Positions 1 to 64,000 of a DNA stretch of 64,000 nucleotides are shown here, piece by piece. Both the position numbers and the translations under genes were made by a program. Position 1 is the stretch's first letter; each line of letters starts with the position of its first letter. The DNA is from Nitrospina sp. Its GTDB lineage: Bacteria; Nitrospinota; Nitrospinia; Nitrospinales; VA-1. The notes below the pieces were generated by a model. It worked only from the letters and a program-made list of their open reading frames with translations, ran no database searches and was not told where the DNA came from. Location of the stretch: assembly GCA_018673915.1 (NCBI GenBank), contig JABHBK010000067.1, forward strand, positions 123,292 to 187,291, given 5' to 3'.

Positions 1-46
1 ATTGATTTTTTCTCTGCTAATTTTCATTTTATATTTTTAAGGGAAT

Positions 47-328
47 TTAAAGAATAAGTCCGCGTTCACGCACTAATTTTGACTTCACCATTTGAAATAC
101 CCGCCCGTAATCCATCATGCTTCTTTCGTATTCCTCGGTTTTGGAATCAAGCAGGGTTTTTACTTCATCGTTAAGCCGGTCTTCAACCATAAGGTCTTCT
201 GTAATAATTCCATTGATGATGGTTTGCAGTTTTTCCGGAGACTCCTCCCAGATAATTAGTTCTTTATCCAGAAAGGATTTAACAATATTTTTTGTGAGAT
301 GTTCGGTAAGTTCTTTAGTAAGGCGCAT
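47..328 (-). CDS. DUF507-like small acidic helical protein (93 aa)
   Basis: Track ORF 47..418 trimmed to the internal ATG at 328 (MRLTKELTEHL...), because the upstream part of that ORF is the tRNA-Gly gene. The sequence resembles the DUF507 family by eye. Confidence 0.65.
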   Translation of the reverse strand: MRLTKELTEHLTKNIVKSFLDKELIIWEESPEKLQTIINGIITEDLMVEDRLNDEVKTLLDSKTEEYERSMMDYGRVFQMVKSKLVRERGLIL

Positions 329-360
329 TATTTTATAATTAAAATTCAGATTTATTAAAG

Positions 361-433
361 AGCGGGAGACGGGATTCGAACCCGCGACATTCAGCTTGGG
401 AAGCTGACACTCTACCAACTGAGCTACTCCCGC
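361..433 (-). tRNA. tRNA-Gly (anticodon CCC)
   Basis: The reverse complement folds as a cloverleaf. Acceptor stem GCGGGAG/CTCCCGC. D arm GCTC-AGTTGGTA-GAGT. Anticodon arm TCAGC-TTCCCAA-GCTGA, giving anticodon CCC. T arm GCGGG-TTCGAAT-CCCGT. Discriminator U. CCA is not encoded. Confidence 0.9.
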
Positions 434-442
434 CTGATCAAC

Positions 443-631
443 TCAGTCAGGCTTCTTTTCGCCCAGTATCAAAAAACAGTTATTGTCAGTTACCTGTATA
501 TCTATAATCGGGACACCCTGCTGACGCATTTCCCCGATGACCTGATTAACCATGGTTTCTATAGCTTTTGCACCTTCTTCGGCAGTATCGAGGACTCTAA
601 CCCCCTTGACCTTTTGATTGTGAAGCGACAT
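443..631 (-). CDS. hypothetical small protein (62 aa)
   Basis: Intact ORF with an ATG start, ending 9 nt before the tRNA-Gly 5' end on the same strand. No recognisable motif. Confidence 0.4.
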   Translation of the reverse strand: MSLHNQKVKGVRVLDTAEEGAKAIETMVNQVIGEMRQQGVPIIDIQVTDNNCFLILGEKKPD

Positions 632-934
632 CCAATTTCAAACCAATCAGGCTTATAGCCCAGTAATAGTTCATTTCCCTTTAAAATCAAGGGGAAACAA
701 GTTCGCTAACTCCATTCATGTTTTTCCGCATTATCTACTATTTAACTTTTGTAATCAATCTTAATTGAAAGTTTGGCATACGGGCAGGTTATCTTTCAAT
801 GCTGGATGACTATCTGGGCAATAAGGGCCCCAAGAAATTACCAGATTGGAATTGATGTAAGAAAGGTTATTGATATTCTCCTTTCAATTGAGTACTATGG
901 CAAATCTAAATAACTCGTGCAAACACAAAAAGTT

Positions 935-974
935 GTAGGAACTTGGCGTTTATAAAGTTCCTACTTTTTATTTT
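935..974 (+). terminator. intrinsic-terminator-like hairpin with no upstream ORF
   Basis: Perfect 10-bp inverted repeat GTAGGAACTT (935-944) / AAGTTCCTAC (955-964) with a 10-nt loop, followed by TTTTTATTTT. An A-rich run precedes it, so it could act in both directions. Confidence 0.5.
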
Positions 975-1008
975 GATTCTAGTCTAACAAAGCTTAGCGA
1001 GGAAATTC

Positions 1009-1866
1009 GTGGTCAAAGAAGTAGATTTTACGGAAAAAATACCGGTCACCCACCATCTGATAGAACTCAAAAACAGGGTTGTACAGGTAGGCCTAGTTGT
1101 TGCAATTTTTTTCGGTGTTTGTTTTTATTTTATCGATTTTCTATTGCTGTGGTTGGAGTCTCCTCTGCCTAAGCAATATGCCGACCTCACATTTATAACT
1201 CCTACAGAACCATTTTTTACCGCTATGAAGGTTTCCTTCATGGGGTCTATATTCATATCCATGCCATGGATTTTATTTCATGTCTGGGGCTTTATCGCTC
1301 CCGGTTTAAAGGTAAAGGAGAAAAAGGTAACAGCGTTATTTGTTGCTTTCGGAACCTTGTTTTTTCTATTTGGTGGACTCTTTTGTTATTTTTTGGTTGT
1401 TCCCCTAGGGCTAAAATTTTTACTAAATTACGGCACCACCTGGTGGAAAATGCAGGTTACCATCGGTTTTTATTTTTCCTTTGTGGTGAAGATGATTCTG
1501 GCTTTTGCATTTGCTTTTCAAACACCACTCATCATGGTTCTGTTGACCAAGTTTGGTGTCATCAATACAGTAAAAATGAAGCTGTACCGAAAATGGGCCT
1601 TTCTCGGTACATTCGCTTTGGCCGCAGTTCTGACCCCTCCTGATATTATCACCCAGGTTTTATTGGCATTTCCGCTTTATGGATTGTATGAATTTGGCAT
1701 GATCGTATCCCGGTTTTTCGAAGATCCTAAAAATCGAGAGTCAGCGTTCAAACAAATGAAAGCGGAAGAGGCTGCAAAAAAAGCTGCCAAAGAAGCGGCT
1801 CAAAGAGCGAGCGAGGCAAATAAAGCTAAGCAGAAAGCCTCTAAGAAAACCCGCAAGTCTTCTTAA
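1009..1866 (+). CDS. tatC: twin-arginine translocase subunit TatC
   Basis: 285-aa polytopic membrane protein with a TatC-like six-TM layout and a lysine-rich C-terminal tail. GTG start preceded by GAGGA. Confidence 0.88.
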   Translation: MVKEVDFTEKIPVTHHLIELKNRVVQVGLVVAIFFGVCFYFIDFLLLWLESPLPKQYADLTFITPTEPFFTAMKVSFMGSIFISMPWILFHVWGFIAPGLKVKEKKVTALFVAFGTLFFLFGGLFCYFLVVPLGLKFLLNYGTTWWKMQVTIGFYFSFVVKMILAFAFAFQTPLIMVLLTKFGVINTVKMKLYRKWAFLGTFALAAVLTPPDIITQVLLAFPLYGLYEFGMIVSRFFEDPKNRESAFKQMKAEEAAKKAAKEAAQRASEANKAKQKASKKTRKSS

Positions 1867-2526
1867 TCAGACAAAAAATACCAGGATCGAAAGTAATCGT
1901 GGGTAGTAGAACACGATGGCAAATTCTGCCATAGCAAAACCTATATGCATCAGGATCGGAACTAAGATAGAGCCTGTTCCCTTCAATAAGCCTGCTGATA
2001 TCATTCCTAGAAATAAATTTCCTATGCTTAGTCTGAAATGAAAAAGGGAATATAGCAGGCCCCCGCTAATAATTGTTCGACCTGTATTTTCTTTTGTAAA
2101 CAGGTTGTTGACAATCAGCCCCATCACAAAGACCTGGTCAAGAAAAGGGACGACAAGGGCAGAAAAAACATTTCCAGCAGGAGACATGTAAAAGCCCATT
2201 TGCTCAGGATTTCTCAGGTCTGCTCCAGTAAGCAACTCTGATTGCGACAACCCCGTTTTAACTATTAAGCTGTCCAGTAAAATTACGCTTACGACAGGGA
2301 GCATTCCCAATAGAAGGCCTGTTCGTATAGGTTTCCCAGTATTATTTTTACTGAAGCCTAATTGTAAAAGTGAAACCCGCTTGGAGCTAAGAGCTATAGC
2401 CAAAACTAGTGCAAAATAAAAAAGGAATCCGAATTCGTAAATAAACCTGTTGCCAGAAAAAACCAAGTGGGTGGATGGGAATATAACCAGGAAGTAAAGG
2501 GCTATGATTGGGGTGAGAATTTTCAC
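1867..2526 (-). CDS. polytopic membrane protein, CPBP (CAAX protease)-like with a degenerate first motif
   Basis: 219 aa with multiple TM segments. Contains LYSLFHF (FxxxH-like) and MHIGFAMAEF (H-box-like), but PFLDQVF replaces the EExxxR motif. Confidence 0.4.
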   Translation of the reverse strand: MKILTPIIALYFLVIFPSTHLVFSGNRFIYEFGFLFYFALVLAIALSSKRVSLLQLGFSKNNTGKPIRTGLLLGMLPVVSVILLDSLIVKTGLSQSELLTGADLRNPEQMGFYMSPAGNVFSALVVPFLDQVFVMGLIVNNLFTKENTGRTIISGGLLYSLFHFRLSIGNLFLGMISAGLLKGTGSILVPILMHIGFAMAEFAIVFYYPRLLSILVFFV

Positions 2527-2569
2527 ATTGAAACGCAGATGTTTAGGCTTTTAGATGCACGCCATACAA

Positions 2570-2875
2570 TTAATTTTGGGAATTTGTTGGAGTGGCAAGA
2601 CCTGAAATATGGGGCGAAGATTCTTTTTCGGACTTTTTACCGCTGATATGATCCTGCAATTCGAGAGGGACACCTGTGCCGCTTATATGATATATATATG
2701 TAGAAGCCCTGTCCTCATTAGAATAGAGTTCATCCTTCAAAACTGCGGCGTTGATATAGAACCCAGCAAAAATCAGGGCAGATAGAAGGCAGGACTCGAG
2801 AAATACGTTTTTCCACATAACAGGTTGGTTTATTTGATAATATACTTCTTCTATTGTAATTTTTTTTGAAACCAA
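2570..2875 (-). CDS. hypothetical single-TM protein (101 aa)
   Basis: ORF with one hydrophobic segment. The short motif HISG occurs three times in the C-terminal half. Confidence 0.35.
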   Translation of the reverse strand: MVSKKITIEEVYYQINQPVMWKNVFLESCLLSALIFAGFYINAAVLKDELYSNEDRASTYIYHISGTGVPLELQDHISGKKSEKESSPHISGLATPTNSQN

Positions 2876-2907
2876 TTACAACCAAATAGCCATGGGAGCC
2901 AATGCGG

Positions 2908-2936
2908 TTGACAAAACAGGTATCTTTATTTAGTAT
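2908..2936 (+). promoter_or_regulatory. sigma70-type promoter candidate for rpiB-glyA-nrdR
   Basis: TTGACA (2908-2913), a 17-nt spacer, then TAGTAT (2931-2936), about 100 nt upstream of the rpiB ATG. Confidence 0.4.
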
Positions 2937-3034
2937 CCTTCTTGAGTTAAACTATCCGTAGCCTCCCACCAAGGCATATACTTCATTCCATACTCCTCAC
3001 TTTTGATGAGGCAAGCTTTCAACCGGAATTTATC

Positions 3035-3499
3035 ATGAAAAAAATTGCTATTGCTTCCGATCATGGAGGTTTCGATCTTAAGGAAAGTGTCATCGCGCAT
3101 CTTTTAAACACGGGTTGGGAAGTGGAAGACTTGGGGCCTCACAGTGGCGATTCTGTGGATTATCCGGACTATGGAATAAAACTTGCCGAAGAGGTTGCTG
3201 AGAAAAAAGTTGAGCGCGGAATTGTGATTTGCGGTACCGGGATAGGAATGTCCATTGTGGTCAACCGATTTCCAGGAATTCGTGGAACTTTGTGCGCGGA
3301 CGTTTTCACCGCTAAATTATGTCGCGAGCACAATGACTCCAATATTCTGATAATGGGGGGTAGGGTGATTGGTAAGGGATTGGCCGCAGAGATAGTCAAT
3401 ACCTGGCTCAACACAGCTTTTGAAGGGGGACGCCATCAACGGCGACTCGATAAAATTAATCAAATAGATGCTTCTTTAAAGAGTAAAGAAAATCTTTAA
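3035..3499 (+). CDS. rpiB: ribose-5-phosphate isomerase B
   Basis: The N-terminus MKKIAIASDHGGFDLKE and the GIVICGTGIGMSI motif are typical of RpiB/LacAB. Confidence 0.9.
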   Translation: MKKIAIASDHGGFDLKESVIAHLLNTGWEVEDLGPHSGDSVDYPDYGIKLAEEVAEKKVERGIVICGTGIGMSIVVNRFPGIRGTLCADVFTAKLCREHNDSNILIMGGRVIGKGLAAEIVNTWLNTAFEGGRHQRRLDKINQIDASLKSKENL

Positions 3500-3517
3500 T
3501 TCAAGGAGATTCGTAAA

Positions 3518-4765
3518 TTGTCACTTGCCGATTTTGATCCAGAGATCGCACAATCCATAAAAGACGAAACCGAGCGGGAAAATAATACCCTCGAAATGAT
3601 CGCTTCTGAAAATTTTGTCAGCCCCGAGGTGCAAGAGGCGCAAGGCTCGGTCATGACCAATAAATATGCAGAGGGCTACCCCGGTAAACGCTATTATGGC
3701 GGTTGCGAGTTTGTTGATATTGCTGAAAGCCTCGCCATTGAACGGGCAAAAAAGCTTTTTTCCGCCGAGCACGCTAATGTACAGCCTCACTCAGGTTCTC
3801 AAGCCAATATGGCGGTGTACCACACCGTGTGCGAGCCGGGAGATACCATTCTCGGGATGAATTTAGCTCATGGTGGGCACCTGACCCATGGTTGTCCCGT
3901 TAATTTTTCTGGATACACTTATAATGTTGTCGCCTATGGAGTGAATCAGGAAACAGAGCAGATTGACTATGATGAGGTTAGGGAACTGGCCCTGAAAAAT
4001 AAACCTAAAATGATTATTGTTGGGGGCAGCGCATACCCAAGAGTGATTGATCCCGTCAAATTTCGTGAAATTGCCGATGAGGTGGGGGCAAAAATTATGA
4101 CCGATATCGCCCATCCTGCTGGTTTAGTTGCGGCCGGGCTCTATCCTTCACCCGTACCCCATTCAGACTTTGTCACGACAACCACTCATAAAACTCTCCG
4201 AGGGCCAAGAGGTGGAATGATCTTGTGCGCAGAAAAGGATGCCAAGGAAGTTAATAAAAGAATTTTTCCCGGTATTCAAGGAGGTCCCCTCATGCATGTG
4301 ATTGCGGCAAAAGCCGTCGCATTCAAAGAGGCGTTGAGTGAAGATTTTGTGACTTACCAGAAACAGGTGATCGCTAACGCAAAATGTCTGGCGCAATTTT
4401 TGATCGATCAGGGTTATAAAATTGTCAGTGGCGGAACAGATACCCACTTAATGCTTCTCGACTTGCGTCCTCAGGATATTACGGGTAAAGATGCAGAAGC
4501 AGCGCTGGAAAGAGCAGGGATCACGGTGAACAAAAACACCGTACCCTTTGAGACCCGCAGTCCGTTTGTGACATCAGGAATCAGGATCGGAACACCCGCT
4601 TTGACCACACGGGGAATGAAAGAAAATGAAATGCGTAAGATCGGGGAAATGATTATCCAGACACTCGAAAAGGTGGAGGATGAAAACCTGCATGCGCAAA
4701 CCCGTAAAAATGTTCGTGAACTCTGTGATCAGTTTCCACTTCATTTGCAATTAACCAATCAATAA
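3518..4765 (+). CDS. glyA: serine hydroxymethyltransferase
   Basis: 415 aa with the SHMT signature [15 protein letters not shown] (PLP lysine) and full-length collinearity with the family. TTG start. Confidence 0.95.
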
Positions 4766-4775
4766 AGCTTGACCT

Positions 4776-5264
4776 ATGAAATGTCCCGGTTGCTCCGGCA
4801 TGGAAAATAAAGTCATCGACTCCCGCTTGAATAAAGAGGGCACTATCATTCGCAGGCGAAGGGAATGCCTGAGTTGCACTGACAGGTTTACCACCTACGA
4901 AAAGCTAGAACGGTCTTTACCCTTATTGATTAAAAAGGACGGTCGGCGGGAAGAGTTTGATCGGGATAAAGTTATCCAGGGATTACAAAAAGCCTGCCAG
5001 AAAAGGCCGGTCAGCATTAAAGATATTGAAGACCTCGTTGATCGGGTAGAGCAGTACCTTCAGGAGCTGGGTGAGAAAGAAGTCTCTGCCGTGAAGGTTG
5101 GCGAAAAAGTTATCAGTGAAATTTATAACTTGGACGATGTTGCCTACGTTCGTTTTGCCTCCGTTTACCGCTCCTTCAAAGATGTGAATGAATTTATGGT
5201 CGAATTAAAAGAAGTTCTCAAAAGTAAAGAAGGTAGTAAATCCCCCGGAGACCACCTGCAGTAA
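4776..5264 (+). CDS. nrdR: transcriptional repressor NrdR
   Basis: Starts MKCPGC...CLSC (zinc ribbon) followed by an ATP-cone region, the typical NrdR layout. Confidence 0.9.
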
Positions 5265-5744
5265 AACTCCTGTTTTATCGAATCGAGTCCGTAAATTTCC
5301 TACAGTATCTTCTTGTTATTCTTCGTTGATGCGATTTAATATTTATAATATCCGAGCATGACATTAATTTGGTCATTTAAGGCCTGTCATTAGCCAATTA
5401 TTGACATTTTTTGGTTATCCAAATATTTTATATTTGTATAGTGAGTGTAAATTTATGTTGGGGATATTTATTTTGAGTAGTTTTTCTTACAGAATATTTC
5501 TTTTAAATACATTAATTTACCGCCATTTACCTAAAAAGAGGTATTGTCTTTTTATGCAACAGAAATTAAACTAATTCGACTTGGAGATGTGGTCTCGACT
5601 ATGATTTTTGTGTTAGATAACGAAAGTTATCGTAACAGGAACTCTTGTTAAGAGAATGTGTTTAGGAGAATTTTTCAGCACAGCCTTTGATCTATATAAA
5701 GGGGCCCCGAATTATTCACATTCTTATAACTGTTGGGGGTTTAT

Positions 5745-5957
5745 ATGAAATGGTCTGAAAAACTTTCTCCAAGAGAAATAGAGGTTTGTGGAGTTTTAGC
5801 TGTTGGAAATACAGATCGAGAAATAAGTCAAATATTGGGCATAAGTCTATACACCGTTAAAACCCATTTAAGGAATATTTATTCCAAGACAGAAATCAAG
5901 AATCGGACCAGTTTGGCCGTGGAAATTTTAAAGAGTAAAAACACGCAAAAAGCTTAG
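5745..5957 (+). CDS. HTH-only LuxR/GerE-family transcriptional regulator (70 aa), paralog 1
   Basis: LSPREIEVCGVLAVGNTDREISQILGISLYTVKTHLRNIY is a LuxR-type HTH. Start moved to the ATG at 5745 to match the paralog at 8648..8860. No receiver or ligand domain. Confidence 0.8.
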   Translation: MKWSEKLSPREIEVCGVLAVGNTDREISQILGISLYTVKTHLRNIYSKTEIKNRTSLAVEILKSKNTQKA

Positions 5958-6007
5958 AGACGATCTTTGAAAAACCCAGAATTAAACTTTAAACAAGGGA
6001 GTTTAAA

Positions 6008-8029
6008 ATGAATATGCTCGCCTCGCAATCACCTGCAAGTAAATCCGGATTTCTTGGCCTTTTTGGAGGAGGAAACGGCAGTAATGGATTGATGAAGTCA
6101 TCGGGCGGCCTTCTCTCTTGTTTGGAAAAAATTCAAGCCAACGTATTGGTGGCGGATGCAGAGTTTAAGCTGGTTTACGCTAATTCTAGAGCCATCCATA
6201 CTTTAGAATCCATCAAGGATCAGATTCAAGAAGCATTTGGGGTTAACCTGAACGATATCGTCGGTGGTTCCATCCACCGTTTTCATAAAGACCCGCAAAA
6301 AATTGAAAAAATATTGCGCAATCCTTCTGCTTTGCCGCACACGGCTGAGTTTGGTTTTGGTGGGGTAACGCTTGCCGCTACCATAAACTCAATCAATGAT
6401 TCCAATGGAAGGATCTCCGGTTATGTCGTCAACTGGGAAGATATCACCAGGATAAATCAAACTAAACGGGCTATGGACCAAGTTAATTCAATGATGGAAA
6501 ATGCTCCGGTGAATGTCCTTTACGCCGATAAAGACAGTTTTGAAATTACCTATGTCAACCCTGCTTCCATAAGAACGCTAAAAACCATTGAACAATATCT
6601 ACCCATTCCTGTGGATAAATTGATGGGGCAATGCATAGATGTTTTTCACAAGAACCCCGCGCACCAAAGAAAACTTCTTTCAGACCCGGCAAACTTGCCA
6701 CACCAAGCCCAAATACAGGTGGGCCCTGAGATTCTAGATCTTCTGGTCAGCGCTATTTATGACAAGGATAAAAATTATCTCGGACCCATGGTTACCTGGG
6801 ACGTTATAACTCAAAAGTTAAAGACCGAGAATGAAGTCGCCCAAGTTAACTCTATGATGGAAAATGCCCCGGTGAACGTGCTTTTTGCTGATGCAGAAAC
6901 CTTTCAAATTACTTATATAAACCCCGCATCCGTGACTACACTAAAAACCATTGAACAATATCTACCCATTCCTGTGGATAAATTGATGGGACAATCCATA
7001 GATATTTTTCACAAGAACCCTGCACATCAGCGGAAAATTCTTTCTGATCCCAATAACCTGCCGCATCGCGCACAAATACAGGTTGGGCCTGAGATCCTCG
7101 ATCTTCTGGTCAGCGCTATTTATGACAAGGATAAAAATTATCTCGGACCCATGGTTACCTGGGAAGTGATTACCGAAAAACTGGCGGCTGAAGAACGCGA
7201 AAAAGAACAGAACAAAAGCATGAAATCGGTTCTCGATAGCGTTGCTGAAAAAGCCCAGACCCTTGCCGGAGCCTCAGAGGAATTGACCGCCACCAGTCAG
7301 CAAATGGCCGGAAATGCGGAAGAGACTTCGGCTCAGTCCAATGTCGTCTCCGCCGCCTCCGATCAGGTGAACCAGAACATTCAAACAGTGGCTACCGGTT
7401 CGGAAGAAATGAGCGCAAGCATAAAAGAGATTGCTCATAACGCCAACCAGGCTACCAAAGTCACCAGCGATGCGGTTCAGTTGGCCGAGACCACCAATAA
7501 AACTGTTACCAAACTTGGCGATAGTTCGGCTGAGATTGGCCAGGTCATCAAAGTCATCACCTCCATCGCGGAACAGACTAATCTATTGGCCTTGAATGCC
7601 ACCATTGAGGCAGCACGTGCTGGTGAAGCAGGTAAAGGATTCGCCGTGGTCGCCAACGAAGTCAAGGAACTGGCAAATCAGACCGCCAAAGCGACCGAAG
7701 ATATCAGCAACAAGATATCCGCCATACAAACAGATACTCAGAGTGCTGTAACGGCTATTGGTGAGATCAGCGGGGTTATTGGCCAAATCAGCGATATCTC
7801 CAACACCATTGCCAGTGCGGTGGAAGAGCAGTCGGCCACCACCAACGAGATTACCCGTAATGTTACCGATGCCTCCCGAGGATCTCAGGAGATTGCCGAG
7901 AATATTGCCGGTGTCGCTCAGGCGGCTCATAGCACCACCGAAGGTGCTACGGATACTCAAACAGCAGCCAGTGAGTTGTCTAAACTGGCGGCTGAAATGC
8001 AAAATATTGTCAGCGAGTTTAATGCTTGA
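6008..8029 (+). CDS. soluble methyl-accepting chemotaxis protein with three tandem Aer2-like PAS domains
   Basis: 673 aa with no TM segment and no HAMP domain. Three PAS-like modules lie at about aa 35-155, 158-278 and 279-399. Each has an FHK[ND]P motif and a late conserved Trp. The C-terminal signalling domain carries the hairpin motif [35 protein letters not shown]. Confidence 0.9.
6478..7178 (+). repeat. in-frame 363-nt tandem duplication (PAS2/PAS3) inside the chemoreceptor gene
   Basis: Unit 1 starts at 6478 and unit 2 at 6841. Perfectly identical blocks are 6578-6627 = 6941-6990 (50 nt) and 6737-6801 = 7100-7164 (65 nt). Densely diverged stretches separate them. Confidence 0.9.
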
Positions 8030-8254
8030 TTTCTAATAGTCTTGTCAAGAAGGCTCCGGTTTATCGCCGGAGTCTCCTATATAAAGAAAAGCAGGAGGGC
8101 TGATAAAAGTTGATCCTCGTCATCCACTAAGAGCATCTTGTCCATCTGAGGTTTTTATTCAACTTGACCTCCATTGGTTAACTCTTATGATCCTTCTCTC
8201 AACCCATTTATCATGGTGTAGCAGGGCAACTTTTTGAAATCTTTATATCAGCAG

Positions 8255-8539
8255 CTATATTTTTATTTGGCCTAATTCAAAGTCTCTATATTTACATTCC
8301 TTGCAATGACGGCCCAATAAACGCAATAACTCTTCATGACAACTCGCTAAATTTTCTGAACATATTTGAAGATTTGAATGTATTTCTTTAATGTCCCCAC
8401 CGTACATTAGTCGCCTAATTCTGTTGAAATTTTCAGCTCCTTCGTCTATTTTTTTAAAAATTTTTTTGCGTTCCCTATCAATTTCTTTCTTAAATTCTTC
8501 GTTTTCACATTCTCTCCAACATTGAGGTGAATTATCCAT
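8255..8539 (-). CDS. hypothetical Cys-rich small protein (94 aa)
   Basis: ORF trimmed to MDNSPQCWREC..., preceded by AGGAAG. Six Cys residues in three pairs: CWREC, CSENLASC and CKEC. The central part is charged and helical. Confidence 0.4.
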   Translation of the reverse strand: MDNSPQCWRECENEEFKKEIDRERKKIFKKIDEGAENFNRIRRLMYGGDIKEIHSNLQICSENLASCHEELLRLLGRHCKECKYRDFELGQIKI

Positions 8540-8647
8540 TTTTCTTCCTAGCAATTGGATTCTAAGTAAGAGAAGTTTTATTTAAATTTCTTAGCCGTTA
8601 TACTCTCAGATTCAAAATTTTATTTTGGATTTTCTATGAAATCGACC

Positions 8648-8860
8648 TTAAGACTTTTGTGTGTTTTTGTTCTTTAAAAATTTCACAGTCAAACTGGTTC
8701 GGTTCTTAAATCCTGTCTTGGCGTAAATATTCCTTAAATGTGTTCTAACTGTGTATAAACTAATACCCAATATTTCACTTATTTCTTGATCTGTATTTCC
8801 ATAAGCTAAAACCCCACAAACCTCTTTTTCTCTTGGAGAGAGTTCTTCAGACCATTTCAT
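8648..8860 (-). CDS. HTH-only LuxR/GerE-family transcriptional regulator (70 aa), paralog 2
   Basis: Same length as the 5745..5957 product and roughly 80 percent identical by eye (MKWSEELSPREKEVCGVLAYGNTDQEISEILGISLYTVRTHLRNIY). Confidence 0.8.
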   Translation of the reverse strand: MKWSEELSPREKEVCGVLAYGNTDQEISEILGISLYTVRTHLRNIYAKTGFKNRTSLTVKFLKNKNTQKS

Positions 8861-8972
8861 ATAAACCCTCAGAAGCTATAAGTAAAAGACTTTTGTGGCT
8901 TTAAATTTAAATCCTAAATTTTCTCTGGCTCATGATCTCCATCTATCTCTTATCAGACAACACCCAATAAAC

Positions 8973-9005
8973 ACCTACTAAAATGTAGGTATTGACAATA
9001 CCTAC
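8973..9005. promoter_or_regulatory. nested palindromic operator candidate overlapping a -35 box
   Basis: ACCTAC (8973-8978), 6 nt, GTAGGT (8985-8990), 9 nt, ACCTAC (9000-9005). Bases 8985-9005 form a perfect 21-bp palindrome, GTAGGTATTG-A-CAATACCTAC. It contains TTGACA (8992-8997), which sits 17 nt upstream of TAAACA (9015-9020). Confidence 0.45.
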
Positions 9006-9068
9006 AAATTCGGATAAACATTCTCTTTCTCTTTCTCTTTCTTTTTTTTGACCTCAATTTTTAGGACT

Positions 9069-9941
9069 ATGGATTCAAATATCCATGAAAATCGATCGTC
9101 CTCCGACGAAGCATTTTTTACGAAACAATTAGCTAATAATTTGGAATGTGTTTTTTGGATTGCACCTCCAGATCTTTCGAAAATGCTATACATCAGTAAG
9201 GGCTATGAGCAAATCTGGGGAAAGACTTGCGAAAGTTTATACAAAAAACCAAAATCTTTTTTAGACAATGTTCATAAAGAGGACATAAAAGTTGTAAGAG
9301 AACATTTAAAAGAAATGCATCATAAGGGAACGTTTGATCACAAGTACCGCATTGTCAAACAGACAGGGGAAGTTCGCTGGGTATGGGATCGTGGATTCCC
9401 TTTAAAAAATGAGGATGGTAAAATTTATCAATCCATTGGAATAGTATTGGATATAACAGAGTCCAAACTAAGAGAAGAACGATCTTGTAACCTTATTAAG
9501 ACGATAAAGTCAGACTCTCAAAAACTAAAAAAAGATATTAAAAGTAAAAATTTAGCACTGAGCGAAATAATCCAGCAAATTGAAATCCAAAGGGAATCGT
9601 ACAAAAAAGCTGTGACAACCAATTTGAGAAAAGTTATTTTTCCAATAATTTCTGGGTTGATGAAAAAGGATCCGGCCAACATAAATAATTATCGCCTTTT
9701 GGAACACAATCTGAATACTATTTTTTCCAATTTTGGAATTAAAGTAACGGGAGATAAAGATTTATCCCCCACGGAAGTTGAAGTATGTAATTTCATTAGG
9801 AATGGTTTTCGAACTAAGGATATCGCCGCTGCTATGGGCATTGCTGTCAAAACCGTTGAAAACCATCGAAATAGTATCAGGAAAAAATTAGGCCTGATGG
9901 GTTCTGGAAAGAACCTTACCGCCCATTTGCAAGAAAACTAG
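9069..9941 (+). CDS. PAS domain-containing LuxR-family transcriptional regulator
   Basis: N-terminal PAS fold (...YRIVKQTGEVRWVWDRGFPLKNEDGKIYQSIGIVLDITE), a coiled-coil linker, and a C-terminal LuxR HTH (LSPTEVEVCNFIRNGFRTKDIAAAMGIAVKTVENHRNSIRKKLG). Start set at the first ATG, 9069. Confidence 0.8.
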   Translation: MDSNIHENRSSSDEAFFTKQLANNLECVFWIAPPDLSKMLYISKGYEQIWGKTCESLYKKPKSFLDNVHKEDIKVVREHLKEMHHKGTFDHKYRIVKQTGEVRWVWDRGFPLKNEDGKIYQSIGIVLDITESKLREERSCNLIKTIKSDSQKLKKDIKSKNLALSEIIQQIEIQRESYKKAVTTNLRKVIFPIISGLMKKDPANINNYRLLEHNLNTIFSNFGIKVTGDKDLSPTEVEVCNFIRNGFRTKDIAAAMGIAVKTVENHRNSIRKKLGLMGSGKNLTAHLQEN

Positions 9942-10098
9942 GCAACTCGCCACTTTTTCTCAGCTGATTTTACCCATTACTAGCCGATTAGAAGGTGTTG
10001 CTAGTTGCCCCCCTGTGGAAGAGTTGAATCCCTGAAAACAAAATGTTACGATACATGCCAAGCTTTTAAAATCCCGATTTTTGCATTATTGGCCGGCC

Positions 10099-10890
10099 AT
10101 GGATAAAATTTCGTTTAATTTGTCGTTATTCAGTTATCTCATGGCTTCGTTGGGCTATTTTGTTTATTTGGCATATCGCAGACCACCGGTTTCCACCTTT
10201 GCGGGTTGGATGGTTGGTTTTGGTTTGGTTTGCCAAACGGTTACTATCGGGATTCGCTCAAGCCAGACTGGGCACGGGCCATACACCACTTCATTTGAGG
10301 TGGCACTGTTTCTGTCTTGGTTGATGGTGGTGGTTTATTTTTTAACGGAGTGGAAATATAAGATTAAGGATTTGGGGGCTTTTGTCATTCCCCTGGTCTT
10401 TGTCGTGATGCTATTTTCGGCCTTTCTGTCAAAAGAAACGGCTTTAGTTCCCGAATCAGAAGTACGCTTCTGGTTGACCATGCATCGGACCTTGTCAATC
10501 ATGGGCTACGCGGCGTTTTCGATCGCGTTTGCCGCCGGTATCATGTATCTGATTCAGGAGCATCAGGTTAAATCGAAAAAGCTGGGTATGATGTATTTTA
10601 GAATGCCCTCCCTTGAAGTTCTGGACGATTTAAACTTCAAGGTAATAATGATAGGGTTTCCGTTATTCACTCTGGGATTTATGACCGGGTCAATTTGGAA
10701 CACACAAATGGACCTGCCATTTTTTTCATGGGACCTGACACGAACCTTGCCGTTAGTAGCAACCTGGTTGATTTATTGCATGGTGTTTTTTGGCAGGATG
10801 ATAGTGGGGATGCGTGGTAAAAAAGCCGCTCAAGGAGCGATTCTCGGATTTATAACTGTAATAGGGACTTATTTTTTACACATAATATGA
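10099..10890 (+). CDS. cytochrome c assembly family membrane protein (CcsA/HemX-like)
   Basis: Polytopic membrane protein directly upstream of and overlapping hemA. Has a Trp-rich stretch, GSIWNTQMDLPFFSWDL. The start is uncertain: TTG at 10081 or ATG at 10099. Confidence 0.7.
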   Translation: MDKISFNLSLFSYLMASLGYFVYLAYRRPPVSTFAGWMVGFGLVCQTVTIGIRSSQTGHGPYTTSFEVALFLSWLMVVVYFLTEWKYKIKDLGAFVIPLVFVVMLFSAFLSKETALVPESEVRFWLTMHRTLSIMGYAAFSIAFAAGIMYLIQEHQVKSKKLGMMYFRMPSLEVLDDLNFKVIMIGFPLFTLGFMTGSIWNTQMDLPFFSWDLTRTLPLVATWLIYCMVFFGRMIVGMRGKKAAQGAILGFITVIGTYFLHII

Positions 10891-12167
10891 TCTCAAGCGA
10901 AGCAAATCTTGTTCTGGTGGGAGTCAATCACAAGGCCACCCCTGTGGAAATCAGGGAAAAGCTTGCCTTCAATCAGGTGAAGCTGGAAGCCTCTCTGGAG
11001 CATTTGGTCTCCTGTCCAGAAATTACCGAGAACATCATCCTCTCGACCTGCAATCGGGTAGAAATATACGCCCGTGTCGATAATACCGATCAGGGTATTC
11101 AGCTTCTGAAAGATTTCATTTGTGACTACCACGGCCTTTCACGGGGTAGTCTGGATCAATATTTTTATAGTTATCAGGATGATCAGGCCATTGAGCATCT
11201 TTTCAGGGTTTCGGCGAGTCTGGACTCGATGATATTGGGAGAGGCCCAAATTCTGGGGCAGGTGAAGGATGCTTACAGCACAGCCCGGGCTTTAAGTTCA
11301 ACCGGACTGGTCTTGAATCAGCTCTTTGAGAAAGCGTTTAATGTAGCTAAAAAAGTAAGGGAAGAGACGGGGATCTCCGAACGCGGAGTTTCTATCAGTT
11401 CAGCCGCCGTAGAACTGGCAAAAAAAATCTTTGAGGACTTGGAAAATCACTCGGTAATGTTGGTAGGCACCGGCGAAATGGCAGAGCTGGCGGCAAAACA
11501 TCTCATTTCTTATGGCGTGAAAACGGTGTACGTAGCAAGTAGAACTTATGAGCGGGCCGCTTCTCTAGCTGAGACTTTGAATGGGTGCGCGCTGGACTTT
11601 GACGCTTTTAAAGAAGAATTGTATCGGGCGGATATTGTTATCACCTCAACTTCTGCGCCAAAATTTATTATTCATAAAGAAATGATAGAGCAGGCGATAC
11701 ACAAAAGAAAAAACAAACCGATATTCCTTATTGATATTGCCGTACCCAGAGATATTGCGCCAGAAGTGAACGATTTGGAGAATGTTTATCTATATGACAT
11801 TGATGACCTTCAGAATGTGGTGAACGCAAACATGGAGGAACGGCAGAAAGAAGCGGAAAATGCCATGGAGATCATCAAAGAGGAGGTTACTAAATTCAAC
11901 AATTGGTTCTCCACTTTGGATGCGGTTCCAACGATCGTTGAAATGCGCAACCGGGCAGAGGAGATGCGAAAAGTTGAAGTGGATAAAACCCTCAAAAACC
12001 TCGCACATATTTCTGAAGAAGATCAGAAAGCCATTCATCAATTGACGCAATCCCTGGTCAATAAGATTTTGCATAAGCCCACCATTAATTTGAAAAAGAA
12101 AACCCAGTCCCAGGATGGCCACGTCTACTTAAAGGCTATTCGTCACTTATTCCATTTGGACGATTGA
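10887..12167 (+). CDS. hemA: glutamyl-tRNA reductase
   Basis: VGVNHKATPVEIREKLAF, ILSTCNRVEIY (catalytic Cys) and the NADPH-binding GTGEMAEL motif. 4-nt overlaps with both neighbouring genes. Confidence 0.95.
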   Translation: MISSEANLVLVGVNHKATPVEIREKLAFNQVKLEASLEHLVSCPEITENIILSTCNRVEIYARVDNTDQGIQLLKDFICDYHGLSRGSLDQYFYSYQDDQAIEHLFRVSASLDSMILGEAQILGQVKDAYSTARALSSTGLVLNQLFEKAFNVAKKVREETGISERGVSISSAAVELAKKIFEDLENHSVMLVGTGEMAELAAKHLISYGVKTVYVASRTYERAASLAETLNGCALDFDAFKEELYRADIVITSTSAPKFIIHKEMIEQAIHKRKNKPIFLIDIAVPRDIAPEVNDLENVYLYDIDDLQNVVNANMEERQKEAENAMEIIKEEVTKFNNWFSTLDAVPTIVEMRNRAEEMRKVEVDKTLKNLAHISEEDQKAIHQLTQSLVNKILHKPTINLKKKTQSQDGHVYLKAIRHLFHLDD

Positions 12168-13096
12168 TGGAACCCAGAAAAATTAAAATCGGAAGCAGGG
12201 GGAGTCCCTTAGCATTGTGGCAAGCTAATTGGATTAAAGGACAGTTGGAATCACAGAACCCTGACATCCCTGTAGAAATTGTCATCATCAAAACTTCCGG
12301 AGACAAAATTCAGGATGTTCCATTGGCAAAAATTGGTGGCAAGGGATTATTCGTCAAGGAAATCGAAGAAGCTCTACTGAGCAAAGATGTCGATTTTGCA
12401 GTTCACAGCATGAAAGACATGCCTATAAAATTTCCCTTTGCATTATGTATCGCTTCGGTGACAAAAAGGGAGAATCCTTTTGACGCTTTGATTTCAAAAA
12501 ATGATATTAAGTTGGACGATCTTCCTAAAGGCGCAAAAATCGGGACCGGCAGTCTGCGAAGGATTTCACAATTGCTACATTATCGCCCTGATCTGGATTT
12601 GGTTCCGCTCCGTGGAAATTTGGAAACGAGAATCAAAAAACTGGAAACAGAAGGGCTGGATGCGATCATTTTAGCTGCGGCAGGACTAATTCGCATGGGG
12701 TGGGAGGAGCAAATTTCTGAAATCATCAGTCCAGAAATTTTATTGCCGGCCATGGGGCAGGGTGCTGTTGGAATAGAAGCCCGTAAAAATGATGTGGACA
12801 ATCAAATCCTTCTAGCCGATATGGATGATGAAAATACTCATCTAGCGCTGGATGCTGAAAGAGCTATTGTTACTCAGCTTGAAGGCGGCTGCAATGTTCC
12901 CATTGGTGCTTTTGCGACCATAGAGGAAGATGAAATGACGGTAAAAGGGTTGGTCGCCAGCCTTGATGGAAAAACCATTTACAAAAAAGAAGTAAAAGGG
13001 AACAAAGTCCACGCCATTAACCTGGGTAAAGAATTGGGCAACGAGTTATTAGAAATGGGTGGCGATAAGATTATGCAAGAAATTCATTCCAGCTGA
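12164..13096 (+). CDS. hemC: hydroxymethylbilane synthase (porphobilinogen deaminase)
   Basis: IKIGSRGSPLALWQA..., GTGSLRR and the cofactor-binding GGCNVPIG are typical HemC motifs. Confidence 0.95.
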   Translation: MMEPRKIKIGSRGSPLALWQANWIKGQLESQNPDIPVEIVIIKTSGDKIQDVPLAKIGGKGLFVKEIEEALLSKDVDFAVHSMKDMPIKFPFALCIASVTKRENPFDALISKNDIKLDDLPKGAKIGTGSLRRISQLLHYRPDLDLVPLRGNLETRIKKLETEGLDAIILAAAGLIRMGWEEQISEIISPEILLPAMGQGAVGIEARKNDVDNQILLADMDDENTHLALDAERAIVTQLEGGCNVPIGAFATIEEDEMTVKGLVASLDGKTIYKKEVKGNKVHAINLGKELGNELLEMGGDKIMQEIHSS

Positions 13097-13235
13097 GGGT
13101 CCTCCTCAGCATAAAAACTTCCAAAACCGTTTCATTCATAGACGAATGTCTGTAATGGCAATGTGTTTCTAAAATCTGCTAAAATACAAAAGGTTATAGA
13201 ATAGTATCCCTCTTAGTTATGCAGGTGTATTGCTG

Positions 13236-13844
13236 ATGCGTAAAAACAGGTTCCTTTTAATTTCTTTTGGCCTTTTCATTGGTTTGTTCGGTGTTGCCGA
13301 GGCAAACCATCTAAGTGGAAAAGTTGAGGTAGAAGGTGGAAAGGAATTAAAAAATATGATTGTGTATTTGGAGCCAGCAGAGTCATTGTCGAATAAACCT
13401 GATCCTATGGTGCATAAAGTTCTGCAAAAAGGCAGACGGTATAATCCAGACCTGATTGTAGTGAATCCCAGAGATAAAATTCAATTTTTGAATGATGAAG
13501 ACCGAGAAATTGATCACAATATTTATTCGCTAAGCAAATTTAAAAATTTTGATTTGGGATTAGGGGAAAGGGGCTCCGTTCTGGAGATAGAGATCGACAA
13601 CATTGGCTCCGGAAATTTTTATTGCTCTGTTCATCGAATGATGGAAGGTCGAATTGTCTCTATAAATACCAGACATTTTGCAATATTAGAGAAGCCGGGA
13701 AATTTTATATTGCCCAATATTCCACCTGGTAATTGGGTGGCAAAAGTTATTGTTTTTCACAAACGTTACAAGTCTATCCCGATCAATATTTCATTGAGTG
13801 GTAAGGCTCACGAGAATATTGAATTAAAGGTGGTAAAAAAATGA
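13236..13844 (+). CDS. exported blue-copper (amicyanin/plastocyanin-like) protein with a C-terminal Ig-like domain
   Basis: Signal peptide ...GLFGVAEA. Cupredoxin blocks IQFLNDEDREIDHN and YCSVHRMMEG give a type-1 Cu ligand set of H, C-x2-H-x2-M. The C-terminal part, NIPPGNWVAKV..., looks like a carboxypeptidase-regulatory-type beta sandwich. ATG at 13236 is preceded by AGGTG. Confidence 0.65.
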   Translation: MRKNRFLLISFGLFIGLFGVAEANHLSGKVEVEGGKELKNMIVYLEPAESLSNKPDPMVHKVLQKGRRYNPDLIVVNPRDKIQFLNDEDREIDHNIYSLSKFKNFDLGLGERGSVLEIEIDNIGSGNFYCSVHRMMEGRIVSINTRHFAILEKPGNFILPNIPPGNWVAKVIVFHKRYKSIPINISLSGKAHENIELKVVKK

Positions 13845-14557
13845 TCAAAACATTAGTGCTAATTTCGATTATTACTTTCATCACCTCTTGTTCATCGGCA
13901 CCTGAAATTAATCCAGGCAAGGGTGCTGTTTATGGAATCATCTCGGCTGAAAGCCACAAAGCTATTTTAGCAAAAGCCTCAAAGGAAAATGATGGGATTT
14001 ATAGCGGATTAGGAGGATTGATCTTCACAGATCAAATGGTTAATTATCCCAAGCTTAAGGAACTTTTTGTTTGCCTGTTGGACCCTTCGTTTACGGATGG
14101 AAATGACCATTTGCTCGTTGCTACCGATGAGGGTATGTCCCACAAATCCCTGGCTGTTGGCAAAGGTGATCGGTTGACAATACAAAATGATTCGTCTGAT
14201 ACGCTCACCTTTTTTCTCGCTGGCAAAGAAGACGAAATTCAAATATTTTCTCCCATTAATACTGGTGAACGTTCTTCCTTGGTTTTGGAATTCGAAGGTG
14301 ACCTTGAATTGGGAAGCGATGAGAATGAATCAATGCAAACCACCTTGTTGTCGCGAAAAGGTTTGGTTGGGCAACAACATTCTTCAGGCGAACAATATGT
14401 TTTTGAAAACCTCAATCCCGGTCAATACAAAATTTTATTCTGGTTTTGGCGATTGGGTTTGATCGAGAAAAATATAATTATTAAAGCCGGGGAGAATATC
14501 GAGTTGAACCAGATTCTATCTGTCGATAAAATTCTGGGAAGCAAAAATGAGCCTTAG
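13841..14557 (+). CDS. lipoprotein, Cu-ligand-less paralog of the upstream cupredoxin protein
   Basis: Signal peptide ending FITSC. Collinear with the upstream product: DRLTIQNDSSDTLTFF aligns with DKIQFLNDEDREIDHN, GERSSLVLEFEG with GERGSVLEIEID, and NLNPGQYKILF with NIPPGNWVAKV. The His, Cys, His and Met ligands are absent. ATGA overlap with the upstream gene. Confidence 0.6.
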   Translation: MIKTLVLISIITFITSCSSAPEINPGKGAVYGIISAESHKAILAKASKENDGIYSGLGGLIFTDQMVNYPKLKELFVCLLDPSFTDGNDHLLVATDEGMSHKSLAVGKGDRLTIQNDSSDTLTFFLAGKEDEIQIFSPINTGERSSLVLEFEGDLELGSDENESMQTTLLSRKGLVGQQHSSGEQYVFENLNPGQYKILFWFWRLGLIEKNIIIKAGENIELNQILSVDKILGSKNEP

Positions 14558-16457
14558 TGCAAAAATATTTCTATCCTTTTTTGTTTTCTTCTCTCTCCTG
14601 TTGGGGCTGACTCTTTATATTGCCAATAGTCAGACCGAGCAATTTGAAATTAAAAACCTTTCCCTGAAATTACGAGCGGCCCACTTGAGGTTTGACCAAC
14701 AGTTAAACCGTGAACTACTTCACACTTTAAAACTTGCCAAAACGCTCATATTAGATCAGAAGTTCAGATCCTTCCTATCCCAGATTAAAGATAATTTTTA
14801 CTCATTTTCCGAGGAAATCGCACTGGATGCTAATGCGGATGCGGTTTTTATGGTGGATGACACACTTCAAGTTCGCGGCATCTATCCGACGGATGATAAA
14901 TTTAAAAGCTGGGTTGTTGCAAATCTGGATCGATTCCCTATTAAAGAAATTTTGGATACCGGAGTGGATAAAAGGGGAATTATTTCCGGTGGCGGGAAAT
15001 TGATCAGCTCAGTGGCTTTGCCGCTCAAAGAATCGTTAAGCGATGACTATGCCTTAGGGGCAATGGTAATTATAAAATTTATTGATGATCAGTGGGTGGA
15101 AGAATTAATGGGCGAACAAATTGAACAAAACTTCCTTCAAGTTTTGTTCTTTAGTGATTTCAAAATTGTGGCGGATAATGTATCCGATGATATGGGTCAA
15201 AATTTGATTGAAAAATTGAAAGAAATTCCAATTGGGCCGGGGATGTTTGTCAGTGAAGGCGATAGACATATTACTCAAAAAGGTTATTACGATAATAGTG
15301 ATAATGCTGGTTATTTATATGCTACCAATCTGGATTCTTCGTTGATTCCATTTAAGATTATACAAAATAAGATTTTAATGACAGGAGTAGCTGTTTTGTT
15401 TATAGGCATTCTTTTTTCCATACTTTTTTCAAAAAGAATCGCTATGCCATTGAGGGCGCTATTGAAGGGTACCAAGGGAGTTAGTGAGGGCAATTATGAT
15501 TTTGAAATAAAGCATACCTCTAGTGATGAAGTAGGGCAGTTGGCGACAGCTTTTAATCACATGCTAAAAGGCCTTAGAGAAAAGCAATATATTCAAGACA
15601 CTTTTGGAAAGTATGTTCATCCTACAATTGTTGCTGATATCCTTTCAAATCCTGAAAAAATCCAACCTGGCGGTACAAGGAGTTATCAAACAGTTTTATT
15701 CTGTGATGTTGCAAACTTTACCAGCTTTAGCGAAACCATGGCGCCGGAAGCTTTGATTAAATTGCTCAATGAATATCTAGGGGCTATGACGGAGGAAATA
15801 TCAAACAGTCAGGGTGTTTTGGATAAATATATTGGAGATGCCATTATGGCATTCTGGGGTCCGCCCTTCACGCCAGGAAATCATTCGTTGCTGGCCTGTC
15901 AGGCAGCTCTTAGTATGCAGACTATTCTCGAAACATTAAGGCCTAAATGGCTCTCTCAGGGTCTTCCAGAAATTAAAATGAGAGTGGGAATAGCAACCGG
16001 CCATATGATCGTGGGCAATATTGGTTCAGAAAAAAATCTTGAGTATACCTGTATTGGAGATACCGTTAATTACAGCTCCAGATTAGAAGGAATCAATAAA
16101 ATGTATGGAACCGACATTATTATTGATATTTTTACAAAAAAAAATGTGGAGCACGATCTGCTTCTTAGAGAACTAGATACGATTCAAGTAAAGGGCAGAG
16201 CCCAGGGTTCTCAAATTTTTGAAGTCCTGGCTGAAATGAAAAATGTACCGCAGGAACAGGTTCGATTAAAGTCCGATTATGAAGCCGCGTTGGCTTTATA
16301 TCGTGATGGGGAGTTCGTTGAGGCAAAGGAGGCATTTATCGCCTTATTTAAAGCTTGTGGGGATATTCCAAGTAAAATAATGTCCGAACGTTGCCAAGAA
16401 TACATTGATTTTCCACCTGAGGGCTGGGTTGGAATAACTATTATGAAAGAGAAATAA
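14547..16457 (+). CDS. membrane adenylate/guanylate cyclase (class III) with periplasmic sensor domain and HAMP
   Basis: Order of parts: TM1, about 250 aa extracytoplasmic, TM2 (ILMTGVAVLFIGILFSILF), HAMP (DEVGQLATAFNHMLKGL), then cyclase motifs VLFCDVANFTSFSE, KYIGDAIMAFWG and GDTVNYSSRLEG. 11-nt overlap with the upstream gene. Confidence 0.85.
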   Translation: MSLSAKIFLSFFVFFSLLLGLTLYIANSQTEQFEIKNLSLKLRAAHLRFDQQLNRELLHTLKLAKTLILDQKFRSFLSQIKDNFYSFSEEIALDANADAVFMVDDTLQVRGIYPTDDKFKSWVVANLDRFPIKEILDTGVDKRGIISGGGKLISSVALPLKESLSDDYALGAMVIIKFIDDQWVEELMGEQIEQNFLQVLFFSDFKIVADNVSDDMGQNLIEKLKEIPIGPGMFVSEGDRHITQKGYYDNSDNAGYLYATNLDSSLIPFKIIQNKILMTGVAVLFIGILFSILFSKRIAMPLRALLKGTKGVSEGNYDFEIKHTSSDEVGQLATAFNHMLKGLREKQYIQDTFGKYVHPTIVADILSNPEKIQPGGTRSYQTVLFCDVANFTSFSETMAPEALIKLLNEYLGAMTEEISNSQGVLDKYIGDAIMAFWGPPFTPGNHSLLACQAALSMQTILETLRPKWLSQGLPEIKMRVGIATGHMIVGNIGSEKNLEYTCIGDTVNYSSRLEGINKMYGTDIIIDIFTKKNVEHDLLLRELDTIQVKGRAQGSQIFEVLAEMKNVPQEQVRLKSDYEAALALYRDGEFVEAKEAFIALFKACGDIPSKIMSERCQEYIDFPPEGWVGITIMKEK

Positions 16458-16459
16458 GT

Positions 16460-17719
16460 TTAAAGCCACATCTCCTGGGAGAATAGTCTTTCCGTAGCTA
16501 ATTCTGTGGCCGCGTCACGAAAGATGTAGCCTTTGCAATTTTTCATTCGAGTATAGTTTTCGAGGACATTATTCGAAATAGTGTTACAAATTAGATTCTC
16601 TACATAGGTCCTGACTCCAATTTGTTTTACTTTGTCTGCGTAAGAGTCATCAATAATCATATTTCTTTCTACCGCACATCCAATCACCCCTCCCGCATTA
16701 ACAATAAAATCTGTGAGCGATAAAATATTGTGGCGATGGTGCAAATAGTATTCTATGGGTTTGCTGCTGGGAGTATTTGCGCCCTGAAGAATATATCGAC
16801 ATTGAACTCGGTCTACATTTTTTGCCGTGATAGCATCGGGTCTGGCGCAGGGAACCATGACATCGCAGGGTGCCTCCAGAAGCCAGTCGAGTTTGTCCTG
16901 TGAAAATTTCTTTTCCACTTCTAAGGGATAATTGCGCAGTCCTCCTATTTCCTTTCGTACTTTATTCAATAAATGTACGTCCAATCCTTTAGAGTTCCAT
17001 AAGGCAATATTGATATCAGATGCCCCAACAAGGGTGGCACCAGCTTCCTGTAATTTGATGGCAGTGGGAGCCCCAACATTCCCAAAGCCCTGGACAATAA
17101 AATTCGTTTTGGATAGATCTAATGATTCATCCACAGACTCAATAACTTTGATGGCTGAAAATAAGCCATGGGCAGTGAGTTCCCAATCATCTATAGGGAT
17201 TCCTCCCTTATTAATGGGTCTGCCGGCTCCTCCTCGTGAATGCTTTTGGGTTCCAAGTTTTTGTGAATGATTATTGTGAATAATTTGAACGTCTTTTTCA
17301 TTAGTCCCCATGTCGGGAGCGGGGACATAGTTTTCCAATTCAAATAACGCATCAGCAAACTTTTCCATTAGCATTGCTCTAGTTTGGGGATCACTAAGGA
17401 AAGCAGGATCATTGAGGACCAAGCCGGCTTTTCCCCCTCCATAAGGAATACAGGCGGCGCTATTTTTATGGGTCATAACGCGGGACAAGCGGCTAACTTC
17501 GTTTAAAGTTATATTTGGAGCCATCCGAATTCCACCCAAGCCCGGCCCTCTTTGAGTATTATCAATGCACACAAAACCCCACGTTTTTTGAGTCTCTGGA
17601 TCGACTATTTCGTATTGGGCATCCTGTGTCCAGGCAGGGGAACTTGAAAAACGATCCGAATCTGGCGCTTTCTGTACCCGTTGGAGCTTGAAGTTCATAA
17701 GAGGGTTGAAATCACTCAT
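16460..17719 (-). CDS. Glu/Leu/Phe/Val family dehydrogenase (probable glutamate dehydrogenase)
   Basis: Contains the catalytic-Lys motif PYGGGKAGLV and the Rossmann motif VQGFGNVG. 419 aa. Confidence 0.85.
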   Translation of the reverse strand: MSDFNPLMNFKLQRVQKAPDSDRFSSSPAWTQDAQYEIVDPETQKTWGFVCIDNTQRGPGLGGIRMAPNITLNEVSRLSRVMTHKNSAACIPYGGGKAGLVLNDPAFLSDPQTRAMLMEKFADALFELENYVPAPDMGTNEKDVQIIHNNHSQKLGTQKHSRGGAGRPINKGGIPIDDWELTAHGLFSAIKVIESVDESLDLSKTNFIVQGFGNVGAPTAIKLQEAGATLVGASDINIALWNSKGLDVHLLNKVRKEIGGLRNYPLEVEKKFSQDKLDWLLEAPCDVMVPCARPDAITAKNVDRVQCRYILQGANTPSSKPIEYYLHHRHNILSLTDFIVNAGGVIGCAVERNMIIDDSYADKVKQIGVRTYVENLICNTISNNVLENYTRMKNCKGYIFRDAATELATERLFSQEMWL

Positions 17720-18350
17720 ATTTATTTATGTTTTTTATCATGCTAATCCGGTGATATATCAGAGAATCCGGGTCCACTTCATTTCCTTGCAGAGCTAATA
17801 ATAAATCCAAATAATGCTTGATATTCAACCCTAAATTTTTAATTAATTTAAGTGCCATTCGATCAGCTTCAACTTCCTGGTTTATGCCAAACCCCTCGGG
17901 AATATCCACAGACAGGTTATAATGCCTTTGGGATTGGTTTGAAGTAGAATTTTTTTCAGAAATAATACGTTCATTATTAACAATGATGATTCCCATTCTT
18001 GAATAGTAATGTCCCATTTTTAAATGCGCCAGTTCATGGGCGACGACGCAAATTCTGCGGGTGGGATTTAGTTTTTCCAGAAACCTTTTGGTGATATTAA
18101 TTTCTTGCCCCTTTGTGACCCAGGCATTATCAAATTCCCCTTCCCATATGACTGCTTTATATAGGCCATAGTTATACGAGAAATTTGCTTTAACGACTTT
18201 ATCGATACTCACCTGCCATTCAGATAGGGCTTTTCTGCATGGGGCTGATTGGTCAGGGATGCATAGCACTTTAGTGGATTGACAACCTACTATAAAAAAT
18301 CCACAAAGAATATAAATGAAGCAAATATGAATATTTTTGAGTTTAAACAT
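17712..18350 (-). CDS. M48-family zinc metalloprotease lipoprotein
   Basis: Lipobox-like FIVGC and the HExxH motif VAHELAHLKMGH. 8-nt overlap with the downstream dehydrogenase gene. Confidence 0.7.
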   Translation of the reverse strand: MFKLKNIHICFIYILCGFFIVGCQSTKVLCIPDQSAPCRKALSEWQVSIDKVVKANFSYNYGLYKAVIWEGEFDNAWVTKGQEINITKRFLEKLNPTRRICVVAHELAHLKMGHYYSRMGIIIVNNERIISEKNSTSNQSQRHYNLSVDIPEGFGINQEVEADRMALKLIKNLGLNIKHYLDLLLALQGNEVDPDSLIYHRISMIKNINKYE

Positions 18351-18467
18351 TGCACATCAGTGTTTCTTCTTCTCGAAGAGGTTGGTAGAATAACCAGAGT
18401 CGAATAGCCGAAATTGGTAACAGACTCTAATTAGATTGATATATACCATTGTAATTCGAAAAAAACG

Positions 18468-19316
18468 ATGCCAAATAAAATACTCCTGAGTGCAGATATT
18501 GAATCGCTTATCGATACCACTCTGAAAGAAGATATTCAAACTGGTGATATTACCACCCGAAATATTATATCCCCGGGACAGGTTTGCGAATCGGAATTGA
18601 TTGCCAAAGAGGACTTGGTTTTATCTGGAATAGAGATTTTCAAAACCCTTTTTAGGAAACTGGATTTACAAACCCAGTTTCTCTTCGAGCCTTTTAAGGA
18701 TGGAGATAGGGTTCCGAAGGGTTCCTCCCTTCTCAAGTTTCAGTGTGATAGCATTAAAGCACTTGAGGGAGAGCGATCGGGATTAAATATTCTACAATGG
18801 TTGAGTGGTATAGCCACATTGACGCGTAAGTTTGTCGATAAGGCAAGCCCTGTTAAGGTCTTGGACACACGTAAAACTACTCCCGGTCTAAGGGTTTTTG
18901 AGAAATATGCGGTGGCCTGTGGTGGCGGCACTAATCATCGGTTTGGGTTATATGATGCCGTAATGATTAAAGACAATCATATTAAGTCTGCGGGGAGTAT
19001 TTTTCGAGCGGTGGAAAAAGTGCGTGAAGGTTTGGGTCTTAAAAGTAAAATTGAAGTAGAAACCCAGAACCTGGATGAGGTTAATGAGGCTTTGGAAAAT
19101 CATGCCCATATCATTATGCTGGACAATATGAGTATCGAAATGATCCACGAATCTATTAAGCTAATCAATGGTCAGGCAAAAGTGGAAATCAGTGGTTGTG
19201 TTACCTTGGATAGGTTGGATGAACTTTCTAAAACCGGAGCAGACTTTGTTTCTGTAGGTGCATTGACACATTCTGCTCCATCGGTGGATATTAGCATGAA
19301 TATTATTTCGGCTTAG
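18468..19316 (+). CDS. nadC: nicotinate-nucleotide pyrophosphorylase (quinolinate phosphoribosyltransferase)
   Basis: Motifs LDTRKTTPGLR, KYAVACGGGTNHRFGLYD and IMLDNM are typical of NadC. Confidence 0.92.
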   Translation: MPNKILLSADIESLIDTTLKEDIQTGDITTRNIISPGQVCESELIAKEDLVLSGIEIFKTLFRKLDLQTQFLFEPFKDGDRVPKGSSLLKFQCDSIKALEGERSGLNILQWLSGIATLTRKFVDKASPVKVLDTRKTTPGLRVFEKYAVACGGGTNHRFGLYDAVMIKDNHIKSAGSIFRAVEKVREGLGLKSKIEVETQNLDEVNEALENHAHIIMLDNMSIEMIHESIKLINGQAKVEISGCVTLDRLDELSKTGADFVSVGALTHSAPSVDISMNIISA

Positions 19317-19340
19317 ACCACACTAATATAAATATAAATT

Positions 19341-19763
19341 ATGCCTTGTAAAGATACGACATCCCAAATAACTATTATTCTAGATGCGAACGATTGCCTA
19401 ATCAGCTTTGATTTTTCAAAACTAACTTGTCAGAAACCTGTGGGAGGGGGAACTGGGTTCATAGATCTTTGTCGGGGTAAACCCGTTGATGAGGTAACCC
19501 AATTGGAGTTCAGTGATTTGGTGGTTGAGTTGGGATTAACGGATTCGGAGGAACAATTTCTATTGTATCTGGAGTGGGATGCTTTGGGGGCGGCTCTCGA
19601 ACAATACCTGGGTTGCGGACATGATGTGGATCTGGAAAGGTATCAGATCGCTACGATTGCCTATGAAGCCAACCAAGTGGAAATCCGGCAAATGGTCGCG
19701 TCACCAAAGGAAATGCCAAAGCTTGTACCTTGTAGAAAGCGGGTTAAGGACAAAATTATTTAA
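19341..19763 (+). CDS. hypothetical protein (140 aa), weak IscU/NifU-like resemblance
   Basis: Intact ORF. The segment FDFSKLTCQKPVGGGTGFIDLCRGKPVDEV loosely recalls the IscU scaffold region. The assignment is weak. Confidence 0.4.
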   Translation: MPCKDTTSQITIILDANDCLISFDFSKLTCQKPVGGGTGFIDLCRGKPVDEVTQLEFSDLVVELGLTDSEEQFLLYLEWDALGAALEQYLGCGHDVDLERYQIATIAYEANQVEIRQMVASPKEMPKLVPCRKRVKDKII

Positions 19764-20185
19764 TCAGCAGGATAGAGCCGAACCAAACGAACATATCCCT
19801 GGGAGAAATCCTGATCAAAGTGTTGCAGCATTCCTGTTTTATAGGAAAAATAAAATGCTGCTTGCTGATCAAAGGGAAGGCACCATGAACCATTTCCCCC
19901 ACCAGGGGCGAAAAGAGGGTCCAAATGGATTTCTTGCTTTGAACGACCCATAATGATGCACTCCGGTGAGAAGAGTTTTTCAATTTCTTCTTTTTCGGGA
20001 AAACGCCAGTCATGGTAACCAAGATAGTCTTTTTTGTTCATATCATCGACAAATTGAAGGGCATCCTGAAAATTCAACCAATCCTGAGCAACAGGCCAAG
20101 AGTCTTCTTTTGCCCATACTAAGCCAGATTCATGATCTAACAGTGTGCCATCCTTTTTATCTTCAAACCTACAGGCTGCATTCAT
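19760..20185 (-). CDS. DUF1566 (Lcl C-terminal-like) domain protein
   Basis: SGLVWAKEDSW...DWRFPEKEEIEKLF matches the DUF1566 core (tGLmW...DWRLPt..EL..L). Paralogous to the 42608..43057 product. Confidence 0.6.
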   Translation of the reverse strand: MNAACRFEDKKDGTLLDHESGLVWAKEDSWPVAQDWLNFQDALQFVDDMNKKDYLGYHDWRFPEKEEIEKLFSPECIIMGRSKQEIHLDPLFAPGGGNGSWCLPFDQQAAFYFSYKTGMLQHFDQDFSQGYVRLVRLYPAD

Positions 20186-20406
20186 TTACTAACACTCCAG
20201 AAACTCTATAACCCAATAATAAAAATCGAATACTAAAATAATAGCGCAGGGAAATTATTCTGTGAAGTTCTAATTTATAGGAAATTGACGTTTAATGAAA
20301 TTGTTGCTATAAACCATAGCTTCAATTTATTAAAAACCAGTAGCTGACAATTCACTAACACCGATTGGAATTAGAATAAATTAAATATAACTGAATTAGT
20401 GATCTG

Positions 20407-20961
20407 ATGACAAACAAATCGAAACAATTAGTTTTCCGGACTTTATTTATAATATTGAGCTTTTCTCCAGGCATTGCTTTCGGGCAATCCTCCTGCGGAG
20501 AAAAAATTCCGGCATTGGGCAATTTTGAGCTCATCTCTCAGTATTCACTAGGCCTTGCAGTAGTTGTATTGATTCTGGGCATTCTTTTCGATCATAAAAT
20601 CTGGAAAAAGGTTTTATTGGTCTTGGCATTGGTTCCTTTTGCGGGCTGGATGTATGTTAATTTTTTTGTAGATTACAACAAACTGAAAAAAGACATTTTC
20701 AACCATAATGCTGTGGCCGAAGCCACTCTGGCTAATATTGCCGAAGCCCAGGATAGGTATAAATCCGAGCAAAGCACATACATTGGCGATTTAAGAAAAA
20801 TCTATTCCCATATAGGTGGAGCAGGGGGTATGAACGAATGTGTGAAAATATTAAATGTGCAAGCAGGTGTGGATCATTGGCGCGCAGAAGCAGGGCATAT
20901 ATCGAGTCCAGACACAGTTATTTGGGATAGCCGAGCCGGAACCTCATTGAAGAAAGGTTAA
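20407..20961 (+). CDS. membrane protein with pilin-like C-terminal domain
   Basis: Signal-like N-terminus and two TM segments. A helix follows, AEATLANIAEAQDRYKSEQSTYIGDL, that resembles the type IV pilin alpha1-C region, but there is no prepilin leader. Confidence 0.4.
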   Translation: MTNKSKQLVFRTLFIILSFSPGIAFGQSSCGEKIPALGNFELISQYSLGLAVVVLILGILFDHKIWKKVLLVLALVPFAGWMYVNFFVDYNKLKKDIFNHNAVAEATLANIAEAQDRYKSEQSTYIGDLRKIYSHIGGAGGMNECVKILNVQAGVDHWRAEAGHISSPDTVIWDSRAGTSLKKG

Positions 20962-20968
20962 CAGTTTA

Positions 20969-21358
20969 TCAGTCCTTCCACCTGTTCACCATCCCGTTTA
21001 GCGAAACCATCCCTATCACATCATTAGATTCAATAACCATAGCGTAAGAAACATTGAAGTTGGTCAGAAACCTTGCGGCGTAGGGGACAGGCATGTCGGA
21101 TTTGACCGACAAAACCGGCTTGGACATGATTTCATAAATATGGGCTTCATGCAGTTTTCTGTTTTCTCCGATTACTTTTCTGGCAATATCTTTTAAGGTC
21201 ATAATCCCGTAAACATCATTTTCATCTCTGGGTTCCACCAGAATGGCATTAATGTTTTTATCTCTCATCATGTTCAATACATCGGAGACCTTCATGACTC
21301 CGTCCACTTTGGTAAAATTTGACATCATGACATCGCGAACTTTTAGAATGTCAGTCAT
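20969..21358 (-). CDS. CBS-pair domain protein
   Basis: 129 aa with two CBS-like repeats (VRDVMMSNFTKV..., IYEIMSKPVLSV...). Confidence 0.8.
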   Translation of the reverse strand: MTDILKVRDVMMSNFTKVDGVMKVSDVLNMMRDKNINAILVEPRDENDVYGIMTLKDIARKVIGENRKLHEAHIYEIMSKPVLSVKSDMPVPYAARFLTNFNVSYAMVIESNDVIGMVSLNGMVNRWKD

Positions 21359-21381
21359 TCCTATCTCCTCAAAAAACTGGG

Positions 21382-21729
21382 TTAAAAATAACGGTCTTTA
21401 GCGTCTTTTTCCATGGTAGGCATCTGACTTTCAAGCCCTATTGCCCTGTCTACTCCCAGGCTAAATGCGATTCCATTCCCATGTTCACTCAGATGGCCGG
21501 CTTCATAAATGGCCTCCATAATGTTATTGGCGATAAAATCCTCCACCAGAAAAAGAAGCATATCTTTTTGGGCTTCCATAGTCAGGCCCATAAAAGATTT
21601 TTGGGTGTGAATACCTTCTCCACGAGCATTTAGTATGGTGACCCCTGTCGCACCCGCAGTTTTTGCTGCTTCAACAACGTTGTCCTGATATTTTTCATTA
21701 ACTAATGCCAATATAACTTTAAAACGCAT
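21382..21729 (-). CDS. P-II-like signal transduction protein
   Basis: 115 aa. MRFKVILALVNEKYQDNVVEAAKTAGATGVTILNARGEG matches the P-II beta-alpha-beta start. The T-loop region is atypical. Confidence 0.7.
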   Translation of the reverse strand: MRFKVILALVNEKYQDNVVEAAKTAGATGVTILNARGEGIHTQKSFMGLTMEAQKDMLLFLVEDFIANNIMEAIYEAGHLSEHGNGIAFSLGVDRAIGLESQMPTMEKDAKDRYF

Positions 21730-21743
21730 GAGCTTCTAACTCC

Positions 21744-22553
21744 TCAAGATGGTTCATTAATCTCTTTACGTTTTGATAGTTTTTCGGTGATCATAGCATA
21801 CGCCATTACAGTGATCATAGGGAAAAGGGAGGCAAATGCGATCAACCCAAATCCATCTATCAGTGGGGAACGCCCCGGAACATTTGAGGCTAACCCGATA
21901 CCTAATGCGGCGATTAACGGAACTGTTACGGTAGAGGTGGTCACTCCGCCTGAATCATAAGCCAGGGGAATTATCTGCTTAGGGGAAAACAAAGTCTGGA
22001 TAAGTAAAAATGCGTATCCAGCAACAATGTAATAGTGCAAGGGATTGCCCATCACTATTCGATACACACCCAGGGTCACACCCGAGGCCACGCCTAACGC
22101 AACAGAGATTCGCAGACCCCAAGCTGAAATGGCCCCTGTGGTAATATCACGGGCCTTATATGCCACAGCTATCAAAGCGGGCTCTGCAAGTGTGGTGGAA
22201 AAGCCAATCAAAAAAGCAAAAATATAAGTCCACAAATAAATTCCGGGATCCATCTGGTCAGAATTTTCAAGAGTTTCTATTAAAGCAGAATCGTTACCCG
22301 CAAGAAATTTTAGATCGGTTAATTGATTGGCCATTTGTGAGCCAATGGGAAAAACACATTGCTCCAAGCCCACGATAAAAATTCCTAGCCCTAGAACAAC
22401 CATTCCAAGTCCAATTATTTTTTGTTTCAGATGAGGTATGGCTTTTCGTATTGCCACTGCCTGAAAAAAACTTAAAACAATAATAATAGGAAGAATATCC
22501 AGCAATGTGCCGGATAGAGCATCTATCAATGTGTTAAAGATTTCAGAATTCAT
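21744..22553 (-). CDS. DUF1538 family polytopic membrane protein (subunit B)
   Basis: 269 aa, paralogous to the upstream gene. Shared blocks are PIG..MA, STT.AEPAL, AYDSGG.TTST.TVPL.AALG.GLA and DGFGLIA.ASL.P. Confidence 0.7.
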   Translation of the reverse strand: MNSEIFNTLIDALSGTLLDILPIIIVLSFFQAVAIRKAIPHLKQKIIGLGMVVLGLGIFIVGLEQCVFPIGSQMANQLTDLKFLAGNDSALIETLENSDQMDPGIYLWTYIFAFLIGFSTTLAEPALIAVAYKARDITTGAISAWGLRISVALGVASGVTLGVYRIVMGNPLHYYIVAGYAFLLIQTLFSPKQIIPLAYDSGGVTTSTVTVPLIAALGIGLASNVPGRSPLIDGFGLIAFASLFPMITVMAYAMITEKLSKRKEINEPS

Positions 22554-23299
22554 TAGCTGCCCACCCCATAAACAAAAATCCCATATCCCAGAACAAATAT
22601 AATAGGGCTGAGGCTCGCCAGAGCGATCAGGCCAAATCCATCAAGCATGGGGTTTCGGCCCCGTATTGAAGTAGCTAAACCTACACCTAAAGCAGCTACC
22701 AAAGGAACGGTAATCGTGGAAGTTGTGATTCCGCCGGAGTCGTAGGCAATTCCAATGATTTCTTGAGGAGCAAAAAATGTTGTAATTACAATAAGGGTGT
22801 AGCCTCCCATAATGAACCAGATAAACGGCCACCCTTTCAAAATACGCAACACTCCTAAAGCAATAGCCAAACCTACTGACAGGGCAACCGTATAACGAAG
22901 GCCTAATACAAAACTTGCAACTGAATTCTCGGTATTTTCGATAGCACCTGCTCCTGCAGCTAACCCACCGGCTTTACCTGCGATTACTGTTAGAGCGGGT
23001 TCAGCAATGGTTGTGGAAAAACCCAGAGCGAATCCGAAAAAAATTATCCACCAGGGGTTGCCTTTGAGGGCAAATTCATTGGCCATCTTTTCGCCGATAG
23101 GGAACAGGGCACTTTCCAGACCCAATATAAAAATGAAAAGCCCCATGACAACGAGAAAAATTCCAAAAATAGTCTGGTCTAAGTGGGGAAAAGGTTTTTG
23201 AATAATGACCAACTGAAAAAATGCAATAACGACTATAATAGGAAACACGTCCATAAAAGCCGAAAAGATTTTTGAGAATAAAAGCTTGGCTATATCCAC
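22553..23299 (-). CDS. DUF1538 family polytopic membrane protein (subunit A)
   Basis: 248 aa with the same conserved blocks as subunit B. Its TAA stop overlaps the subunit B ATG (TAATG). Confidence 0.7.
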   Translation of the reverse strand: MDIAKLLFSKIFSAFMDVFPIIVVIAFFQLVIIQKPFPHLDQTIFGIFLVVMGLFIFILGLESALFPIGEKMANEFALKGNPWWIIFFGFALGFSTTIAEPALTVIAGKAGGLAAGAGAIENTENSVASFVLGLRYTVALSVGLAIALGVLRILKGWPFIWFIMGGYTLIVITTFFAPQEIIGIAYDSGGITTSTITVPLVAALGVGLATSIRGRNPMLDGFGLIALASLSPIIFVLGYGIFVYGVGS

Positions 23300-23499
23300 A
23301 GGATACTCAAATTGAATGGGATCTTTAAATTACAAGTTTCTGCAATTATATGATCCGAGGAATTTCGATTCTAATTTTAGATGCCAGTTCTAAAAACACA
23401 GATAATCTGTGAATAGAAGTATAACAAAAATATATGAAAAATCAGTTATTATAGATACATCAATTTAATAGAAAATAAAATTCAACTAAAAAGGAGTTT

Positions 23500-24042
23500 A
23501 TGAGCACTGAGGAATTGAGTCAGGATGATTTTGATCAGGACAACTTTAATAAAGAGATGCTATTAAATATTTTTTACAATAGCAAAGGAAGTATTGATTC
23601 GATCAATGCCGCTATTGATGCCAAAATATATGGAACCCGTACCAGGAGTATTACGTTTTTTGAGAAATTTGTTCGGGCACGTTTAACCCTTAATCCGAAA
23701 ATTCTCAGACTTGTCGATCTAGAAATAACCCCGTTCGAAATCATTTATCTCAGTCAATACCCAGGTTTGGAAAAAGTCGAAGAATTAGATTTAAGAAAAA
23801 ACCAATTGGGGGATAAGGGATTAGATGCTCTTTTGGTATCCGAAAAGCTAGGAAATCTTTTAAAGTTGGATTTGAGGAATAATCAAATTACCCGAAAGGG
23901 TATGGAGATTTTGGCAAAAACGGAGAAATTGGAGAGGTTAGAAAAACTGGATCTTAGGTCAAATAAAATTGGCAAGGCTTGGGAAACCAAGTTGCTATCA
24001 ATCGGGAAATTCCCAAACTTAACTTCATTGAAAACAGTTTGA
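23500..24042 (+). CDS. leucine-rich repeat protein (ribonuclease-inhibitor-type repeats)
   Basis: Repeats LDLRKNQLGDKGLDALL, LDLRNNQITRKGMEILA and LDLRSNKIGKAWETKLL have an RI-like period of 28-29 residues. No signal peptide. Confidence 0.7.
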   Translation: MSTEELSQDDFDQDNFNKEMLLNIFYNSKGSIDSINAAIDAKIYGTRTRSITFFEKFVRARLTLNPKILRLVDLEITPFEIIYLSQYPGLEKVEELDLRKNQLGDKGLDALLVSEKLGNLLKLDLRNNQITRKGMEILAKTEKLERLEKLDLRSNKIGKAWETKLLSIGKFPNLTSLKTV

Positions 24043-24077
24043 TCGACAATACCTAAGACTTAATTGTTCAAAGTTGG

Positions 24078-24389
24078 CTATAAAACAAGGCGATTTTTAT
24101 TTTCCCTTATTTTTTGAACTATTTTGTCAGCGATCTCATCTGCTTTTACCTGATAAGAACCATCCTGCAAAACGTTACGGAACTTGTTTACCAAGTCCTG
24201 ACGAATTTCACTTGCAATGGTCTTTATCCCACTGGCAGAAGCTTGTGTTTTGGAACTATCAGATAGCGATACACGATCAACATTTTTAGAGGATGAAGAG
24301 TCATCCTTTATGGGCTTCTTGCTTCCCTTGGTTGATCCATTGAGAGCGTCACGCCTATTTATTTTTAGTGTTGGTTCAAGTTTGTTCAT
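24078..24389 (-). CDS. flgM: anti-sigma-28 factor FlgM
   Basis: 103 aa. The N-terminal half looks disordered. The C-terminal part, SEIRQDLVNKFRNVLQDGSYQVKADEIADKIV, is typical of FlgM. Begins 9 nt after the flagellin stop. Confidence 0.8.
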   Translation of the reverse strand: MNKLEPTLKINRRDALNGSTKGSKKPIKDDSSSSKNVDRVSLSDSSKTQASASGIKTIASEIRQDLVNKFRNVLQDGSYQVKADEIADKIVQKIRENKNRLVL

Positions 24390-24398
24390 GATATTTTT

Positions 24399-25256
24399 TT
24401 ATTGTTGCAGTAGCAATAATACTCCTTCTGGAATAAGGTTAGCTTGTCCTACCATTGCTGCTGAAGACTGAACCAAAAGTTGTTGTTTGGTTAAGTTAGC
24501 TACCTCTTCGGCTATATCTGCGTCTGAGATTACTGAATTTGCAGCATATAAATTTTCAACTGACACATTTAAAGTAGCCAGAGCCCTCACTAATCTATTT
24601 TGGGTGGCTCCAATGCTTGCCCTATAGCCTAAGATGGTTTCCTGTGCCGCTTCCACTTGAGCAAGGCTATCCACTGATTTTTCAAAAGATGATGTAGATA
24701 TGCCATCAAGGCCAAGGCTTGATGTATCTGTCGATTCAATATCTACTAGTTTGTTTAAATTTAACTGACTTTCTTCATCTGAATTAAGTCCGGTTGATAT
24801 AGTTATCTGTTTAGAAGTAGTAACACTTCTACCTAATGTCCCATCTAAAAGTTTTAAACCAATAAAGTCAGTTCCGGTAGCGATTCGGTTGAACTCATCT
24901 TTAAGGGTATTTATTTCAAGTTGTAGAGTACCTCTTGTATTTTGATCAATAGCTCCACCCGCAACAGATAAAACCTCGCGCAAACGGGTTAGGATACTTG
25001 TTTGTTCGTTTAATCCGCCTTCTGCAACATTGATGAGACTAATCCCATCATTCAGGTTTTTTGTGGCTTGTCTAAGTGTCCGTGCATCGGAGCGCAACAA
25101 TTCAGAGACCGATCTTTCGGCACTATTAACGTCTTTTCCGCTTAAACGATTTCCGGAGGCAATTCTGCCTATAACCAGACCAAGGTTATCGTTGTTGATA
25201 CTCAGCCTGTTTTGGGCAACAGTAGAACTTAGATTATTGAAGATTCGTAGTGGCAT
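24399..25256 (-). CDS. fliC: flagellin (short, D0/D1-only type)
   Basis: N-terminus MPLRIFNNLSSTVAQNRLSINN. The C-terminal region ATQNRL...NLYAANSVISDADIAEEVANLTKQQLLVQSSAAMVGQAN matches the conserved flagellin termini. 285 aa. Confidence 0.92.
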   Translation of the reverse strand: MPLRIFNNLSSTVAQNRLSINNDNLGLVIGRIASGNRLSGKDVNSAERSVSELLRSDARTLRQATKNLNDGISLINVAEGGLNEQTSILTRLREVLSVAGGAIDQNTRGTLQLEINTLKDEFNRIATGTDFIGLKLLDGTLGRSVTTSKQITISTGLNSDEESQLNLNKLVDIESTDTSSLGLDGISTSSFEKSVDSLAQVEAAQETILGYRASIGATQNRLVRALATLNVSVENLYAANSVISDADIAEEVANLTKQQLLVQSSAAMVGQANLIPEGVLLLLQQ

Positions 25257-25306
25257 TCCATTTCCTCCATGAAATTGGAATTGATTGGGTTTTTAAAGGG
25301 CTTTAT

Positions 25307-25323
25307 TGCACCGAATCCTCCAA
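25307..25323 (-). promoter_or_regulatory. sigma54-type (-24/-12) promoter candidate for fliC
   Basis: The minus strand reads TTGGAGGATTCGGTGCAAT. GG and GC have the canonical 12-nt register (G to G) of TGGCAC-N5-TTGC. The site lies about 50 nt upstream of the fliC ATG. No convincing sigma28 box (TAAA-N15-GCCGATAA) was seen. Confidence 0.25.
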
Positions 25324-25573
25324 GATTCAGCATGTTCTGCAACCCTTTATTTTTGCAGCCTCCAGACTGCCTTAAATTTTGTTGCGGCTTAATCTCCAAA
25401 ATCTTGAGCTTTTTAATGCTTTTCTGTTGAAAACATTAAATATTGGTCGTGTTTGAGGTGCATGGGATTAATATTAGGCCTAAAATTGGTAGGTTTGATG
25501 GTATAAATTTCCGGGGACTCTTATATTAGTCAGGATAGGAATCCATTTTTTAACATTTTTACTCCGGGAAACT

Positions 25574-25786
25574 ATGATTAGGAAAGCTTTAAAGGTAGAG
25601 GGAATGACTTGTCAGCATTGTGTGCAAACGGTGAGTGAAACAGTAGGTAAGATGGCAGGGATACAAAAAGTGGAGGTAAATCTCGAACAAAAACTAGTAA
25701 ACGTAGAGTTTGAGGAATCCTTATCTACAATAGATGATATCTCTGCTCAGATTGTTGAAGCAGGATTTGAGATAGTCGAAGATTAG
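25574..25786 (+). CDS. copZ: heavy-metal-associated domain copper chaperone
   Basis: 70 aa with the GMTCQHC metal-binding motif. Confidence 0.85.
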   Translation: MIRKALKVEGMTCQHCVQTVSETVGKMAGIQKVEVNLEQKLVNVEFEESLSTIDDISAQIVEAGFEIVED

Positions 25787-25816
25787 CAACGCCATGTAAG
25801 AGGGGTCGTTTTTTGC

Positions 25817-27028
25817 CTACGAATTCATTTTGCCAATTTTAACTTGAAGAATCTTTTCATGCCCATCCCTCAAAATTTTGATGGGAACAACTTTTCCAAT
25901 AGTGGTGTCTGCAACCAGCTTTTGAAAATATTTTAAGCTGGAAATAATTTTACTATCAAACTGGATGATAATATCGCCTCGAAGCATTCCTCCAAACTGG
26001 GCTGGAGTTTTGCTCTCAACACTATTTACCAAGACTCCATCCGGTTTATCCAAGTTAAAAGTGTTTGCCAATTCTGGAGTCATATTTTGAATTCCAATTC
26101 CCAACCATCCTCTGTCTACTGAGCCCTTGTGGATCAACTGATCGCCCACTTTCAGGGCCATTTCCACTGGAATTGCAAAACCTACTCCGGAACCGATAGC
26201 CGCCACGGCTGTATTAATACCTACAATCTGTCCATCCAGGTTAATCAGGGGGCCTCCGCTGTTCCCAGGATTGATGGAAGCATCGGTTTGAATAAAGTTT
26301 TCAAAGTGGCTGATACCCAAGTCAGTGCGGCCTGTTCCACTAATCACGCCCACAGTGACTGTTCCCTCCAATCCATAGGGATTGCCAATAGCCATTACCC
26401 ATTCACCAACGTTTAATTTACTGGACTGTCCAAATTCTGGTTCCGGAAGTCTTCTCAGGGTTGAAATTTTGAGAACTGCAAGGTCGGTATAAGTATCGTA
26501 GCCGAGGAGTTTGGCAAAATATTCTTTCCCATCAGACAATTTGATAAGAATTCTATCGAGTTTTTCAACGACATGGTAATTGGTTAATATATAGCCGTCG
26601 GAATCCAGAATGATACCGGACCCCACATTTTCGACCGAAAACCTTTTACTCTTCAGGTTTTGAGCAAACCAGTTCCTGATCATTGCATACCAGGGTTTTG
26701 AGTCGCTGTTGTGAGGATCATACCAGGATGATTTTTCTATCAATTCCTTGACCTTATTCACACTGACTACAGAAGGTTTTATTGTTTTTGCATTGCGAAT
26801 GAACGCTTTCTGTAAATCCAATAAATTTTTATATTCCTGGCTATCTTCGAGGCTTCCGGGGGTCGCCTTGACTGACGAGGATGGGATAAATTCTATCCAA
26901 AAATCTTTGGTATTGAATAAGACAAAAGCAATTATCAAGCAACACCATGCAAGAGGTCTCCAGTAGTTATGATTTTTGGGTTTTGAGTCAACCATGTTTG
27001 CAACCGGTATAAATGGTCGTAATGCCAA
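25817..27028 (-). CDS. HtrA/DegP-family serine protease with PDZ domain
   Basis: N-terminal TM anchor. Catalytic triad context TNYHVV, TDLAVLK and GNSGGPL, followed by one PDZ domain. An alternative start at 26995 would reduce the overlap with ubiE. Confidence 0.88.
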   Translation of the reverse strand: MALRPFIPVANMVDSKPKNHNYWRPLAWCCLIIAFVLFNTKDFWIEFIPSSSVKATPGSLEDSQEYKNLLDLQKAFIRNAKTIKPSVVSVNKVKELIEKSSWYDPHNSDSKPWYAMIRNWFAQNLKSKRFSVENVGSGIILDSDGYILTNYHVVEKLDRILIKLSDGKEYFAKLLGYDTYTDLAVLKISTLRRLPEPEFGQSSKLNVGEWVMAIGNPYGLEGTVTVGVISGTGRTDLGISHFENFIQTDASINPGNSGGPLINLDGQIVGINTAVAAIGSGVGFAIPVEMALKVGDQLIHKGSVDRGWLGIGIQNMTPELANTFNLDKPDGVLVNSVESKTPAQFGGMLRGDIIIQFDSKIISSLKYFQKLVADTTIGKVVPIKILRDGHEKILQVKIGKMNS

Positions 27029-27767
27029 AAGTTAATTCCTTAAAATTAACCGAGTCGAAACCATGTTCTTTTAAAATGGAAGCAAATGCCTCTCCCTTGG
27101 GAAAGCTCTCGACAGAATCAGGAAGATAGGAATATGCGTCCTTGTGGCGAGAAATCAAACGCCCGAGAACAGGCAAAACTCTCCCAAAATATTGTCGGTA
27201 AAACCATTGTAATAAACCATTCTGAGGAAATGAAAACTCTAGAATCACAATTTTACCCTGTGGTTTTAAAACCCGGTGAATCTCTCGAATCCCAAGATTT
27301 ATATCAGAGAAATTTCTGGCTCCAAAAGCGGAAATCGCACCATCAAAACTGTTACTTTTAAGAGGCAGGCTTTCTGCCGCACCGGGGACTAATTGAATCG
27401 ACGATTGCCTGCCTCTGGCAGCCACCTTTTTTGTGCCCAGTTGAAGCATGGTGGTACTGAAATCAATACCGATGACACGAGAGGTATCTCGCAAAGCCAA
27501 CTCCAAGGCAATATCAGCGGTTCCCGTTGCAACATCCAGAAAAACGCGGTTGGCTACAGGTTCCAGTTCATCGACTGCTATTTTTCGCCAGTACTTATCA
27601 CATCCTGCACTCAAAAGCCTATTGAGAAAATCGTATCGGGGCGCAACAGCGTTGAACATATCGCGAATTGGATTTGCCCTGTCCGCTGAAATTTCATAAG
27701 CTTGTTTTACTTGAGAAGGCAATCTGCACCCAAAATATTGATTTATATATAGGTAAAAGTTTAGCAT
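26988..27767 (-). CDS. ubiE: demethylmenaquinone/ubiquinone methyltransferase
   Basis: MFNAVAPRYDFLNRLLSAG...WRK, the SAM motif LDVATGTADIA, and the C-terminal LTFGITTIYTG are UbiE/MenG hallmarks. Confidence 0.88.
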   Translation of the reverse strand: MLNFYLYINQYFGCRLPSQVKQAYEISADRANPIRDMFNAVAPRYDFLNRLLSAGCDKYWRKIAVDELEPVANRVFLDVATGTADIALELALRDTSRVIGIDFSTTMLQLGTKKVAARGRQSSIQLVPGAAESLPLKSNSFDGAISAFGARNFSDINLGIREIHRVLKPQGKIVILEFSFPQNGLLQWFYRQYFGRVLPVLGRLISRHKDAYSYLPDSVESFPKGEAFASILKEHGFDSVNFKELTFGITTIYTGCKHG

Positions 27768-27875
27768 CCCTTTTTATCCCGCACAAGAAAGACTTGGGCT
27801 GGAAAAAGAAGATAAATGATTGTGTTATAAAATTAAGAGGTATTAGCACCTTATGTCTTGTTATGGAGTCACTTT

Positions 27876-28424
27876 ATGAAAACGGTTTTGGTTCTTCTGG
27901 CCCCAGGCTTCGAGGAAATAGAAACGATCACGGTTGTGGATATACTACGACGTGCAGGAGCCAAGGTGACACTTGCGGGAACTGAGCAAGGGCCTCTTGT
28001 CGGTTCAAGAGGGATTAACGTATTGTCGGACGATTTGCTTGAAAATGTATTGGAAAAGGAGTTTGACCTGATTGTATTACCTGGAGGGCAACCCGGTACC
28101 GACAACCTTAAAAACGATGTGCGGGTTTCCCAACTGCTAAATAAAATGGATAGCTTGGGCAAGAATATTGCCGCCATATGCGCGGCCCCGCTGGTTTTAA
28201 AGAATGCGGGAGTTTTAGGGAATCGCTGTGTTACCAGCCATCCATCTGTTAAAAACGGTATGGAGGGAATCTCCTATTCGGATGAAAGGGTTGTAGTCGA
28301 TGGGCATATCATCACAAGCAAATCTCCGGGCACTGCTATGGAGTTTTCTCTTAAACTGGTGGAAATACTTTTTGGCCCGGAACGGAGGGACGTTGTGAAT
28401 AAAGGAGTCCTGGCAAATATATAA
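27876..28424 (+). CDS. DJ-1/PfpI family protein
   Basis: MKTVLVLLAPGFEEIE... and the nucleophile elbow AAICAAP. ATG at 27876 lies 7 nt after GGAG. Confidence 0.85.
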   Translation: MKTVLVLLAPGFEEIETITVVDILRRAGAKVTLAGTEQGPLVGSRGINVLSDDLLENVLEKEFDLIVLPGGQPGTDNLKNDVRVSQLLNKMDSLGKNIAAICAAPLVLKNAGVLGNRCVTSHPSVKNGMEGISYSDERVVVDGHIITSKSPGTAMEFSLKLVEILFGPERRDVVNKGVLANI

Positions 28425-28537
28425 TGGCCTGTATAGGGTCAAAAAAATCTGAAACTTTTTTGTAGAGACCTCATCTAAGTATTCGAATGCTAAAGTTACG
28501 CATCATCTATTTATTAGTTTGAGCGAGGCAATACTTG

Positions 28538-28762
28538 ATGAACATCTCCTATAATCAGCTTTTAGTCAATAAAAGGCGGGTAAAACGCCGAATAAAGAAA
28601 AAAGCGGCTACGGGTAGTCGTTGCCACCATTGCAGTGGTGCATTTCGGGGATCTGAAGAGGTTGAGTCCTGCCTGATGTGCGGTAGGGAAAAGGGTCATG
28701 TTTGCTCAAATTGTCTGCATGCTCCGATAGAAAGCCAGCAGCAAGAAAAAAAGCTCGCTTAA
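28538..28762 (+). CDS. hypothetical zinc-ribbon-like small protein
   Basis: 74 aa with a basic N-terminus, then CHHC...CLMC...CSNC cysteine pairs. Confidence 0.35.
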   Translation: MNISYNQLLVNKRRVKRRIKKKAATGSRCHHCSGAFRGSEEVESCLMCGREKGHVCSNCLHAPIESQQQEKKLA

Positions 28763-29697
28763 ATAGACATCATTCCCTTAAAAACTGCCTGAGTCTGTCC
28801 ACCCACTCGAATTTGTTGAGTTTTTCCTTCCTGTTTTGAGATTTCCACATTAATGAGTGACGGGCGCTCCATTTCATACCCCTGCTCAATTGTCATGGTG
28901 ATATCTGCATCATTCTTCGCCAGATTAGCCCAATAGGCACCCATAGCTCCCGCAACACTTCCTGTCGCTGGGTCCTCTGGAATACCCAGACCCGGAGCAA
29001 AGGCACGGGAATGAACCGTATTCTCTGTTTTGACCGTTTCCCGGCAAAAGGGGTAAATCATGTCTATGCCTAAAGGTCCCAAAACTTCTTTTAATATCTG
29101 GGGGTTAAGAGCTATTCCCTGCACTGCTTTCAAGGAAATAACTGGGACCAATAATGCCGGAAAACCGGTAGAAACCACCTGAACGGGAAGGGTGCCGTCT
29201 AATTGGTTGACAGATAGACCCAATGCCTTCGCTATACTTTCCGAATGGTTTAGTTCATGGAGTGTTTTGGCTGGAGGGTGCTGCATGAATCCCTTGTCAT
29301 TTTCGGCCCAGACAGGAATTATTCCCGCTTTAAAACTTAATCGTATCGGGTCTGATGTCACCGACCCATTCATTCTAAGAACAAAGGCCGTGCCGAGGGT
29401 AGGGTGGCCAGCAAAAGGAATTTCTCGGCTCGGGGTAAATATGCGCACATCGAAATCCGCCTCATCCTTAGTAGACGGATAGACAAAGGTGGTCTCGGAT
29501 AAATTCATTTCCCGGGCAACCTGTTGCAATTGGTTTTCCTGAAAACATTCCCCTTTAGTAAAGACCGCTAATGGGTTCCCTCCAAAAATATGATCGGTAA
29601 AAACATCTACCTGATAAAAAGGTATTTCCATACCACCACTAGCCGTGGAGGCAAAGGGCAATAACTTTCGTTGGCGAGCAAACGTTCGCTCAATCAT
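28759..29697 (-). CDS. PhzF-family isomerase
   Basis: MEIPFYQVDVFT...GNPLAV, SETTFV and IFTP..EIPFAGHPTLG are PhzF-family motifs. The true start is probably the internal ATG at 29631. Confidence 0.85.
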   Translation of the reverse strand: MIERTFARQRKLLPFASTASGGMEIPFYQVDVFTDHIFGGNPLAVFTKGECFQENQLQQVAREMNLSETTFVYPSTKDEADFDVRIFTPSREIPFAGHPTLGTAFVLRMNGSVTSDPIRLSFKAGIIPVWAENDKGFMQHPPAKTLHELNHSESIAKALGLSVNQLDGTLPVQVVSTGFPALLVPVISLKAVQGIALNPQILKEVLGPLGIDMIYPFCRETVKTENTVHSRAFAPGLGIPEDPATGSVAGAMGAYWANLAKNDADITMTIEQGYEMERPSLINVEISKQEGKTQQIRVGGQTQAVFKGMMSI

Positions 29698-29729
29698 GTT
29701 CTTGCCAGTTGCCTAGGGAGGCTCTCCGT

Positions 29730-31619
29730 TTAAGACAGGTTTTTATTGACCCAGGATTTCAATACATAAAGCGCCCAAGGTCTCGACCAGGAAACCTGGC
29801 CCGAAAGAAAATCGTTCCAGACCATTTCAACTGCCTTCTGGGACAAAAGTCCTTCAAGTTGCTGCATCGGAGATAATAACACGGTCTCGATTTCCGGACG
29901 CAAGGCTCCACGCATCCACATCTCAAAAGGAAAGGTGAATCCCATTTTTTTTCTGCGCGAAACAGAATCTGGAACTAAAGACTTCATGCAATCTACCAGT
30001 AGAGGCTTGGCATAACTCTCTCGCGAGTCCTTTTCTTTACCCGGTGTCTGAAACATCAATTCGACCAGGCGATGGTCCATAAAAGGGACCCTGACTTCAA
30101 GGGGGTGCGCCATGCTCATCATGTCTGTATCTCGCAAAAGCATGTTTTGCAGGTAATGGAATGTTTCCAGAAAAGAAATCTGGTTGAACAAGTCCGTACC
30201 ATTTTCTGTAAGCCTTAGGGAACGTTGAAAGCCTTTTTCGATTTCAATTTGAGCCTGGGCACGGTCGGCAAATAAAGCTAAAACAGGTTCCTGGCAAAAG
30301 AGGGCGCGAATGAGAAAATATTCATGGGCCCCGCTCAATTTACCCTGAACCCAGTGGTCTAATTTCATAGCTTGAGTGGGAGAAAACAGGCCCTTAGTCA
30401 AACCGATTCCCCATCGTGCCAACGACTGAGGAATTGCTTTCATTAATTTTTTTCTTTGCAATAATTTGGGGATCAAATGAAATGAAGGATAGCCCCCAAA
30501 CAACTCATCGCCGCCCAATCCGCTCAACACTACTTTTAGTCCCGCCTCATGAGCCGAACGTGATATCAGATAAGTGTTGATGCCATCAATGGTAGGCTGA
30601 TCCATGGCGGATAAAGAAGAGGGCAGGGTTTGCAAAAGCTGGTCTTCGTCCAGACGCATTATTTGATGATTGGTTTTGAATCGATCAGCTATTTCCTGAG
30701 AGAACTGCGATTCGTCAAATTGCTTTTCTGCAAATCCAATCGTCAGAGTAGAGATAGGGTCATCAGAAAATTTGGCCAGGTTGCCCACCACAACACTGGA
30801 ATCGATACCGCCACTTAAGAAAGCCCCCAGCGGTACATCACTGGCGCGTCGGCAATTGATCGCTTCCTCAATAATAGCTTTAGTTTGCTCCTGAATGTCT
30901 GGTGCCGGGGCAATATTTTTGTTGAAAGGATTCCAATATTCTTTTTCCTGCCAATTCCCATTTTTATCGATCCATAAATAATGTCCGGCTTTCAATTCAC
31001 GAACCGAGTCGATCAGGGTCTCGGGAGCACTGGAATGCCCAAACGAAAGATAATTATAAAGTCCGCTCGGGTTAATGGATTTTTGTATGAGACCGCTGGT
31101 GAGGAGAGAACGTAGTTCAGAGGCAAAGGCAAATTGTTTGCCTTGAATATTATAATAAAGCGGTTTGATGCCTAAACGATCACGGGCAATGAATAACGCT
31201 TCTTTCTCGCTGTCCCAGATGGCGAACGAGAACATGCCCAGAAGTTTATCCAGACATTGGACGCCCCAGTTTTCGTAAGCTCTTAATAAAACCTCGGTAT
31301 CCGATTCAGAATGAAATTGGAATTTTCCCGCCAGCTCATTTCTGAGTTCTTTATAATTATAGATTTCACTGTTGGTGGAGACCCAAACCGATTCATCGTC
31401 GTTAGCCATCGGCTGATGCCCGGCCTGAGTCAGGTCGATGATGGAAAATCGCTGGTGACCTAAATGAAGAGTGGGACCATTAGCAACCTCAATGCGCTCT
31501 TCACCCCGGTCATCCGGACCTCTATGCCGCAAAGCATCCAGCATATTACGCAGAACCTTGCCCGAATTTTCTGCCTGGTCGGAGGGGTCAAAGTTGATGA
31601 GGCCAGCAATACCGCACAT
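29730..31619 (-). CDS. asnB: asparagine synthase (glutamine-hydrolysing)
   Basis: N-terminal MCGIAG (Ntn Cys) and the PP-loop motif FLSGGIDSS. 629 aa. Confidence 0.9.
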   Translation of the reverse strand: MCGIAGLINFDPSDQAENSGKVLRNMLDALRHRGPDDRGEERIEVANGPTLHLGHQRFSIIDLTQAGHQPMANDDESVWVSTNSEIYNYKELRNELAGKFQFHSESDTEVLLRAYENWGVQCLDKLLGMFSFAIWDSEKEALFIARDRLGIKPLYYNIQGKQFAFASELRSLLTSGLIQKSINPSGLYNYLSFGHSSAPETLIDSVRELKAGHYLWIDKNGNWQEKEYWNPFNKNIAPAPDIQEQTKAIIEEAINCRRASDVPLGAFLSGGIDSSVVVGNLAKFSDDPISTLTIGFAEKQFDESQFSQEIADRFKTNHQIMRLDEDQLLQTLPSSLSAMDQPTIDGINTYLISRSAHEAGLKVVLSGLGGDELFGGYPSFHLIPKLLQRKKLMKAIPQSLARWGIGLTKGLFSPTQAMKLDHWVQGKLSGAHEYFLIRALFCQEPVLALFADRAQAQIEIEKGFQRSLRLTENGTDLFNQISFLETFHYLQNMLLRDTDMMSMAHPLEVRVPFMDHRLVELMFQTPGKEKDSRESYAKPLLVDCMKSLVPDSVSRRKKMGFTFPFEMWMRGALRPEIETVLLSPMQQLEGLLSQKAVEMVWNDFLSGQVSWSRPWALYVLKSWVNKNLS

Positions 31620-31773
31620 ATAGGGTGGTTTTGAGGACGGAGGTTATAGAAAGGCAAATCCCCTCAATCCCTTTGATAAGAGGGGCTAGGAGGGTTGAAC
31701 TTCTCCCAGGCAAGGCAAATTGTACTATCGGGGTCTGGGGTCAAATAGTCAAGTGTTTTAACTTCTCTAATAA

Positions 31774-32316
31774 GTGGAAAATTCTCACTTTTCAGCTACT
31801 ATAACAAATATGATTTCTTCCTTCGAAAAAATATTGTTCAAGCCTGTTGCGGCTTTGGCAATCATATTAATTTTTATTTGGTTTGTAATAAAAATCCTTG
31901 AGTGGATTGAACGGAACTATATTAAATCCTCTTATTTTCCCTATGTTAAAAAAACTCAATTTTTCAGTGATGATGAAAAGAGATTTTATTATGCACTGGT
32001 GGAAGCGATGGGACCGGAATTTATGGTGTTTTCTAAATGCCGAGTGGTGGATTTGTTGGAGGTCGATTTCCAAAAACATTTCGCGGCATTTAAAAGAGTC
32101 CAGTCCAAACGGGTCGATTTTGTGGTGGTTCGTAAGGGAGATGGTGGATTAGCTTGCGCGATCGTGTTGGGGAATGAATTGCATGAGCGGTTTGCTAAGG
32201 AAAGTTTGTTTTTAGATGAGGTGTTTTCTACCGCCGGGTTACCCTTGATCCGATTTGAGTCCCAGCCGGTTTATTCTGTTGCTGAAATCCAAAAGGCATT
32301 GGTGTCCTGCCTATAA
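31774..32316 (+). CDS. membrane-anchored DUF2726 (nuclease-fold-like) protein
   Basis: One TM segment, then EKRFYYALVEAMGPEFMVFSKCRVVDLL...KRVDFVVV, which resembles DUF2726. The start is uncertain: GTG at 31774 or ATG at 31810. Confidence 0.55.
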   Translation: MENSHFSATITNMISSFEKILFKPVAALAIILIFIWFVIKILEWIERNYIKSSYFPYVKKTQFFSDDEKRFYYALVEAMGPEFMVFSKCRVVDLLEVDFQKHFAAFKRVQSKRVDFVVVRKGDGGLACAIVLGNELHERFAKESLFLDEVFSTAGLPLIRFESQPVYSVAEIQKALVSCL

Positions 32317-32493
32317 ACTGATTCGCTGACTTTGTGAGAGGTTTTATTGCAGGTTCCCATAACATATATTATGTCAACTAGGAATGACTGGGTGTATATG
32401 CCCGTATTTAAAGGGGTTCCCTGCTTATTTTAAAAGGTTAACCATCCTTCGAGAGCCTCAGGATGATAAATTAGGGGTTAGTTGGCCCCGCGC

Positions 32494-33423
32494 CTAGCGG
32501 AGGGAGTCTTTAACTGCTTTGGCGATATGGTTGGCGGACAATCCATATTTTTCGAAGAGTTCGGCACCTGTGCCGGTTTCTGCAAACTGATCTTTCACCG
32601 CAATGCGTTTGAACGGTCTTGAAATCTGCGCATCCAGAAGCACTTCACCCACGGCATCGCCCAAACCGCCAATATGGTTATGATCTTCGGCGGTAATAAC
32701 GGCTTTATGGCTGGAGGCCATTTCTATAACGAGATCACGGTCTATCGGCTTGAGAGTCGAAATATTGACCAGGGTTACATTGATACCGTCTTTTTCCAGC
32801 ATTTCCATAGCTGTCAGGCTTTCCTGAACCATGATTCCGGTAGCAAAAATAACCAGGTCTGAGCCTTTTTTTACCACCCTGCCCTTGCCAATCTCAAACT
32901 TATAGGAACTGTCGAAAATAGCTTTTACTTTTGGCCTTCCCAGGCGGAAATAGGCGGGTCCTTCATAGTCAATCAAAGCTTTGGTAGCTTGAATGGTTTC
33001 TTCCCAATCTGCCGGTTGCACCACGATCATATTAGGCATGGCTCGGGTATAAGCGATATCTACAATCATTTGGGCGCTGGGGCCGTCTTCACCCACTGAA
33101 AGGCCGGTATGTGTGCCGACTAATTTAACGTTGGTGTTGGAATAAGCGATACTGACCAGTACCTGATCCATCGTTCTACCGAGTAGAAAACAGGCGAATC
33201 CGGTAGCGAAGGGAATTTTTCCCGTTGTGGCCAGTCCTGCCGCGGTACAGACCATATCTGCCTCGGCAATGCCCATATTAAAAAATCGGTCGGGAAATTT
33301 ATCACCAAATTTTTTGGAACGAGTGCTGTCACTCACCCCTGCATCGAGAACGACAATTCGGGGGTCGGCGCCCATGTCTACCAGGGCTTGGCCATAAGCA
33401 TCTCGTGTGGGAGCGTCTTTCAT
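32494..33423 (-). CDS. transketolase, C-terminal (pyrimidine-binding) subunit
   Basis: 309 aa. TRDAYGQALVDMG... and FNMGIAEADMV match the transketolase central and C-terminal part. 4-nt overlap with the N-terminal subunit gene. Confidence 0.9.
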   Translation of the reverse strand: MKDAPTRDAYGQALVDMGADPRIVVLDAGVSDSTRSKKFGDKFPDRFFNMGIAEADMVCTAAGLATTGKIPFATGFACFLLGRTMDQVLVSIAYSNTNVKLVGTHTGLSVGEDGPSAQMIVDIAYTRAMPNMIVVQPADWEETIQATKALIDYEGPAYFRLGRPKVKAIFDSSYKFEIGKGRVVKKGSDLVIFATGIMVQESLTAMEMLEKDGINVTLVNISTLKPIDRDLVIEMASSHKAVITAEDHNHIGGLGDAVGEVLLDAQISRPFKRIAVKDQFAETGTGAELFEKYGLSANHIAKAVKDSLR

Positions 33424-34256
33424 TGCAGTTCCTTTATAGCTTTTTCATAATCTTCAGCAGAAGGAGCCACACCATGCCAGGCGGTTTTACCTTCCATGAA
33501 ACTCACACCTTTGCCTTTGATCGTATCCGCAATGATGACACGGGGTTTTTCTGGATGAAGAGGCAGTTGCAGCACTTTCATGATCGCTTCCATATTGTGC
33601 CCGTCAATTCGATGGACGTCCCAATTGAAAGCATTCCATTTATCTTCTAATGGTTCCAGGTCTTTCAGGTCTTTGGTGATATTGTCTTGCGCGACCTTGT
33701 TGTAGTCGACGATGGCAATGAGGTTATTGCTTTTAAATTTATCTGCGGACATGGCGGCTTCCCAAATTTGCCCTTCGTGAAGCTCTCCATCGCCAAGAAT
33801 AACGTAGGTTTTAGAGTCAAAGCCATCCAGTTTGGTTCCCAGAGCTATTCCGTGCGCCACACTAAGACCCTGACCTAAACTGCCAGAGGCAATTTCTATT
33901 CCAGGAGTTTTGGGGTGACCGTGACCGGATAGAAAGCGCGGACTATTTATTTTGCGATAACTATCGAGATCGGACTCGGAGATAAACCCTGCTCTCGCAA
34001 GCACTGAATAATAAATGCCGGATGCATGGCCCTTGCTCAGTAAAAATCGATCTCTTTCGGGATCTTTCGGATTAGTGGAGTCGTATTTTAAAATCCCACC
34101 AAAAAACAGGGCTGTCATTAAATCTGCCGCAGAAAAACTTCCTCCGGGGTGACCTGATCCTGCCTGAAAAATGATTTTAAGAGCCAGCCTTCTTAGTTCC
34201 AAGGCTGTCTTTTCTAGTTCTTGAATATCTGGGGTAGACAAATGAGTTTCGTTCAA
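33420..34256 (-). CDS. transketolase, N-terminal (TPP-binding) subunit
   Basis: 278 aa. GSGHPGGSFS, SKGHA and the TPP motif GDGELHEGQIWEA. Confidence 0.9.
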   Translation of the reverse strand: MNETHLSTPDIQELEKTALELRRLALKIIFQAGSGHPGGSFSAADLMTALFFGGILKYDSTNPKDPERDRFLLSKGHASGIYYSVLARAGFISESDLDSYRKINSPRFLSGHGHPKTPGIEIASGSLGQGLSVAHGIALGTKLDGFDSKTYVILGDGELHEGQIWEAAMSADKFKSNNLIAIVDYNKVAQDNITKDLKDLEPLEDKWNAFNWDVHRIDGHNMEAIMKVLQLPLHPEKPRVIIADTIKGKGVSFMEGKTAWHGVAPSAEDYEKAIKELQ

Positions 34257-34388
34257 AAAAATGTTTTACAGGTATAAAAAATGTGACCTTGCTTATATCA
34301 CACCTTTTTATTTTTGCGAATTGAAAAAAGAATAATTCGTCAGTGCGGAAAGGCTGAATACTGAGGAATAAAAACTACCTGATAAAAA

Positions 34389-35015
34389 TTAAACAGCCTT
34401 GGGTTGCTCAAGAAAGTCATTCGCCAGAGACAAGAGATTCTCAAAGTTAACGGGTTTCGCAAAAAACGAATTGGCCCCGGCTGCAATAACTTCTTCTTCG
34501 GAATACCGTAAGTCTCCTGAAATCGCAATGATCTTTATGTTTTTAGTGCTCTCATCCCCGCGCAGATCCTTACACACCTCAAGACCATTGATGCCGGGAA
34601 GTGTAATATCCAAAACCATTATAGTGGGTTGGAATTGAGCGGCTTTTTTACCTGCCTCCCAACCATCGTAGGCGGTTTCAACAATGAAATCATTTTTCTG
34701 AAATATTTTTTTAAGAAGATCACAAAACTTTCTTTCATCATCCACCACAAGAATTTTGCGTGTAGACTTCTCTTTTTCTTCCTTCTCAAGAATCTCTTTG
34801 ATCATGGATATGGTGTATCCCTTTTTCTGCAGGGCATAAACCTGCTTGCATCGCTCTTCAACCCAAGCGGGATAATAACCAACGATACCCTTCCCTCCGG
34901 GATGCCCCTCTTTTTGAGGATCTGGAAAAAAACGATACTTTTTCTGCCATAACCAAAGGGTTTTACGAGTGATAGGAACCACTTTTAAAATATCAGCCGC
35001 TGTAATTCTTGACAT
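34389..35015 (-). CDS. response regulator with N-terminal MerR/excisionase-type HTH and C-terminal receiver domain
   Basis: N-terminal ITAADILKVVPITRKTLWLWQKK is HTH-like. The C-terminal receiver has KILVVDDERKF and VLDITLPGINGLE, which carries the phospho-acceptor Asp. Confidence 0.7.
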   Translation of the reverse strand: MSRITAADILKVVPITRKTLWLWQKKYRFFPDPQKEGHPGGKGIVGYYPAWVEERCKQVYALQKKGYTISMIKEILEKEEKEKSTRKILVVDDERKFCDLLKKIFQKNDFIVETAYDGWEAGKKAAQFQPTIMVLDITLPGINGLEVCKDLRGDESTKNIKIIAISGDLRYSEEEVIAAGANSFFAKPVNFENLLSLANDFLEQPKAV

Positions 35016-35438
35016 AGTCCTGCTTCCTGTGAAGATAGTTTCTATAAGATATAAATTTTAGTGTGCTGTAGGTTCGCATAAAACATCTCAAATTGCAAAA
35101 TTATATGATAGTAAATGTAAATTCTGTGAACCTCACTCGCCCCGCAAATAATTAAATCAATTAATATCTTTTAAATTAACTAATTTAAGTAACATTGCTT
35201 AAAGCATATTCTAAATATAGTGCTGGATTTCAAACCCTATTGCAAATTAAAAAATTTTAATAGGAAGAAACATATTAAGCCTTCCGCCCAAAAATCCGAT
35301 AAAATATTGATAAATAAACATTTTAGAGGGATATTTTAATCGTCAGATCTGGGGAACCCGGCTTATTTACCGTTTCAATTAGAGAAACCTTTAAATATAA
35401 TAGTTTCTACCCCTTTTCGTTTTGGAGTCCAGCGGTTC

Positions 35439-36965
35439 ATGAAGAATAACTTGCCCATCAAGCTTACTTTATATTTTGTCTCACTATTTCTTATCCTGAC
35501 TTCTTCAGTAAGTGCTAGTGATCCTTTGCCTCTGACTTTGAAGGAAACCATTGAAAGAGTATTAAAAAATAATATCAGCATTTCTGTTCAAGGCTACAAC
35601 TCGAAAATTAATGAGCAATCCATTTTCGAACAAGAGGCCGATTTTGACCCGACTGTGGATTTTGAGTTCTCAGTGGGTGAAGAGACTCGCCAGAGAGCAT
35701 CTACTCTTGCTGATGCTAAAACCAGAAATCAGGATTACGATTGGAATTTTTCTGTAACCCAGAAATTTGTTACGGGTGGTGATTACGAATTATCTGCGGA
35801 CAATAACAGGAACTTAAGCAATTCGACTTTTTCTTCTCTTAACCCCATATACTCATCAGATTTGGCTTTGACGGTTACTCAGCCCCTGCTCAAAGATTTT
35901 GGCATCGATCTCAACAAACGGGAAATTTATATCGCCAAAAACGATCAAGAGATTTCAGACCATCAATTCACAGAAAAAGTTATCGACACCCTCACAGAGG
36001 CTGAAAATATTTATTGGGATCTGGTTTTCAGCATTGAAGATCTGAAAGTCAAAGAAACCTCTCTGCAAAGGGCTCGGGATCTGGAAAAGCAGGTCAAAGC
36101 TCAAGTGGATGTGGGAACTCTTGCGGAGTTAGAAATTCTACAGGCTAAATCGGAGGTGGCCTCAAGAGATGAACAGCTTTTAAACGCGAAAAACTTAATA
36201 GATGATAATGAGGATAAACTTAAAAACGTCCTCAATCTTTCTTTTGATTCTGAAGAAGGTTTGAAAAACATTATTCCTGCTGATAGCCCAGTCTTTAAGC
36301 CGGGTAGTGAAAGCTCTTTAGAGGATTCGTTAAAAACAGCTCTGACGCAGCGCCCCGACCTTCTTGCCAAGAAAAAGGAACTGGATAATCGAAATATTGA
36401 AGCGAAATATAACGAAAATCAAATGTTCCCGACTCTCGATTTGGTTGGAAGTCTTGGTTTGAACGGATTAAGCGGCGAGTCTGCGACAACAGACGGTAGT
36501 TATGATTCTGCCTTGTCTGAAGTGTTTTCAACCAAGTTTCGTTTGTGGGAGTTTGGCATTAACTTGAGTTATCCGCTAGGAAACCGAGCCGCCAAAAGCC
36601 GTTTAGCAGCAAAAAGGTTGGAAGTGGCCCAGTTACTATTGGACATTAAAGAATTCGAAAAAAATATTGTAGTAGAAGTCCGTGAAGCCCATCGTCAGAT
36701 CGAAACAGATATCAAAAGAGTTCAAGCCACCAGGGTTGCCCGCAAATTTGCCGAAGAAAAGCTACATGCGGAAGAGAAAAAATTTAAGGTTGGACTATCA
36801 ACCAGTTTTAATGTGCTTGAATTTCAGGAAGACCTTGCAGAAGAGCAGAGTAACGAGATTAAAGCGGTCACCGACTACAATAAATCCCTTAACAGGTTGA
36901 ACCAGGTAATGGCTCGAACTCTTGAGACGCATGATATAAAACTGCAAGCAAATGAAGACTCATGA
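35439..36965 (+). CDS. TolC-family outer membrane efflux protein
   Basis: Signal peptide followed by two TolC-type repeat halves. 4-nt overlap with the adaptor gene. Confidence 0.85.
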   Translation: MKNNLPIKLTLYFVSLFLILTSSVSASDPLPLTLKETIERVLKNNISISVQGYNSKINEQSIFEQEADFDPTVDFEFSVGEETRQRASTLADAKTRNQDYDWNFSVTQKFVTGGDYELSADNNRNLSNSTFSSLNPIYSSDLALTVTQPLLKDFGIDLNKREIYIAKNDQEISDHQFTEKVIDTLTEAENIYWDLVFSIEDLKVKETSLQRARDLEKQVKAQVDVGTLAELEILQAKSEVASRDEQLLNAKNLIDDNEDKLKNVLNLSFDSEEGLKNIIPADSPVFKPGSESSLEDSLKTALTQRPDLLAKKKELDNRNIEAKYNENQMFPTLDLVGSLGLNGLSGESATTDGSYDSALSEVFSTKFRLWEFGINLSYPLGNRAAKSRLAAKRLEVAQLLLDIKEFEKNIVVEVREAHRQIETDIKRVQATRVARKFAEEKLHAEEKKFKVGLSTSFNVLEFQEDLAEEQSNEIKAVTDYNKSLNRLNQVMARTLETHDIKLQANEDS

Positions 36966-38293
36966 AAAAAGCCCTGCTTTTTGTCGGGGTGGCTATTCTC
37001 CTGGCTTACCTATACATATTTCCTTATAGCTCCAACGGTTCAAATGATGCCTCAAAACCAGTTTTTAAAACCGCTAAAGTCCAGCGTGGTGAACTATTTG
37101 TAAAAATTTCAGCTACCGGAATTGTAGAACCAAATTTCAAAGTAGAAGTTAAGTCTAAAGCCAGTGGTGAGGTTCTAGCTTTTCCTTTTGAAGAGGGAGA
37201 CCGTGTAAAAAAAGAGGTCCTTCTCTTACAACTGGATAAATCCGATGAACAGCGAAATGTTGCCAAAGCCCAGACAGAATTATCCAGTTCGGCTGCCAAA
37301 CTTAAAAAAGCCAGCACTGCTCTCCTGTTACAAAAAGCCAAATACGATAACGATATAAAATCCTCCCAATCAGAAATTGAAACAGCTCTTGCTAATTTAA
37401 AAGATTCAGAAGATAAGCTCAAACGTCAAAGTGAATTATTTGATAAAAAGTTTATCTCTCAAGAGTCATTGGAAACCGCTAAAACTCTTTTTAAAGTAAA
37501 CCAGGAAAAACTTATCCAGGCCCAAACCCAGCTTCAAAAAGCTGTGGATTCCATTCACGATATAGCGATGAAAGAAAATGAGATCGAGCTTGTACAGTCT
37601 GAGGTCAAAAGGTCTGGAATAGCCGTAGATGAAGCGGAAGAAAGGTTGGATGAAACAGAGATATTTGCTCCCATCAATGGAATCATCATTGAAAAATTGA
37701 TAGAAGAAGGACAAATAATTGCTTCAGGAATTTCTAATGTAAGTGGTGGTACTGCAATTGCTACCATTGCCGACATGTCTCGATTGTTCATCATTGCAGA
37801 TATTGATGAAACAGATATTGGGTCGGTTAAAATAGGCCATGCCGTACAGATTACAGCCGATGCATATATCGATAAAACTTTTAAAGGTAAAGTTACCCGC
37901 ATTGCTCCTCAAGGAGTTGTAGATAACAGCATTACTATTTTTAAAGCAAAAATAGAAGTCCAGGGTAAAGGGAAATCCTTGCTCAAACCCATGATGTCAG
38001 CAAATATCGATATTGTTACCCATCAAGTCAGTGATGCTGTTTATGTTACCCGGGCAGGTATTCGCAAGGATGACGAAGGGGAATTCGCAATGGTATTAAA
38101 GAATGACCAACCCGAAAAAGTTCAAGTTCAAACCGGTGTCAAAAATCCCATTGATGTCCAGATAATTAGCGGATTGGATTTGAATGAAGAGGTGATATTG
38201 GGGGACTGGGAAAAAATTCTCAAAGAAGCTCAGGAAAATAAGGATAAAGGCTCTTCCCTCAGAAAAATACTTTGGATGATACGATCTAAGTGA
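36962..38293 (+). CDS. HlyD/MacA-type periplasmic adaptor subunit
   Basis: N-terminal anchor, a long coiled-coil hairpin, then barrel-sandwich and beta-barrel regions (IFAPINGIIIE...). Confidence 0.85.
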   Translation: MKKALLFVGVAILLAYLYIFPYSSNGSNDASKPVFKTAKVQRGELFVKISATGIVEPNFKVEVKSKASGEVLAFPFEEGDRVKKEVLLLQLDKSDEQRNVAKAQTELSSSAAKLKKASTALLLQKAKYDNDIKSSQSEIETALANLKDSEDKLKRQSELFDKKFISQESLETAKTLFKVNQEKLIQAQTQLQKAVDSIHDIAMKENEIELVQSEVKRSGIAVDEAEERLDETEIFAPINGIIIEKLIEEGQIIASGISNVSGGTAIATIADMSRLFIIADIDETDIGSVKIGHAVQITADAYIDKTFKGKVTRIAPQGVVDNSITIFKAKIEVQGKGKSLLKPMMSANIDIVTHQVSDAVYVTRAGIRKDDEGEFAMVLKNDQPEKVQVQTGVKNPIDVQIISGLDLNEEVILGDWEKILKEAQENKDKGSSLRKILWMIRSK

Positions 38294-38300
38294 GGTTGCA

Positions 38301-38984
38301 TTGATTGAGGTCGAAAGGCTTTCTAAAGTCTATGAAATGGGAGAGCAAAAGGTATCCGCTCTGGCCGGGGTAGATTTTACAATTAAAAAGGGTGAGTTTG
38401 TTGCCATCATGGGGCCTTCAGGGAGTGGAAAGTCTACTCTTATGAATCTATTGGGGTGCCTGGATTTACCCTCTTCCGGAACTTATCGGTTGGAAAATCT
38501 GAATATTCAGGACTTGAAGCCCAACCAATTGGCAGAAGTCCGAAACCGCAGGATAGGTTTTGTTTTTCAGAGTTTCAATCTTTTGCCTCGCGCCTCTGCG
38601 CTTGAAAACACCGAATTACCACTCCTCTATGGTCGGGTTCCTAATGCAAAAGAAATCGCATTACAGGCACTCGACAGGGTCGGTCTGGCCCATCGAGCCA
38701 AGCATAAACCCACCGAATTGTCAGGCGGCGAACGTCAGCGTGTCGCTATAGCAAGAGCCTTGGTGAATAGCCCTGCTATAATTCTTGCGGATGAACCTAC
38801 TGGAAATCTTGATTCTACAACGGGTAGGGAAATCATGAAGCTTTTCCATGAATTGAACCAAGAAGCAGTTACCCTGATTTTAGTTACCCATGAACAGGAA
38901 GTGGCGCAACAGGCAAAGAGAATCATCCAAATGAGAGATGGAAAAATCGTGACAGACGAATTGAATGGAGTTGAATCGTGCTGA
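38301..38984 (+). CDS. MacB/LolD-type ABC transporter ATP-binding protein
   Basis: Walker A GPSGSGKST, signature LSGGERQRVAIARA and Walker B IILADEPT. TTG start after GAGGT. Confidence 0.92.
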   Translation: MIEVERLSKVYEMGEQKVSALAGVDFTIKKGEFVAIMGPSGSGKSTLMNLLGCLDLPSSGTYRLENLNIQDLKPNQLAEVRNRRIGFVFQSFNLLPRASALENTELPLLYGRVPNAKEIALQALDRVGLAHRAKHKPTELSGGERQRVAIARALVNSPAIILADEPTGNLDSTTGREIMKLFHELNQEAVTLILVTHEQEVAQQAKRIIQMRDGKIVTDELNGVESC

Positions 38985-40186
38985 TATGGGTTTTGTTTAA
39001 AATGGCGCTTAGAAGCCTTGTGACCCACAAACTCAGAACGTTTTTGACTGCGTTGGGAATTATCATCGGCGTGGCATCGGTGATTTCTATGATTTCGATT
39101 GGCGAGGGAGCGAGAAGTCAAACTCAGGACACGATTTCCAAATTTGGCACAAATATCATCACAGTCAAACCGGGCCAAAAGAAATCAAGACATGTGACAA
39201 CCGGCAAGGTCGACACCCTCACCCTTGATGATGCCGAATACATAAAAGCAAATATACCTCTTATCACAGGTGTAGCAGCACAAGTTTACAGGTCTGCCCA
39301 ACTTAAATTTGAAAACAAAAATACCAACACAACAGTTCGGGGAACGGGGGCGAGTTATGCACGATTAGCTAATTTTGAGATGGATCTTGGGCGCTATTTC
39401 AATATTGAAGAGATTAAGTCTGCGAAAAGAATTTGTGTATTGGGGTCCACGGCTTTAAAGAATTTATTTGCTGGCATCAACCCATTGGGTAAAACGATTA
39501 AAGTAAATGGGAAAAACTTTTTAGTCATTGGGACTACAGTTCCGAAAGGTGCCTTAAGCTGGTTTGATCCTGATGATCAGATATTTATTCCGGTCACAAC
39601 CGCACAGAAAAGAGTTTTTGGTATAAAGCACGTCCAATCTATTGATGTGCAGGCGGGAAAAATTGAAGACTTGGAAACAATTATAGAAGACATTACCCGA
39701 GTTCTTAGGCAGAAACATAATATTCTTGAGGGTAGAGAAGACGACTTTTATGTACAGAATTCTGCCCAGTTTTTGCGTAGCTGGGGTGACTCAGCCAAAA
39801 CTTTTACCTACCTGTTAGGGGGTATTGCCGCCATCTCATTAATGGTTGGAGGTATTGGTATCATGAATATAATGTTGGTTTCTGTTACGGAACGCACCCG
39901 TGAAATTGGAATCCGAAAGGCCTTGGGGGCGAAGAAAAAAGAGATTCTGGAACAATTCCTGATAGAATCCGTTTTAATCAGTTTTCTCGGGGGCGGCATA
40001 GGAATATTGCTGGGTATTGGGATCTCGCGTTTTGTTTCAGATATTGGAGGGTGGGAGACGATAGTATCCACTCAGTCGATTATTCTGTCCTTTGGTTTTT
40101 CAGTGGCAATAGGAATATTTTTCGGATTCTACCCTGCCAATAAAGCCGCCAATTTGAATCCAATAGATGCACTTCGTTATGAGTAA
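38978..40186 (+). CDS. MacB-type ABC transporter permease (FtsX-like)
   Basis: ALRSLVTHKLRTFLTALGIIIGV N-terminus, a large periplasmic domain and a C-terminal FtsX-type 3-TM bundle ending YPANKAANLNPIDALRYE. Confidence 0.9.
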   Translation: MLIWVLFKMALRSLVTHKLRTFLTALGIIIGVASVISMISIGEGARSQTQDTISKFGTNIITVKPGQKKSRHVTTGKVDTLTLDDAEYIKANIPLITGVAAQVYRSAQLKFENKNTNTTVRGTGASYARLANFEMDLGRYFNIEEIKSAKRICVLGSTALKNLFAGINPLGKTIKVNGKNFLVIGTTVPKGALSWFDPDDQIFIPVTTAQKRVFGIKHVQSIDVQAGKIEDLETIIEDITRVLRQKHNILEGREDDFYVQNSAQFLRSWGDSAKTFTYLLGGIAAISLMVGGIGIMNIMLVSVTERTREIGIRKALGAKKKEILEQFLIESVLISFLGGGIGILLGIGISRFVSDIGGWETIVSTQSIILSFGFSVAIGIFFGFYPANKAANLNPIDALRYE

Positions 40187-40211
40187 CCCCTAGACGCGGG
40201 GCCGACTAGCT

Positions 40212-41687
40212 ATGGATATTCACCCTGACAGGAATACATTTAACCGATTGGTGGCATCCTCCTCGCGCGTTCCTGTCTGCGGCCAGCGTAAAACCCCCAA
40301 CCTGAACCTGTCTCATTTATTTCAGCATCTTTTTCAGGACACTGAAAACACATTCTTGTTTGAAAGCGGGAAAGGTCCTGAAGAGACAGCTCGTTACTCT
40401 TTAATGGGGCGGGCCGACTCTAAAGTTTTAGAGATTAAAGGACAACAGGCATGTCTGTATAAGGAAGGCATACGGGTAAAAAAGTGGGATCGACCTAATT
40501 CTGCATTACAATTATTGGATTTTGAAAAACATGTACACCCGGTCGACTACCTTCCTCATTTTTGGGGCGGTTGGGTAGGGTTTATTGGTTACGAAGCCGG
40601 CGCGTGGTTTGAATCCTTGCCAGTCAGAGAATCTTCTGCGAATAATTTTCCTGATCTTTCGTTTATGCAAATCGAACGGCTTTATTTGTATGACCATTTA
40701 ACCCATGAATTGAAATATATTGTTTCTTCAAAATCAAATGAGCCAGGTTGTAGTTATGATGAGCTTTGTGGCGAAATCAAAAGCACCTGGAAAGAACTAC
40801 TTCTAATTTTAGAGGAAATCGGAGAGAGAACAGATTCCGAAGTCCCCTCCTCTCATTTCAAACAGTCATCTGGACTGAGCTCTAATCTAAGCAAGGCGGA
40901 CTACACCGAACGGGTGGAAAAGGCCAAAGAGTATATTCGAGAAGGCGATGTTTACCAGACCAATCTAGCACAAAAATTTGAAACCCACTTTACAGGAAAC
41001 CCATTCGAACTCTATGCGAATCTTAGAAAGGTTAATCCTTCTCCCTTTTCAGGATATTTAAATTTTAAAAATTTTTCCTTGGTTAGTTCTTCTCCTGAAC
41101 GGTTGGTGAAAGTCCACGAGCATTCTATTGAGACACGGCCCATTGCGGGTACCCGACCCCGAGGCAAGGAAATTGAAGAGGATCAAGCTCTTTCAGCTGA
41201 ATTATTATTGAACCCTAAAGAACGTGCCGAACATTTAATGCTGGTTGACTTGGAGCGTAATGATTTAGGGCGCATTTGCGAGGCCGGGTCAGTTAATGTT
41301 ACCGACTTTATGTTTCTGGAAAAATATTCTCATGTGAGCCATATTGTTTCAAATATAACCGGAGACCTAAAGCCCGAAACGAGTGTTTATGATATTTTGA
41401 AGTCAGTTTTTCCTGGAGGAACTATTACGGGTTGTCCCAAAATTCGTTGTATGGAAATTATTTCAGAACTGGAACCGGACTTGAGAGGCCCCTATTCCGG
41501 CTCATTTGGATATATAGGATTTGGACCTTATATGGATTTAAATATAATTATTCGATCTATAGTGATTTCCAATAAAGTAGCCTGTTTTCATGTGGGAGCA
41601 GGCATTGTGGCTGACTCTAATCCACAAAAAGAGTATCAGGAAACACTGGACAAGGCAGCTGCAATGATACAAGCCTTATCATCTTAG
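40212..41687 (+). CDS. pabB: aminodeoxychorismate synthase component I (chorismate-binding enzyme)
   Basis: Chorismate-binding motifs SPERLV, RPIAGTRPRG, NDLGR and PGGTITGCPK. Called PabB rather than TrpE because pabC follows. Confidence 0.75.
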   Translation: MDIHPDRNTFNRLVASSSRVPVCGQRKTPNLNLSHLFQHLFQDTENTFLFESGKGPEETARYSLMGRADSKVLEIKGQQACLYKEGIRVKKWDRPNSALQLLDFEKHVHPVDYLPHFWGGWVGFIGYEAGAWFESLPVRESSANNFPDLSFMQIERLYLYDHLTHELKYIVSSKSNEPGCSYDELCGEIKSTWKELLLILEEIGERTDSEVPSSHFKQSSGLSSNLSKADYTERVEKAKEYIREGDVYQTNLAQKFETHFTGNPFELYANLRKVNPSPFSGYLNFKNFSLVSSSPERLVKVHEHSIETRPIAGTRPRGKEIEEDQALSAELLLNPKERAEHLMLVDLERNDLGRICEAGSVNVTDFMFLEKYSHVSHIVSNITGDLKPETSVYDILKSVFPGGTITGCPKIRCMEIISELEPDLRGPYSGSFGYIGFGPYMDLNIIIRSIVISNKVACFHVGAGIVADSNPQKEYQETLDKAAAMIQALSS

Positions 41688-41700
41688 TTTAAGGAAGGCT

Positions 41701-42567
41701 ATGCAGGATTCCATCGTATATTTAAATGGATTGTTCACATCCCTTGGGAATGCAAAAGTTTCCATTTTAGACCGTGGTTTCTGTTATGGCGATGGGCTGT
41801 TTGAAACCATGCGTGTCTGTAAGGGGAAAGTCTTCAAGCTGGATCTTCATATCAATCGATTGTTCCAATCACTACCCCTGGTTTTTATCGATTTACCCAT
41901 GACTGGAGAAGAGGTTAAGTCAGTTATTCAGGATACCCTGACTCGCAATAAATCTAAAAATGCGATTCTTCGATTAACCGTTACCCGAGGTATTAGTGCA
42001 TTAAATTTCCAGATGGACCCCGAAGCTCCACCCACTTTGGTTGTTCATACCAGGCCTTATATTCCTTTGCCAAAAAACATTTATAGCAAAGGAGCTAGGA
42101 TTTCCCTGCTCCCCATGAAGGTTTCTGGTTTACCAAGTGTAGATCGAGGCTTAAAAACATGTAATTTTCTATCAAATATTCTCATCCGCGAAATTTCTAT
42201 ACGTAAAGGAAGCATGGAAGGAGTTATTGTTGATCCTGTTCTGGGTGTGACGGAAGGGGCAACCAGCAATCTATTTATTGCAAAAAATGGGGTTCTTATT
42301 ACACCGGCAATTAATGATTGTGTGCTAAAAGGAATCACTCGTTCGGTTGTCATTACAATCGCAAGGGAGCATAAGGTTCCTGTAGAAGAAAAAATTTTGC
42401 TGCCAGAAGACGTTCTGACTGCTGATGAAGTGTTTATTACTAATTCTGGAATAGATATTGTTCCTGTGATCCGCGTGGATGACACATATATTGGAAACAA
42501 AAAACCTGGTATTTTAACTCGTTTCTTACAAGATGAATTTTTAAAAGAAATTGAAGAGTGTCGATAA
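41701..42567 (+). CDS. pabC: aminodeoxychorismate lyase (class IV aminotransferase fold)
   Basis: DRGFCYGDGLFET, RLTVTRG and GITR motifs of fold-type IV PLP enzymes. Confidence 0.75.
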   Translation: MQDSIVYLNGLFTSLGNAKVSILDRGFCYGDGLFETMRVCKGKVFKLDLHINRLFQSLPLVFIDLPMTGEEVKSVIQDTLTRNKSKNAILRLTVTRGISALNFQMDPEAPPTLVVHTRPYIPLPKNIYSKGARISLLPMKVSGLPSVDRGLKTCNFLSNILIREISIRKGSMEGVIVDPVLGVTEGATSNLFIAKNGVLITPAINDCVLKGITRSVVITIAREHKVPVEEKILLPEDVLTADEVFITNSGIDIVPVIRVDDTYIGNKKPGILTRFLQDEFLKEIEECR

Positions 42568-42607
42568 ACATGATAACTTTTCAAACTAAACATTTTTGGA
42601 TATTTCT

Positions 42608-43057
42608 ATGACTGAACAAAACCGTTTTCATGACAACCCTTCTGGGGTAATTACAGATACTAAACTTAAAAATGAGTGGCTGCCAAAAGACTCTTGGGGA
42701 GATTTGGGCCAGTGGAGAACCTTTGATGAGGCTCAAGGGTATATCCTGACGATGAATCAGGTCTATGCAGGTGGGTTTTGTGACTGGCGGCTTCCAACCC
42801 GAGAAGAGGCAGAAAGCTTATTCGATTCAGAATTGAATCAAAAGGACTGGGAAGATGAGCTTGTTCATATTAATTCACTATTTGTTTCCAAATGTGCCCA
42901 TTTCATGTGGATCAAAGAAACGAATGACAAGCAACAAGCTAGTCGGATTAATCTCAGAAATGGCGAAGTGGAATGGGTCGACCGTAATACCCGGGAGCAT
43001 CAATCAGCAAGGTTAGTGCGGGATACTAAATCTATACGGGTGGCAGGTGATATTTAG
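42608..43057 (+). CDS. DUF1566 (Lcl C-terminal-like) domain protein, paralog 2
   Basis: KDSWGDLGQWRTFDEA...DWRLPTREEAESLF. Start set at the first ATG, 42608. Confidence 0.6.
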   Translation: MTEQNRFHDNPSGVITDTKLKNEWLPKDSWGDLGQWRTFDEAQGYILTMNQVYAGGFCDWRLPTREEAESLFDSELNQKDWEDELVHINSLFVSKCAHFMWIKETNDKQQASRINLRNGEVEWVDRNTREHQSARLVRDTKSIRVAGDI

Positions 43058-43101
43058 CAAAAACTAATGCTTATCAGGACGTAAGGACGAATATCGCAGC
43101 T

Positions 43102-43500
43102 CTAAACCTGGAGATCCCAAACTTTATTCCAGAAATCTGCAGAATACATACTATCGTATTGTCCCGTTTTATAAGTCTCACCTGAAACTATTTTTTCTTC
43201 GACGCCGTTTTGCTTTGAACTAACGATAGAAACATCAGCATGTTTAGTGAGAGTGAAACCGTTAAATAAAGTTCCTGAAAGCGTGGGTTCAAGGTAAAGA
43301 GGAAACTTTCTGGCAGATCTAACCCCCGGTTCATGCAGGTCAACACATAGCACTTCCCCATCCACCCAGCACGCTATAATTTGGCTTTCCTCTTTACCAG
43401 TGGCAAAAATTTTATTGCCTACACGCACCGCATGAATTGGCTGAGGGGAGCCCTTGCACCAAATTTTACCTGAATCGCAAATTTCTACCATAATTCCCAA
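43102..43500 (-). CDS. hypothetical protein (132 aa)
   Basis: Intact ORF predicted to be beta-rich. No recognisable motif. Confidence 0.4.
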   Translation of the reverse strand: MGIMVEICDSGKIWCKGSPQPIHAVRVGNKIFATGKEESQIIACWVDGEVLCVDLHEPGVRSARKFPLYLEPTLSGTLFNGFTLTKHADVSIVSSKQNGVEEKIVSGETYKTGQYDSMYSADFWNKVWDLQV

Positions 43501-43621
43501 ACGGCTCCTTGAATAGGATGGATTTTTCTGTAATCCTCAAATTTAAATGAGTGTTTTACTTGCTTAGCAATTTATATCATAATTTTGATAATAATCACTG
43601 TTCAGTAGGGCAAATAACTCA

Positions 43622-44764
43622 TTGAGCGAACAATTTTTTAAACGGCTTGAAAAAGAATTAAGCACCAGCCGCGAAAATAATCTTTATCGTGAGGTCAAAA
43701 ATTTTCCTGAGTGCAAGGTCAATCTTTGTGCCAATGATTATTTTCAATTGCGGCACGACCCCCGAGTGATTGAGGGTGCTAAAACTGCTTGTGAGAAGTA
43801 TGGGACGGGAAGCGGTGCTTCTCCCCTCCTCTCAGGGTTTCTCCCTTGCCATCAAAGTTTGCTGGATCAATTGTGCATTTGGAAGCACAAAACTCATGGG
43901 ATGCTTTTCAATTCAGGATTCATGGGTAACCAGGCTGTCTTAAAGCATTTGCCTGGTAAAAATGATATTGTACTTGCAGATAAACTGATCCATCATTCCA
44001 TCGCCCAAGCACTTCTTCAAGGCTCAGCCCGATTCAAACGTTACCATCATCTCGATTTAGAACATTTGCAAGAATTGCTGGAAACTCACCATAAAGAATA
44101 CGAAACAGTTTTTGTGGTTACGGAAAGTGTTTTCAGTATGGATGGGGATTACCCAGATTTAAAAAAACTTACCGCTCTAAAGAAAGACTATCCGTTTATA
44201 CTGATTTTGGACGAGGCTCATGGAACCGGTGTATTTGGTGAAACGGGTGGTGGGCTCGCAGAGGAAATGCAGGTCCAGGATCAAGTGGATATCCTTATTG
44301 GCACACTGGGTAAATCATTAGCTAGTATGGGAGCATATGTTCTTACTGACTCGTCAACCATTATCGATTTTCTCGTCAACCGGGCAGGAGAATTTATATA
44401 TTCCACCTTTTTATCACCGGCTCAAGTGGGTGCGGCTGAAGCAGCACTTAAGATTTTACGTGTCGCAAAAGAAGAACGCAGATATTTACAGGAAATTTCG
44501 GGTAGTTTCCGAAGAATTCTTAAAATAAAGGAGAGGGAGAAAATTTTATACCCCTCCCCTATTGTCCCGGTAATAATTGGAGACCCTGTTAAGACCATTG
44601 AGCTTAGAAATACTCTTCTGCAACATGGAATTTTGGTGGGTGCCATTCGACCCCCTACTGTACAACCTCATACATCGAGGCTGAGAATTTCGCTGCATAC
44701 AGGAGTAAAACAAGAAACCCTCGAAATGCTTGGTGATTTATTGCTGCAATGGATAAAATCTTAA
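43622..44764 (+). CDS. bioF: 8-amino-7-oxononanoate synthase
   Basis: Alpha-oxoamine synthase layout with the PLP-lysine context GTLGKSL and the DEAHG motif. TTG start. Confidence 0.88.
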   Translation: MSEQFFKRLEKELSTSRENNLYREVKNFPECKVNLCANDYFQLRHDPRVIEGAKTACEKYGTGSGASPLLSGFLPCHQSLLDQLCIWKHKTHGMLFNSGFMGNQAVLKHLPGKNDIVLADKLIHHSIAQALLQGSARFKRYHHLDLEHLQELLETHHKEYETVFVVTESVFSMDGDYPDLKKLTALKKDYPFILILDEAHGTGVFGETGGGLAEEMQVQDQVDILIGTLGKSLASMGAYVLTDSSTIIDFLVNRAGEFIYSTFLSPAQVGAAEAALKILRVAKEERRYLQEISGSFRRILKIKEREKILYPSPIVPVIIGDPVKTIELRNTLLQHGILVGAIRPPTVQPHTSRLRISLHTGVKQETLEMLGDLLLQWIKS

Positions 44765-45408
44765 CGATAACCGCAATTTCTGGATGGGCACTACCCCGTA
44801 AATGGTTTGCTGATGTGGTGACCTCTACTTTTCCCGGTTCCCGCATTGAAGTTGTTTATCCGGAAACACCCGAAAACCCTGAAGAAGCAGAAATTTTGCT
44901 GGAGCGAAACCCTGCAGATCTATACATAGGATATTCACTAGGCAGCCTTTGGTTATTGAAATACAGATATTTATTGCCTGACACCGCCAAAAAGGCTCTA
45001 TTGGCCCCAATTTTATCGTTTTTGAAGAAAGATGGGTTGGGAGGAACCACTTCTGAAACACAATTGAAGTACCTGTCTAGAATTTTAAAGCAGAATGATG
45101 ACAGACAAGCTACCCTAAAGAATTTTTTTTCTTACTCAGATCTACCTTTTTCTGAAAAAATGATAGACCAGATACCTGATAGAGAGATATTGTTGAGAGG
45201 ACTGGAATTTCTGAAATCATGCCAAGCAAAAGGTGAGGATGCGAAAAAATTTTTGTCCATCTTGGGAGAAAATGATATTTTCATTGATGGAGATTTGCTT
45301 AAGAGGCATATTCCCCATTTGGATATTGTTCAGGGAGCAGGACATGCTCCCGGAAAACTGTTAGAACGTCTAGCAGGTCGGATGAATTGGAACACAGATA
45401 ATATATGA
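44749..45408 (+). CDS. alpha/beta hydrolase, probable pimeloyl-ACP methyl ester esterase (BioH-like role)
   Basis: Nucleophile elbow GYSLGS and C-terminal GAGHAP. Located between bioF and bioC, overlapping bioF by 16 nt. Confidence 0.6.
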   Translation: MDKILTITAISGWALPRKWFADVVTSTFPGSRIEVVYPETPENPEEAEILLERNPADLYIGYSLGSLWLLKYRYLLPDTAKKALLAPILSFLKKDGLGGTTSETQLKYLSRILKQNDDRQATLKNFFSYSDLPFSEKMIDQIPDREILLRGLEFLKSCQAKGEDAKKFLSILGENDIFIDGDLLKRHIPHLDIVQGAGHAPGKLLERLAGRMNWNTDNI

Positions 45409-47666
45409 AAATATTTGGTATAAATTTTAATCATTCCCCTGGTCCCAAAAATCAAATCACGATTGCGATTTGTGACTTTAAATTAAGTCAGGGATTATCT
45501 GTAACAAAAGTAGTGCCCTTAGATTCATTAAAAGAATTTGATGAATTTTTAAAACAAAAAGGTCCTTGGTTTGCTGGTGTGAACTTTCCCTTAGGACAAC
45601 CAAACCATTTTGTTAAGAAGATGAATCTGCCTGAAAAATGGAGCAGCTACACAAAAGATATTCATCGCTGGAAACTGGATGGGTTTGAAAACAAAGTAAA
45701 ACAGTTCAAAGCAAAATTACCTAAAGGTACCAAAGAACCTTTGCGTCTGACTGACACGATGGCGGGTGCAGAGAGCCCATTGAAATTAAATCATAATCAT
45801 TTGCCCCAGAAATATTTTGAAGGGATACATTGTCTTCTTAAATCTGGCGTATCGATTCTTCCTTGTAGCCCTAAGAATGATAAACGAGTGGTGTTTGAAA
45901 CTTTTCCTGACCTTGTGGCTCAACGCTTTGCTGTGCATAGTTTGGGAGCAAAGGTAAAAAATGTAGATGTCGAAAATCTTCATAAAGATGTTATTAAGGG
46001 ATTGGAAACTCCTGAGTTTGAGCAAGATTTTAGATTTAAAATATTTTTAGATGACAACCTAAAGCTGAAATGTGTTGAAGAATCCAACGGTGCTATTTTA
46101 AATGCCATCCTGATTTCCGCACAAGTGGCATGGGGTTATAATGAAGGAAAGCCTAATTTTGGAATGCCTGACATCCAACATCCTAGTATCCAGGCTGAAG
46201 GATGGATCATTGACCCGAGCCTGGTAAATGGATTAACAAAACCAAAAAATCGTTTAGGCAGTGAATTGGCAGAGTTCATTCAAAAGGGTGGAATGGACTC
46301 AAAAAGATCTTTCAATTTAATGGGTCACATCCAAAGGCTTTCCAATATTGGCCGCGCATTATCTGGGGAAAGGAATCTGGGTGCTTTATTGGAAACAATT
46401 GTAAATGAAGCCAGAAACCTAACGCTTGCGGATGGAGGTACCCTGTATATTCTTGATGATAATTCATTACATTTTAAAATAGTCCAAAATGAATCCTTAA
46501 ACATCAATATGGGTGGAGTCACAGGTGCTGAAATCACTTTCCCGCCAGTAGAAATTAAAGAATCCAATGTTTCTGCCTATGTGGCTATAAAAAATATTTC
46601 TGTAAATATCCCCGATGTATACAACTATAAACCGTTCGATTTTACGGGCCCCAAAAAGTTCGATGCAAAAACAGGTTATAGAACTAAATCCATGCTTGTG
46701 GTTCCATTAACAAATCATGAGGATAAAGTTATAGGTGTTCTGCAACTCTTAAATGCCAGAGATGTGAATGACCCTAAAAAAGTAATTCCTTTTTCTCCAG
46801 ACTTTGAAAGTTTGGTGGAATCCCTTGCATCTCAGGCTGCAGTTGCAGTGAGTAATAATTCATTAATAAATGAGTTAAAAACAGCTCACCAAACTCTAAT
46901 AGGAGCAAGAGATCGCGCCGAAGATGCCAATCGGGCCAAAAGTAATTTTCTCGCTAATATGAGTCATGAACTTCGTACTCCTATGAACGCTATTATAGGA
47001 TATAGCGAAATGCTCCTTGAAGATGCTGAGGAAGAAGGGTTGGATGAGTTCCAATCCGATCTGGATAAAATCCGCTCGTCCGGAAAGCACTTGCTTGGAC
47101 TAATTAACGAAATTCTGGATCTATCTAAAATCGAAGCCGGTAAAATGGAATTTTTTCTGGAAACCTTCGAGGTAGACAACTTAATTGAAGAAGTTAAGGC
47201 AACCATACACCCTCTGGCAGAAAAGAAATCAAATAAATTAGTTATAGATTGCCCCGATAATCCAGGCACTATGGAGGCTGACGAAACACGTGTAAGGCAG
47301 ATGCTCCATAATTTATTAAGTAATGCCTGCAAATTCACAGAAAATGGCACTGTCACTTTAAAAATCTCCCGTGAAATCCGTAAAGGAGTGAACTGGATCA
47401 TATTTGATATCATTGATACTGGAATGGGAATCCCGAAAGAATCTATTAAAAATTTATTTCATGAATTTTCCCAAGTCGATAATTCTTCTACCCGAAAATT
47501 TGGTGGAACGGGTTTAGGTCTCGCCATAAGCAGAAGGTTTTGCCTGTTAATGGGTGGTGATATAACTGTAAAGAGCGTTGAAGGCAAGGGATCAGTTTTT
47601 ACCATTGAAATGCCCGAGAAGGTTGTACTTGTATCCACTCGGCGCCGAAGAGCCAGCGACCGTTAA
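45405..47666 (+). CDS. cytoplasmic sensor histidine kinase: DUF429-like N-domain, GAF, HisKA, HATPase
   Basis: No TM segment. GAF region at about aa 320-490. H-box SHELRTPMNAI, N-box HNLLSNACKF, G1 DTGMGI and G2 GGTGLGLAI. ATGA overlap with the upstream hydrolase gene. Confidence 0.85.
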   Translation: MKIFGINFNHSPGPKNQITIAICDFKLSQGLSVTKVVPLDSLKEFDEFLKQKGPWFAGVNFPLGQPNHFVKKMNLPEKWSSYTKDIHRWKLDGFENKVKQFKAKLPKGTKEPLRLTDTMAGAESPLKLNHNHLPQKYFEGIHCLLKSGVSILPCSPKNDKRVVFETFPDLVAQRFAVHSLGAKVKNVDVENLHKDVIKGLETPEFEQDFRFKIFLDDNLKLKCVEESNGAILNAILISAQVAWGYNEGKPNFGMPDIQHPSIQAEGWIIDPSLVNGLTKPKNRLGSELAEFIQKGGMDSKRSFNLMGHIQRLSNIGRALSGERNLGALLETIVNEARNLTLADGGTLYILDDNSLHFKIVQNESLNINMGGVTGAEITFPPVEIKESNVSAYVAIKNISVNIPDVYNYKPFDFTGPKKFDAKTGYRTKSMLVVPLTNHEDKVIGVLQLLNARDVNDPKKVIPFSPDFESLVESLASQAAVAVSNNSLINELKTAHQTLIGARDRAEDANRAKSNFLANMSHELRTPMNAIIGYSEMLLEDAEEEGLDEFQSDLDKIRSSGKHLLGLINEILDLSKIEAGKMEFFLETFEVDNLIEEVKATIHPLAEKKSNKLVIDCPDNPGTMEADETRVRQMLHNLLSNACKFTENGTVTLKISREIRKGVNWIIFDIIDTGMGIPKESIKNLFHEFSQVDNSSTRKFGGTGLGLAISRRFCLLMGGDITVKSVEGKGSVFTIEMPEKVVLVSTRRRRASDR

Positions 47667-47750
47667 TACCCTATTCTCAATTCCTGCCCTATTACAATGT
47701 CAGTTTATTTTGATATTCCGACTTGTCCGTAAAAAAAGAGGAAGTGCTTC

Positions 47751-48500
47751 TTGAATTCCTATGATGATAGCCTGATAGATAGCTTTTCTAAACATGCAAA
47801 AACATACGATCGTTATGCACAGTTACAAAGGTCTATGGCAGAAAGGTTGGCTTCCCTTCTCCCCGATTCATTACCTTCAAATGTTCTGGAGATAGGGTGT
47901 GGAACAGGACTTTTTTCAAGACACCTGCTTACACAACCAATAAAGAAGCTCATTCTCAACGATATTTCTCCAGGGATGCTAGAAATATTAAACAATTCTC
48001 TTTCATTACCGGCGAACACAAAAATAGTACCAGGAAATGCAGAACGCCTATCTTTTGAAAATTTAGACCTGATTTGTGCCAATGCCGTATTTCAATGGTT
48101 CCAGGACCCTCAAGAAACACTGATAAAATTGAATCAAGCTTTAAGGATTAAGGGAGAGTTAATATTTAGCACCTTTGGTCCGAAAACTCTTATAGAGTTC
48201 CGGGAAGCGGCAAACTTGATGAGCCCTATAGAACTATATGATAGTGAAACTTGGTTGAGAATGATCAAAAATGCTGGTTTTATTATTAAAGGTTGTGATG
48301 TAGAAATCCGCAAGATATTCTTTTCCAGTACCATGACACTTTTAAAAAACCTTCAACAAATCGGCGCCGCCCCAATACGGATGTTAAAAACCGGAGGGCT
48401 CAGAAAATTAATGCGGGAATATGATTCCAGGTTCTCAACAACGCAGGGTGTTTATGCCACCTGGGAATTGTATTACTTCTCCATGGATCGTGAAAATTAA
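47751..48500 (+). CDS. bioC: malonyl-ACP O-methyltransferase
   Basis: F.K.A..YD..A.LQR start and the SAM motif VLEIGCGTGLFS. TTG start 8 nt after GAGGAAG. Confidence 0.8.
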   Translation: MNSYDDSLIDSFSKHAKTYDRYAQLQRSMAERLASLLPDSLPSNVLEIGCGTGLFSRHLLTQPIKKLILNDISPGMLEILNNSLSLPANTKIVPGNAERLSFENLDLICANAVFQWFQDPQETLIKLNQALRIKGELIFSTFGPKTLIEFREAANLMSPIELYDSETWLRMIKNAGFIIKGCDVEIRKIFFSSTMTLLKNLQQIGAAPIRMLKTGGLRKLMREYDSRFSTTQGVYATWELYYFSMDREN

Positions 48501-48576
48501 GCTAAATTCACCTATAAAGTTTATCTCTCTCTTCGCTAAAACTGTTTCATACGTTCCCCAAAAAGACACATGACAA

Positions 48577-50448
48577 ATGACTGATTCATTTTTAAGCAGA
48601 AACCTGGATTCCTTAAAGAAGGTGGATATAGCCTTGTTTAATAAAATTGTTTCTCTTAAAGGTTCTACTGAGTATGTAGTGACCCGTTCCAAATCGGGGC
48701 CTCCCACACTTTCCTATATGGATAGTCGAGGGAAAAAAAAGCAAATTCATAGTAATTATGATCCTGTCTTAGAAGCTACCCGTTATCTTAAAACTTTAAA
48801 TATTGAGGAATCTCTAAACTTTTTAGTTATTGGTTTGGGGTTGGGTTATCAGGTTTTTGAAATAATTAAAAGTGCTACGAGTCAAACAAAAATATATATT
48901 TTTGAAAAGGACCCAGAGTTATTCGCCCTTGCTCTTCGCGAAGTTGATTTTTCCATTATATTGGAGCACCCGGGAGTCAGGCTATTTGTTGATACGGACC
49001 CTCGTTTTCTAGATGGCTTGCTGGAATCAGAACAAACCAACTTCGCTCTCAATAATTACTGTGTTGTTAAGCAAAAATCTCTCGTGGACGAGAACTTAAA
49101 TTATTTTGATGTATTGTTAGAAGAAATAGAAAAATATTTTAATGAAGCAAAAATTAATTTAAAAACACAGTCCATTCATTCCAAACTCTATTATAAAAAT
49201 ATATTTTCCAACTTGAATGATTTCCTTCAAAGTCCGGGTATTAAGTCTTTAAGAAATTGTTTGCCTGATATTCCAGCAATAGTTTGTTCTGCCGGCCCTT
49301 CTCTTGATAAGAATATTCAACTTCTTAAAACAGCACGGAAAAGATTTTTCCTGATCTCTGTAGGCACAGCTCTAAAACCATTACTTTATAACGGAATCAA
49401 ACCTGACGTAGTAGTTTCAATTGACCCCGATGAACAAACAATTAATTCATTCGATTTCATAAATGATACTGATGATTTTTGGCTTTTATACAATTCAGCG
49501 GTTCCAAACGCCATTCCTAAAGAATTTCCCAAGCGCAGGCTGGCTTTTGATTTAGAAGTTTACCTTGCTGAATGGTTCAGAAAATACACAGACAAAAAAG
49601 GGGATTTGGGGAAAATATCTTCAGTCGCTCATTCTGCTGTCAAGTTTGCTCAATATTTAGGAAACTCCCCAGTTATTTTAGTGGGTCAAGATCTATCCTT
49701 TTTTAATCAACGCCAGCATTGCCTTCATTCTTTTTATCATGAAGAACATTTAGATAAGGTGAGCAGTTTGAATCCACTTTCATATTGGAACCAAATAAAA
49801 TATTCAAACTTTGGTCCAAATTTAACTAAAAATGTGGATCTGTTTGGAGAAATCACCACCAGCACCAAAGCTATGGAAAGTTACAACCATTTATTCTCTA
49901 AAATTTTGGATGACTCGCATCTTTTGATTAATGCTACCGAAGGTGGGATGTCCATAATAGGCACGCAAAACCTATCCTTAAGGGAGACTATATATACCCA
50001 TTGCAAAAAATTGATCCATGCGGAATTGAAACCTGATGAAAGTGAACAAGAGAACGAAGAAAAACCCTACAATTCTCTGCGGGATCCTATCTTGATGCAA
50101 ATTCAATTTCTGCAAAATATCTCTGAGGAACTGGAGATAATTAGAACTAATTATTTAATCCCAAATACTCAGGACTCTAAAAACAGGCAACCATTTATCG
50201 ATGAGATGGAAAAAATAAATGCAAAAATTCTGAAAAACAAAGAAACGGTTTTTTTACTTCAAGGATATGATTTTGAAGGCTTTTCTAACTGGTATCGCTC
50301 TAATAGCCAGATACAGAGAAAAAAGGAATTATCAAAAGGGATTAATCTATCAGATGAAGAATTTAAGCGGGATCGTGAATACTTTGAGGCTTTGGTAGAG
50401 TCCGTAGCATACCTGATTACTAATTTTAAAAATTCCACCTCCCATTGA
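48577..50448 (+). CDS. DUF115 / motility-accessory-factor (Maf)-like protein
   Basis: 623 aa. The central region, PAIVCSAGPSLDKN...ISVGTAL...PDVVVSIDP...LVGQDLSF, matches the MptE-like/DUF115 core found in Maf flagellin-glycosylation proteins. Confidence 0.65.
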   Translation: MTDSFLSRNLDSLKKVDIALFNKIVSLKGSTEYVVTRSKSGPPTLSYMDSRGKKKQIHSNYDPVLEATRYLKTLNIEESLNFLVIGLGLGYQVFEIIKSATSQTKIYIFEKDPELFALALREVDFSIILEHPGVRLFVDTDPRFLDGLLESEQTNFALNNYCVVKQKSLVDENLNYFDVLLEEIEKYFNEAKINLKTQSIHSKLYYKNIFSNLNDFLQSPGIKSLRNCLPDIPAIVCSAGPSLDKNIQLLKTARKRFFLISVGTALKPLLYNGIKPDVVVSIDPDEQTINSFDFINDTDDFWLLYNSAVPNAIPKEFPKRRLAFDLEVYLAEWFRKYTDKKGDLGKISSVAHSAVKFAQYLGNSPVILVGQDLSFFNQRQHCLHSFYHEEHLDKVSSLNPLSYWNQIKYSNFGPNLTKNVDLFGEITTSTKAMESYNHLFSKILDDSHLLINATEGGMSIIGTQNLSLRETIYTHCKKLIHAELKPDESEQENEEKPYNSLRDPILMQIQFLQNISEELEIIRTNYLIPNTQDSKNRQPFIDEMEKINAKILKNKETVFLLQGYDFEGFSNWYRSNSQIQRKKELSKGINLSDEEFKRDREYFEALVESVAYLITNFKNSTSH

Positions 50449-50454
50449 TTGGTA

Positions 50455-51459
50455 TTAAATTTTTACTGCTTCTATAATACTGCTCCCCTGGCTCAACTCG
50501 CTTCTCTTGAATTTTCCAAAACCAAAACTTTTCAAGAGATTTTCGGTTTCCTGAAAAGTGTAGGTTCTTCCTGTAGTTGTGAATAGCAACATTGTTAAAG
50601 AAAACATGGCCGCACCCGGTGGTTCTGTGCGATTATTTTTCAAAAATAAATCGACAAGAATGAGTCTCCCGCCCGGTTTGAGAGATTTAAAAATCTTTTT
50701 AAATATTTTTGAATTTTGAGATTTATTATAAATATGAAGAATGTTGGAATATAAAAGAGTGTCTACTTCTTCACCAAAATCAACTTTAAATATATCGCCT
50801 GCAACAAAACTAAATCTATTGAAAGTTTTTGAAGTTTTTAGGATTGTTTTTGCGACCTTAAGACTGGCGGGACGATCAATTAATATTGCTTTTGCTGATT
50901 TATCATATTTCAGGATCTCAGCAGAATAAGACCCCGGCCCTCCCCCTACGTCCACCAATCTTCCTACAGGTTTACGTGTAACAAACTTGGCCAAGGCTTT
51001 AGAATAAAATTTGCTTCTCTCATGCATTGCATAGGTAAAGGGTTCGCGAAATTCAGGGGCATCGGTCTCTTCCGATAGTGCTCTACCATTTTTCAAAACA
51101 TCAATCAAACCGGACCATTCGTCACGATTTTCTTTACGCAAAAATACTGTGCCCATTTTATATTCTGGGCTGTATTCACAAAAGTGTCTGAAACTTTCTG
51201 AAGTATTTGTGTAAATACGCCCATCACGCTTTAATGCTCCGAGGGAAACCAAAACATTGAGCAATATTTCTGCTCCTTCAGGGTGAATGCCGGCTTTTTT
51301 AGCCAAAGTCCGACTCGTCATGCCTCTTTTATTCAAGTGAGTAAATACTCGGAAATTTAAAGCGGCAATAAGGGTATTGGCTTCTTCTAACTGATCAATT
51401 TTGTTAAGAAATTGTTCATAACTTAAAGTGGCCATGTTGGTTGAATACCTCTCTATCAA
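50455..51459 (-). CDS. family-2 O-methyltransferase (winged-helix dimerisation domain plus SAM-dependent MTase)
   Basis: SAM motif LVDVGGGPGSYS and GGRLILVD. The N-terminal part resembles a dimerisation domain. Confidence 0.8.
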   Translation of the reverse strand: MIERYSTNMATLSYEQFLNKIDQLEEANTLIAALNFRVFTHLNKRGMTSRTLAKKAGIHPEGAEILLNVLVSLGALKRDGRIYTNTSESFRHFCEYSPEYKMGTVFLRKENRDEWSGLIDVLKNGRALSEETDAPEFREPFTYAMHERSKFYSKALAKFVTRKPVGRLVDVGGGPGSYSAEILKYDKSAKAILIDRPASLKVAKTILKTSKTFNRFSFVAGDIFKVDFGEEVDTLLYSNILHIYNKSQNSKIFKKIFKSLKPGGRLILVDLFLKNNRTEPPGAAMFSLTMLLFTTTGRTYTFQETENLLKSFGFGKFKRSELSQGSSIIEAVKI

Positions 51460-51515
51460 ATTATGCCAAATTATTCATAAATTAAATTAATACATTAAAA
51501 AACAATAATTTATGG

Positions 51516-51544
51516 TTGACAGGTTATGAGTTTTACTGTATTAA
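51516..51544 (+). promoter_or_regulatory. sigma70-type promoter candidate
   Basis: TTGACA (51516-51521), a 17-nt spacer, then TATTAA (51539-51544). Confidence 0.35.
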
Positions 51545-51589
51545 TATAACATCCAATTAATCAAGTAGTTAATGCATATGGAGGCAGAA

Positions 51590-51766
51590 ATGGGTGCTGA
51601 AATAGAGAGTAATCATGCAAACCAACAAGACTTAAGCTTGGCCCCTATTGATAAACAAGCTGAGGAGTTTGAAGATAAATTGCGGGAAGATAATATGTAT
51701 TTATACCGGCAATTCCGCATAAAAGATTTTATGGTACGAGAGCAAAATGCAGAGATTCAGCGATAG
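51590..51766 (+). CDS. hypothetical small acidic protein (58 aa)
   Basis: Track ORF 51572..51766. The ATG at 51590 follows GGAGG by 6 nt and is the more likely start. No known motif. Confidence 0.3.
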   Translation: MGAEIESNHANQQDLSLAPIDKQAEEFEDKLREDNMYLYRQFRIKDFMVREQNAEIQR

Positions 51767-51788
51767 AAAATAGAAAAGCCAAAGTGTA

Positions 51789-52460
51789 TTAACTTGATAA
51801 AAGCTTTTCTACTTCCTTCTCCAATCCATAGCCGGAACCGAACCACTTTCCCCGGAGTATTCCATTTTTATCAATCAATAGAATTGATGGAGTCCCTTTT
51901 AGTTGGTAGGCCTCAAAAGTTCTAGCCTCGAATTTTTTCTGTTTTAAATAAGACAACACCTGATCCGTAATGAGTTTCTGGTTTTTTACTGGAAACGAAT
52001 CAAACTGTGGAAAATCTTTTTCAATAAATTGTTTTGCCGCCGTTAAATAATCAGCAGGTTGATAAGAAACCACCTTATCCCAAGCCACAGGAAAAGGTAT
52101 GGAATAATCCAGACAGTTGTTATTAAGCATTCCTCTAGCACTTAAAGTTTCCAGGGTTTCTCCCACCACTTCCCCTGAATCAATGAGTAGTTTTAAGTTT
52201 TCTAAAGTATTCAGGTGGAAATCCTCAAATGCGGTAGCCAGCCCCCATGTTAAAAGGGGTGAATCTGAGAATTTGTTCCTGATTTCGAGAACCTCGGGAA
52301 TCCCATGGGTAAAACAACCGGGACAATTGACCTGAAATACTTTTATAAGTATTGGCTTTCCAAGCTCATTACTTATATTGGTGGAGGGTCCGCTCACCCA
52401 TTCTTCAATGTCTAAATCAATAGCTGGAGAATCAACCAGCGACATGGTTGGGCTCATCAT
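51789..52460 (-). CDS. thioredoxin-fold (TlpA/redoxin-like) protein
   Basis: CPGC active-site motif in the context KVFQVNCPGCFTHGIPE. Overlaps the upstream lipoprotein gene. Confidence 0.65.
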   Translation of the reverse strand: MMSPTMSLVDSPAIDLDIEEWVSGPSTNISNELGKPILIKVFQVNCPGCFTHGIPEVLEIRNKFSDSPLLTWGLATAFEDFHLNTLENLKLLIDSGEVVGETLETLSARGMLNNNCLDYSIPFPVAWDKVVSYQPADYLTAAKQFIEKDFPQFDSFPVKNQKLITDQVLSYLKQKKFEARTFEAYQLKGTPSILLIDKNGILRGKWFGSGYGLEKEVEKLLSS

Positions 52461-53259
52461 TAATAATGTTAATTAAGTGATGGATCATGTTCTGCATCTT
52501 TTGCGGTGGGTTTTTCTCAAGGGCTTCCTCAAGTAAAAAGATGGCGCGACTTTTTTCTCCCTGGAGGTTATGAATGACTCCCATCATGAAATACGAAATA
52601 AACCGTTTATCACCCTGGGCATAATTATCCAGTATTGTTTGAAAATGTTTTTTGGCTTTGGGATACTTCTTTAACCTGAAATATGCGGACCCCATACCAA
52701 ATTGAATATTGTCCTGTAAAAATAATGGGGGTTTTTGTTTAGTCAGATTGGAAAATAACTCCAGGCTTTTATTAAATTGACCGTTGCGAAATTTTTTCAT
52801 GGCTAAATTATAATTAGAGACCGAAAAAAACACCCGTGGCTTAACGGCCATCAGCTTCTTTAATCTTGCTTCCTCACTCAAAAAGCCTGCTTTGGCCCTT
52901 TCGATATCCTTTTCCATTCTGTTTTTTCGCTCACTCTCCGACTCGATCCTTTGGCTATATGTAGAGTCCATGCTTTGAATCGCTAGATCACTTTGACGCA
53001 TAGAGTCAAACATAGCGAGCTCCTGATTGGTCAGAGAGGCATGATTTACAAAAAGAACCTCAATCTCTGCGGTAAGATCATCAAGCCGTAATTGATTAGA
53101 CCTCCTCGCAGACAATGCGGTTTCATCCGGAGGCTGCCAGGAATGCATTTCTGCTGGATTTACCGACCAATGTGACCGGTCTGCAGGTAGGTACCCACCG
53201 CAAGCCCCCAATATGGAAGCCAAAAAGATAATGAAAATATTTTTCTCTGCACTTTTCAT
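52432..53259 (-). CDS. TPR-repeat lipoprotein
   Basis: Lipobox SILGAC, a coiled-coil middle section and C-terminal TPR-like repeats. Confidence 0.6.
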   Translation of the reverse strand: MKSAEKNIFIIFLASILGACGGYLPADRSHWSVNPAEMHSWQPPDETALSARRSNQLRLDDLTAEIEVLFVNHASLTNQELAMFDSMRQSDLAIQSMDSTYSQRIESESERKNRMEKDIERAKAGFLSEEARLKKLMAVKPRVFFSVSNYNLAMKKFRNGQFNKSLELFSNLTKQKPPLFLQDNIQFGMGSAYFRLKKYPKAKKHFQTILDNYAQGDKRFISYFMMGVIHNLQGEKSRAIFLLEEALEKNPPQKMQNMIHHLINIINDEPNHVAG

Positions 53260-53340
53260 CGCATGGCGTTATATAATGATTTATAATTTCTCCGTCTACA
53301 GTTTATCTAATTACCCCTTATTTTTCAACTTATTACAGAA

Positions 53341-54225
53341 ATGAAAAACTATTACTCCGTTTTAGGCCTCGATAAAGGCTCGTCTGATGACGAGATCAAA
53401 AAGGCATATCGCAAATTAGCAATGCAATACCATCCTGATCGAAATGAAGGAAATAAGAAAGCAGAAGACAGATTCAAAGAAATCAGTGAAGCTTATGCTG
53501 TTTTAAGCGACAAAAAAAAGCGAAGTCAATATGATCAGTTTGGTTCAGAAGGTTTTCACCAAAAGTTTTCCCGGGAAGATATTTTTCGTGACTTTGACAT
53601 CAATGAAATTCTGAGAGGATTTGGAGGCAACCCATTTCGGGGTCAAGAAGATCAATTTGGTGGATTTGGCAATCCATTCTCTCAAGGAAGACCTTCACAT
53701 CGTGAGGCCAAGATTCCTCCATTGAAAAAAGAACTTTCTATTTCTTTTGAAGAAGCCGCCTTAGGTTGTCAACGGACACTTTCGATTTCCAGAAATGATG
53801 TCCTAGAAGAAATAAATGTAAAAATACCACCCGGGATTTCCCACGGAAAAGTTCTTCGTTTAAAAGAAAAAGGTCAAATGTCTCTCAATTTAAACCGGCG
53901 TGGTGACCTTCATCTTCTTGTTAATGTATCTCCACACCCCCTATTTCGACGTGAAGGCCGAAATGTAGTTGTGGAAGCAAAAATAAAAGTAACCCAGGCA
54001 ATTTTGGGAGCATCGATAGAAGTTGAGACTTTGGACGGTATAAAATCCGTCAAGATTCCTGCCGGCACGCAAAATAATAGCAAACTAAAATTGAAAGGGG
54101 TCGGAATAAAATTTTCATCTGGTGTGCGAGGTGATCAATTGGTCCGAATAGTTATCATTACTCCCAAAGACTTAACCGAAGAACAAATTCAGCACATTCA
54201 GTTTTTGGCGGATACGGGTATTTGA
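53341..54225 (+). CDS. cbpA: J-domain co-chaperone, CbpA-type (no zinc finger)
   Basis: DYY..LG...[16 protein letters not shown]-domain with HPD. A G/F-rich linker and DnaJ C-terminal domains follow, without the CxxCxGxG repeats. Confidence 0.8.
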
Positions 54226-54306
54226 TAAACCTGAATATTCAGGATTTCTAAAAAAATCTGAATCCATTAAAAGATATTAAGCATCTTTTCTTAATATTGA
54301 TATTTT

Positions 54307-54615
54307 ATGGAGTCGCTTGTGGCACGTGTATATTTTAAAACAGATGATGTAACGCATGAAGTTGAAGATGGGACTCCTCTTATAGATTTTTGTGATGAAG
54401 TTGATGTCTCCTTATCTTTTGGTTGCACAGAAGGAACCTGTGGAGTTTGTGAGGTTACTGTAGTGGAGGGACGAGATAATGTATCCCGAATCACAGATGA
54501 GGAAAAAGATTACTTACTTCCTGAAGACCTGGAAGAAGGCATGCGCTTGGGCTGTCAGGTTAAAGTTCGTAAAGGTGAAGTTACATTAAGGTGGAAAAAA
54601 GTAAAAGCAAAGTAA
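54307..54615 (+). CDS. 2Fe-2S ferredoxin-like protein
   Basis: GCTEGTCGVCEV gives C-x4-C-x2-C, with a fourth Cys in LGCQV. Confidence 0.7.
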   Translation: MESLVARVYFKTDDVTHEVEDGTPLIDFCDEVDVSLSFGCTEGTCGVCEVTVVEGRDNVSRITDEEKDYLLPEDLEEGMRLGCQVKVRKGEVTLRWKKVKAK

Positions 54616-54617
54616 GC

Positions 54618-57200
54618 CTATAAACCACTGTCTTTAATTTCGTCCTCAACTCTTTTTATCATCCACTCTTTGATTTCCGCGGCCAGAATTTTTATTTCCT
54701 CGCTACCCTGTGCTCCCGAACAGACCTGGGTAGCCAATTCCGCAAGGCTTAAAGCTTCTCCATTGTCCCCGGATCGTTGACAGGTCAAAGAAAGATTCCA
54801 CAGGGCTTTTGCTTCCATATGTGGATCAGCGTGTTTTTTCCCCAGCGTACGGGAATGTCGAAAACAAATCATGGATTTTTCATAGCCACCTATTTCCAAG
54901 TAGGTGTTGCCAAGATTTTCCAATAAGGAGTACTCAATGGGAAGGACAGCAAATTTTCTTATCTTCGGTAAACCGCGCTCGTACTTTTCAATTGCCGCAG
55001 TGTATTCCTTCAAGCTCCTGTGATAATCGCCCATTTTCTTTAATATTAAACCCTGCCCCCTGTTATCCCCCAGTTTTCTACCGATCTCCAACGCTCCGTC
55101 GAGGCAGTCAAATGCTTTTTTATGCTTGCTTGTTTGCATATAGGTCATGGACAGGTTTTCTAAAATTCCGATTTCTCTTGTTTTGAGATTGTTCTGATGG
55201 GCCAGAGTTTTGCCTTCTTTTAAATAGTTAATGGCAGATTGGTACTTTTTAACCGTGTTACATAAACGCCCGAGATCATCGAGAACTTGAGCCTGAACCT
55301 CTTTATTTCCTAATTTTTGCGCTTTTTCCAATGATAATTTAAAGTTCAATTCAGCCCGGTCAAACACATTCCCCTTAAAACATGCCTGTGCCAGCATATT
55401 CAGTACTTCCATTTCTTTCTTGGCTTTTCCTTCCAGACGAACGAACTCAAGAACTTTACTAAAACACTCAATGGCTCTTTCATAATTACCAGTACTGAGA
55501 CAACACTGGCCTAATAAATCCATTGAAGTTTTTTCATCCCCTACATGACCGAGCTTGTTAGAGAGGCTTTGAGCCTCCTCAAGATATTCAATGGCTTTAT
55601 CATAGTGACCTAATGAGTGAAGTTGCATGCCCAGGGAGAGAAGGTTGTTTTTTTCGGCCTCCACATTTTCTGAGTCTCGGGAAGCTTCGAGAGCGGACTC
55701 ATTCCATTGAATGCATTCCTCAGTGGTATGTCTCATAGGCATTAAAACCCGAGCTTCCTTGCAAAAATCCCCACAAAGTTTAGCGATTTTGGCGTCTTCT
55801 GTACTTTTTTGAGAGGACCATTTTTGCCCAGCCTCAATGTTATACCAATCCAGGTCGAATAAGTTTAGGGCACTTTCTAAAGCATCTTCATCACTGTCAT
55901 AAAGGTCATTAGCATCTTTCAAAACATCAAAATAATAAAAAGCTAGGTTTCTATGAGTTAGAATTTTTTCTGAGGGCCTGACTTCAGTCTTTATAAGTTT
56001 GTGAATTAAATCGTGGAAGAAGTATCTTTTATTAATGCCATCGTACTCCAGAAGTTTTAGGGCGACCAAGCGTCCTAGATGGTCACCATCCCGGTCTCCA
56101 CAAATACCTGCCGCGGCTTTATCATCAAAAGACCCGGAAAATAGTGCCAGCTTTCGGAATACAGTAGCGGTTTCCTTTCTCATGTCCCTGAAAACAATAT
56201 TAAAAATTGGATCCACGTTTCGATCTATGGTTTCTTTTTTATTTTTGTCCTCCTCTAAATCAACATCGCCTTCTGGTTTTAAAAGCCGTCTCTCTTCACG
56301 GAGTTCACGAATCAAAGTCTCCACCGATAGATCAGGATTAGCTTTTATATAAGACCCGGTAAGCGCTATAGCCATTGGAGAGTATCCGCATAGCTCAATG
56401 ATCTCAGTTGCCCACCGCTTTGTGTTTGATGCCAGAAAGAAAAGAAGAAGCTCTGCCTCATCCGGAAATAATTCTTTAACCGGTTTGGAATAAGATCCTG
56501 GAATAGAAATTTTATTTTCCGATGTAAAAATAAGCAAAACCGATTTACCCGCCATGAGGCGCTTAATCTGGCTCGGTTTTGTTGCATTTTCAATCAGCAT
56601 TAACACCCTTTTACCTTTTAAGGTTGCCTCATACTGTTGCACCAGCTCAGCGGTGTCACTGGGAATTGGCTCTTTGGGGAAAAATGCACGCAGGACTTGA
56701 CCCATTGCTTTATTCACATGCATGGGCTTGTCTCCCACACCTTTTAAATCAATATAAAATTGGGCATCCGGGTATTTGGGAGCCAATTGATGAGCAAGTT
56801 CAATAGCCAGAGAAGTCTTACCAGCGCCTTTTTCTCCATACAGACATATTGGGCCACCACTTTCCCAGCTTCGGCCCATAACTTCCAATATGGCATCCTT
56901 TCTACCAAAAAATGCGGGAGTTTTATTGGGGAGTTGATTTTTTGATAATGCCGGAAAGCTGCGGGCATTGATCATTGATAACTGATTGAGCAGGCTACTC
57001 CCTACCCCGCTGGAACCCCCAGATTTAGAGGTTGAACTGGAAGATGTATTAGAACCAGAGTTGGAATCATTTTGGGAAGGGGAATCTTCTCCTGAATTCG
57101 TATCTGAGCCAATATTGTCATTAGAGTCAGGCTTCTTCAAAATGACCACAAAACCTAATATGACCAATATAAGAATAATTAAGACTACAGAAAAATCCAT
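54618..57200 (-). CDS. membrane-anchored STAND NTPase (NB-ARC-like) with C-terminal TPR array
   Basis: N-terminal TM segment (VVLIILILVILGFVVIL) and a Ser/Asn/Gly-rich linker. P-loop GEKGAGKTS, Walker-B-like RVLMLIEN and GLPL-like GYSPMAIALTG. About 400 aa of TPR repeats follow. Confidence 0.75.
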   Translation of the reverse strand: MDFSVVLIILILVILGFVVILKKPDSNDNIGSDTNSGEDSPSQNDSNSGSNTSSSSTSKSGGSSGVGSSLLNQLSMINARSFPALSKNQLPNKTPAFFGRKDAILEVMGRSWESGGPICLYGEKGAGKTSLAIELAHQLAPKYPDAQFYIDLKGVGDKPMHVNKAMGQVLRAFFPKEPIPSDTAELVQQYEATLKGKRVLMLIENATKPSQIKRLMAGKSVLLIFTSENKISIPGSYSKPVKELFPDEAELLLFFLASNTKRWATEIIELCGYSPMAIALTGSYIKANPDLSVETLIRELREERRLLKPEGDVDLEEDKNKKETIDRNVDPIFNIVFRDMRKETATVFRKLALFSGSFDDKAAAGICGDRDGDHLGRLVALKLLEYDGINKRYFFHDLIHKLIKTEVRPSEKILTHRNLAFYYFDVLKDANDLYDSDEDALESALNLFDLDWYNIEAGQKWSSQKSTEDAKIAKLCGDFCKEARVLMPMRHTTEECIQWNESALEASRDSENVEAEKNNLLSLGMQLHSLGHYDKAIEYLEEAQSLSNKLGHVGDEKTSMDLLGQCCLSTGNYERAIECFSKVLEFVRLEGKAKKEMEVLNMLAQACFKGNVFDRAELNFKLSLEKAQKLGNKEVQAQVLDDLGRLCNTVKKYQSAINYLKEGKTLAHQNNLKTREIGILENLSMTYMQTSKHKKAFDCLDGALEIGRKLGDNRGQGLILKKMGDYHRSLKEYTAAIEKYERGLPKIRKFAVLPIEYSLLENLGNTYLEIGGYEKSMICFRHSRTLGKKHADPHMEAKALWNLSLTCQRSGDNGEALSLAELATQVCSGAQGSEEIKILAAEIKEWMIKRVEDEIKDSGL

Positions 57201-57445
57201 TAGATACTCTATAAAATCTTTATTAAGAATTGAAAACTACACGCCATCTCATAAAATTTACGCCAAATACGGGGCATGTTAAATTGTTTCATAAGTATAC
57301 TATGTAATGATTGGTATTATCCCATTTTTATACGAGAATTCAATGTTTTGTGTCCTCTTTCTGGATCCTACCCCTCGTTTGCGGGATGTCAAAATGATGC
57401 ATAGTGAAAGTATTATCTATTCTAGATAAAAACTTAGTATCTGGC

Positions 57446-57475
57446 TTGACTTACCCTTTAAAATTAAAGTATAGT
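57446..57475 (+). promoter_or_regulatory. sigma70-type promoter candidate of the pyr operon
   Basis: TTGACT (57446-57451), an 18-nt spacer, then TATAGT (57470-57475). Confidence 0.5.
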
Positions 57476-57496
57476 TCTAGAAATATAACTCTTTAA

Positions 57497-57524
57497 AGTA
57501 GTCCTGTGAGGCTATCAAGGGGAA
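57497..57524 (+). promoter_or_regulatory. PyrR-binding loop (anti-antiterminator) of the pyr leader
   Basis: AGUCCUGUGAGGCUA closely matches the PyrR binding-loop consensus ARUCCAGAGAGGCU. It is flanked by pairing segments CUUUAAAGUAG and CUAUCAAGGGG. Confidence 0.65.
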
Positions 57525-57554
57525 ATCATGTTAGTTTTAAAAAATAATTTATTA

Positions 57555-57597
57555 CCTCCTGTTTAGGCCTGCAAACGCCTTTTGGAGGTTTTTTTTT
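57555..57597 (+). terminator. pyr leader attenuator (intrinsic terminator)
   Basis: CCTCC (57555-57559) pairs with GGAGG (57584-57588), with inner AGGC/GCCT pairing. A run of 9 T (57589-57597) follows, 12 nt before the pyrR ATG. Confidence 0.7.
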
Positions 57598-57609
57598 GCC
57601 TAATTCATC

Positions 57610-58146
57610 ATGAACTCACCACTTTTAAACTCAAAAGACATATCTCGGGCAGTCAGCCGCATTTCTCATGAAATTTTGGAACGCAATCATGGTGCCGGGA
57701 ATATAGCTCTAGTGGGAATCCGGACACGAGGCGTCGTTCTATCTCAAAGGCTGAGAGATAAAATTAAGGAAATAGAAAGTGTGACGGTAGATCATGGCGT
57801 ACTGGATATAACACTTTACAGAGATGACCTGGCGGACGGAATTCACAAACCAGAATTAAAAAAAACAGAGATAGCTTTCGCTTTGGAAGGTAAACATATT
57901 ATTCTCTGTGACGATGTTTTATTTACAGGGAGAACTATTCGTGCTGCGATTGATGCGCTCATGGATTTTGGACGTCCCGCATCCGTCCAATTAGCAGTAT
58001 TGATCGACCGAGGCCATCGTGAATTACCTATCCGGCCGGATTATGTCGGGAAAAATATTCCCACCGCTAAATCTAAACGCGTTCATGTTTTGTTGTCGGA
58101 GGAGGATGGTGAAGACAAGGTAATAATTCAGGAGTCGTCTAACTGA
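57610..58146 (+). CDS. pyrR: bifunctional pyr operon regulator / uracil phosphoribosyltransferase PyrR
   Basis: RISHEILERN..., the PRPP motif IILCDDVLFTGRTIRAA, and PDYVGKN. Confidence 0.92.
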   Translation: MNSPLLNSKDISRAVSRISHEILERNHGAGNIALVGIRTRGVVLSQRLRDKIKEIESVTVDHGVLDITLYRDDLADGIHKPELKKTEIAFALEGKHIILCDDVLFTGRTIRAAIDALMDFGRPASVQLAVLIDRGHRELPIRPDYVGKNIPTAKSKRVHVLLSEEDGEDKVIIQESSN

Positions 58147-59081
58147 TGCCACTGTCGACCAAAAGTATTCTGGGTATGAAGGAATTAACAAAACAGGATA
58201 TTCAACAAATTCTGGATACCGCTGATTCCCTTAAAGAAATATCTACGCGAGATATTAAAAAAGTTCCCACCCTTAGAGGCAAAACAATCATTAACCTTTT
58301 TTTTGAACCCAGTACTCGCACTAGAACATCATTTGAAATAGCGGGAAAACGTATGAGTGCTGATGTGATAAATATATCCGGTTCTACGAGTAGTACTGCA
58401 AAAGGGGAGAACTTAATTGATACCGCCCGCAATTTAGAAGCCATGAACCCAGATATATTAGTGGTTCGACACCATTGCTCTGGGGCTCCTGAACTTCTGG
58501 CTCAACATGTGAGCAGTCCAATTATCAATGCTGGAGATGGATCGCACGAACATCCCAGCCAGGCATTGTTGGATCTGCTGACAATTCGCGACCACAAAGG
58601 ATATTTAGAAGGACTCACAGTTACAATCGTGGGTGACATCAATCATAGTAGAGTGGCCCGTTCAAACATTAGGGCGATGCAAACCATGGGAATGAAAGTT
58701 CGAGTTGTCGGCCCTCCCACACTTATTCCCGTTGGAATAGAACGTTTAGGTGTAGAGGTCAGTCACAACCTTGCTGAAGGAATTAAAGATGCTGATGTGA
58801 TTATGGTCCTTCGTATCCAGTTGGAGAGGCAAAAGGAAGGGCTTCTATCAAGTCTGCGAGAATATTCAAATTATTTTTGCCTTACTTCAGAGACTTTAAC
58901 TCAAGCACGAGATGATGTTCTCATCATTCATCCAGGGCCCGTAAACAGAGGTGTTGAAATTGCCCTAGATGTTATGGAAAGTCCTCGCTCTCTTATATTG
59001 AATCAGGTTACCAACGGAGTTGCCATCAGGATGGCTCTTTTTTATTTATTACTTGGGGAGAATCATGCAAACCCTAATTAA
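58146..59081 (+). CDS. pyrB: aspartate carbamoyltransferase catalytic subunit
   Basis: FFEPSTRTRTSFE, HPSQALLD and HPGP motifs. Its ATG overlaps the pyrR TGA (TGATG). Confidence 0.95.
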   Translation: MPLSTKSILGMKELTKQDIQQILDTADSLKEISTRDIKKVPTLRGKTIINLFFEPSTRTRTSFEIAGKRMSADVINISGSTSSTAKGENLIDTARNLEAMNPDILVVRHHCSGAPELLAQHVSSPIINAGDGSHEHPSQALLDLLTIRDHKGYLEGLTVTIVGDINHSRVARSNIRAMQTMGMKVRVVGPPTLIPVGIERLGVEVSHNLAEGIKDADVIMVLRIQLERQKEGLLSSLREYSNYFCLTSETLTQARDDVLIIHPGPVNRGVEIALDVMESPRSLILNQVTNGVAIRMALFYLLLGENHANPN

Positions 59082-60360
59082 AAATGGTCAAGTTATTGAC
59101 CCTGCTAATCAAGTCGATGGCTCTTTTGATATCCTGATCTCTAACGGGAAGATAGAAGCCATTGAGCCTCAGGGGAAAATATCTGGTAGTAAAATTAAAA
59201 ATCTTCCGGTTATAGATGCGAAGGATTGCGTTGTGGCGCCTGGTTTTTGTGATATGCATGTGCATTTCAGGGAACCAGGCCATGAGTATAAAGAGACTAT
59301 AGAAACCGGCAGTGCTTCCGCAGCGGCCGGCGGATTTTCCACCGTGGCAGTCATGCCAAACACCTCGCCGGTCAATGATAATCGCTCGGTTACAGAATTG
59401 ATTTTCTCACAAGCAAAAAAAACCAGCTTAGTAAATATTTTCCCCATTGGAGCTATCAGCAAAGGCTTAAAAGGTGAAACTTTATCAGATATGGGTGAAT
59501 TAAAAGAAGCGGGTTGTATCGGTTATTCCGATGATGGAAAACCCGTTATGGATAGTGAGTTGATGCGAAGAGCATTTGAATACAGCCGAATGTTTGACCT
59601 GCCATGCATTCAGCATAGCGAAATTCTAGATCTAACCCGTGACGGTTGCATGAATGAAGGCCTCGTCTCTACAGAACTGGGCTTAAAGGGAATGCCTGTC
59701 GAAGCAGAAGATATTATGGTTTTCAGAGATATCTGTTTGCTGCAAAAAACGGGTGGGCGTCTTCATGTGGCGCATATAAGTAGTGGCGGAGCTGTAGAAC
59801 TGGTTCGTCAAGCCAAAGCTAAAGGTCTACCTGTAACTTGCGAAGTGGCCCCGCATCATTTTACTCTTACGGAAGAAGCCTGTCGAAAATATGATACGAA
59901 TTCTAAGATGAGTCCTCCCCTGAGAACTCATGAAGATTTGGAATTGATCAAAGAAGGATTGAGGGATGGAACAATTGATATCATTGCTACGGACCATGCT
60001 CCTCATGATCTTGCCGACAAACAGGTTGAATTCAGCAAGGCCTGCTTTGGAATTGTTGGCCTGGAAACAGCACTCCCCTTAACTCTAAAAATGGTAGATG
60101 AAAAGGTCATTACTTTGCAAAAAGCGGTGGATCTTCTCACTCATCAACCCTGTCGCATCTTCAATTTGGATAAAGGCACTCTGGGAGTTGGTAAAGATGC
60201 GGATATTGTTATATTTAATCCTAAAACGAAATACACAATAGAGCCTGAAAAATTTAAGTCACGTAGTAAAAATTCTCCTTACAAAGGTTGGAAAGTCAGA
60301 GGAAAAATTCTCCATACCCTGGTAGCTGGAAAGACCGTATATTCCTCCTATAACGAATAA
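59065..60360 (+). CDS. pyrC: dihydroorotase
   Basis: [15 protein letters not shown] and IATDHAPH motifs. Start moved to the ATG at 59065 ([13 protein letters not shown]), preceded by GGGGAG. Confidence 0.92.
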
Positions 60361-60383
60361 CCACGTACCAATCGTTTAAATTT

Positions 60384-61508
60384 ATGAAAGCATATTTAGC
60401 TCTGTCCGATGGGAAAGTCTTTGAGGGCGATCACTTTGGGGCCGAAGGTGAAGTCGATGCAGAAATTGTTTTTAATACCAGTATGTCTGGTTATCAGGAA
60501 GTGATTACAGACCCCTCCTATTGTGGACAAATGGTGCTAATGACGTATCCTCTTATAGGTAACTATGGAATTAATCCGCAAGATTTTGAGTCTGACCGCC
60601 CTCACCTTTCCGGCTTCATCATAAAAGAATTAAGTGGCATTTCCAGTAATTGGCGATCAAGAGGGACACTGGAAGATTTTTTAAAAAAGTATGGGATCAT
60701 TGGAATTCAAGGAGTAGATACCAGAGCCTTGACTCGTCATATTCGAGAGAAGGGTGCTCAACAGGCCGTTTTGTCCACAATGACCAAGGATCACGGCGAA
60801 TTGATTCGTAAAGCACAAAATTCTTCTGGCCTTGAAGGGAGAGATCTTGTAAAAAATGTCACTTGCCAACTCCCCTATGACTGGGATGAAGGTGAATGGG
60901 AGATTAGGAATGGAGAAACAAATCTTAAATCCGCTGTAGACAAAAAGTATTTCGTTGTAGCCTATGACTTTGGAGTTAAAAGAAATATATTGAGGATGCT
61001 TGCAGGTGCCGGTTGCAGTGTTCGGGTTGTTCCCGCATCCACTCCGGCCGAAGAAGTTCTTGCCCTCAATCCGGATGGAGTGTTCTTATCGAATGGCCCT
61101 GGCGATCCAGAGGGTGTTCCATACGCAATCAAAAACATTAAATTACTTTTGGGCAAAGTCCCCATTTTCGGTATTTGTCTAGGCCATCAACTGCTAAATT
61201 TGGCTTTAAATGGGAAAACCTTTAAGCTTAGATTTGGACATCATGGTGGAAATCAACCCGTAATGGATATCCCCACAGGCAAAGTTGAAATCACGTCTCA
61301 AAATCATGGTTTTGCTGTCGATCAGAATTCGGTAGGGTCCTCCATAAATGTGACATCCATAAATTTAAATGATCAAACAGTTGAAGGGATCTCCCATAAA
61401 GACTGGCCGATTTATTCAGTGCAATATCATCCTGAAGCATCACCCGGCCCTCATGATTCCAGTCACCTCTTCCATCATTTCACAAGCCTTATGAAAGCAG
61501 GAGTTTGA
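60384..61508 (+). CDS. carA: carbamoyl-phosphate synthase small (glutaminase) subunit
   Basis: [11 protein letters not shown] start, the GATase triad context GICLGHQLL, and HGFAV...[11 protein letters not shown]. Confidence 0.95.
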
Positions 61509-62383
61509 TGCTCAAGGATTCATTAGATTTACTCTTTGAGTATGTTGCCAAGCATATTCCTTCGGAGCAAATTATGCTGGCAAAGAAGGAATATCAAAAG
61601 ACTACTGGTGATATCTATGAGGATGACAAATCTTACAATACAAGAATGGCTCTGTTTTTAGAATGGTATCTGTTAGACCAATATGAACCGGGTTCTCAGC
61701 AAACGATTCTGGAAAACATTATTGAAGAAAACCCATCGGCTTGGACTCAAGATAGTCTGGATGCCTATAAGGACATTTCCAATAATACTTTGGGCATATT
61801 CGAAATCAGGAAAGTTAGAGACAATTCGGTAACAGTGCTGGATTTATTCACGGACGAAAAATATCTGATTGAAGAGCAGGATTCAAAACTCGCATTCAGA
61901 AAGAATGACCTTTTTCAGGGGCGTATTTTCCCACACCTCGGGAAATATTATTTTTCTGGGTACTTTTGCTTTCATCCCAAAAAAACGCATCGGTATATAC
62001 AAAGTAAAACAAAAGTTTTCTATTTAATTCAAAGAGCATGGAAAAAAGAACTTTATAGGCTTGAAAAATTTTTATTGAAAACCCAAAAATCATATCTAAA
62101 GAATTCAAAGTCGATAGAAAAAATTAAAACCAAAATTGGAAACACAGACATAAGCGCAAAATTGGAACATTTGAACACAAAACTTTTAGACTTAGTTGAG
62201 CTTAAAACCGGAATTGAAACCAGCCTTCAACTTACTGAAAAAGAAATCAGCAGTTTACAACTTGAAAAAATAAAAATAGAAGGTCGAGGGCTAACTTCTG
62301 AAGTGATTAACAAGCTAGCCTATATGAATTTAAAGTGGGAACGTTCAAGACAGATTGACATAGAAGATATTTACAAAGACTAA
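61508..62383 (+). CDS. hypothetical protein (291 aa) with coiled-coil C-terminal half, embedded between carA and carB
   Basis: Its ATG at 61508 overlaps the carA TGA (TGATG). Its TAA at 62381-62383 overlaps the carB ATG (TAATG). No recognisable domain. The C-terminal part is K/E/L-rich with a heptad-like pattern. Confidence 0.6.
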
Positions 62384-64000
62384 TGCCAAAAAGAACCGAC
62401 ATAAAGAAGATTCTACTTATTGGATCCGGCCCCATCATTATAGGGCAAGCTTGTGAGTTTGACTATTCAGGGACTCAGGCCTGCAAATCCCTAAAGGAAG
62501 AAGGCTATGAAATCATTCTTGTAAATAGTAATCCTGCGACCATCATGACCGATCCTGAGTTTGCCAATCGCACTTATATAGAGCCTGTAACGCCTGAAGT
62601 CGTTGAAAAAATTATTGCGCGTGACAGGCCTGATGCTTTACTTCCAACTATGGGTGGGCAAACTGCATTAAATACTGCACTAGCCCTTGCTGAACGAGGA
62701 GTTCTGGAAAAATTCAATGTTGAACTGATAGGCGCAAATGTAAAAGCTATCAACAAAGCTGAGGACCGGAACCTTTTCAAGGAAGCTATGTCTCGAATCG
62801 GCCAGAAGGTTCCTCCCAGTGGTAATGCTGAGTCTTTAGCGGAGGCCTGGGAAGTTGTTAAAGAAACTGGCTTTCCTGCCATTATTCGTCCTTCATTTAC
62901 ATTAGGAGGCACAGGAGGAAGTGTCGCCTACTCAAAAGATGACTTTGAAACACTAGTTGAATTCGCCCTAAAAGCTAGCCCTGTCACTCAGGTATTGATC
63001 GAAAAGTCTCTGATAGGTTGGAAAGAGTATGAGTTGGAAGTAATGCGGGATTTGAAAGACAATGTGGTGATTATCTGTTCAATTGAAAATCTGGATCCGA
63101 TGGGCATTCATACCGGAGATAGCATAACGGTCGCTCCTGCCCAAACCCTTACCGATAAAGAATATCAAATTATGCGCAACGCCGCCATCGACATCATTCG
63201 TGAGATTGGTGTTGCAACGGGGGGTTCTAATATTCAGTTTGCTGTCGATCCAAAAACGGGTGAGATGATTGTCATTGAAATGAATCCTCGGGTATCCCGA
63301 AGTTCTGCGTTGGCATCTAAAGCCACGGGTTTTCCCATAGCCAAATTTGCAGCAAAATTAGCGGTTGGATATTCCCTTGATGAAATCAGGAATGATATAA
63401 CCCGTGTGACCCCTGCCTCATTTGAACCAACACTGGATTACTGTGTCGTTAAAATTCCTCGATTTACTTTTGAGAAATTTACTAAAACGGAACCGATCTT
63501 ATCCACACAAATGAAATCAGTGGGCGAAGTAATGTCTATTGGTCGAACCTTCAAAGAGGCTTTGCTAAAATCCATTCGATCCATGGAGACGGGGATTAAT
63601 CATTTTGAGGAAGATTTCAGGTTTAGCTTGAACCAGGTTGGATTGTCTCCAGAACAGCAAAAGGAAAAACTTTTAGCCGCATTGAGCCTGCCTTTTTCAG
63701 ATCGGTTATGGCATGTTGCTGCTGCACTGAGAAGAGGTATTACCATTGACCAGGTTTACCAAATCACTGGTATTGATCCATGGTTTCTCGATAATATCAA
63801 CGCCTTAATTATTTTCGAACAAAAGATTTTGCAATTAAATGGAGTTTCAAATTTGGACGATGAAACTCTAATAACCGCTAAAAAATTAGGGTTTTCTGAT
63901 ATCTACTTGGCAGAACTTTTAAATTGCGATGAAAAAGATATTTTTCAGCGAAGAAATCAGTCAAAAATTTTTCCTGTTTTTAAAAGAGTCGATACCTGTG
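62383..64000 (+). CDS. carB: carbamoyl-phosphate synthase large subunit (5' partial, continues beyond the window)
   Basis: Hand translation from ATG 62383 gives [60 protein letters not shown]... The frame stays open to the window end, which is why the ORF track lacks it. Confidence 0.95.

Follow-up and report, generated by a model that had tools for sequence, protein, structure and literature searches.

A tri-PAS chemoreceptor of Nitrospina with Aer2-type PAS domains and no HAMP domain

Described receptors and the Nitrospina gene

Tri-PAS-heme Aer2 receptors from V. vulnificus and L. interrogans were published in 2022 (Stuffle et al. 2022, PMC10107281, for VvAer2). All nine of the Aer2-type PAS domains tested bind heme via the E-eta His. 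Their affinities for O2 are similar, and O2 elicits a response from the receptors (PMC10107281). In VvAer2, the last PAS domain signals, the penultimate one modulates and the first is largely dispensable; this first domain is easily oxidised, is unaffected by replacement of its Trp, and may, as has been proposed, sense redox or another ligand (PMC10107281). In PaAer2 from P. aeruginosa, a Leu-to-Ala replacement in H-beta gives a receptor that is locked signal-on (PMC10107281). In VvAer2, a di-HAMP separates PAS3 from a 36H signalling module; the receptor also has an EWEEF tether and is encoded in an F7 che cluster (PMC10107281). VcAer2 from V. cholerae has two PAS domains and a di-HAMP, and both PaAer2 and VcAer2 are 36H receptors with a tether, found in F7 clusters. 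[quoted passage not shown] 2020). LiAer2 from L. interrogans is reported to have three N-terminal Aer2-type PAS-heme domains and to keep the di-HAMP, but to be membrane-embedded, with a periplasmic domain, a hexacoordinate deoxy heme and an inverted response in E. coli (PMC10107281, PMC13401364).

Receptors that join a cytoplasmic cofactor-binding sensor to an MCP signalling domain include Azospirillum AerC, Azorhizobium IcpB and HemAT, and the published domain descriptions of these list no HAMP. However, AerC has two FAD-PAS domains and HemAT a globin fold, while IcpB has one PAS, with reported heme, that according to secondary literature clusters with Aer/AerC-type and not Aer2-type PAS domains. 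None of the three carries an array of Aer2-type heme-PAS units.

The gene described here lies on the forward strand at positions 6008 to 8029 of the 64 kb window, which is the whole stretch of DNA that was analysed. It encodes a 673 aa MCP made up of three 121-residue Aer2-type PAS units followed by one uninterrupted helical signalling module, with no HAMP. The interval 6110 to 7180 highlighted in an earlier note on this DNA corresponds to aa 35–391 of this ORF. A Shine-Dalgarno-like AAGGGAG (5995 to 6001, + strand) was recognised by reading the sequence and, as it sits 6 nt upstream of the ATG (position 6008), it supports the long start that includes PAS1. In the assembly collection, 26 blocks (24 contigs read) contain the identical protein, for which the NCBI record bears the name Nitrospina sp. 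The NCBI gene call for it (P0065) starts at M156 and omits PAS1.

The first 34 residues (6008 to 6109) form a Gly/Ser-rich segment that is predicted to be disordered (pLDDT <50 for residues 1–35). No TM-like hydrophobic stretch was found anywhere in the protein, the maximum Kyte-Doolittle score for a 19-mer being 1.04, and a membrane-bound receptor like LiAer2 was rejected on this basis. A Pfam scan returned MCPsignal together with PAS_8, PAS_9 and PAS_10; the PAS assignments are to generic families and some fall below the gathering threshold. The best NCBIfam match was the Vibrio Aer2 equivalog NF041847, 'aerotaxis transducer Aer2', at 330.5 bits against a curated cut-off of 1200 bits, and the three PAS units are colinear with it (query residues 32–394 on model positions 37–412). 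The AlphaFold2 model has a mean pLDDT of 78.6; as it is a monomer with a pTM of 0.32, its inter-domain geometry is unreliable. When the full-length model was used as the Foldseek query, the top matches were multi-domain MCP and PAS proteins, and only the single-domain matches (3vol, 6ceq and 4hi4) are informative.

The PAS array and its predicted heme pockets

When each PAS unit alone was compared with all PDB sequences, the only matches were the Aer2 PAS structures 4hi4 and 3vol (P. aeruginosa) and 6ceq (V. cholerae PAS2), with E values for the best match of each unit of 1.5e-9 to 1.2e-15. PAS1 (aa 35–155; 6110 to 6472, + strand) is the divergent unit, matching 4hi4, 3vol and 6ceq at E values of 1.5e-9, 3.7e-9 and 6.7e-9, respectively. 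PAS2 (aa 156–276; 6473 to 6835, + strand) and PAS3 (aa 277–397; 6836 to 7198, + strand), the latter joined to the output helix, match 6ceq at 2.6e-15 and 1.2e-15 and 3vol at 1.5e-13 and 1.6e-12, respectively. The best single-domain matches of the model in Foldseek were 6ceq (TM 0.82, rmsd 1.6 Å), 3vol (0.79, 1.9 Å) and 4hi4 (0.78, 2.4 Å), at 35–37% identity. PAS2 and PAS3 share the fold and pocket residues of PaAer2/McpB (3vol, 4hi4) and VcAer2 (6ceq) at 36–41% identity (37–39% for PAS2), and the FHKNPAHQR block is identical. By sequence comparison, all three units are Aer2-type PAS domains.

The residues H234, W283, L264, H239 and H251 of PaAer2 were mapped column by column onto the three units. 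His93 (6284 to 6286), His214 (6647 to 6649) and His335 (7010 to 7012) align with H234 and are the E-eta His of PAS1, PAS2 and PAS3, respectively, each a predicted proximal heme ligand; short helices at 89–92, 210–213 and 331–334 in the AlphaFold2 model correspond to these regions. Trp143 (6434 to 6436), Trp264 (6797 to 6799) and Trp385 (7160 to 7162), all six codons being on the + strand, align with W283 and lie in the I-beta strands VVNWEDIT, MVTWDVIT and MVTWEVIT; Trp385 is the predicted O2-stabilising residue of the output-proximal sensor. In each of the three units the Trp follows the His at a distance of exactly 50 residues, which is far beyond chance. Both residues are invariant in every unit of 44 orthologues, and were present in 386/388 PAS units of relatives.

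PAS2 and PAS3 each retain a complete predicted pocket, with the FHKNPAHQR block whole and the gating H-beta Leu, equivalent to L264 of PaAer2, present as L245 and L366, respectively. This Leu is found in 100% of the middle and last units of relatives. PAS1 lacks the AHQR block and departs from the Aer2 pocket at three positions, K98 (for H239), E100 and A124 (for L264). The Ala at the gating position marks a 'first-unit' subtype that accounts for 77/114 first units of relatives. The C-terminal DxT motif is intact in PAS1 (D145-I-T147), and in PAS2 and PAS3 it reads [DE]-V-I-T, with the Asp replaced by Val, an acidic residue at W+1 and the Thr invariant. Coupling details may therefore differ from those of Aer2. 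In VvAer2, in contrast, none of the three units has lost DxT or the H-beta Leu.

These results bear out what the earlier note had proposed from the sequence, namely three tandem Aer2-type PAS domains with a conserved Trp about 50 residues after the His block, complete pockets in PAS2 and PAS3, and a PAS1 that has lost AHQR. The strings that it quoted are present, and the PaAer2 heme segment that it gave agrees with the 3vol and 4hi4 alignments. Alignment to Aer2 PAS structures had been set beforehand as the test, and in it His and Trp fall on the heme-pocket positions.

PAS1 is only 32–34% identical to PAS2 and PAS3, whereas PAS3 is 83% identical to PAS2. In the DNA, the similar pair is visible as a 300 nt direct repeat (6478–6777 and 6841–7140) with copies that are 83% identical and 363 nt, or 121 codons, apart. 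In close Nitrospina orthologues, PAS2 and PAS3 each have their own orthologous unit, so the duplication predates the divergence of these proteins. VvAer2 resembles the Nitrospina protein: both are soluble MCPs in which three Aer2-type PAS domains stand in tandem, every one of them carrying the E-eta His and the I-beta Trp, and in both one pair of units is much closer to each other than to the third. However, the pair in VvAer2 is PAS1/PAS2 (59% identity) and that in the Nitrospina protein is PAS2/PAS3, and we conclude that the two arrays expanded independently.

Heme binding is a prediction here, and the Pfam matches are to generic PAS families, some of them sub-threshold, so it may be asked if the units lack a cofactor and act in dimerisation or as spacers, or if their ligand is something other than heme, the His and Trp being conserved for structural reasons. 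Against this, the His, the gating Leu and the Trp that bonds O2 are almost absolutely conserved in 388 units, identity to Aer2 PAS domains seen heme-bound in crystals is 35–41%, and the PDB matches are solely to the heme-PAS of Aer2. We consider this alternative highly improbable.

Junction, signalling module and genomic setting

PAS3 is connected to the MCP N-arm by a junction at T389 and a helical linker of approximately 18 residues (7172 to 7228, + strand; helix in the AlphaFold2 model), at the point where relatives have a HAMP or di-HAMP. No Pfam match to HAMP was found in the 673 aa protein at E≤1, and the AlphaFold2 model has one unbroken helix over 389–672. Comparison with four relatives (P0106, P0057, P0062 and P0103) revealed a 52-residue HAMP (..GDLTQ..V.GED.IGQMGEGL..) in each of them and a gap at exactly that point in the Nitrospina protein. 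The distance from the last Trp to the hairpin tip is 155 residues here, compared with 225 in tether-bearing canonical relatives, and in HAMP-less relatives it steps mainly by 7 (141, 148, 155 and 162). A cryptic HAMP in the linker was rejected on these four grounds: the empty Pfam search, the continuous helix, too few residues between Trp and tip, and the 52 aa gap. The earlier note was thus right in describing a soluble receptor without HAMP.

The kinase-control module (7229 to 8026, + strand) matches Pfam PF00015 MCPsignal (E 6e-35; 121 bits against a cut-off of 34.6) and, in the PDB, Tsr and TM1143. The conserved hairpin tip is present, with Glu540 at 7625–7627 (+ strand). A motif scan and reading of the sequence identified a heptad series of putative methylation sites, E424-E425/Q431-Q432/E438-E439, in the N-arm (7277 to 7324, + strand), and a partner, EEQSAT (E606–Q608), at 7823–7831 (+ strand). 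The N-arm series resembles the established methylation-site pattern of E. coli Tsr. The C-arm comprises 133 aa, or 19 heptads, running to the C-terminus (..NIVSEFNA), and the same distance of 133 from tip to C-terminus was found in nearly all homologues. Relative to TM1143, the C-arm has a 21-residue deletion, and relative to Tsr each arm has one heptad fewer in the aligned core, with a longer distal end. This points to a module that is 38H-like rather than 36H, a label derived from length and gap arithmetic. The protein, which ends ...NIVSEFNA, has no tether pentapeptide of the form x-[HFYW]-xx-[HFYW] at its C-terminus. This motif was found in 1/140 HAMP-less relatives, compared with 8/14 of the two-HAMP class.

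A count of MCPs among the 150 best library representatives gave 37 without HAMP, 25 with a single HAMP and 14 with two. Relatives with four, five, six and seven PAS units were also found. In the contig scan, which used MCP hairpin-tip patterns, most of the 80 loci were unrelated MCPs and only approximately 20 also matched the PAS region. The lineage of the Nitrospina protein is large and uncharacterised; its members have at most one HAMP and are annotated only as PAS-containing MCPs. The earlier note took one or two PAS domains to be the range among characterised Aer2 receptors, a view overtaken by the tri-PAS receptors published in 2022. Its suggestion that three PAS domains without HAMP would be unusual holds in part: three is not extreme beside the four to seven of relatives, and the absence of HAMP is unusual relative to characterised Aer2 receptors only.

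Truncated globins are fused to or adjoin some relatives, which fits a heme and gas-sensing theme. Relatives P0001, P0064 and P0109 are MCPs with PAS and globin domains, a combination of PAS and truncated globin that they share with the Cc-5 MCP of Corallococcus coralloides (PAS, Bac_globin and MCPsignal), which was described in silico (PMC6194562). Unlike Cc-5 MCP, the Nitrospina protein has no globin domain.

No Che-family Pfam match was obtained for the ORFs of at least 150 aa that were scanned across the 64 kb window, and no che genes were found in four other orthologue or relative contexts. Flagellin and Maf genes are present in the same window. The neighbourhood with hemA-hemC is kept only among near-identical contigs, and orthologues at 84%, 83% and 69% identity lie in unrelated neighbourhoods. 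A functional link to the hemA-hemC operon was therefore rejected, and its proximity, which the earlier note had thought might be coincidental, is best seen as just that.

Is this a bona fide Aer2, that is, an F7/Che2-type 36H receptor that, like its counterparts in Pseudomonas and Vibrio, acts in a stress pathway outside motility? The best NCBIfam match is the Vibrio Aer2 equivalog and the PAS domains are Aer2-type. However, that score is far under the curated cut-off, and the di-HAMP, tether and F7 che cluster of VvAer2, PaAer2 and VcAer2 have no counterpart in the protein or in the window. The C-arm has 19 heptads, not 18, and its indels relative to Tsr are different, while the relatives with the 225-residue Trp-to-tip spacing fall into a class of their own, with a [WF]EEF tether. 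Canonical Aer2 orthology was rejected for want of di-HAMP, tether, a che cluster among the scanned ORFs of the window and a sufficient NF041847 score, and there is very little chance that the protein functions in such a pathway.

Proposed function and significance

We propose that the gene product is probably a cytoplasmic, dimeric chemoreceptor with three Aer2-type heme-PAS domains, in which PAS3 drives the kinase-control bundle via a continuous helix without HAMP. Each PAS most likely holds one b-type heme via its E-eta His (H93, H214 and H335). By analogy with PaAer2 and VvAer2, O2, or possibly NO or CO, would bind in the distal pocket of PAS3, displace Leu366 and be stabilised by Trp385, and this would move the I-beta strand and the [E]-V-I-T389 junction. 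As there is no HAMP, the movement would pass directly along the continuous coiled-coil helix, through the linker of approximately 18 residues, into the 38H-like four-helix bundle. The bundle would set CheA kinase activity and hence flagellar behaviour, with adaptation provided by the putative EE/QQ/EE methylation sites. The division of labour in VvAer2 is the best available model for the array. PAS2, with its complete predicted pocket, would most likely modulate PAS3, as the penultimate PAS domains of VvAer2 and VcAer2 do. PAS1, the conserved divergent subtype, probably still binds heme and may act as a tuning, scaffold or redox unit. To our knowledge, canonical Aer2 systems exert no direct flagellar control, and 'aerotaxis' is therefore an assumption for the Nitrospina receptor.

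The physiological signal could be NO, CO or the redox state of the heme instead of O2, and the three units might sense different ligands and integrate them. NO would be relevant to a nitrite oxidiser at the boundaries of oxygen-deficient zones, and PAS1 is a conserved, distinct subtype that has lost AHQR and carries Ala where the gating Leu is expected, as do 77 of the 114 first units. The easily oxidised, Trp-insensitive PAS1 of VvAer2, with its proposed redox or other-ligand role, sets a precedent, and the signal-on lock of PaAer2 with Leu-to-Ala implies that a natural Ala alters gating (PMC10107281). However, all nine tested Aer2-type PAS domains bind O2 at similar affinities in receptors that respond to O2. 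None of the O2-related residues (His, Trp and Leu) is missing from PAS2 or PAS3, and no sequence feature of the Nitrospina protein is specific to NO selectivity. A signal other than O2 is thus unlikely, and we favour O2 sensing by PAS3.

A wider reading is possible, though we hold it to be doubtful. It sees a widespread 38H-like lineage, distinct from Aer2, with three to seven Aer2-type heme-PAS units and sometimes truncated globins, in which the last unit is wired to the bundle directly or via a single HAMP. The array would then be a multi-heme integrator in which the Ala-bearing 'first-unit' subtype senses NO or redox and the distal units O2, and the receptor would steer flagellar aerotaxis of Nitrospina along oxygen-minimum-zone gradients.

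Neither the sensor type nor the tri-PAS layout is new, and soluble MCPs without HAMP are known as well; only the direct connection from PAS to signalling domain is unstudied. All of the studied Aer2 receptors that we know of relay the PAS signal through a di-HAMP. An Aer2-type PAS-heme unit fused by a continuous helix to an MCP bundle is a simple system for studying how PAS motion drives a chemoreceptor, and sister proteins that differ by exactly one HAMP, together with heptad-stepped linkers, add to its mechanistic value. Public gene calls truncate the Nitrospina tri-PAS protein, dropping PAS1. One survey of oxygen-deficient zones used an HMM for the aer receptor gene to look for aerotaxis genes (PMC10359470), and an aer-type model probably does not recover the Nitrospina receptor family. 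Current understanding is not overturned by this receptor, and its value, which is modest, lies in mechanism, ecology and annotation. In the ocean, Nitrospina is the principal nitrite oxidiser, and the boundaries of oxygen-minimum zones hold it in abundance. If one of its chemoreceptors carries a dedicated heme-based O2 sensor, this would offer a concrete way of studying how the organism positions itself.

Three Aer2-type PAS units in a soluble MCP

The feature picked out in the earlier note lies wholly within a single ORF, 6008..8029 (+), that encodes a 673 aa MCP and has a Shine-Dalgarno-like AAGGGAG 6 nt 5' of its ATG. A Gly/Ser-rich N-terminus predicted to be disordered (aa 1–34) is followed by three 121-residue repeats, PAS1 (35–155), PAS2 (156–276) and PAS3 (277–397), and, in an AlphaFold2 model (mean pLDDT 78.6), by a continuous helix (389–672). 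Pfam placed an MCP signalling domain at residues 477–642 (E 6e-35), in addition to several generic PAS families. As no 19-residue window of the protein reached membrane-helix-grade hydrophobicity (maximum Kyte-Doolittle 1.04), we conclude that it is soluble. Between PAS2 and PAS3, identity is 83% at the protein level and also 83% over 300 nt of DNA at 363-nt spacing; PAS1 shares only 32–34% identity with them. NCBI gene calls for identical or near-identical proteins are shortened to 518 aa, starting at M156 (relatives P0065, P0101 and P0118), and others to 539 aa (P0069, P0095–P0099), so that PAS1, within aa 1–155 of the MCP (window 6008–6475), is wholly or partly absent from the annotated product. 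The Shine-Dalgarno sequence, the homology of PAS1 to Aer2 and more than 40 full-length orthologues favour the long ORF.

The presence of three tandem Aer2-type PAS domains was confirmed. All of the PAS motif strings reported earlier are found in the protein, with the His and Trp exactly 50 residues apart in each unit. When each unit was searched separately against every PDB sequence, only three entries stood above noise, all of them heme-bound Aer2 PAS domains: 4hi4 and 3vol, from Pseudomonas aeruginosa Aer2 (PaAer2), and 6ceq, PAS2 of Vibrio cholerae Aer2. PAS1 matched them at E 1.5e-9 to 6.7e-9, and PAS2 and PAS3 more strongly, at 1e-12 to 1e-15. The same entries were the best single-domain structural matches to the full-length model (TM 0.78–0.82, rmsd 1.6–2.4 Å, 35–37% identity). 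The 121-residue chain of 4hi4 we take to be PaAer2 residues 173–289 plus a four-residue tag, with which the numbering fits. In a five-way alignment, the His and Trp of all three units map to PaAer2 H234, the E-eta His that is the heme ligand according to a review (H93, H214 and H335 in PAS1, PAS2 and PAS3, respectively), and W283, the I-beta Trp that stabilises O2 (W143, W264 and W385). The H-beta Leu that forms the distal gate, L264, corresponds to A124, L245 and L366, H239 to K98, H219 and H340, and H251 to H111, H232 and H353. The DxT coupling motif is kept in PAS1 (D145-I-T147); in PAS2 and PAS3, [D/E]-V-I-T stands in its place, the acidic residue being shifted by one towards the N-terminus.

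The premise that characterised Aer2 receptors have one or two PAS domains is outdated, as the tri-PAS-heme Aer2 of Vibrio vulnificus (VvAer2) has been published (Stuffle et al. 2022; PMC10107281); Leptospira interrogans Aer2 likewise has three PAS-heme domains. The earlier note was right about the sensor type and the missing HAMP, and wrong about novelty. In the VvAer2 study, all nine Aer2-type PAS domains tested bound heme via the E-eta His, and also O2; signalling comes from the last PAS and is modulated by the penultimate one, and VvAer2 PAS1 is mostly dispensable, readily oxidised and unaffected by Trp replacement (PMC10107281). As replacement of the H-beta Leu with Ala locks PaAer2 signal-on (PMC10107281), the natural Ala124 of PAS1 is noteworthy.

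Departure from canonical Aer2

In the 'Aer2 core' as defined by the Watts laboratory, a di-HAMP stands between the last PAS-heme domain and a kinase-control domain. Further features given by Ortega et al. 2020 are membership of the 36H class, a gene placed within an F7 che cluster, and the C-terminal tether x-[HFYW]-xx-[HFYW], which they term 'a fundamental feature'. The window protein differs from this description, or does not clearly agree with it, in HAMP content, 36H class, tether and che cluster alike, and its identification as a canonical Aer2 was rejected.

No HAMP was found in it by Pfam, even at E<=1. Trp385, the last I-beta Trp, lies 155 residues from the hairpin-tip Glu540, and relatives P0106, P0057, P0062 and P0103 have a 52-residue HAMP (..GDLTQ..V.GED.IGQMGEGL..) exactly at the gap in the query; that of P0106 is also a precomputed Pfam match. 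Exactly one inserted 52-residue HAMP sets sister proteins (P0106, P0108, P0056–P0058, P0060, P0062, P0063, P0071, P0102, P0103 and P0112) apart from the HAMP-less form (last PAS to tip, 196 versus 144), and together they make up a natural series with and without HAMP.

Sorting the fetched relatives by Trp-to-tip distance gave 140 proteins without HAMP (124–165), 36 with one (196–221) and 14 with two (222–280; mode 225, i.e. 126 plus a di-HAMP). A [WF]EEF-type tether is present in 1, 3 and 8 of these, respectively, and the median tip-to-C-terminus lengths are 133, 133 and 177. As a positive control, these classes support the reading of HAMP content from spacing. Among the best 150 representatives, unbiased toward the query clade, 37 are HAMP-less, 25 have one HAMP and 14 have two, so the coupling of Aer2-type PAS arrays without a HAMP is a common arrangement in nature and, to judge from the literature that could be searched, an uncharacterised one. 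HAMP-less distances cluster at 141, 148, 155 and 162, heptad steps that would fit a continuous coiled-coil connector.

The C-arm, from tip to C-terminus, is 133 residues (19 heptads), as in nearly all homologues. It is 21 residues shorter than that of TM1143 (44H); relative to Tsr (36H), there is one heptad fewer per arm within the aligned core, but each arm reaches further distally. These lengths and gaps, which do not amount to a formal class assignment, indicate a 38H-like rather than a 36H signalling module. The protein ends ..VSEFNA, without the tether pentapeptide. No che gene was found among the scanned ORFs of at least 150 aa across the 64 kb window, or beside orthologues and relatives in four other contexts. 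The protein reaches 330 bits with the NCBIfam Vibrio Aer2 model, whose cut-off is 1200 bits, though its three PAS units are colinear with those of the model.

Conservation and evolution of the PAS units

Within the assembly collection, 26 blocks contain the identical protein, and there are over 60 orthologues of 669–681 aa at 79–87% identity. Across an alignment of 44 sequences, none of the three His and three Trp varies. When a PAS-unit HMM was used to scan the 120 best homologues, the E-eta His and the I-beta Trp were each found in 386/388 units of proteins with at least three units, and in these proteins the gating Leu is kept in 100% of middle and last units. In 77/114 of their first units, Ala replaces this Leu, and Asn236 and Arg241 are likewise replaced, by Asp and Glu, respectively. 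This shared pattern marks PAS1 as a conserved subtype rather than a degenerating copy. PAS2 and PAS3 are each nearest the same-numbered unit of near orthologues, and their duplication is therefore older than the divergence of the Nitrospina clade.

Three units is no maximum, as among the same 120 homologues ten have four units, 13 five, two six and one seven. Searching 1.84 billion cluster representatives with a profile yielded 4578 proteins with Aer2-type PAS domains (829 at E<=1e-30); of the best 150, most are MCPs that have 2 to 7 units. Six or seven tandem units on one MCP, far more than the three of any characterised receptor, are seen in P0005 (1125 aa), P0121 (1294 aa), P0074/P0075 (1006 aa) and P0138 (1378 aa); a residue check of P0005, P0074 and P0075 found both His and Trp in all but one unit. 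Many of the related poly-PAS MCPs carry a truncated-hemoglobin domain (Bac_globin, PF01152) fused N-terminally (P0001, P0056, P0062, P0070 and P0077) or C-terminally (P0064, P0109, P0116 and P0120), or a PF00042 globin (P0006 and P0117), and a separate 104-aa Bac_globin gene lies directly downstream of the P0105 orthologue (contig L085, 12106–12420). This suggests a recurring pairing of two kinds of heme sensor.

Genomic context and putative signalling route

The MCP gene lies between two oppositely oriented stand-alone 70-aa LuxR/GerE HTH genes that are 80% identical to one another (5745–5957, +; 8648–8860, −). Just past the second is a gene for a 297-aa PAS_3-GerE regulator (9048–9941, +), and this trio is conserved in near-identical contigs. 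In L001, an otherwise syntenic metagenomic contig, an rve/rve_3 integrase gene and a 164-aa ORF (13006–14507) are inserted between the second GerE and PAS-GerE genes, at window ~8900–9000; the window lacks this insertion, which looks like an IS element polymorphic in the population. GC content falls to 0.34 at 8001–10000, whereas the window as a whole has ~0.40 and the MCP gene 0.47; within this region lie the second GerE gene, the beginning of the PAS-GerE gene and a Cys-rich 99-aa ORF with no assigned function (8255–8554, −). About 2 kb downstream of the MCP gene, a set of cytochrome-c-assembly-like, hemA and hemC genes begins, with hemA at 2.9 kb. The arrangement is common only to near-identical contigs, and the genes around orthologues of 84%, 83% and 69% identity are unrelated to those seen here, so the proximity of heme biosynthesis genes is, as suspected, coincidental. 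Further downstream (~6.5 kb) is a gene for a 636-aa HAMP and adenylate/guanylate-cyclase protein (14547–16457, +), preceded by ORFs at 13230–13844 and 13841–14557 without a Pfam match. The window also includes two adjoining DUF1538 membrane-protein genes (21744–23299, −) and a gene for a small leucine-rich-repeat protein (23500–24042, +), unusual for a bacterium.

By homology, the E-eta His of each PAS unit would ligate a b-type heme. Gas bound in PAS3 and stabilised by Trp385 would displace Leu366, and the I-beta strand would shift together with the junction E-V-I-T389. Without a HAMP, the change would run via a helical linker of ~18 residues into the methylation helices, where motifs are present (EE424/QQ431/EE438 series; EEQ606 on the return arm), and finally reach the tip that binds CheA. 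PAS2 would act as a modulator of PAS3, and PAS1 may serve to tune the array or as its scaffold, or may sense redox state or a further ligand. The window contains a flagellin gene (24399..25256, −) and a Maf/MptE-like gene (Maf-type flagellin modification, glycosylation type; 48577..50448, +), with no accompanying che genes, and the organism is probably flagellated. Control of swimming by the receptor is thus plausible; canonical Aer2 systems do not directly control flagella (PMC10107281).

The window protein carries an Aer2-type tri-PAS array, probably heme-binding, but is otherwise not an Aer2: it is an orphan chemoreceptor of Nitrospina that lacks HAMP and has a 38H-like signalling module. 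Its value is modest and it leaves current knowledge unchallenged; it could serve as a minimal natural setting in which to study PAS-to-MCP coupling, and is a candidate O2 sensor of an ecologically important nitrifier.

Follow-up and report, generated by a model that had tools for sequence, protein, structure and literature searches.

A DUF1538 membrane protein pair of Nitrospina sp. encoded with PII-like and CBS-pair proteins: a putative UmpAB-type antiporter with candidate nucleotide-sensing partners

Described systems related to the operon

UmpAB of Halomonas zhaodongensis, the closest described system, is a pair of DUF1538 proteins for which a study of 2017 reports Na+(Li+,K+)/H+ antiport (PMC5484666). 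Both genes must be expressed for rescue of E. coli KNabc, UmpB co-immunoprecipitates with UmpA, and K0.5 values in vesicles are 0.26 mM for Na+, 0.46 mM for Li+ and 0.41 mM for K+ (PMC5484666). The assignment as an antiporter comes from one study, in which heterologous expression was combined with fluorescence dequenching in crude, unpurified vesicles; the 4.2-kb clone ended at umpB, and neither PII or CBS partners nor an antiparallel topology are mentioned (PMC5484666). As UmpAB works in E. coli in the absence of PII and CBS proteins, such partners are not needed for basal activity. A sequence-only reading of the DNA analysed here had regarded the substrate and function of the DUF1538 family as not established, a view that is outdated given this antiporter (PMC5484666) and the NCBIfam models that exist for UmpA and UmpB.

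The operon described below also encodes a protein of the PII family. As reviewed, the transporters known to be gated by PII proteins, which are themselves trimers, are either trimeric or of the ABC type. The operon resembles the AmtB-GlnK pair in that a PII-family gene is conserved beside a transporter gene and in that docking of the T-loop on the cytoplasmic face would be expected to close the transporter; it differs in that Amt is an unrelated, homotrimeric channel and in that an extra CBS protein is present. With SbtA-SbtB it has in common that one operon encodes a secondary transporter, Na+-coupled in SbtA and predicted to be so here, and the PII-like protein dedicated to it. SbtA, a cyanobacterial Na+/bicarbonate symporter that is locked by SbtB upon binding of adenine nucleotides (AMP or ADP), is however a homotrimer, and no similarity between DUF1538 and SbtA is detected by Pfam or Foldseek. 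Neither Amt nor SbtA homology is detected in the membrane subunits, for which Pfam gives DUF1538 only.

CBS pairs occur in the regulated transporters MgtE, CorB/CorC, OpuA and ClC and in the stand-alone proteins CBS-CP12 and DarB/CbpB. The operon shares with these systems a CBS pair in which the ribose-binding motif of site 1 is preserved, but here the pair is a separate protein of 129 amino acids and not part of the transporter polypeptide.

The operon and its membrane subunits

The window is a stretch of 64,000 nucleotides from Nitrospina sp., and the operon occupies positions 20969–23299 of it. Its four genes, the features within them and the leader are on the minus strand. The first gene (22553–23299, with a GTG start) encodes the UmpA-like DUF1538 subunit A of 248 amino acids and the second (21744–22553, with an ATG start) the UmpB-like subunit B of 269 amino acids. 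These are followed by the genes for a divergent, PII-like member of the PII family (21382–21729, 115 amino acids) and for the stand-alone CBS-pair protein (20969–21358). The sequence-only reading had described this layout correctly: the four open reading frames are present, the genes for A and B are joined by a TAATG in which base 22553 is common to the TAA of A and the ATG of B, and the gaps are short, of 14 nt between B and the PII-like gene and of 23 nt between the latter and the CBS gene. A GGAG-type Shine-Dalgarno sequence is located in both gaps. For subunit A, an ATG at 23254 (Met16) is an alternative start, used by many database gene calls; the longer GTG form is favoured because of conserved N-terminal residues in homologs and the alignment to the UmpA profile. 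A divergent gene for an LRR protein (23500–24042) flanks the operon on one side and a convergent gene, whose end is 7 nt away from the stop codon of the CBS gene, on the other, so that the operon contains exactly four genes.

A leader and promoter region of 200 nt (23300–23499) is common to the operon and the divergent LRR-protein gene. A search of this region found no Rfam family, and promoter and terminator signals did not exceed the level expected from shuffled sequence. It contains a palindrome, CACAGATAATCTGTG, at 23397–23411, which is unique within the window. A role as a conserved operator is ruled out, as none of 85 related loci carries it.

The domain assignments made from the sequence alone (two DUF1538 proteins, a PII protein and a CBS pair) agree with Pfam for all four proteins. 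Both membrane subunits match PF07556 far above its cut-off of 22.6 bits, subunit A with an E-value of 2.8e-66 (223 bits) and subunit B with 1.4e-65 (221 bits). They are about 50% identical and both contain the blocks PIG..MA, STT.AEPAL and AYDSGG.TTST.TVPL.AALG. Among the NCBIfam models, A fits best to UmpA (NF041627, 308 bits, versus 201 bits for UmpB) and B to UmpB (NF041628, 306 bits, versus 216 bits for UmpA). The pseudo-heterodimeric membrane pair proposed from the sequence is supported. Ump-like features extend to the umpA-umpB gene order, to the 1-nt TAATG overlap and to B being the longer subunit with a hydrophilic C-terminus; that of UmpB is hydrophilic too (PMC5484666).

The equivalog cut-offs of these models, 490 bits for UmpA and 500 bits for UmpB, are missed by a wide distance, so that the same function as UmpAB is not guaranteed, and antiport by the Nitrospina proteins is a prediction. 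Gammaproteobacterial orthologs reach only 361–401 bits against the same models, and a further search for homologs, started from the Gynuella subunit that is most like UmpA (401 bits), returned only proteins of the Teredinibacter, Neiella and Halioglobus type and so did not reach the Halomonas locus. The idea of a transporter outside any family of known substrate is thus largely overtaken by UmpA and UmpB; what is left of it is that the scores are below equivalog level and that the known substrates come from a single heterologous study. By analogy with the Halomonas literature, subunits A and B would associate and exchange cations for protons.

Each subunit contains two conserved motifs. The first motif of A, STTIAEPAL (residues 95–103, 22991–23017), lies at the break between predicted helices 82–98 and 101–117 and contains Glu100, which is conserved family-wide. 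The second, AYDSGGITTSTITVPL (residues 185–200, 22700–22747), lies at the break between helices 179–191 and 197–211 and contains the likewise family-wide conserved Asp187. The equivalent motifs of B are STTLAEPAL (residues 119–127, 22173–22199) and AYDSGGVTTSTVTVPL (residues 198–213, 21915–21962). In distant relatives with about 30% identity, residues E100, P101, R152 and D187 of A are still kept. Two elements are specific to B: an acidic loop insertion (residues 80–104, 22242–22316), absent from A and predicted to be extracellular, and a charged C-terminal tail, TEKLSKRKEINEPS (21747–21788), predicted to be cytoplasmic and a candidate docking site. In the family this tail has a mean length of 17.5 amino acids, with 4.7 lysines and arginines. 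The break motifs both have the pattern [ST][ST]T-x-x-x-P, which would suit an internal repeat in DUF1538, but this was rejected, as hhalign gives a probability of 0.4% for the N-terminal against the C-terminal half.

Lysines and arginines are in excess on the N-terminal side in 81 of 81 A subunits of the family and on the opposite side in 78 of 78 B subunits. Natural A-B fusions have the opposite bias in their two halves, with a linker that is devoid of a hydrophobic segment. From the opposite charge bias and the fusions without linker helix, A and B are predicted to form an antiparallel heterodimer, a proposal that is new here; the N-terminus of A would be cytoplasmic and its C-terminus extracellular, and B would have the reverse arrangement. 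Adjacent paralogous genes, opposite positive-inside bias and natural fusions are also found for the antiparallel pairs of the SMR (EbrAB, YdgEF), Fluc/CrcB and DUF606 families. The DUF1538 subunits differ from these in being much larger, with about 250 amino acids, seven helical segments and two broken helices; since each half crosses the membrane an odd number of times, the DUF1538 fusions need no extra linker helix. A PII trimer bound to a heterodimeric transporter would pose a symmetry problem.

An AF2 model of A has a pLDDT of 86 and a pTM of 0.79, and both of its helix breaks coincide with the conserved Glu and Asp motifs. The model of concatenated A and B is of low confidence (pLDDT 57, pTM 0.42). 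The comparison with known transporter folds that had been suggested gave no structural relative in the PDB (best Foldseek E-value 0.44), and there is no sequence match in the PDB to the membrane subunits either.

These properties bear on the identity of the transported species. Rather than Na+ or K+, the physiological substrate might be a metabolite or inorganic ion linked to the carbon, nitrogen or energy state of the cell. The PII-like and CBS proteins would then report, for example, 2-oxoglutarate, and the Na+/H+ exchange observed in E. coli would be a side or coupling activity. We regard this reading as unlikely. It would fit the sub-equivalog scores of A and B, a fold whose lack of a solved relative puts no structural constraint on the substrate, and the nutrients carried in the known dedicated PII-transporter pairs, which are sources of nitrogen (ammonium, AmtB) or carbon (bicarbonate, SbtA). 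Against this, the sole experimental data for the family are of cation/H+ antiport with sub-millimolar K0.5 values, and the buried residues that all members conserve carry carboxylate or hydroxyl groups, which would favour cations. The genomic context and the ligand-binding residues of the PII-like protein, described below, also bear on this question.

The PII-like and CBS-pair proteins and their conservation

The PII-like protein matches PF00543 over residues 4–97 (43.2 bits, with a cut-off of 25). When its family profile is compared with known structures, only the canonical GlnB/GlnK type is matched (best E-value 4.5e-9), and structures of SbtB and PstA/DarA are not among the matches up to an E-value of 0.01; as a single sequence, it matches SbtB with an E-value of 0.77. 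Its T-loop (residues 36–55, 21565–21624) is atypical, as had been noticed from the sequence: it is five residues shorter than that of E. coli GlnB and has no equivalent of the uridylylation site Tyr51 or of Ser49, the modifiable residues of the canonical loop. Instead it contains KSFMGL (21583–21600), an instance of the family motif K-[ST]-F-[FM]-G-L. The B-loop is HGNGIAF (21463–21483), where GlnB has GDGKIF, so that Lys90 is lost, and the positions of R101 and R103 are occupied by glycine and glutamate. The position of K58 is a lysine in the Nitrospina protein and variable across the family. As K90, R101 and R103, like K58, are residues that contact Mg-ATP and 2-oxoglutarate in canonical PII proteins, binding of adenine nucleotides by the PII-like protein is not assured; the loss of the first three also argues against the reporting of 2-oxoglutarate proposed in the reading with a non-Na+/K+ substrate. 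Clustered at 50% identity, the PII subfamily dedicated to DUF1538 falls into at least 511 groups, most of them of tandem PII-PII architecture.

The CBS-pair protein matches PF00571 in two stretches (E-value 1.3e-18). Its best match in the PDB, and thus the nearest solved structure, is CBS-CP12 (entry 5nmu), whose AMP-binding CBS domain aligns over the full length with an E-value of 1.6e-18. Site 1, GIMTLKD (21188–21208), fits the G-h-h-T-x-x-D form of the ribose-phosphate binding motif G-h-h-[ST]-x-x-[DN], and 95% or more of the family members keep its aspartate. The second site, GMVSLNG (20993–21013), has no aspartate in the Nitrospina protein, whereas the family consensus retains one.

PII-like and CBS folds are established receptor folds for c-di-AMP, which governs transporters of K+ and osmolytes. 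The two proteins could accordingly be imagined as c-di-AMP receptors, like DarA/PstA and DarB/CbpB, that switch a K+/Na+ antiporter and control cation homeostasis. This is quite improbable: the CBS protein scores 16 bits with the CbpB/DarB model NF041630, for which the cut-off is 125, no structure of PstA/DarA is among the matches of the PII family profile, and identity as c-di-AMP receptors was rejected, as the profiles support it for neither protein. Moreover, the gene cassette is frequently found in Gammaproteobacteria such as Vibrio, Photobacterium and Shewanella, which are generally not known to have diadenylate cyclases.

Among 80 species loci, 67 have the order A-B-PII-CBS; they span at least five phyla, and Nitrospinota, Gammaproteobacteria, Desulfobacterota, Scalindua and Bacteroidota are among the lineages represented. 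A further seven loci have A-B-PII without the CBS gene, and the PII gene follows B in 74 of 77. At distant loci, where identity is 28–34%, a PII gene follows DUF1538 in seven out of seven cases. Distant DUF1538 members are present in gut and anaerobic Firmicutes, for which salt stress is no obvious theme, a point in favour of a substrate other than Na+ or K+. The fusion states match: in Firmicutes, fused A-B proteins are paired with tandem PII-PII proteins (5 of 5 loci), while separate A and B are paired with a single PII. Reading frames overlap by 4 nt between the PII and CBS genes in 41 of 67 loci, and the A and B frames overlap in 38 of 77. From locus to locus the four proteins diverge in a correlated manner (r = 0.74–0.86), which speaks for inheritance of the cassette as one unit. 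Median identities of 44% for PII and 39% for CBS, versus 60% for A and 57% for B, indicate that PII and CBS evolve faster. PII is the ancient core partner, and CBS is an addition confined to one clade.

Co-conservation on this scale (the cassette in 67 of 80 loci, PII in seven of seven distant ones) upholds the proposal that the two proteins are dedicated partners of the transporter, which the sequence-only reading would have given up had their genes not been co-conserved with the DUF1538 pair; they clearly are. It strongly supports the idea that the PII-like and CBS proteins regulate the DUF1538 transporter, which we consider very likely. A literature search found no paper that ties PII or CBS proteins to the DUF1538/UmpAB family, and no description of a CBS pair translationally coupled to a PII gene. 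That the PII-like and CBS proteins are co-transcribed passengers whose adjacency is meaningless is hardly credible when gene order is kept in at least five phyla, linkage persists at about 30% identity, starts and stops overlap and fusion states match.

A survey of the genomic context for co-occurring metabolic genes, also suggested earlier, found none that recurs beside the cassette, which again argues against a metabolite as the substrate. The recurrent neighbours are nadC, ampD, ampE and a response regulator gene, with a Kef-like CPA2 gene in five loci. They were considered as functional partners and rejected; their presence was read as synteny, not function.

Regulation might also run outwards: the transporter could serve as a membrane sensor or anchor that sequesters the PII-like and CBS proteins depending on ion flux, the released proteins acting on other cytoplasmic targets. 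Sequestration of GlnK at the membrane by AmtB is established, as reviewed, and the faster evolution of PII and CBS is compatible with extra, lineage-specific partners. We nevertheless consider it improbable, since no candidate target gene is co-conserved and since the matching fusion states and the close coupling of translation suggest a closed complex of fixed stoichiometry.

Proposed mechanism and its meaning for the family

Our preferred reading, which we consider about evenly poised between right and wrong, is that the operon encodes an UmpAB-type monovalent-cation/proton antiporter together with PII and CBS partners that sense nucleotides and gate it. Subunits A and B would insert in opposite membrane orientations, forming an antiparallel heterodimer. 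In each subunit, the two broken helices would expose Ser/Thr-rich motifs, one with a glutamate (AEP) and one with an aspartate ([FY]DSGG), and the resulting four carboxylates per dimer would most likely form binding sites for Na+, K+ or H+. The PII-like protein, by means of its short T-loop motif, and the CBS-pair protein would bind to the cytoplasmic face of the transporter, where the charged C-terminal tail of B may be part of the docking surface. In response to an adenine-nucleotide or metabolite signal, they would open or lock the transporter; by analogy with GlnK-AmtB and SbtB-SbtA, this would match ion and proton cycling to the energy state of the cell. For these last steps, we infer the physical binding of the PII-like and CBS proteins, as well as their ligand, the direction of regulation and the stoichiometry.

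More tentatively, and less probably than not, DUF1538 may be a structurally new class of secondary transporters that function as antiparallel heterodimers, its PII subfamily a third, very widespread PII-transporter partnership, and its role energy- or metabolite-gated ion cycling and not simple salt tolerance. If so, the apparent rule that PII proteins gate trimeric transporters only would be broken, and in one large clade the CBS protein would replace a second PII domain. PII signalling would gain a large and phylogenetically broad subfamily whose loop motif is new and whose membrane target is not a trimer, and the tandem and triple PII architectures would call for a structural explanation. 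A confident model without PDB relative, broken helices with Glu and Asp residues and a predicted dimer of inverted topology make the pair a well-defined target for cryo-EM. The role of UmpAB is cited as a marker of salt adaptation, for example in cable bacteria, and the sole functional study of the family used just the membrane pair. Should gating by the PII-like and CBS proteins prove real, the activity and pH profile in that study would be those of an unregulated core, and the physiological role of the family may have been misjudged.

Organization of the operon and its surroundings

The operon is formed by four minus-strand reading frames, located exactly where the sequence-only reading had placed them and with the Pfam domains it had proposed. 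A (residues encoded by 22553–23299, 248 amino acids, GTG start; E-value 3e-66) and B (21744–22553, 269 amino acids; E-value 1e-65) are both DUF1538 membrane proteins. They are followed by a PII-like protein (21382–21729, 115 amino acids; P-II score 43 bits for a cut-off of 25) and a protein with two CBS domains (20969–21358, 129 amino acids). With about 50% identity, A and B both contain the motif blocks described earlier; the stop/start overlap of their genes was also found as described, base 22553 belonging both to the TAA that ends A and to the ATG that starts B. The remaining gaps, 14 nt between B and PII and 23 nt between PII and CBS, each contain a GGAG-type ribosome-binding site. Upstream, a 200-nt leader separates the operon from a divergent LRR-protein gene, while downstream only 7 nt lie between the stop codon of CBS and the end of a convergent gene; the operon therefore consists of these four genes. 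Homologs place the DNA in a marine, Nitrospinaceae-like member of the Nitrospinota. The convergent gene (20407–20961, plus strand) leaves no room for a terminator. Like its neighbour at 19341–19763 (plus strand), it encodes a conserved hypothetical protein with no Pfam match, and the synteny of both with the cassette extends to other Nitrospinota loci (L001–L004).

The start of A (23240–23299) is ambiguous, many public ortholog gene calls beginning at the internal Met16 (233–234 amino acids); the first 15 residues are conserved, supporting the longer GTG or ATG form. The leader contains a perfect 15-bp palindrome, CACAGATAATCTGTG (23397–23411), followed by a T-run; it occurs nowhere else in the window (0.08 chance occurrences expected) and is absent from all 85 related loci. 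Further away, 24078–25256 (minus strand) contains a gene for the anti-sigma-28 factor FlgM, confirmed with Pfam, and then an open reading frame that, by eye, resembles flagellin. A 70-residue frame (25574–25786) is presumably a heavy-metal-associated, CopZ-like protein and 25817–27028 presumably an HtrA-like protease, also judged by eye.

Conservation of the sensor genes beside the transporter genes

Eighty species-level loci with A-like proteins of 56–83% identity were collected and their reading frames scored with all four proteins of the operon. The loci belong to Nitrospinota, Gammaproteobacteria (including Vibrio, Photobacterium, Shewanella, Colwellia and Moritella), Desulfobacterota (including cable bacteria), Scalindua, Bacteroidota and Latescibacterota. 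The full cassette, with order and strand kept, is present in 67, so that the PII and CBS genes are co-conserved with the DUF1538 pair, as the sequence-only reading had supposed. Chance adjacency is effectively excluded. Seven loci contain A-B-PII; in five of these more than 1 kb of downstream sequence carries unrelated genes, so the CBS gene is really absent there. The other six contain A-B or A only, most with contig ends or frameshifts. Of the 67 full cassettes, 41 have a 4-nt overlap between PII and CBS; an A/B overlap is present in 38 of 77 loci. The four proteins show correlated identities to their window counterparts from one locus to the next (r = 0.74–0.86), the sensors evolving faster (median identity 44% for PII and 39% for CBS, versus 60% for A and 57% for B).

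The only recurrent neighbours beyond the four genes are nadC, ampD, ampE, a response regulator and, in five loci, a Kef-like gene; the cassette is self-contained. Here and in 21 of the 80 loci, only a few kb separate the quinolinate phosphoribosyltransferase gene nadC (18468–19316, plus strand, in the window) from the cassette, and in Gammaproteobacteria the cassette is flanked by nadC and ampD-ampE. This proximity probably reflects synteny, not function. In L013, L050, L053 and two other loci the cassette is directly followed by the Kef-type CPA2 cation/proton antiporter gene, which hints weakly at a common context of ion homeostasis.

In a plasmid and chromid collection, DUF1538 genes of only 28–34% identity were found. 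Five Firmicutes (Vescimonas, Subdoligranulum, Paraclostridium, Peptoclostridium and Acetoanaerobium) have A and B fused into a protein of about 500 residues, directly followed by a "P-II family nitrogen regulator" of about 220 residues that is a tandem PII-PII protein (among them L081:5503–6177, L083:5469–6137, L085:5478–6146 and L087:4756–5409), its divergent amino-terminal half having a weak Pfam match or none. Two Alphaproteobacteria (Chelativorans and Methylocystis) have the order A, B, single PII. The CBS gene was not found at any of these seven loci, which marks PII as the ancient core partner of DUF1538 and CBS as an addition in the clade containing the window. Fused transporters go with fused PII proteins and separate subunits with a single PII, a correspondence that suggests a ratio of one PII domain to each DUF1538 domain. 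At least 511 clusters of PII-like relatives (E ≤ 1e-10) exist among 1.84 billion representative proteins; the best 150 are mostly tandem proteins, a few with three matched stretches. Two of the latter, P0386 (357 residues) and P0390 (376 residues), in which Pfam reports only two stretches, could be single-chain pseudo-trimers.

Identity and predicted architecture of the membrane pair

The function of DUF1538 had been considered not established, which is out of date: the NCBIfam equivalog models UmpA and UmpB describe subunits of a Na,Li,K/H+ antiporter. The best match of A is UmpA (308 bits, versus 201 for UmpB) and that of B is UmpB (306 bits, versus 216 for UmpA). These scores fall short of the narrow cut-offs (490 and 500 bits); gammaproteobacterial orthologs score 361–401 bits. 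In Halomonas zhaodongensis, two adjoining DUF1538 genes have the same one-base TAA/ATG overlap as in the window, only their joint expression rescues antiporter-deficient E. coli KNabc, and their products co-immunoprecipitate (PMC5484666). Everted vesicles showed Na+, Li+ and K+/H+ antiport (K0.5 of 0.26, 0.46 and 0.41 mM, respectively), optimal at pH 9 (PMC5484666). Since the window scores lie below the cut-offs, the window pair is taken to be UmpAB orthologs with predicted antiport activity, this activity and the A-B association being drawn from the Halomonas literature. The main rivals are a physiological substrate other than these cations, and a role as sequestration device or sensor.

In the AlphaFold2 model of A, a confident one (pLDDT 86, pTM 0.79), helices are formed by residues 2–33, 40–79, 82–98, 101–117, 124–155, 159–176, 179–191, 197–211 and 217–244. 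Two helices are broken, one between 82–98 and 101–117 and the other between 179–191 and 197–211; the breaks coincide with STTIAEPAL and DSGGITTST, respectively, and Glu100, Pro101, Arg152 and Asp187 are retained at about 30% identity. The Na+/H+ sites of NhaA-type and other ion-coupled transporters are expected to place carboxylates and hydroxyls in buried positions where helices break, and the conserved carboxylates and hydroxyls of A appear to fit this expectation. No structural relative of the model was found in the PDB. By the positive-inside rule, A has its Lys and Arg excess on the amino-terminal side in 81 of 81 sequences (mean 8.0 versus 2.2), and B on the opposite side in 78 of 78 (mean 9.0 versus 3.4), under both crossing models considered. 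Natural A-B fusions show the same charge split between their halves, and no hydrophobic segment was found in their linker (25–35 residues); A and B should therefore be antiparallel in the membrane, a topology for which no description was found in the DUF1538 literature.

Sensor proteins and proposed gating

The PII-like protein is a member of PF00543. The profile of its family matches GlnB/GlnK-type structures only, SbtB and PstA/DarA not being found in this search. Its T-loop region, already regarded as atypical, is five residues shorter, lacks Tyr51 and contains the family-specific motif K-[ST]-F-[FM]-G-L; K90, R101 and R103 are also absent. The CBS protein is similar to the CBS domain with which CBS-CP12 binds AMP (5nmu, E-value 1.6e-18), with the ribose-binding Asp retained in site 1. 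Control of the transporter by c-di-AMP via the sensors is another main rival, but the CBS protein shows no resemblance to the c-di-AMP receptor CbpB in the NCBIfam comparison, and the PII-like profile lacks PstA/DarA matches.

The reading with most support is that the operon encodes a UmpAB-type cation/proton antiporter for which a dedicated PII-like protein and, in the window clade, also the CBS-pair protein would serve as gates. Binding of the sensors to the transporter, the identity of the ligand, the sense of the regulation and the stoichiometry are predictions of this reading. The signal would probably be an adenine nucleotide or metabolite, such that ion and proton cycling would track energy status. 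The PII targets given in a 2023 review on the regulation of transporters are AmtB, Amt1, NrtABCD, UrtABCDE and SbtA, and no link to PII or CBS was found in the DUF1538 literature. The finding is real and its parts are ordinary. The transporter family is less mysterious than the sequence-only reading had supposed, because it has already been named and an activity has been reported for it; its conserved association with PII and CBS, the parallel fusion states, the inverted topology predicted for it and its lack of a structural relative are apparently undescribed and directly testable.

What the first reader, a model, noticed from the sequence alone, without database searches (positions are those of the whole stretch)
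54618..57200. Membrane-tethered NB-ARC/TPR STAND ATPase as a stand-alone gene
The 860-aa product has a single N-terminal TM helix followed by KK, which implies a cytoplasmic body. Next comes a Ser/Asn/Gly-rich low-complexity linker of about 45 aa. An NB-ARC-like module follows, with P-loop GEKGAGKTS, RVLMLIEN in place of the hhhhDD Walker B motif, and GYSPMAIALTG at the GLPL position. It ends with about 400 aa of TPR repeats.

STAND NTPases with C-terminal repeat sensors include the bacterial antiviral Avs/NLR-like proteins and the MalT/AfsR-type regulators. Those normally carry a recognisable effector or DNA-binding domain at the N-terminus. Here the only N-terminal element is the membrane anchor and linker. 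Ligand-induced oligomerisation would therefore cluster TM helices. That is a plausible membrane-perturbing abortive-infection output, or alternatively a scaffold function. The neighbours (a ferredoxin, cbpA and the pyr operon) are unrelated, so it acts as a single-gene unit.
Basis: partly seen in the sequence, partly recalled or inferred. Interest (0 to 1): 0.55.

Follow-up and report, generated by a model that had tools for sequence, protein, structure and literature searches.

The report
Membrane-anchored STAND-TPR protein of Nitrospinaceae
This is a real 860-residue, membrane-anchored NLR-like (STAND plus TPR) protein that marine nitrite-oxidising Nitrospinaceae inherit vertically at one fixed chromosomal spot and have repeatedly lost by decay, which fits a conditionally useful membrane-tethered sensor or scaffold better than a mobile anti-phage gene.

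Summary
ORF 54618-57200(-) encodes a TM helix, a 46-aa Ser/Asn/Gly tether, an AfsR-like NB-ARC-type NOD, a helical arm, 8 TPRs and a capping helix (AF2 pLDDT 84).

New findings:
- All 37 related loci keep the same context (pyrR operon <> gene >< ferredoxin-cbpA). GC content is native, and there are no phage, plasmid or PADLOC links.
- Intact copies are under strong purifying selection (dN/dS 0.066; TPR 0.054), like pyrB and carA.
- At least 8 lineages have inactivated the gene independently (nonsense mutations, deletions, an IS insertion), while neighbouring genes stay intact.
- The protein belongs to a TM-anchored NOD-TPR clade whose named members are all Nitrospinota. This clade has lost the sensor-I arginine (2/14 versus 107/112 in other relatives). 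The orthogroup also carries Glu at the Walker B Asp position.
- Five mutually divergent sister-group members sit next to glyS, four of them between glyS and glyQ.

Best guess: a conditionally dispensable, membrane-tethered, hydrolysis-poor STAND switch or scaffold that binds a conserved protein ligand. The function has not been tested.

The parts
54618..57200 (-). Complete gene, 860 codons plus stop (54618-54620)
   Evidence: ORF list. 100%-identical cluster P0001, named 'tetratricopeptide repeat protein [Nitrospina sp.]'. Orthologs share the same start.
57138..57194 (-). N-terminal transmembrane anchor, residues 3-21 (FSVVLIILILVILGFVVIL); predicted topology N-out/C-in
   Evidence: KD mean 3.52. 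N-flank is 'MD', with 2-5 K/R in the 15 aa after the helix in all orthologs. AF2 helix 2-21. G16 is invariant.
56997..57137 (-). Disordered Ser/Asn/Gly-rich tether, residues 22-68
   Evidence: Composition. pLDDT <50. Sequence is variable but length is kept. dN/dS 0.35-0.6, compared with 0.04-0.08 for the body.
56901..56996 (-). Family-specific conserved pre-NOD segment, residues 69-100 (SLLNQLSMINARSFPALSKNQLP..FFGR)
   Evidence: Near-invariant in 17 orthologs and shared with P0078. dN = 0 in the closest pair. Helix 70-78 is predicted at low confidence.
56466..56900 (-). Nucleotide-binding domain, residues 101-245. Walker A G122-T129 (nt 56814-56837). Walker B VLMLIEN 199-205 with Glu204 (nt 56586-56606). 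Sensor-I position T226-S227-E228, with no Arg (nt 56517-56525).
   Evidence: Motif tables. AfsR alignment. Strand/helix pattern of the model. Fold match to ADP-bound Apaf-1.
56283..56465 (-). HD1/ARC1 helical domain, residues 246-306, with the GLPL-type motif CGYSPMA (271-277)
   Evidence: C271, G272, S274, P275 and A277 are invariant.
55989..56216 (-). Winged-helix domain, residues 329-404, with the MHD-type motif FHD (395-397; His396 invariant). It is preceded by an acidic low-confidence loop (310-321).
   Evidence: Aligned to AfsR 'RFHDL'.
55665..55988 (-). Helical arm/spine, residues 405-512, linking the NOD to the TPR
   Evidence: Long helices 409-436, 438-464, 470-482 and 493-509. Lowest dN/dS of the protein versus L001 (0.032). 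Corresponds to the AfsR 'arm' (PMC10936776).
54714..55664 (-). Eight TPR repeats (16 helices), residues 513-829
   Evidence: Pfam TPR_12 E=2.6e-35. Model helices. Foldseek LGN/Pins TPR TM-score (target) 0.59-0.77. dN/dS 0.054.
54621..54713 (-). Capping helix and conserved C-terminal tail, residues 830-860 (…EIKEWMIKRVEDEIKDSGL; terminal SGL invariant)
   Evidence: Tail shared with P0078 (IKESGL), while only the xxW part is shared with wider relatives. Helix 834-855.
57201..57609 (.). Divergent intergenic region shared with pyrR (GC 0.32). It holds the gene's presumed promoter; the best sigma-70-like match on the minus strand is 57392-57365.
   Evidence: Consensus scan only, not above the shuffled expectation. 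The target-proximal half (57201-57437), together with codons 1-258, is deleted in the L037/L044 pseudogene lineage.

Best explanation
The gene encodes a single-pass, N-out/C-in inner-membrane-anchored STAND protein. A hydrophobic anchor and a ~46-aa flexible tether hold an AfsR-like NOD-arm-TPR body at the cytoplasmic face of the membrane.

It is an ancestral, vertically inherited gene of marine Nitrospinaceae. It belongs to a clade of TM-anchored NOD-TPR proteins whose named members are all Nitrospinota.

This clade keeps the nucleotide-binding elements (P-loop, GxP, MHD His) but has lost the sensor-I arginine. In this orthogroup the Walker B Asp is replaced by Glu.

The most likely mechanism (inferred) has four steps:
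1. The NOD holds nucleotide and hydrolyses it slowly or not at all.
2. The LGN-like TPR superhelix binds a conserved cellular protein or peptide.
3. Ligand binding releases arm/TPR autoinhibition and lets the NODs self-associate.
4. The output is recruitment, clustering or sequestration of the bound partner at the membrane, not an enzymatic or DNA-binding effector.

The function is advantageous (strong purifying selection) but conditionally dispensable, because many lineages have inactivated the gene in situ.

What is shown: the architecture, homology, motif states, synteny, selection and pseudogenisation. What is inferred: the topology, nucleotide behaviour, ligand class, oligomerisation and output.
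For: - Architecture and fold.
- No effector or DNA-binding domain: the 84 residues before the NOD contain only the anchor, the tether and a short conserved segment.
- Motif states: canonical relatives have K at Walker A in 111/112, D at Walker B in 108/112 and R at sensor I in 107/112. The TM clade has the sensor-I R in only 2/14. The orthogroup has Glu at Walker B in 29 of the 32 orthogroup sequences aligned at that motif (Asp in 2), and Walker A K->R in P0017 and P0019.
- Vertical inheritance: synteny is identical in 13 genome loci, L021 and 23 metagenome loci, and target identity scales with the neighbours' identity. GC is 0.418 against 0.408 for the window.
- Selection: dN/dS is 0.066 overall, 0.054 for the TPR, 0.039 for the NBD and 0 for the pre-NOD segment, compared with 0.071 for pyrB and 0.060 for carA. 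This argues for a conserved ligand rather than an arms race.
- Sister clade: five mutually <50%-identical members are all divergent from glyS, four of them with glyQ on the other side.
- No defence signal.
- Published context: 391 of 589 STAND clades are non-defence and are interspersed with defence clades (PMC13581612).
- The TPR is most like the peptide-binding scaffold TPRs of LGN/Pins.
Against: - No experiment and no identified partner or ligand exists.
- No conserved neighbour points to a pathway. The type A and type B contexts share no flanking genes.
- Recurrent loss of function (at least 8 events) is also what a costly immune receptor would show.
- The sensor-I and Walker B changes are interpreted by analogy with other STAND/AAA+ proteins. 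ATP binding and hydrolysis were not measured, and Glu could still coordinate Mg2+.
- Self-association is assumed from family behaviour.
- The NJ tree that defines the TM clade is a crude distance tree.
- Taxonomy is known for only some clade members.
Confidence: 0.45

Rival explanations
1. Antiviral NLR/Avs-like sensor. The TPR recognises a conserved phage protein, the NOD oligomerises, and bundling of the N-terminal TM helices damages the membrane. This would be resistosome-like abortive infection, here fixed in the chromosome instead of in a mobile island.
For: - The layout is STAND + TPR sensor with no other output module.
- 36 of 130 close NOD relatives also carry N-terminal TM helices, so TM-NOD fusion is a recurrent design.
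- TM modules occur in bacterial NACHT defence proteins (bioRxiv 10.1101/2022.07.19.500537).
- Recurrent gene-specific pseudogenisation fits a costly, conditionally useful gene.
- Avs sensors that target conserved phage proteins can themselves be conserved (PMC13581612).
Against: - No PADLOC model matches apart from generic TPR.
- No relatives occur on phages, viral contigs or plasmids.
- The housekeeping context is identical in 37/37 loci, and the sister clade also has a fixed context.
- Composition is native.
- TPR dN/dS is 0.054.
- The anchor is entirely apolar and joined by a 46-aa disordered tether, so NOD geometry would be poorly transmitted to the helices (inference).
- The sensor-I Arg, normally needed for the ATP-dependent switch, is lost.
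Confidence: 0.2
2. Static pseudo-ATPase scaffold. The NOD is a degenerate structural module that no longer switches. The protein is simply a constitutive membrane-tethered TPR platform for assembling or localising a complex.
For: - The sensor-I Arg is absent.
- Walker B Asp is replaced by Glu.
- Walker A Lys->Arg is tolerated in two otherwise intact, conserved orthologs.
- There is no effector domain.
Against: - G122, G127, T/S129, N205, P275 and H396 are invariant or nearly so.
- The NBD has the second-lowest dN/dS of the regions measured in the closest pair (0.039). This indicates that nucleotide binding is still under selection.
- The arm and WHD elements that mediate autoinhibition in PH0952 and AfsR are all retained.
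Confidence: 0.15
3. Exported or periplasmic TPR protein. Residues 1-21 would be a cleavable signal peptide rather than an anchor.
For: An N-terminal hydrophobic segment is present.
Against: - There is no positively charged n-region (the N-flank is 'MD').
- The hydrophobic core is 19 residues long.
- K/R residues lie on the C-terminal side in all orthologs.
- A P-loop NOD homologous to cytoplasmic AfsR and Apaf-1 needs cytoplasmic nucleotide.
Confidence: 0.03
4. Non-functional relic. The window copy would be an evolutionary remnant on its way to loss.
For: About one third of sampled copies are pseudogenes.
Against: - The window copy is full length with no lesions.
- dN/dS is 0.066 against its closest relative at dS 0.58, equal to pyrB and carA.
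Confidence: 0.03

Closest known systems
AfsR and other 'large SARP' regulators of Streptomyces (SARP-NOD-arm-TPR; PDB 8k60/8jke)
   Same: This is the closest solved relative by sequence (E=2e-27, residues 85-402). It has the same order NOD-arm-TPR, an hhhhDN-type Walker B, the CG(x)xPLA motif and the FHD motif. In AfsR, ATP binding relieves autoinhibition by the C-terminal domains (PMC10936776).
   Different: - There is no SARP/BTAD DNA-binding domain. A TM anchor and tether take its place.
- The sensor-I Arg is lost and Walker B has Glu.
- The NCBIfam AfsR score is 154 against a cut-off of 1430.
- The lineage is Nitrospinota, not Actinomycetota.
PH0952 of Pyrococcus horikoshii, a STAND with a TPR sensor (PDB 6mfv; Lisa et al. 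2019, PMC6468293, cited)
   Same: This is the best whole-chain fold match (Foldseek E=9e-16). It has a NOD + arm + TPR architecture with double autoinhibition by the arm and the sensor.
   Different: - PH0952 is soluble and belongs to the MalT-like group (from knowledge).
- Identity is 13%.
- It has no membrane anchor.
Avs (antiviral STAND) proteins, e.g. Avs3 (PDB 8dgc)
   Same: Both are STAND NTPases with a TPR-like C-terminal sensor. Both are single-gene units.
   Different: - Avs proteins carry N-terminal nuclease, protease, SIR2 or similar effectors, and are patchy and associated with defence islands.
- Here there is no PADLOC hit, and the fold match is only generic (TM 0.19).
- The context is fixed and housekeeping, and the sensor is under strong purifying selection.
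Apaf-1 / plant CC-NLR resistosomes (NB-ARC clade)
   Same: - The NBD-HD1-WHD fold is closest to ADP-bound Apaf-1 (1z6t, E=5e-11).
- The idea that oligomerisation brings N-terminal helices together at a membrane mirrors the ZAR1/NRC4 funnels (from knowledge; NRC4 9cc8 appears).
   Different: - The Pfam NB-ARC score is 16.2, below the 23.5 cut-off.
- The N-terminal helix is a constitutive apolar anchor on a disordered tether, not an amphipathic helix released from a CC bundle.
- The sensor-I Arg (Apaf-1 R265, from knowledge) is absent.
Membrane-tethered TPR scaffolds of eukaryotes (LGN/Pins; NPHP3, a lipid-anchored STAND-TPR protein)
   Same: - The TPR domain is most similar in sequence and fold to LGN/Pins (E=4.5e-14; TM-score (target) up to 0.77).
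- NPHP3 is cited as a non-immune STAND in PMC13581612. It is membrane-anchored by myristoylation (from knowledge).
   Different: This is analogy only. The Pfam NPHP3_N match is insignificant (E=0.13), and no common descent of the whole architecture is implied.
HaaT (cyclophane RiPP TPR protein, NF041717) and FxSxx-COOH system TPR protein (NF040586)
   Same: These are the best NCBIfam matches over the NOD (1e-55 and 8.5e-24).
   Different: The scores (189 and 84 bits) are far below the cut-offs (1125 and 300). No RiPP or FxSxx genes lie in the neighbourhood.

Membership tests
STAND NTPases, AP-ATPase/NB-ARC-type NOD | Walker A GxxxxGK[TS] | tested here: met
   G122-x4-G127-K128-T129. G122 and G127 are invariant. 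K is replaced by R in 2 of the 31 orthogroup sequences aligned at Walker A.
STAND NTPases, AP-ATPase/NB-ARC-type NOD | Walker B hhhhD (Mg2+-coordinating Asp) | tested here: inconclusive
   An acidic residue is kept, but it is Glu204 in the window protein and in 29 of the 32 orthogroup sequences aligned at Walker B (Asp in only 2). Asp is present in 108/112 other close relatives. The effect on Mg2+/ATP was not measured.
STAND NTPases, AP-ATPase/NB-ARC-type NOD | Sensor-I arginine (T-[ST]-R / RNBS-B) | tested here: not met
   Position 228 is Glu and is variable among orthologs. R is present in 107/112 other relatives but in only 2/14 TM-clade representatives.
STAND NTPases, AP-ATPase/NB-ARC-type NOD | GxP/GLPL motif in HD1 and MHD-type His in the winged helix | tested here: met
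   CGYSPMA (P275 invariant) and FHD (H396 invariant).
STAND NTPases, AP-ATPase/NB-ARC-type NOD | NBD-HD1-WHD three-domain fold | tested here: met
   AF2 model pLDDT 84. Foldseek: 6mfv 9e-16, Apaf-1 1z6t 5e-11, CED-4, NRC4, MalT.
STAND NTPases, AP-ATPase/NB-ARC-type NOD | Pfam NB-ARC (PF00931) at the gathering threshold | tested here: not met
   16.2 bits against a cut-off of 23.5, E=0.0064, profile positions 6-207 of 248. More distant relatives (P0036-P0050) do carry PF00931.
STAND NTPases, AP-ATPase/NB-ARC-type NOD | Nucleotide-dependent switching and oligomerisation | not testable with these tools
   This needs purified protein.
AfsR / large SARP regulators | N-terminal SARP (OmpR-type wHTH + BTAD) DNA-binding domain; NCBIfam NF053617 cut-off | tested here: not met
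   There is no PF00486 or PF03704 match. The score is 154.5 bits against a cut-off of 1430.
Avs / antiviral STAND defence proteins | Match to a defence-system HMM | tested here: not met
   PADLOC returns only generic TPR (1e-13), mad8 (1e-4, P-loop region) and STAND_TPR (0.02).
Avs / antiviral STAND defence proteins | N-terminal enzymatic or other recognised effector domain | tested here: not met
   Residues 1-84 are the anchor, the tether and a short motif. No significant Pfam family matches.
Avs / antiviral STAND defence proteins | Patchy distribution, defence-island or mobile-element context | tested here: not met
   37/37 loci share the same housekeeping synteny. There are no phage, IMG/VR or plasmid relatives. 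Functional presence is nonetheless patchy, through in-situ decay.
Avs / antiviral STAND defence proteins | Phage-triggered growth arrest or protection | not testable with these tools
   This needs experiments.
MalT/LAL regulators | C-terminal LuxR-type HTH | tested here: not met
   There is no PF00196 match. The C-terminus is a TPR followed by a capping helix.
HaaT (NF041717) / FxSxx-COOH TPR (NF040586) | Curated NCBIfam cut-off and the cognate gene cluster | tested here: not met
   189 against 1125 bits, and 84 against 300 bits. The neighbours are the pyr operon, ferredoxin and cbpA.
TPR repeat proteins | Pfam TPR models above the gathering threshold | tested here: met
   TPR_12 scores 120.9 bits (cut-off 30.1); TPR_2, TPR_8 and TPR_1 are also above threshold. 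The model shows 8 repeats.

The most novel reading that the evidence does not exclude
This would be a chromosomally fixed, vertically inherited NLR-like immune receptor whose sole output module is its own N-terminal transmembrane helix.

In this reading, binding of a conserved virus protein to the TPR drives NOD oligomerisation. That bundles the anchors and collapses the membrane, giving a minimal, resistosome-like abortive-infection device. The repeated pseudogenisation would record the cost of carrying it.
Probability: 0.15. Interest if true: 0.8.

Novelty: new variant of a known kind. Interest (0 to 1): 0.45.

Why it matters
STAND/NLR-type proteins are usually read as either immune receptors or transcription factors. 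This family is neither by domain content. It has no effector and no DNA-binding domain, only a membrane anchor, and its ATPase has lost a key catalytic sensor residue.

The gene is inherited vertically in Nitrospinaceae, a group of marine nitrite oxidisers. It is kept under housekeeping-grade purifying selection, yet it has been discarded independently many times.

Working out its ligand would show what a minimal membrane-tethered STAND does. It would also give a test case for how often an NLR-like architecture actually means immunity. A recent census classed 391 of 589 STAND clades as non-defence (PMC13581612). The natural knock-outs provide ready-made comparisons in environmental data.

Tried and rejected
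- The first whole-protein MAFFT alignment of 77 hits timed out. It was replaced by HMM-guided alignment of the NOD.
- A second word-index homolog search with the NOD alone added little beyond short or split gene calls. The same search with the sister protein P0085 gave no organism names.
- The AlphaFold-DB fold library was not available.
- One literature query was malformed. The others found no paper on this family or on membrane-anchored NB-ARC-TPR proteins in Nitrospina.
- I looked for shared flanking genes between the window and the sister-clade or P0078 loci, to decide between orthology with relocation and paralogy. None were shared, so this stays unresolved.
- Rfam found no RNA element near the gene. 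The only hit in the window is a tRNA at 361-433.
- The promoter/terminator scan gave counts within about 1.6 SD of the shuffled mean.
- No paralog of the NOD exists in the window.
- The apparent stops in pyrC were traced to my over-long TTG ORF call and dismissed.
- L038 (a 1-nt frameshift) and L011 (a junction at a contig end) were not counted as secure inactivations.
- A signal-peptide reading and a relic reading were considered and rejected (see the rival explanations).


Full report
**1. Observation.** The ORF at 54618-57200 on the minus strand is real, starts with ATG and encodes 860 residues. An identical protein is on record as 'tetratricopeptide repeat protein [Nitrospina sp.]'.
- Residues 3-21 form a very hydrophobic segment (Kyte-Doolittle mean 3.52). 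Before it lies only 'MD', and K/R-containing sequence follows it.
- Residues 23-68 are a 46-aa stretch with 17 Ser, 7 Gly and 6 Asn.
- Pfam finds strong TPR matches, but only sub-threshold P-loop families: AAA_22 at 26.8 bits (cut-off 27) and NB-ARC at 16.2 bits (cut-off 23.5).
- Homology of residues 85-404 to the NOD of AfsR-type proteins is nonetheless unambiguous: PDB AfsR E=2e-27, NCBIfam HaaT 1e-55 and AfsR 3e-45, all far below the equivalog cut-offs.
- The neighbours are a 2Fe-2S ferredoxin, a DnaJ/CbpA-type protein, PyrR, PyrB and PyrC.

**2. Structure.** An AlphaFold2 model built on 47 sequences has mean pLDDT 84. Its elements are:
- helix 2-21;
- a disordered stretch at 21-80, with a weak helix at 70-78;
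- an alpha/beta NBD (about 100-245);
- HD1 (246-306);
- an acidic loop;
- a winged helix (329-404);
- a helical arm (405-512);
- sixteen helices forming eight TPRs (513-829);
- a capping helix (834-855).

Foldseek against the PDB gives the archaeal STAND-TPR protein PH0952 as best hit (6mfv, 9e-16). ADP-bound Apaf-1 follows (1z6t, 5e-11), then LGN/Pins TPR domains (TM-score (target) 0.59-0.77), then CED-4, NRC4, MalT and, only weakly, Avs3. This is therefore a bona fide STAND protein of the AP-ATPase/NB-ARC kind, laid out as NOD-arm-TPR exactly as in AfsR (PMC10936776). A membrane anchor stands where AfsR has its DNA-binding domain.

**3. The NOD is unusual.** I aligned the NOD of the orthologs and of distant relatives to one HMM.
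- In 112 close non-clade relatives, Walker A Lys is present in 111, Walker B Asp in 108 and the sensor-I Arg (T-S-R) in 107.
- In the Nitrospinaceae orthogroup, the Walker B position is Glu in 29 of the 32 sequences aligned there (Asp in two).
- The sensor-I position is variable, with Arg in one ortholog only.
- Two otherwise intact orthologs have Arg in place of the Walker A Lys.
- The P-loop glycines, N205, P275 of the GxP motif and H396 of the MHD-type motif are invariant.

By analogy with other STAND/AAA+ proteins (established knowledge), this pattern means that nucleotide binding is retained while gamma-phosphate sensing and hydrolysis are weakened. That is inference and was not measured.

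**4. Phyletic pattern.** All 34 full-length relatives at 57-100% identity come from Nitrospina, Nitrospinaceae or Nitrospinota MAGs. Identity then drops to about 30%.
- An exhaustive phmmer search with residues 60-500 found 25,966 cluster representatives at E<=1e-3. The NOD therefore belongs to a very large superfamily.
- In a rough NJ tree, the orthogroup sits with P0078, which has the same anchor, the same pre-NOD motif and the same ...IKESGL C-terminus.
- These sit inside an 18-member clade that is almost uniformly 'single TM, 65-92 residues before the NOD, 700-870 aa'.
- The clade members that carry organism names are all Nitrospinota.
- Loss of the sensor-I Arg is a trait of this whole clade (2/14 retain it).
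- More broadly, 36 of 130 close NOD relatives have one or two TM helices in front of the NOD. Membrane tethering is thus common in this NB-ARC-TPR subfamily, though apparently undescribed.

**5. Context and inheritance.** Gene order is unk-carA-pyrC-pyrB-pyrR <> target >< fdx-cbpA, then a TPR lipoprotein, a thioredoxin-like gene and a methyltransferase. This order holds in 13 loci from GTDB species genomes, in L021 and in 23 metagenome contigs, wherever flanks are present.
- It includes the 58% identity clade, and target identity scales with that of the neighbours.
- Gene GC (0.418) matches the window (0.408).
- There are no relatives in 50,697 phage records or in IMG/VR.
- Plasmid hits are only Streptomyces SARP regulators at 25-29% identity.
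- PADLOC gives nothing beyond generic TPR.
- Five mutually divergent members of the sister group are also in a fixed housekeeping position of their own: transcribed divergently from glyS, and in four of the five with glyQ on the other side.
- P0078 is in a third context.

I could not decide whether the pyrR-type and glyS-type genes are paralogs or one relocated ortholog.

**6. Selection.** I compared the window with its closest relative (L010/L011, dS 0.58, unsaturated).
- dN/dS is 0.066 for the whole protein, 0.039 for the NBD, 0.036 for HD1+WHD, 0.054 for the TPR 'sensor' and 0 for the pre-NOD segment.
- The tether is at 0.35.
- The neighbours pyrB and carA are at 0.071 and 0.060.

The sensor domain therefore shows no sign of an arms race.

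**7. Unexpected: recurrent decay.** Thirteen of 37 syntenic copies carry lesions.
- L007: a nonsense codon at the Walker A Lys.
- L021: two nonsense codons plus a frameshift.
- L031/L035: TGA at residue 135.
- The L037/L040/L044 lineage: a ~1 kb deletion of the promoter region and codons 1-258, plus several TAA codons.
- L012/L013: TAA at residue 687, and in L012 a ~2.2 kb deletion.
- L046 and L047: multiple stops.
- In addition, L032 (a 1.44-Mb contig) has the gene truncated at about codon 750 by an rve-family transposase gene, with recG downstream instead of fdx.

That makes at least eight independent inactivations, spread over all subclades. As a control, cbpA, fdx, pyrR, pyrB, carA and three other neighbours on the same contigs have no stop or frameshift in about 40,000 aligned residues. 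The apparent pyrC stops are an artefact of an over-long ORF call, and the only other real lesion is in the methyltransferase gene of L007. The gene is thus ancestral and well maintained where intact, but dispensable.

**8. Interpretation.** The abortive-infection idea meets its own refutation criterion (vertical inheritance, stable context) and lacks any defence signal.
- A recent census found that only 198 of 589 STAND clades are defence-associated, and that these are interspersed with non-defence clades (PMC13581612).
- The anchor is wholly apolar, with only G16 invariant, and hangs on a 46-aa disordered tether. That suits a tether better than a pore-forming element (inference).

I therefore favour a membrane-tethered, nucleotide-bound but hydrolysis-poor STAND switch or scaffold. 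Its LGN-like TPR would bind a conserved cellular protein or peptide, and its output would be recruitment or sequestration at the membrane. The function would be conditionally dispensable (confidence 0.45).

The immune reading keeps about 0.2, helped by the recurrent losses. A static pseudo-ATPase scaffold gets about 0.15. The signal-peptide and relic readings are rejected.

**9. Novelty and value.** The protein is a member of the STAND class but of no characterised family. It fails the curated cut-offs for AfsR, HaaT, FxSxx-TPR and Pfam NB-ARC. It lacks the effector and DNA-binding domains that define Avs, SARP and MalT proteins, and it lacks the sensor-I Arg. It is best called a new variant of a known kind. 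Interest is moderate (0.45): the architecture, the degenerate active site and the combination of strong constraint with repeated natural knock-outs are distinctive, but the function is untested.

Noticed in passing
L032 6272-7282 (contig FLOH01000003.1, 1.44 Mb); also L006, whose contig ends at the same codon: An rve-family (IS481/IS3-like) transposase gene sits directly after codon ~750 of the ortholog. recG follows instead of fdx-cbpA. This is an IS-mediated truncation and rearrangement of the locus.
   Followed up: partly
L012 (PAWD01000002.1, binned as 'Thaumarchaeota archaeon SAT137'): The gene content and order of this contig are those of Nitrospinaceae (pyrR, target remnant, fdx, cbpA and so on, at 74-93% identity to the window). 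It is almost certainly mis-binned into an archaeal MAG.
   Followed up: partly
L016 16669-18777; L019 13521-15617; L023 14407-16503: A conserved 698-702-aa protein combines a DnaJ domain, a STAND-like P-loop module (AAA_16/AAA_22) and a peptidoglycan-binding domain (PG_binding_1). It lies 3-4 kb from the glyS-type TM-STAND-TPR gene in three Nitrospinota genomes. This architecture is unusual.
   Followed up: no
L014 8001-11579 (protein P0036, 1192 aa): One of the two nearest outgroup proteins found in the first homolog search is a double NTPase: an N-terminal TM helix, a KAP-family P-loop NTPase, then an NB-ARC-type NOD and TPRs. It sits next to a GH25 lysozyme gene.
   Followed up: no
window 61505-62383 (+): A 292-aa protein of unknown function overlaps the end of carA by 4 nt. 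In L021 it sits between carA and carB and matches DUF7986. It is conserved at this position in all loci, at 51-83% identity.
   Followed up: partly
window 57201-57609: The AT-rich (GC 0.32) divergent intergenic region upstream of pyrR gives no Rfam match at gathering score, including no PyrR-binding element. The pyrR-proximal part is conserved at about 80% in L012 and L037, while the target-proximal part is not alignable or is deleted.
   Followed up: partly
window 59020-60360 (+): The mechanical pyrC ORF (TTG at 59020) is probably about 29 codons too long. Other genomes have stop codons at the positions equivalent to residues 3 or 12.
   Followed up: partly
L007 (JAYNIA010000009.1), O-methyltransferase ortholog of window 50455-51459: In this MAG the O-methyltransferase gene also carries a stop and a frameshift, in addition to the nonsense codon at the target's Walker A Lys.
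   Followed up: no
window 54615-54618: The ferredoxin gene and the target converge with only 2 nt between their stop codons (fdx ends at 54615, the target's stop occupies 54618-54620). No terminator-like hairpin was found between them.
   Followed up: partly
proteins P0017 and P0019 (orthologs, 73% identity): A sub-lineage has Arg in place of the Walker A Lys (GSGRTS) in otherwise intact, conserved full-length proteins.
   Followed up: partly
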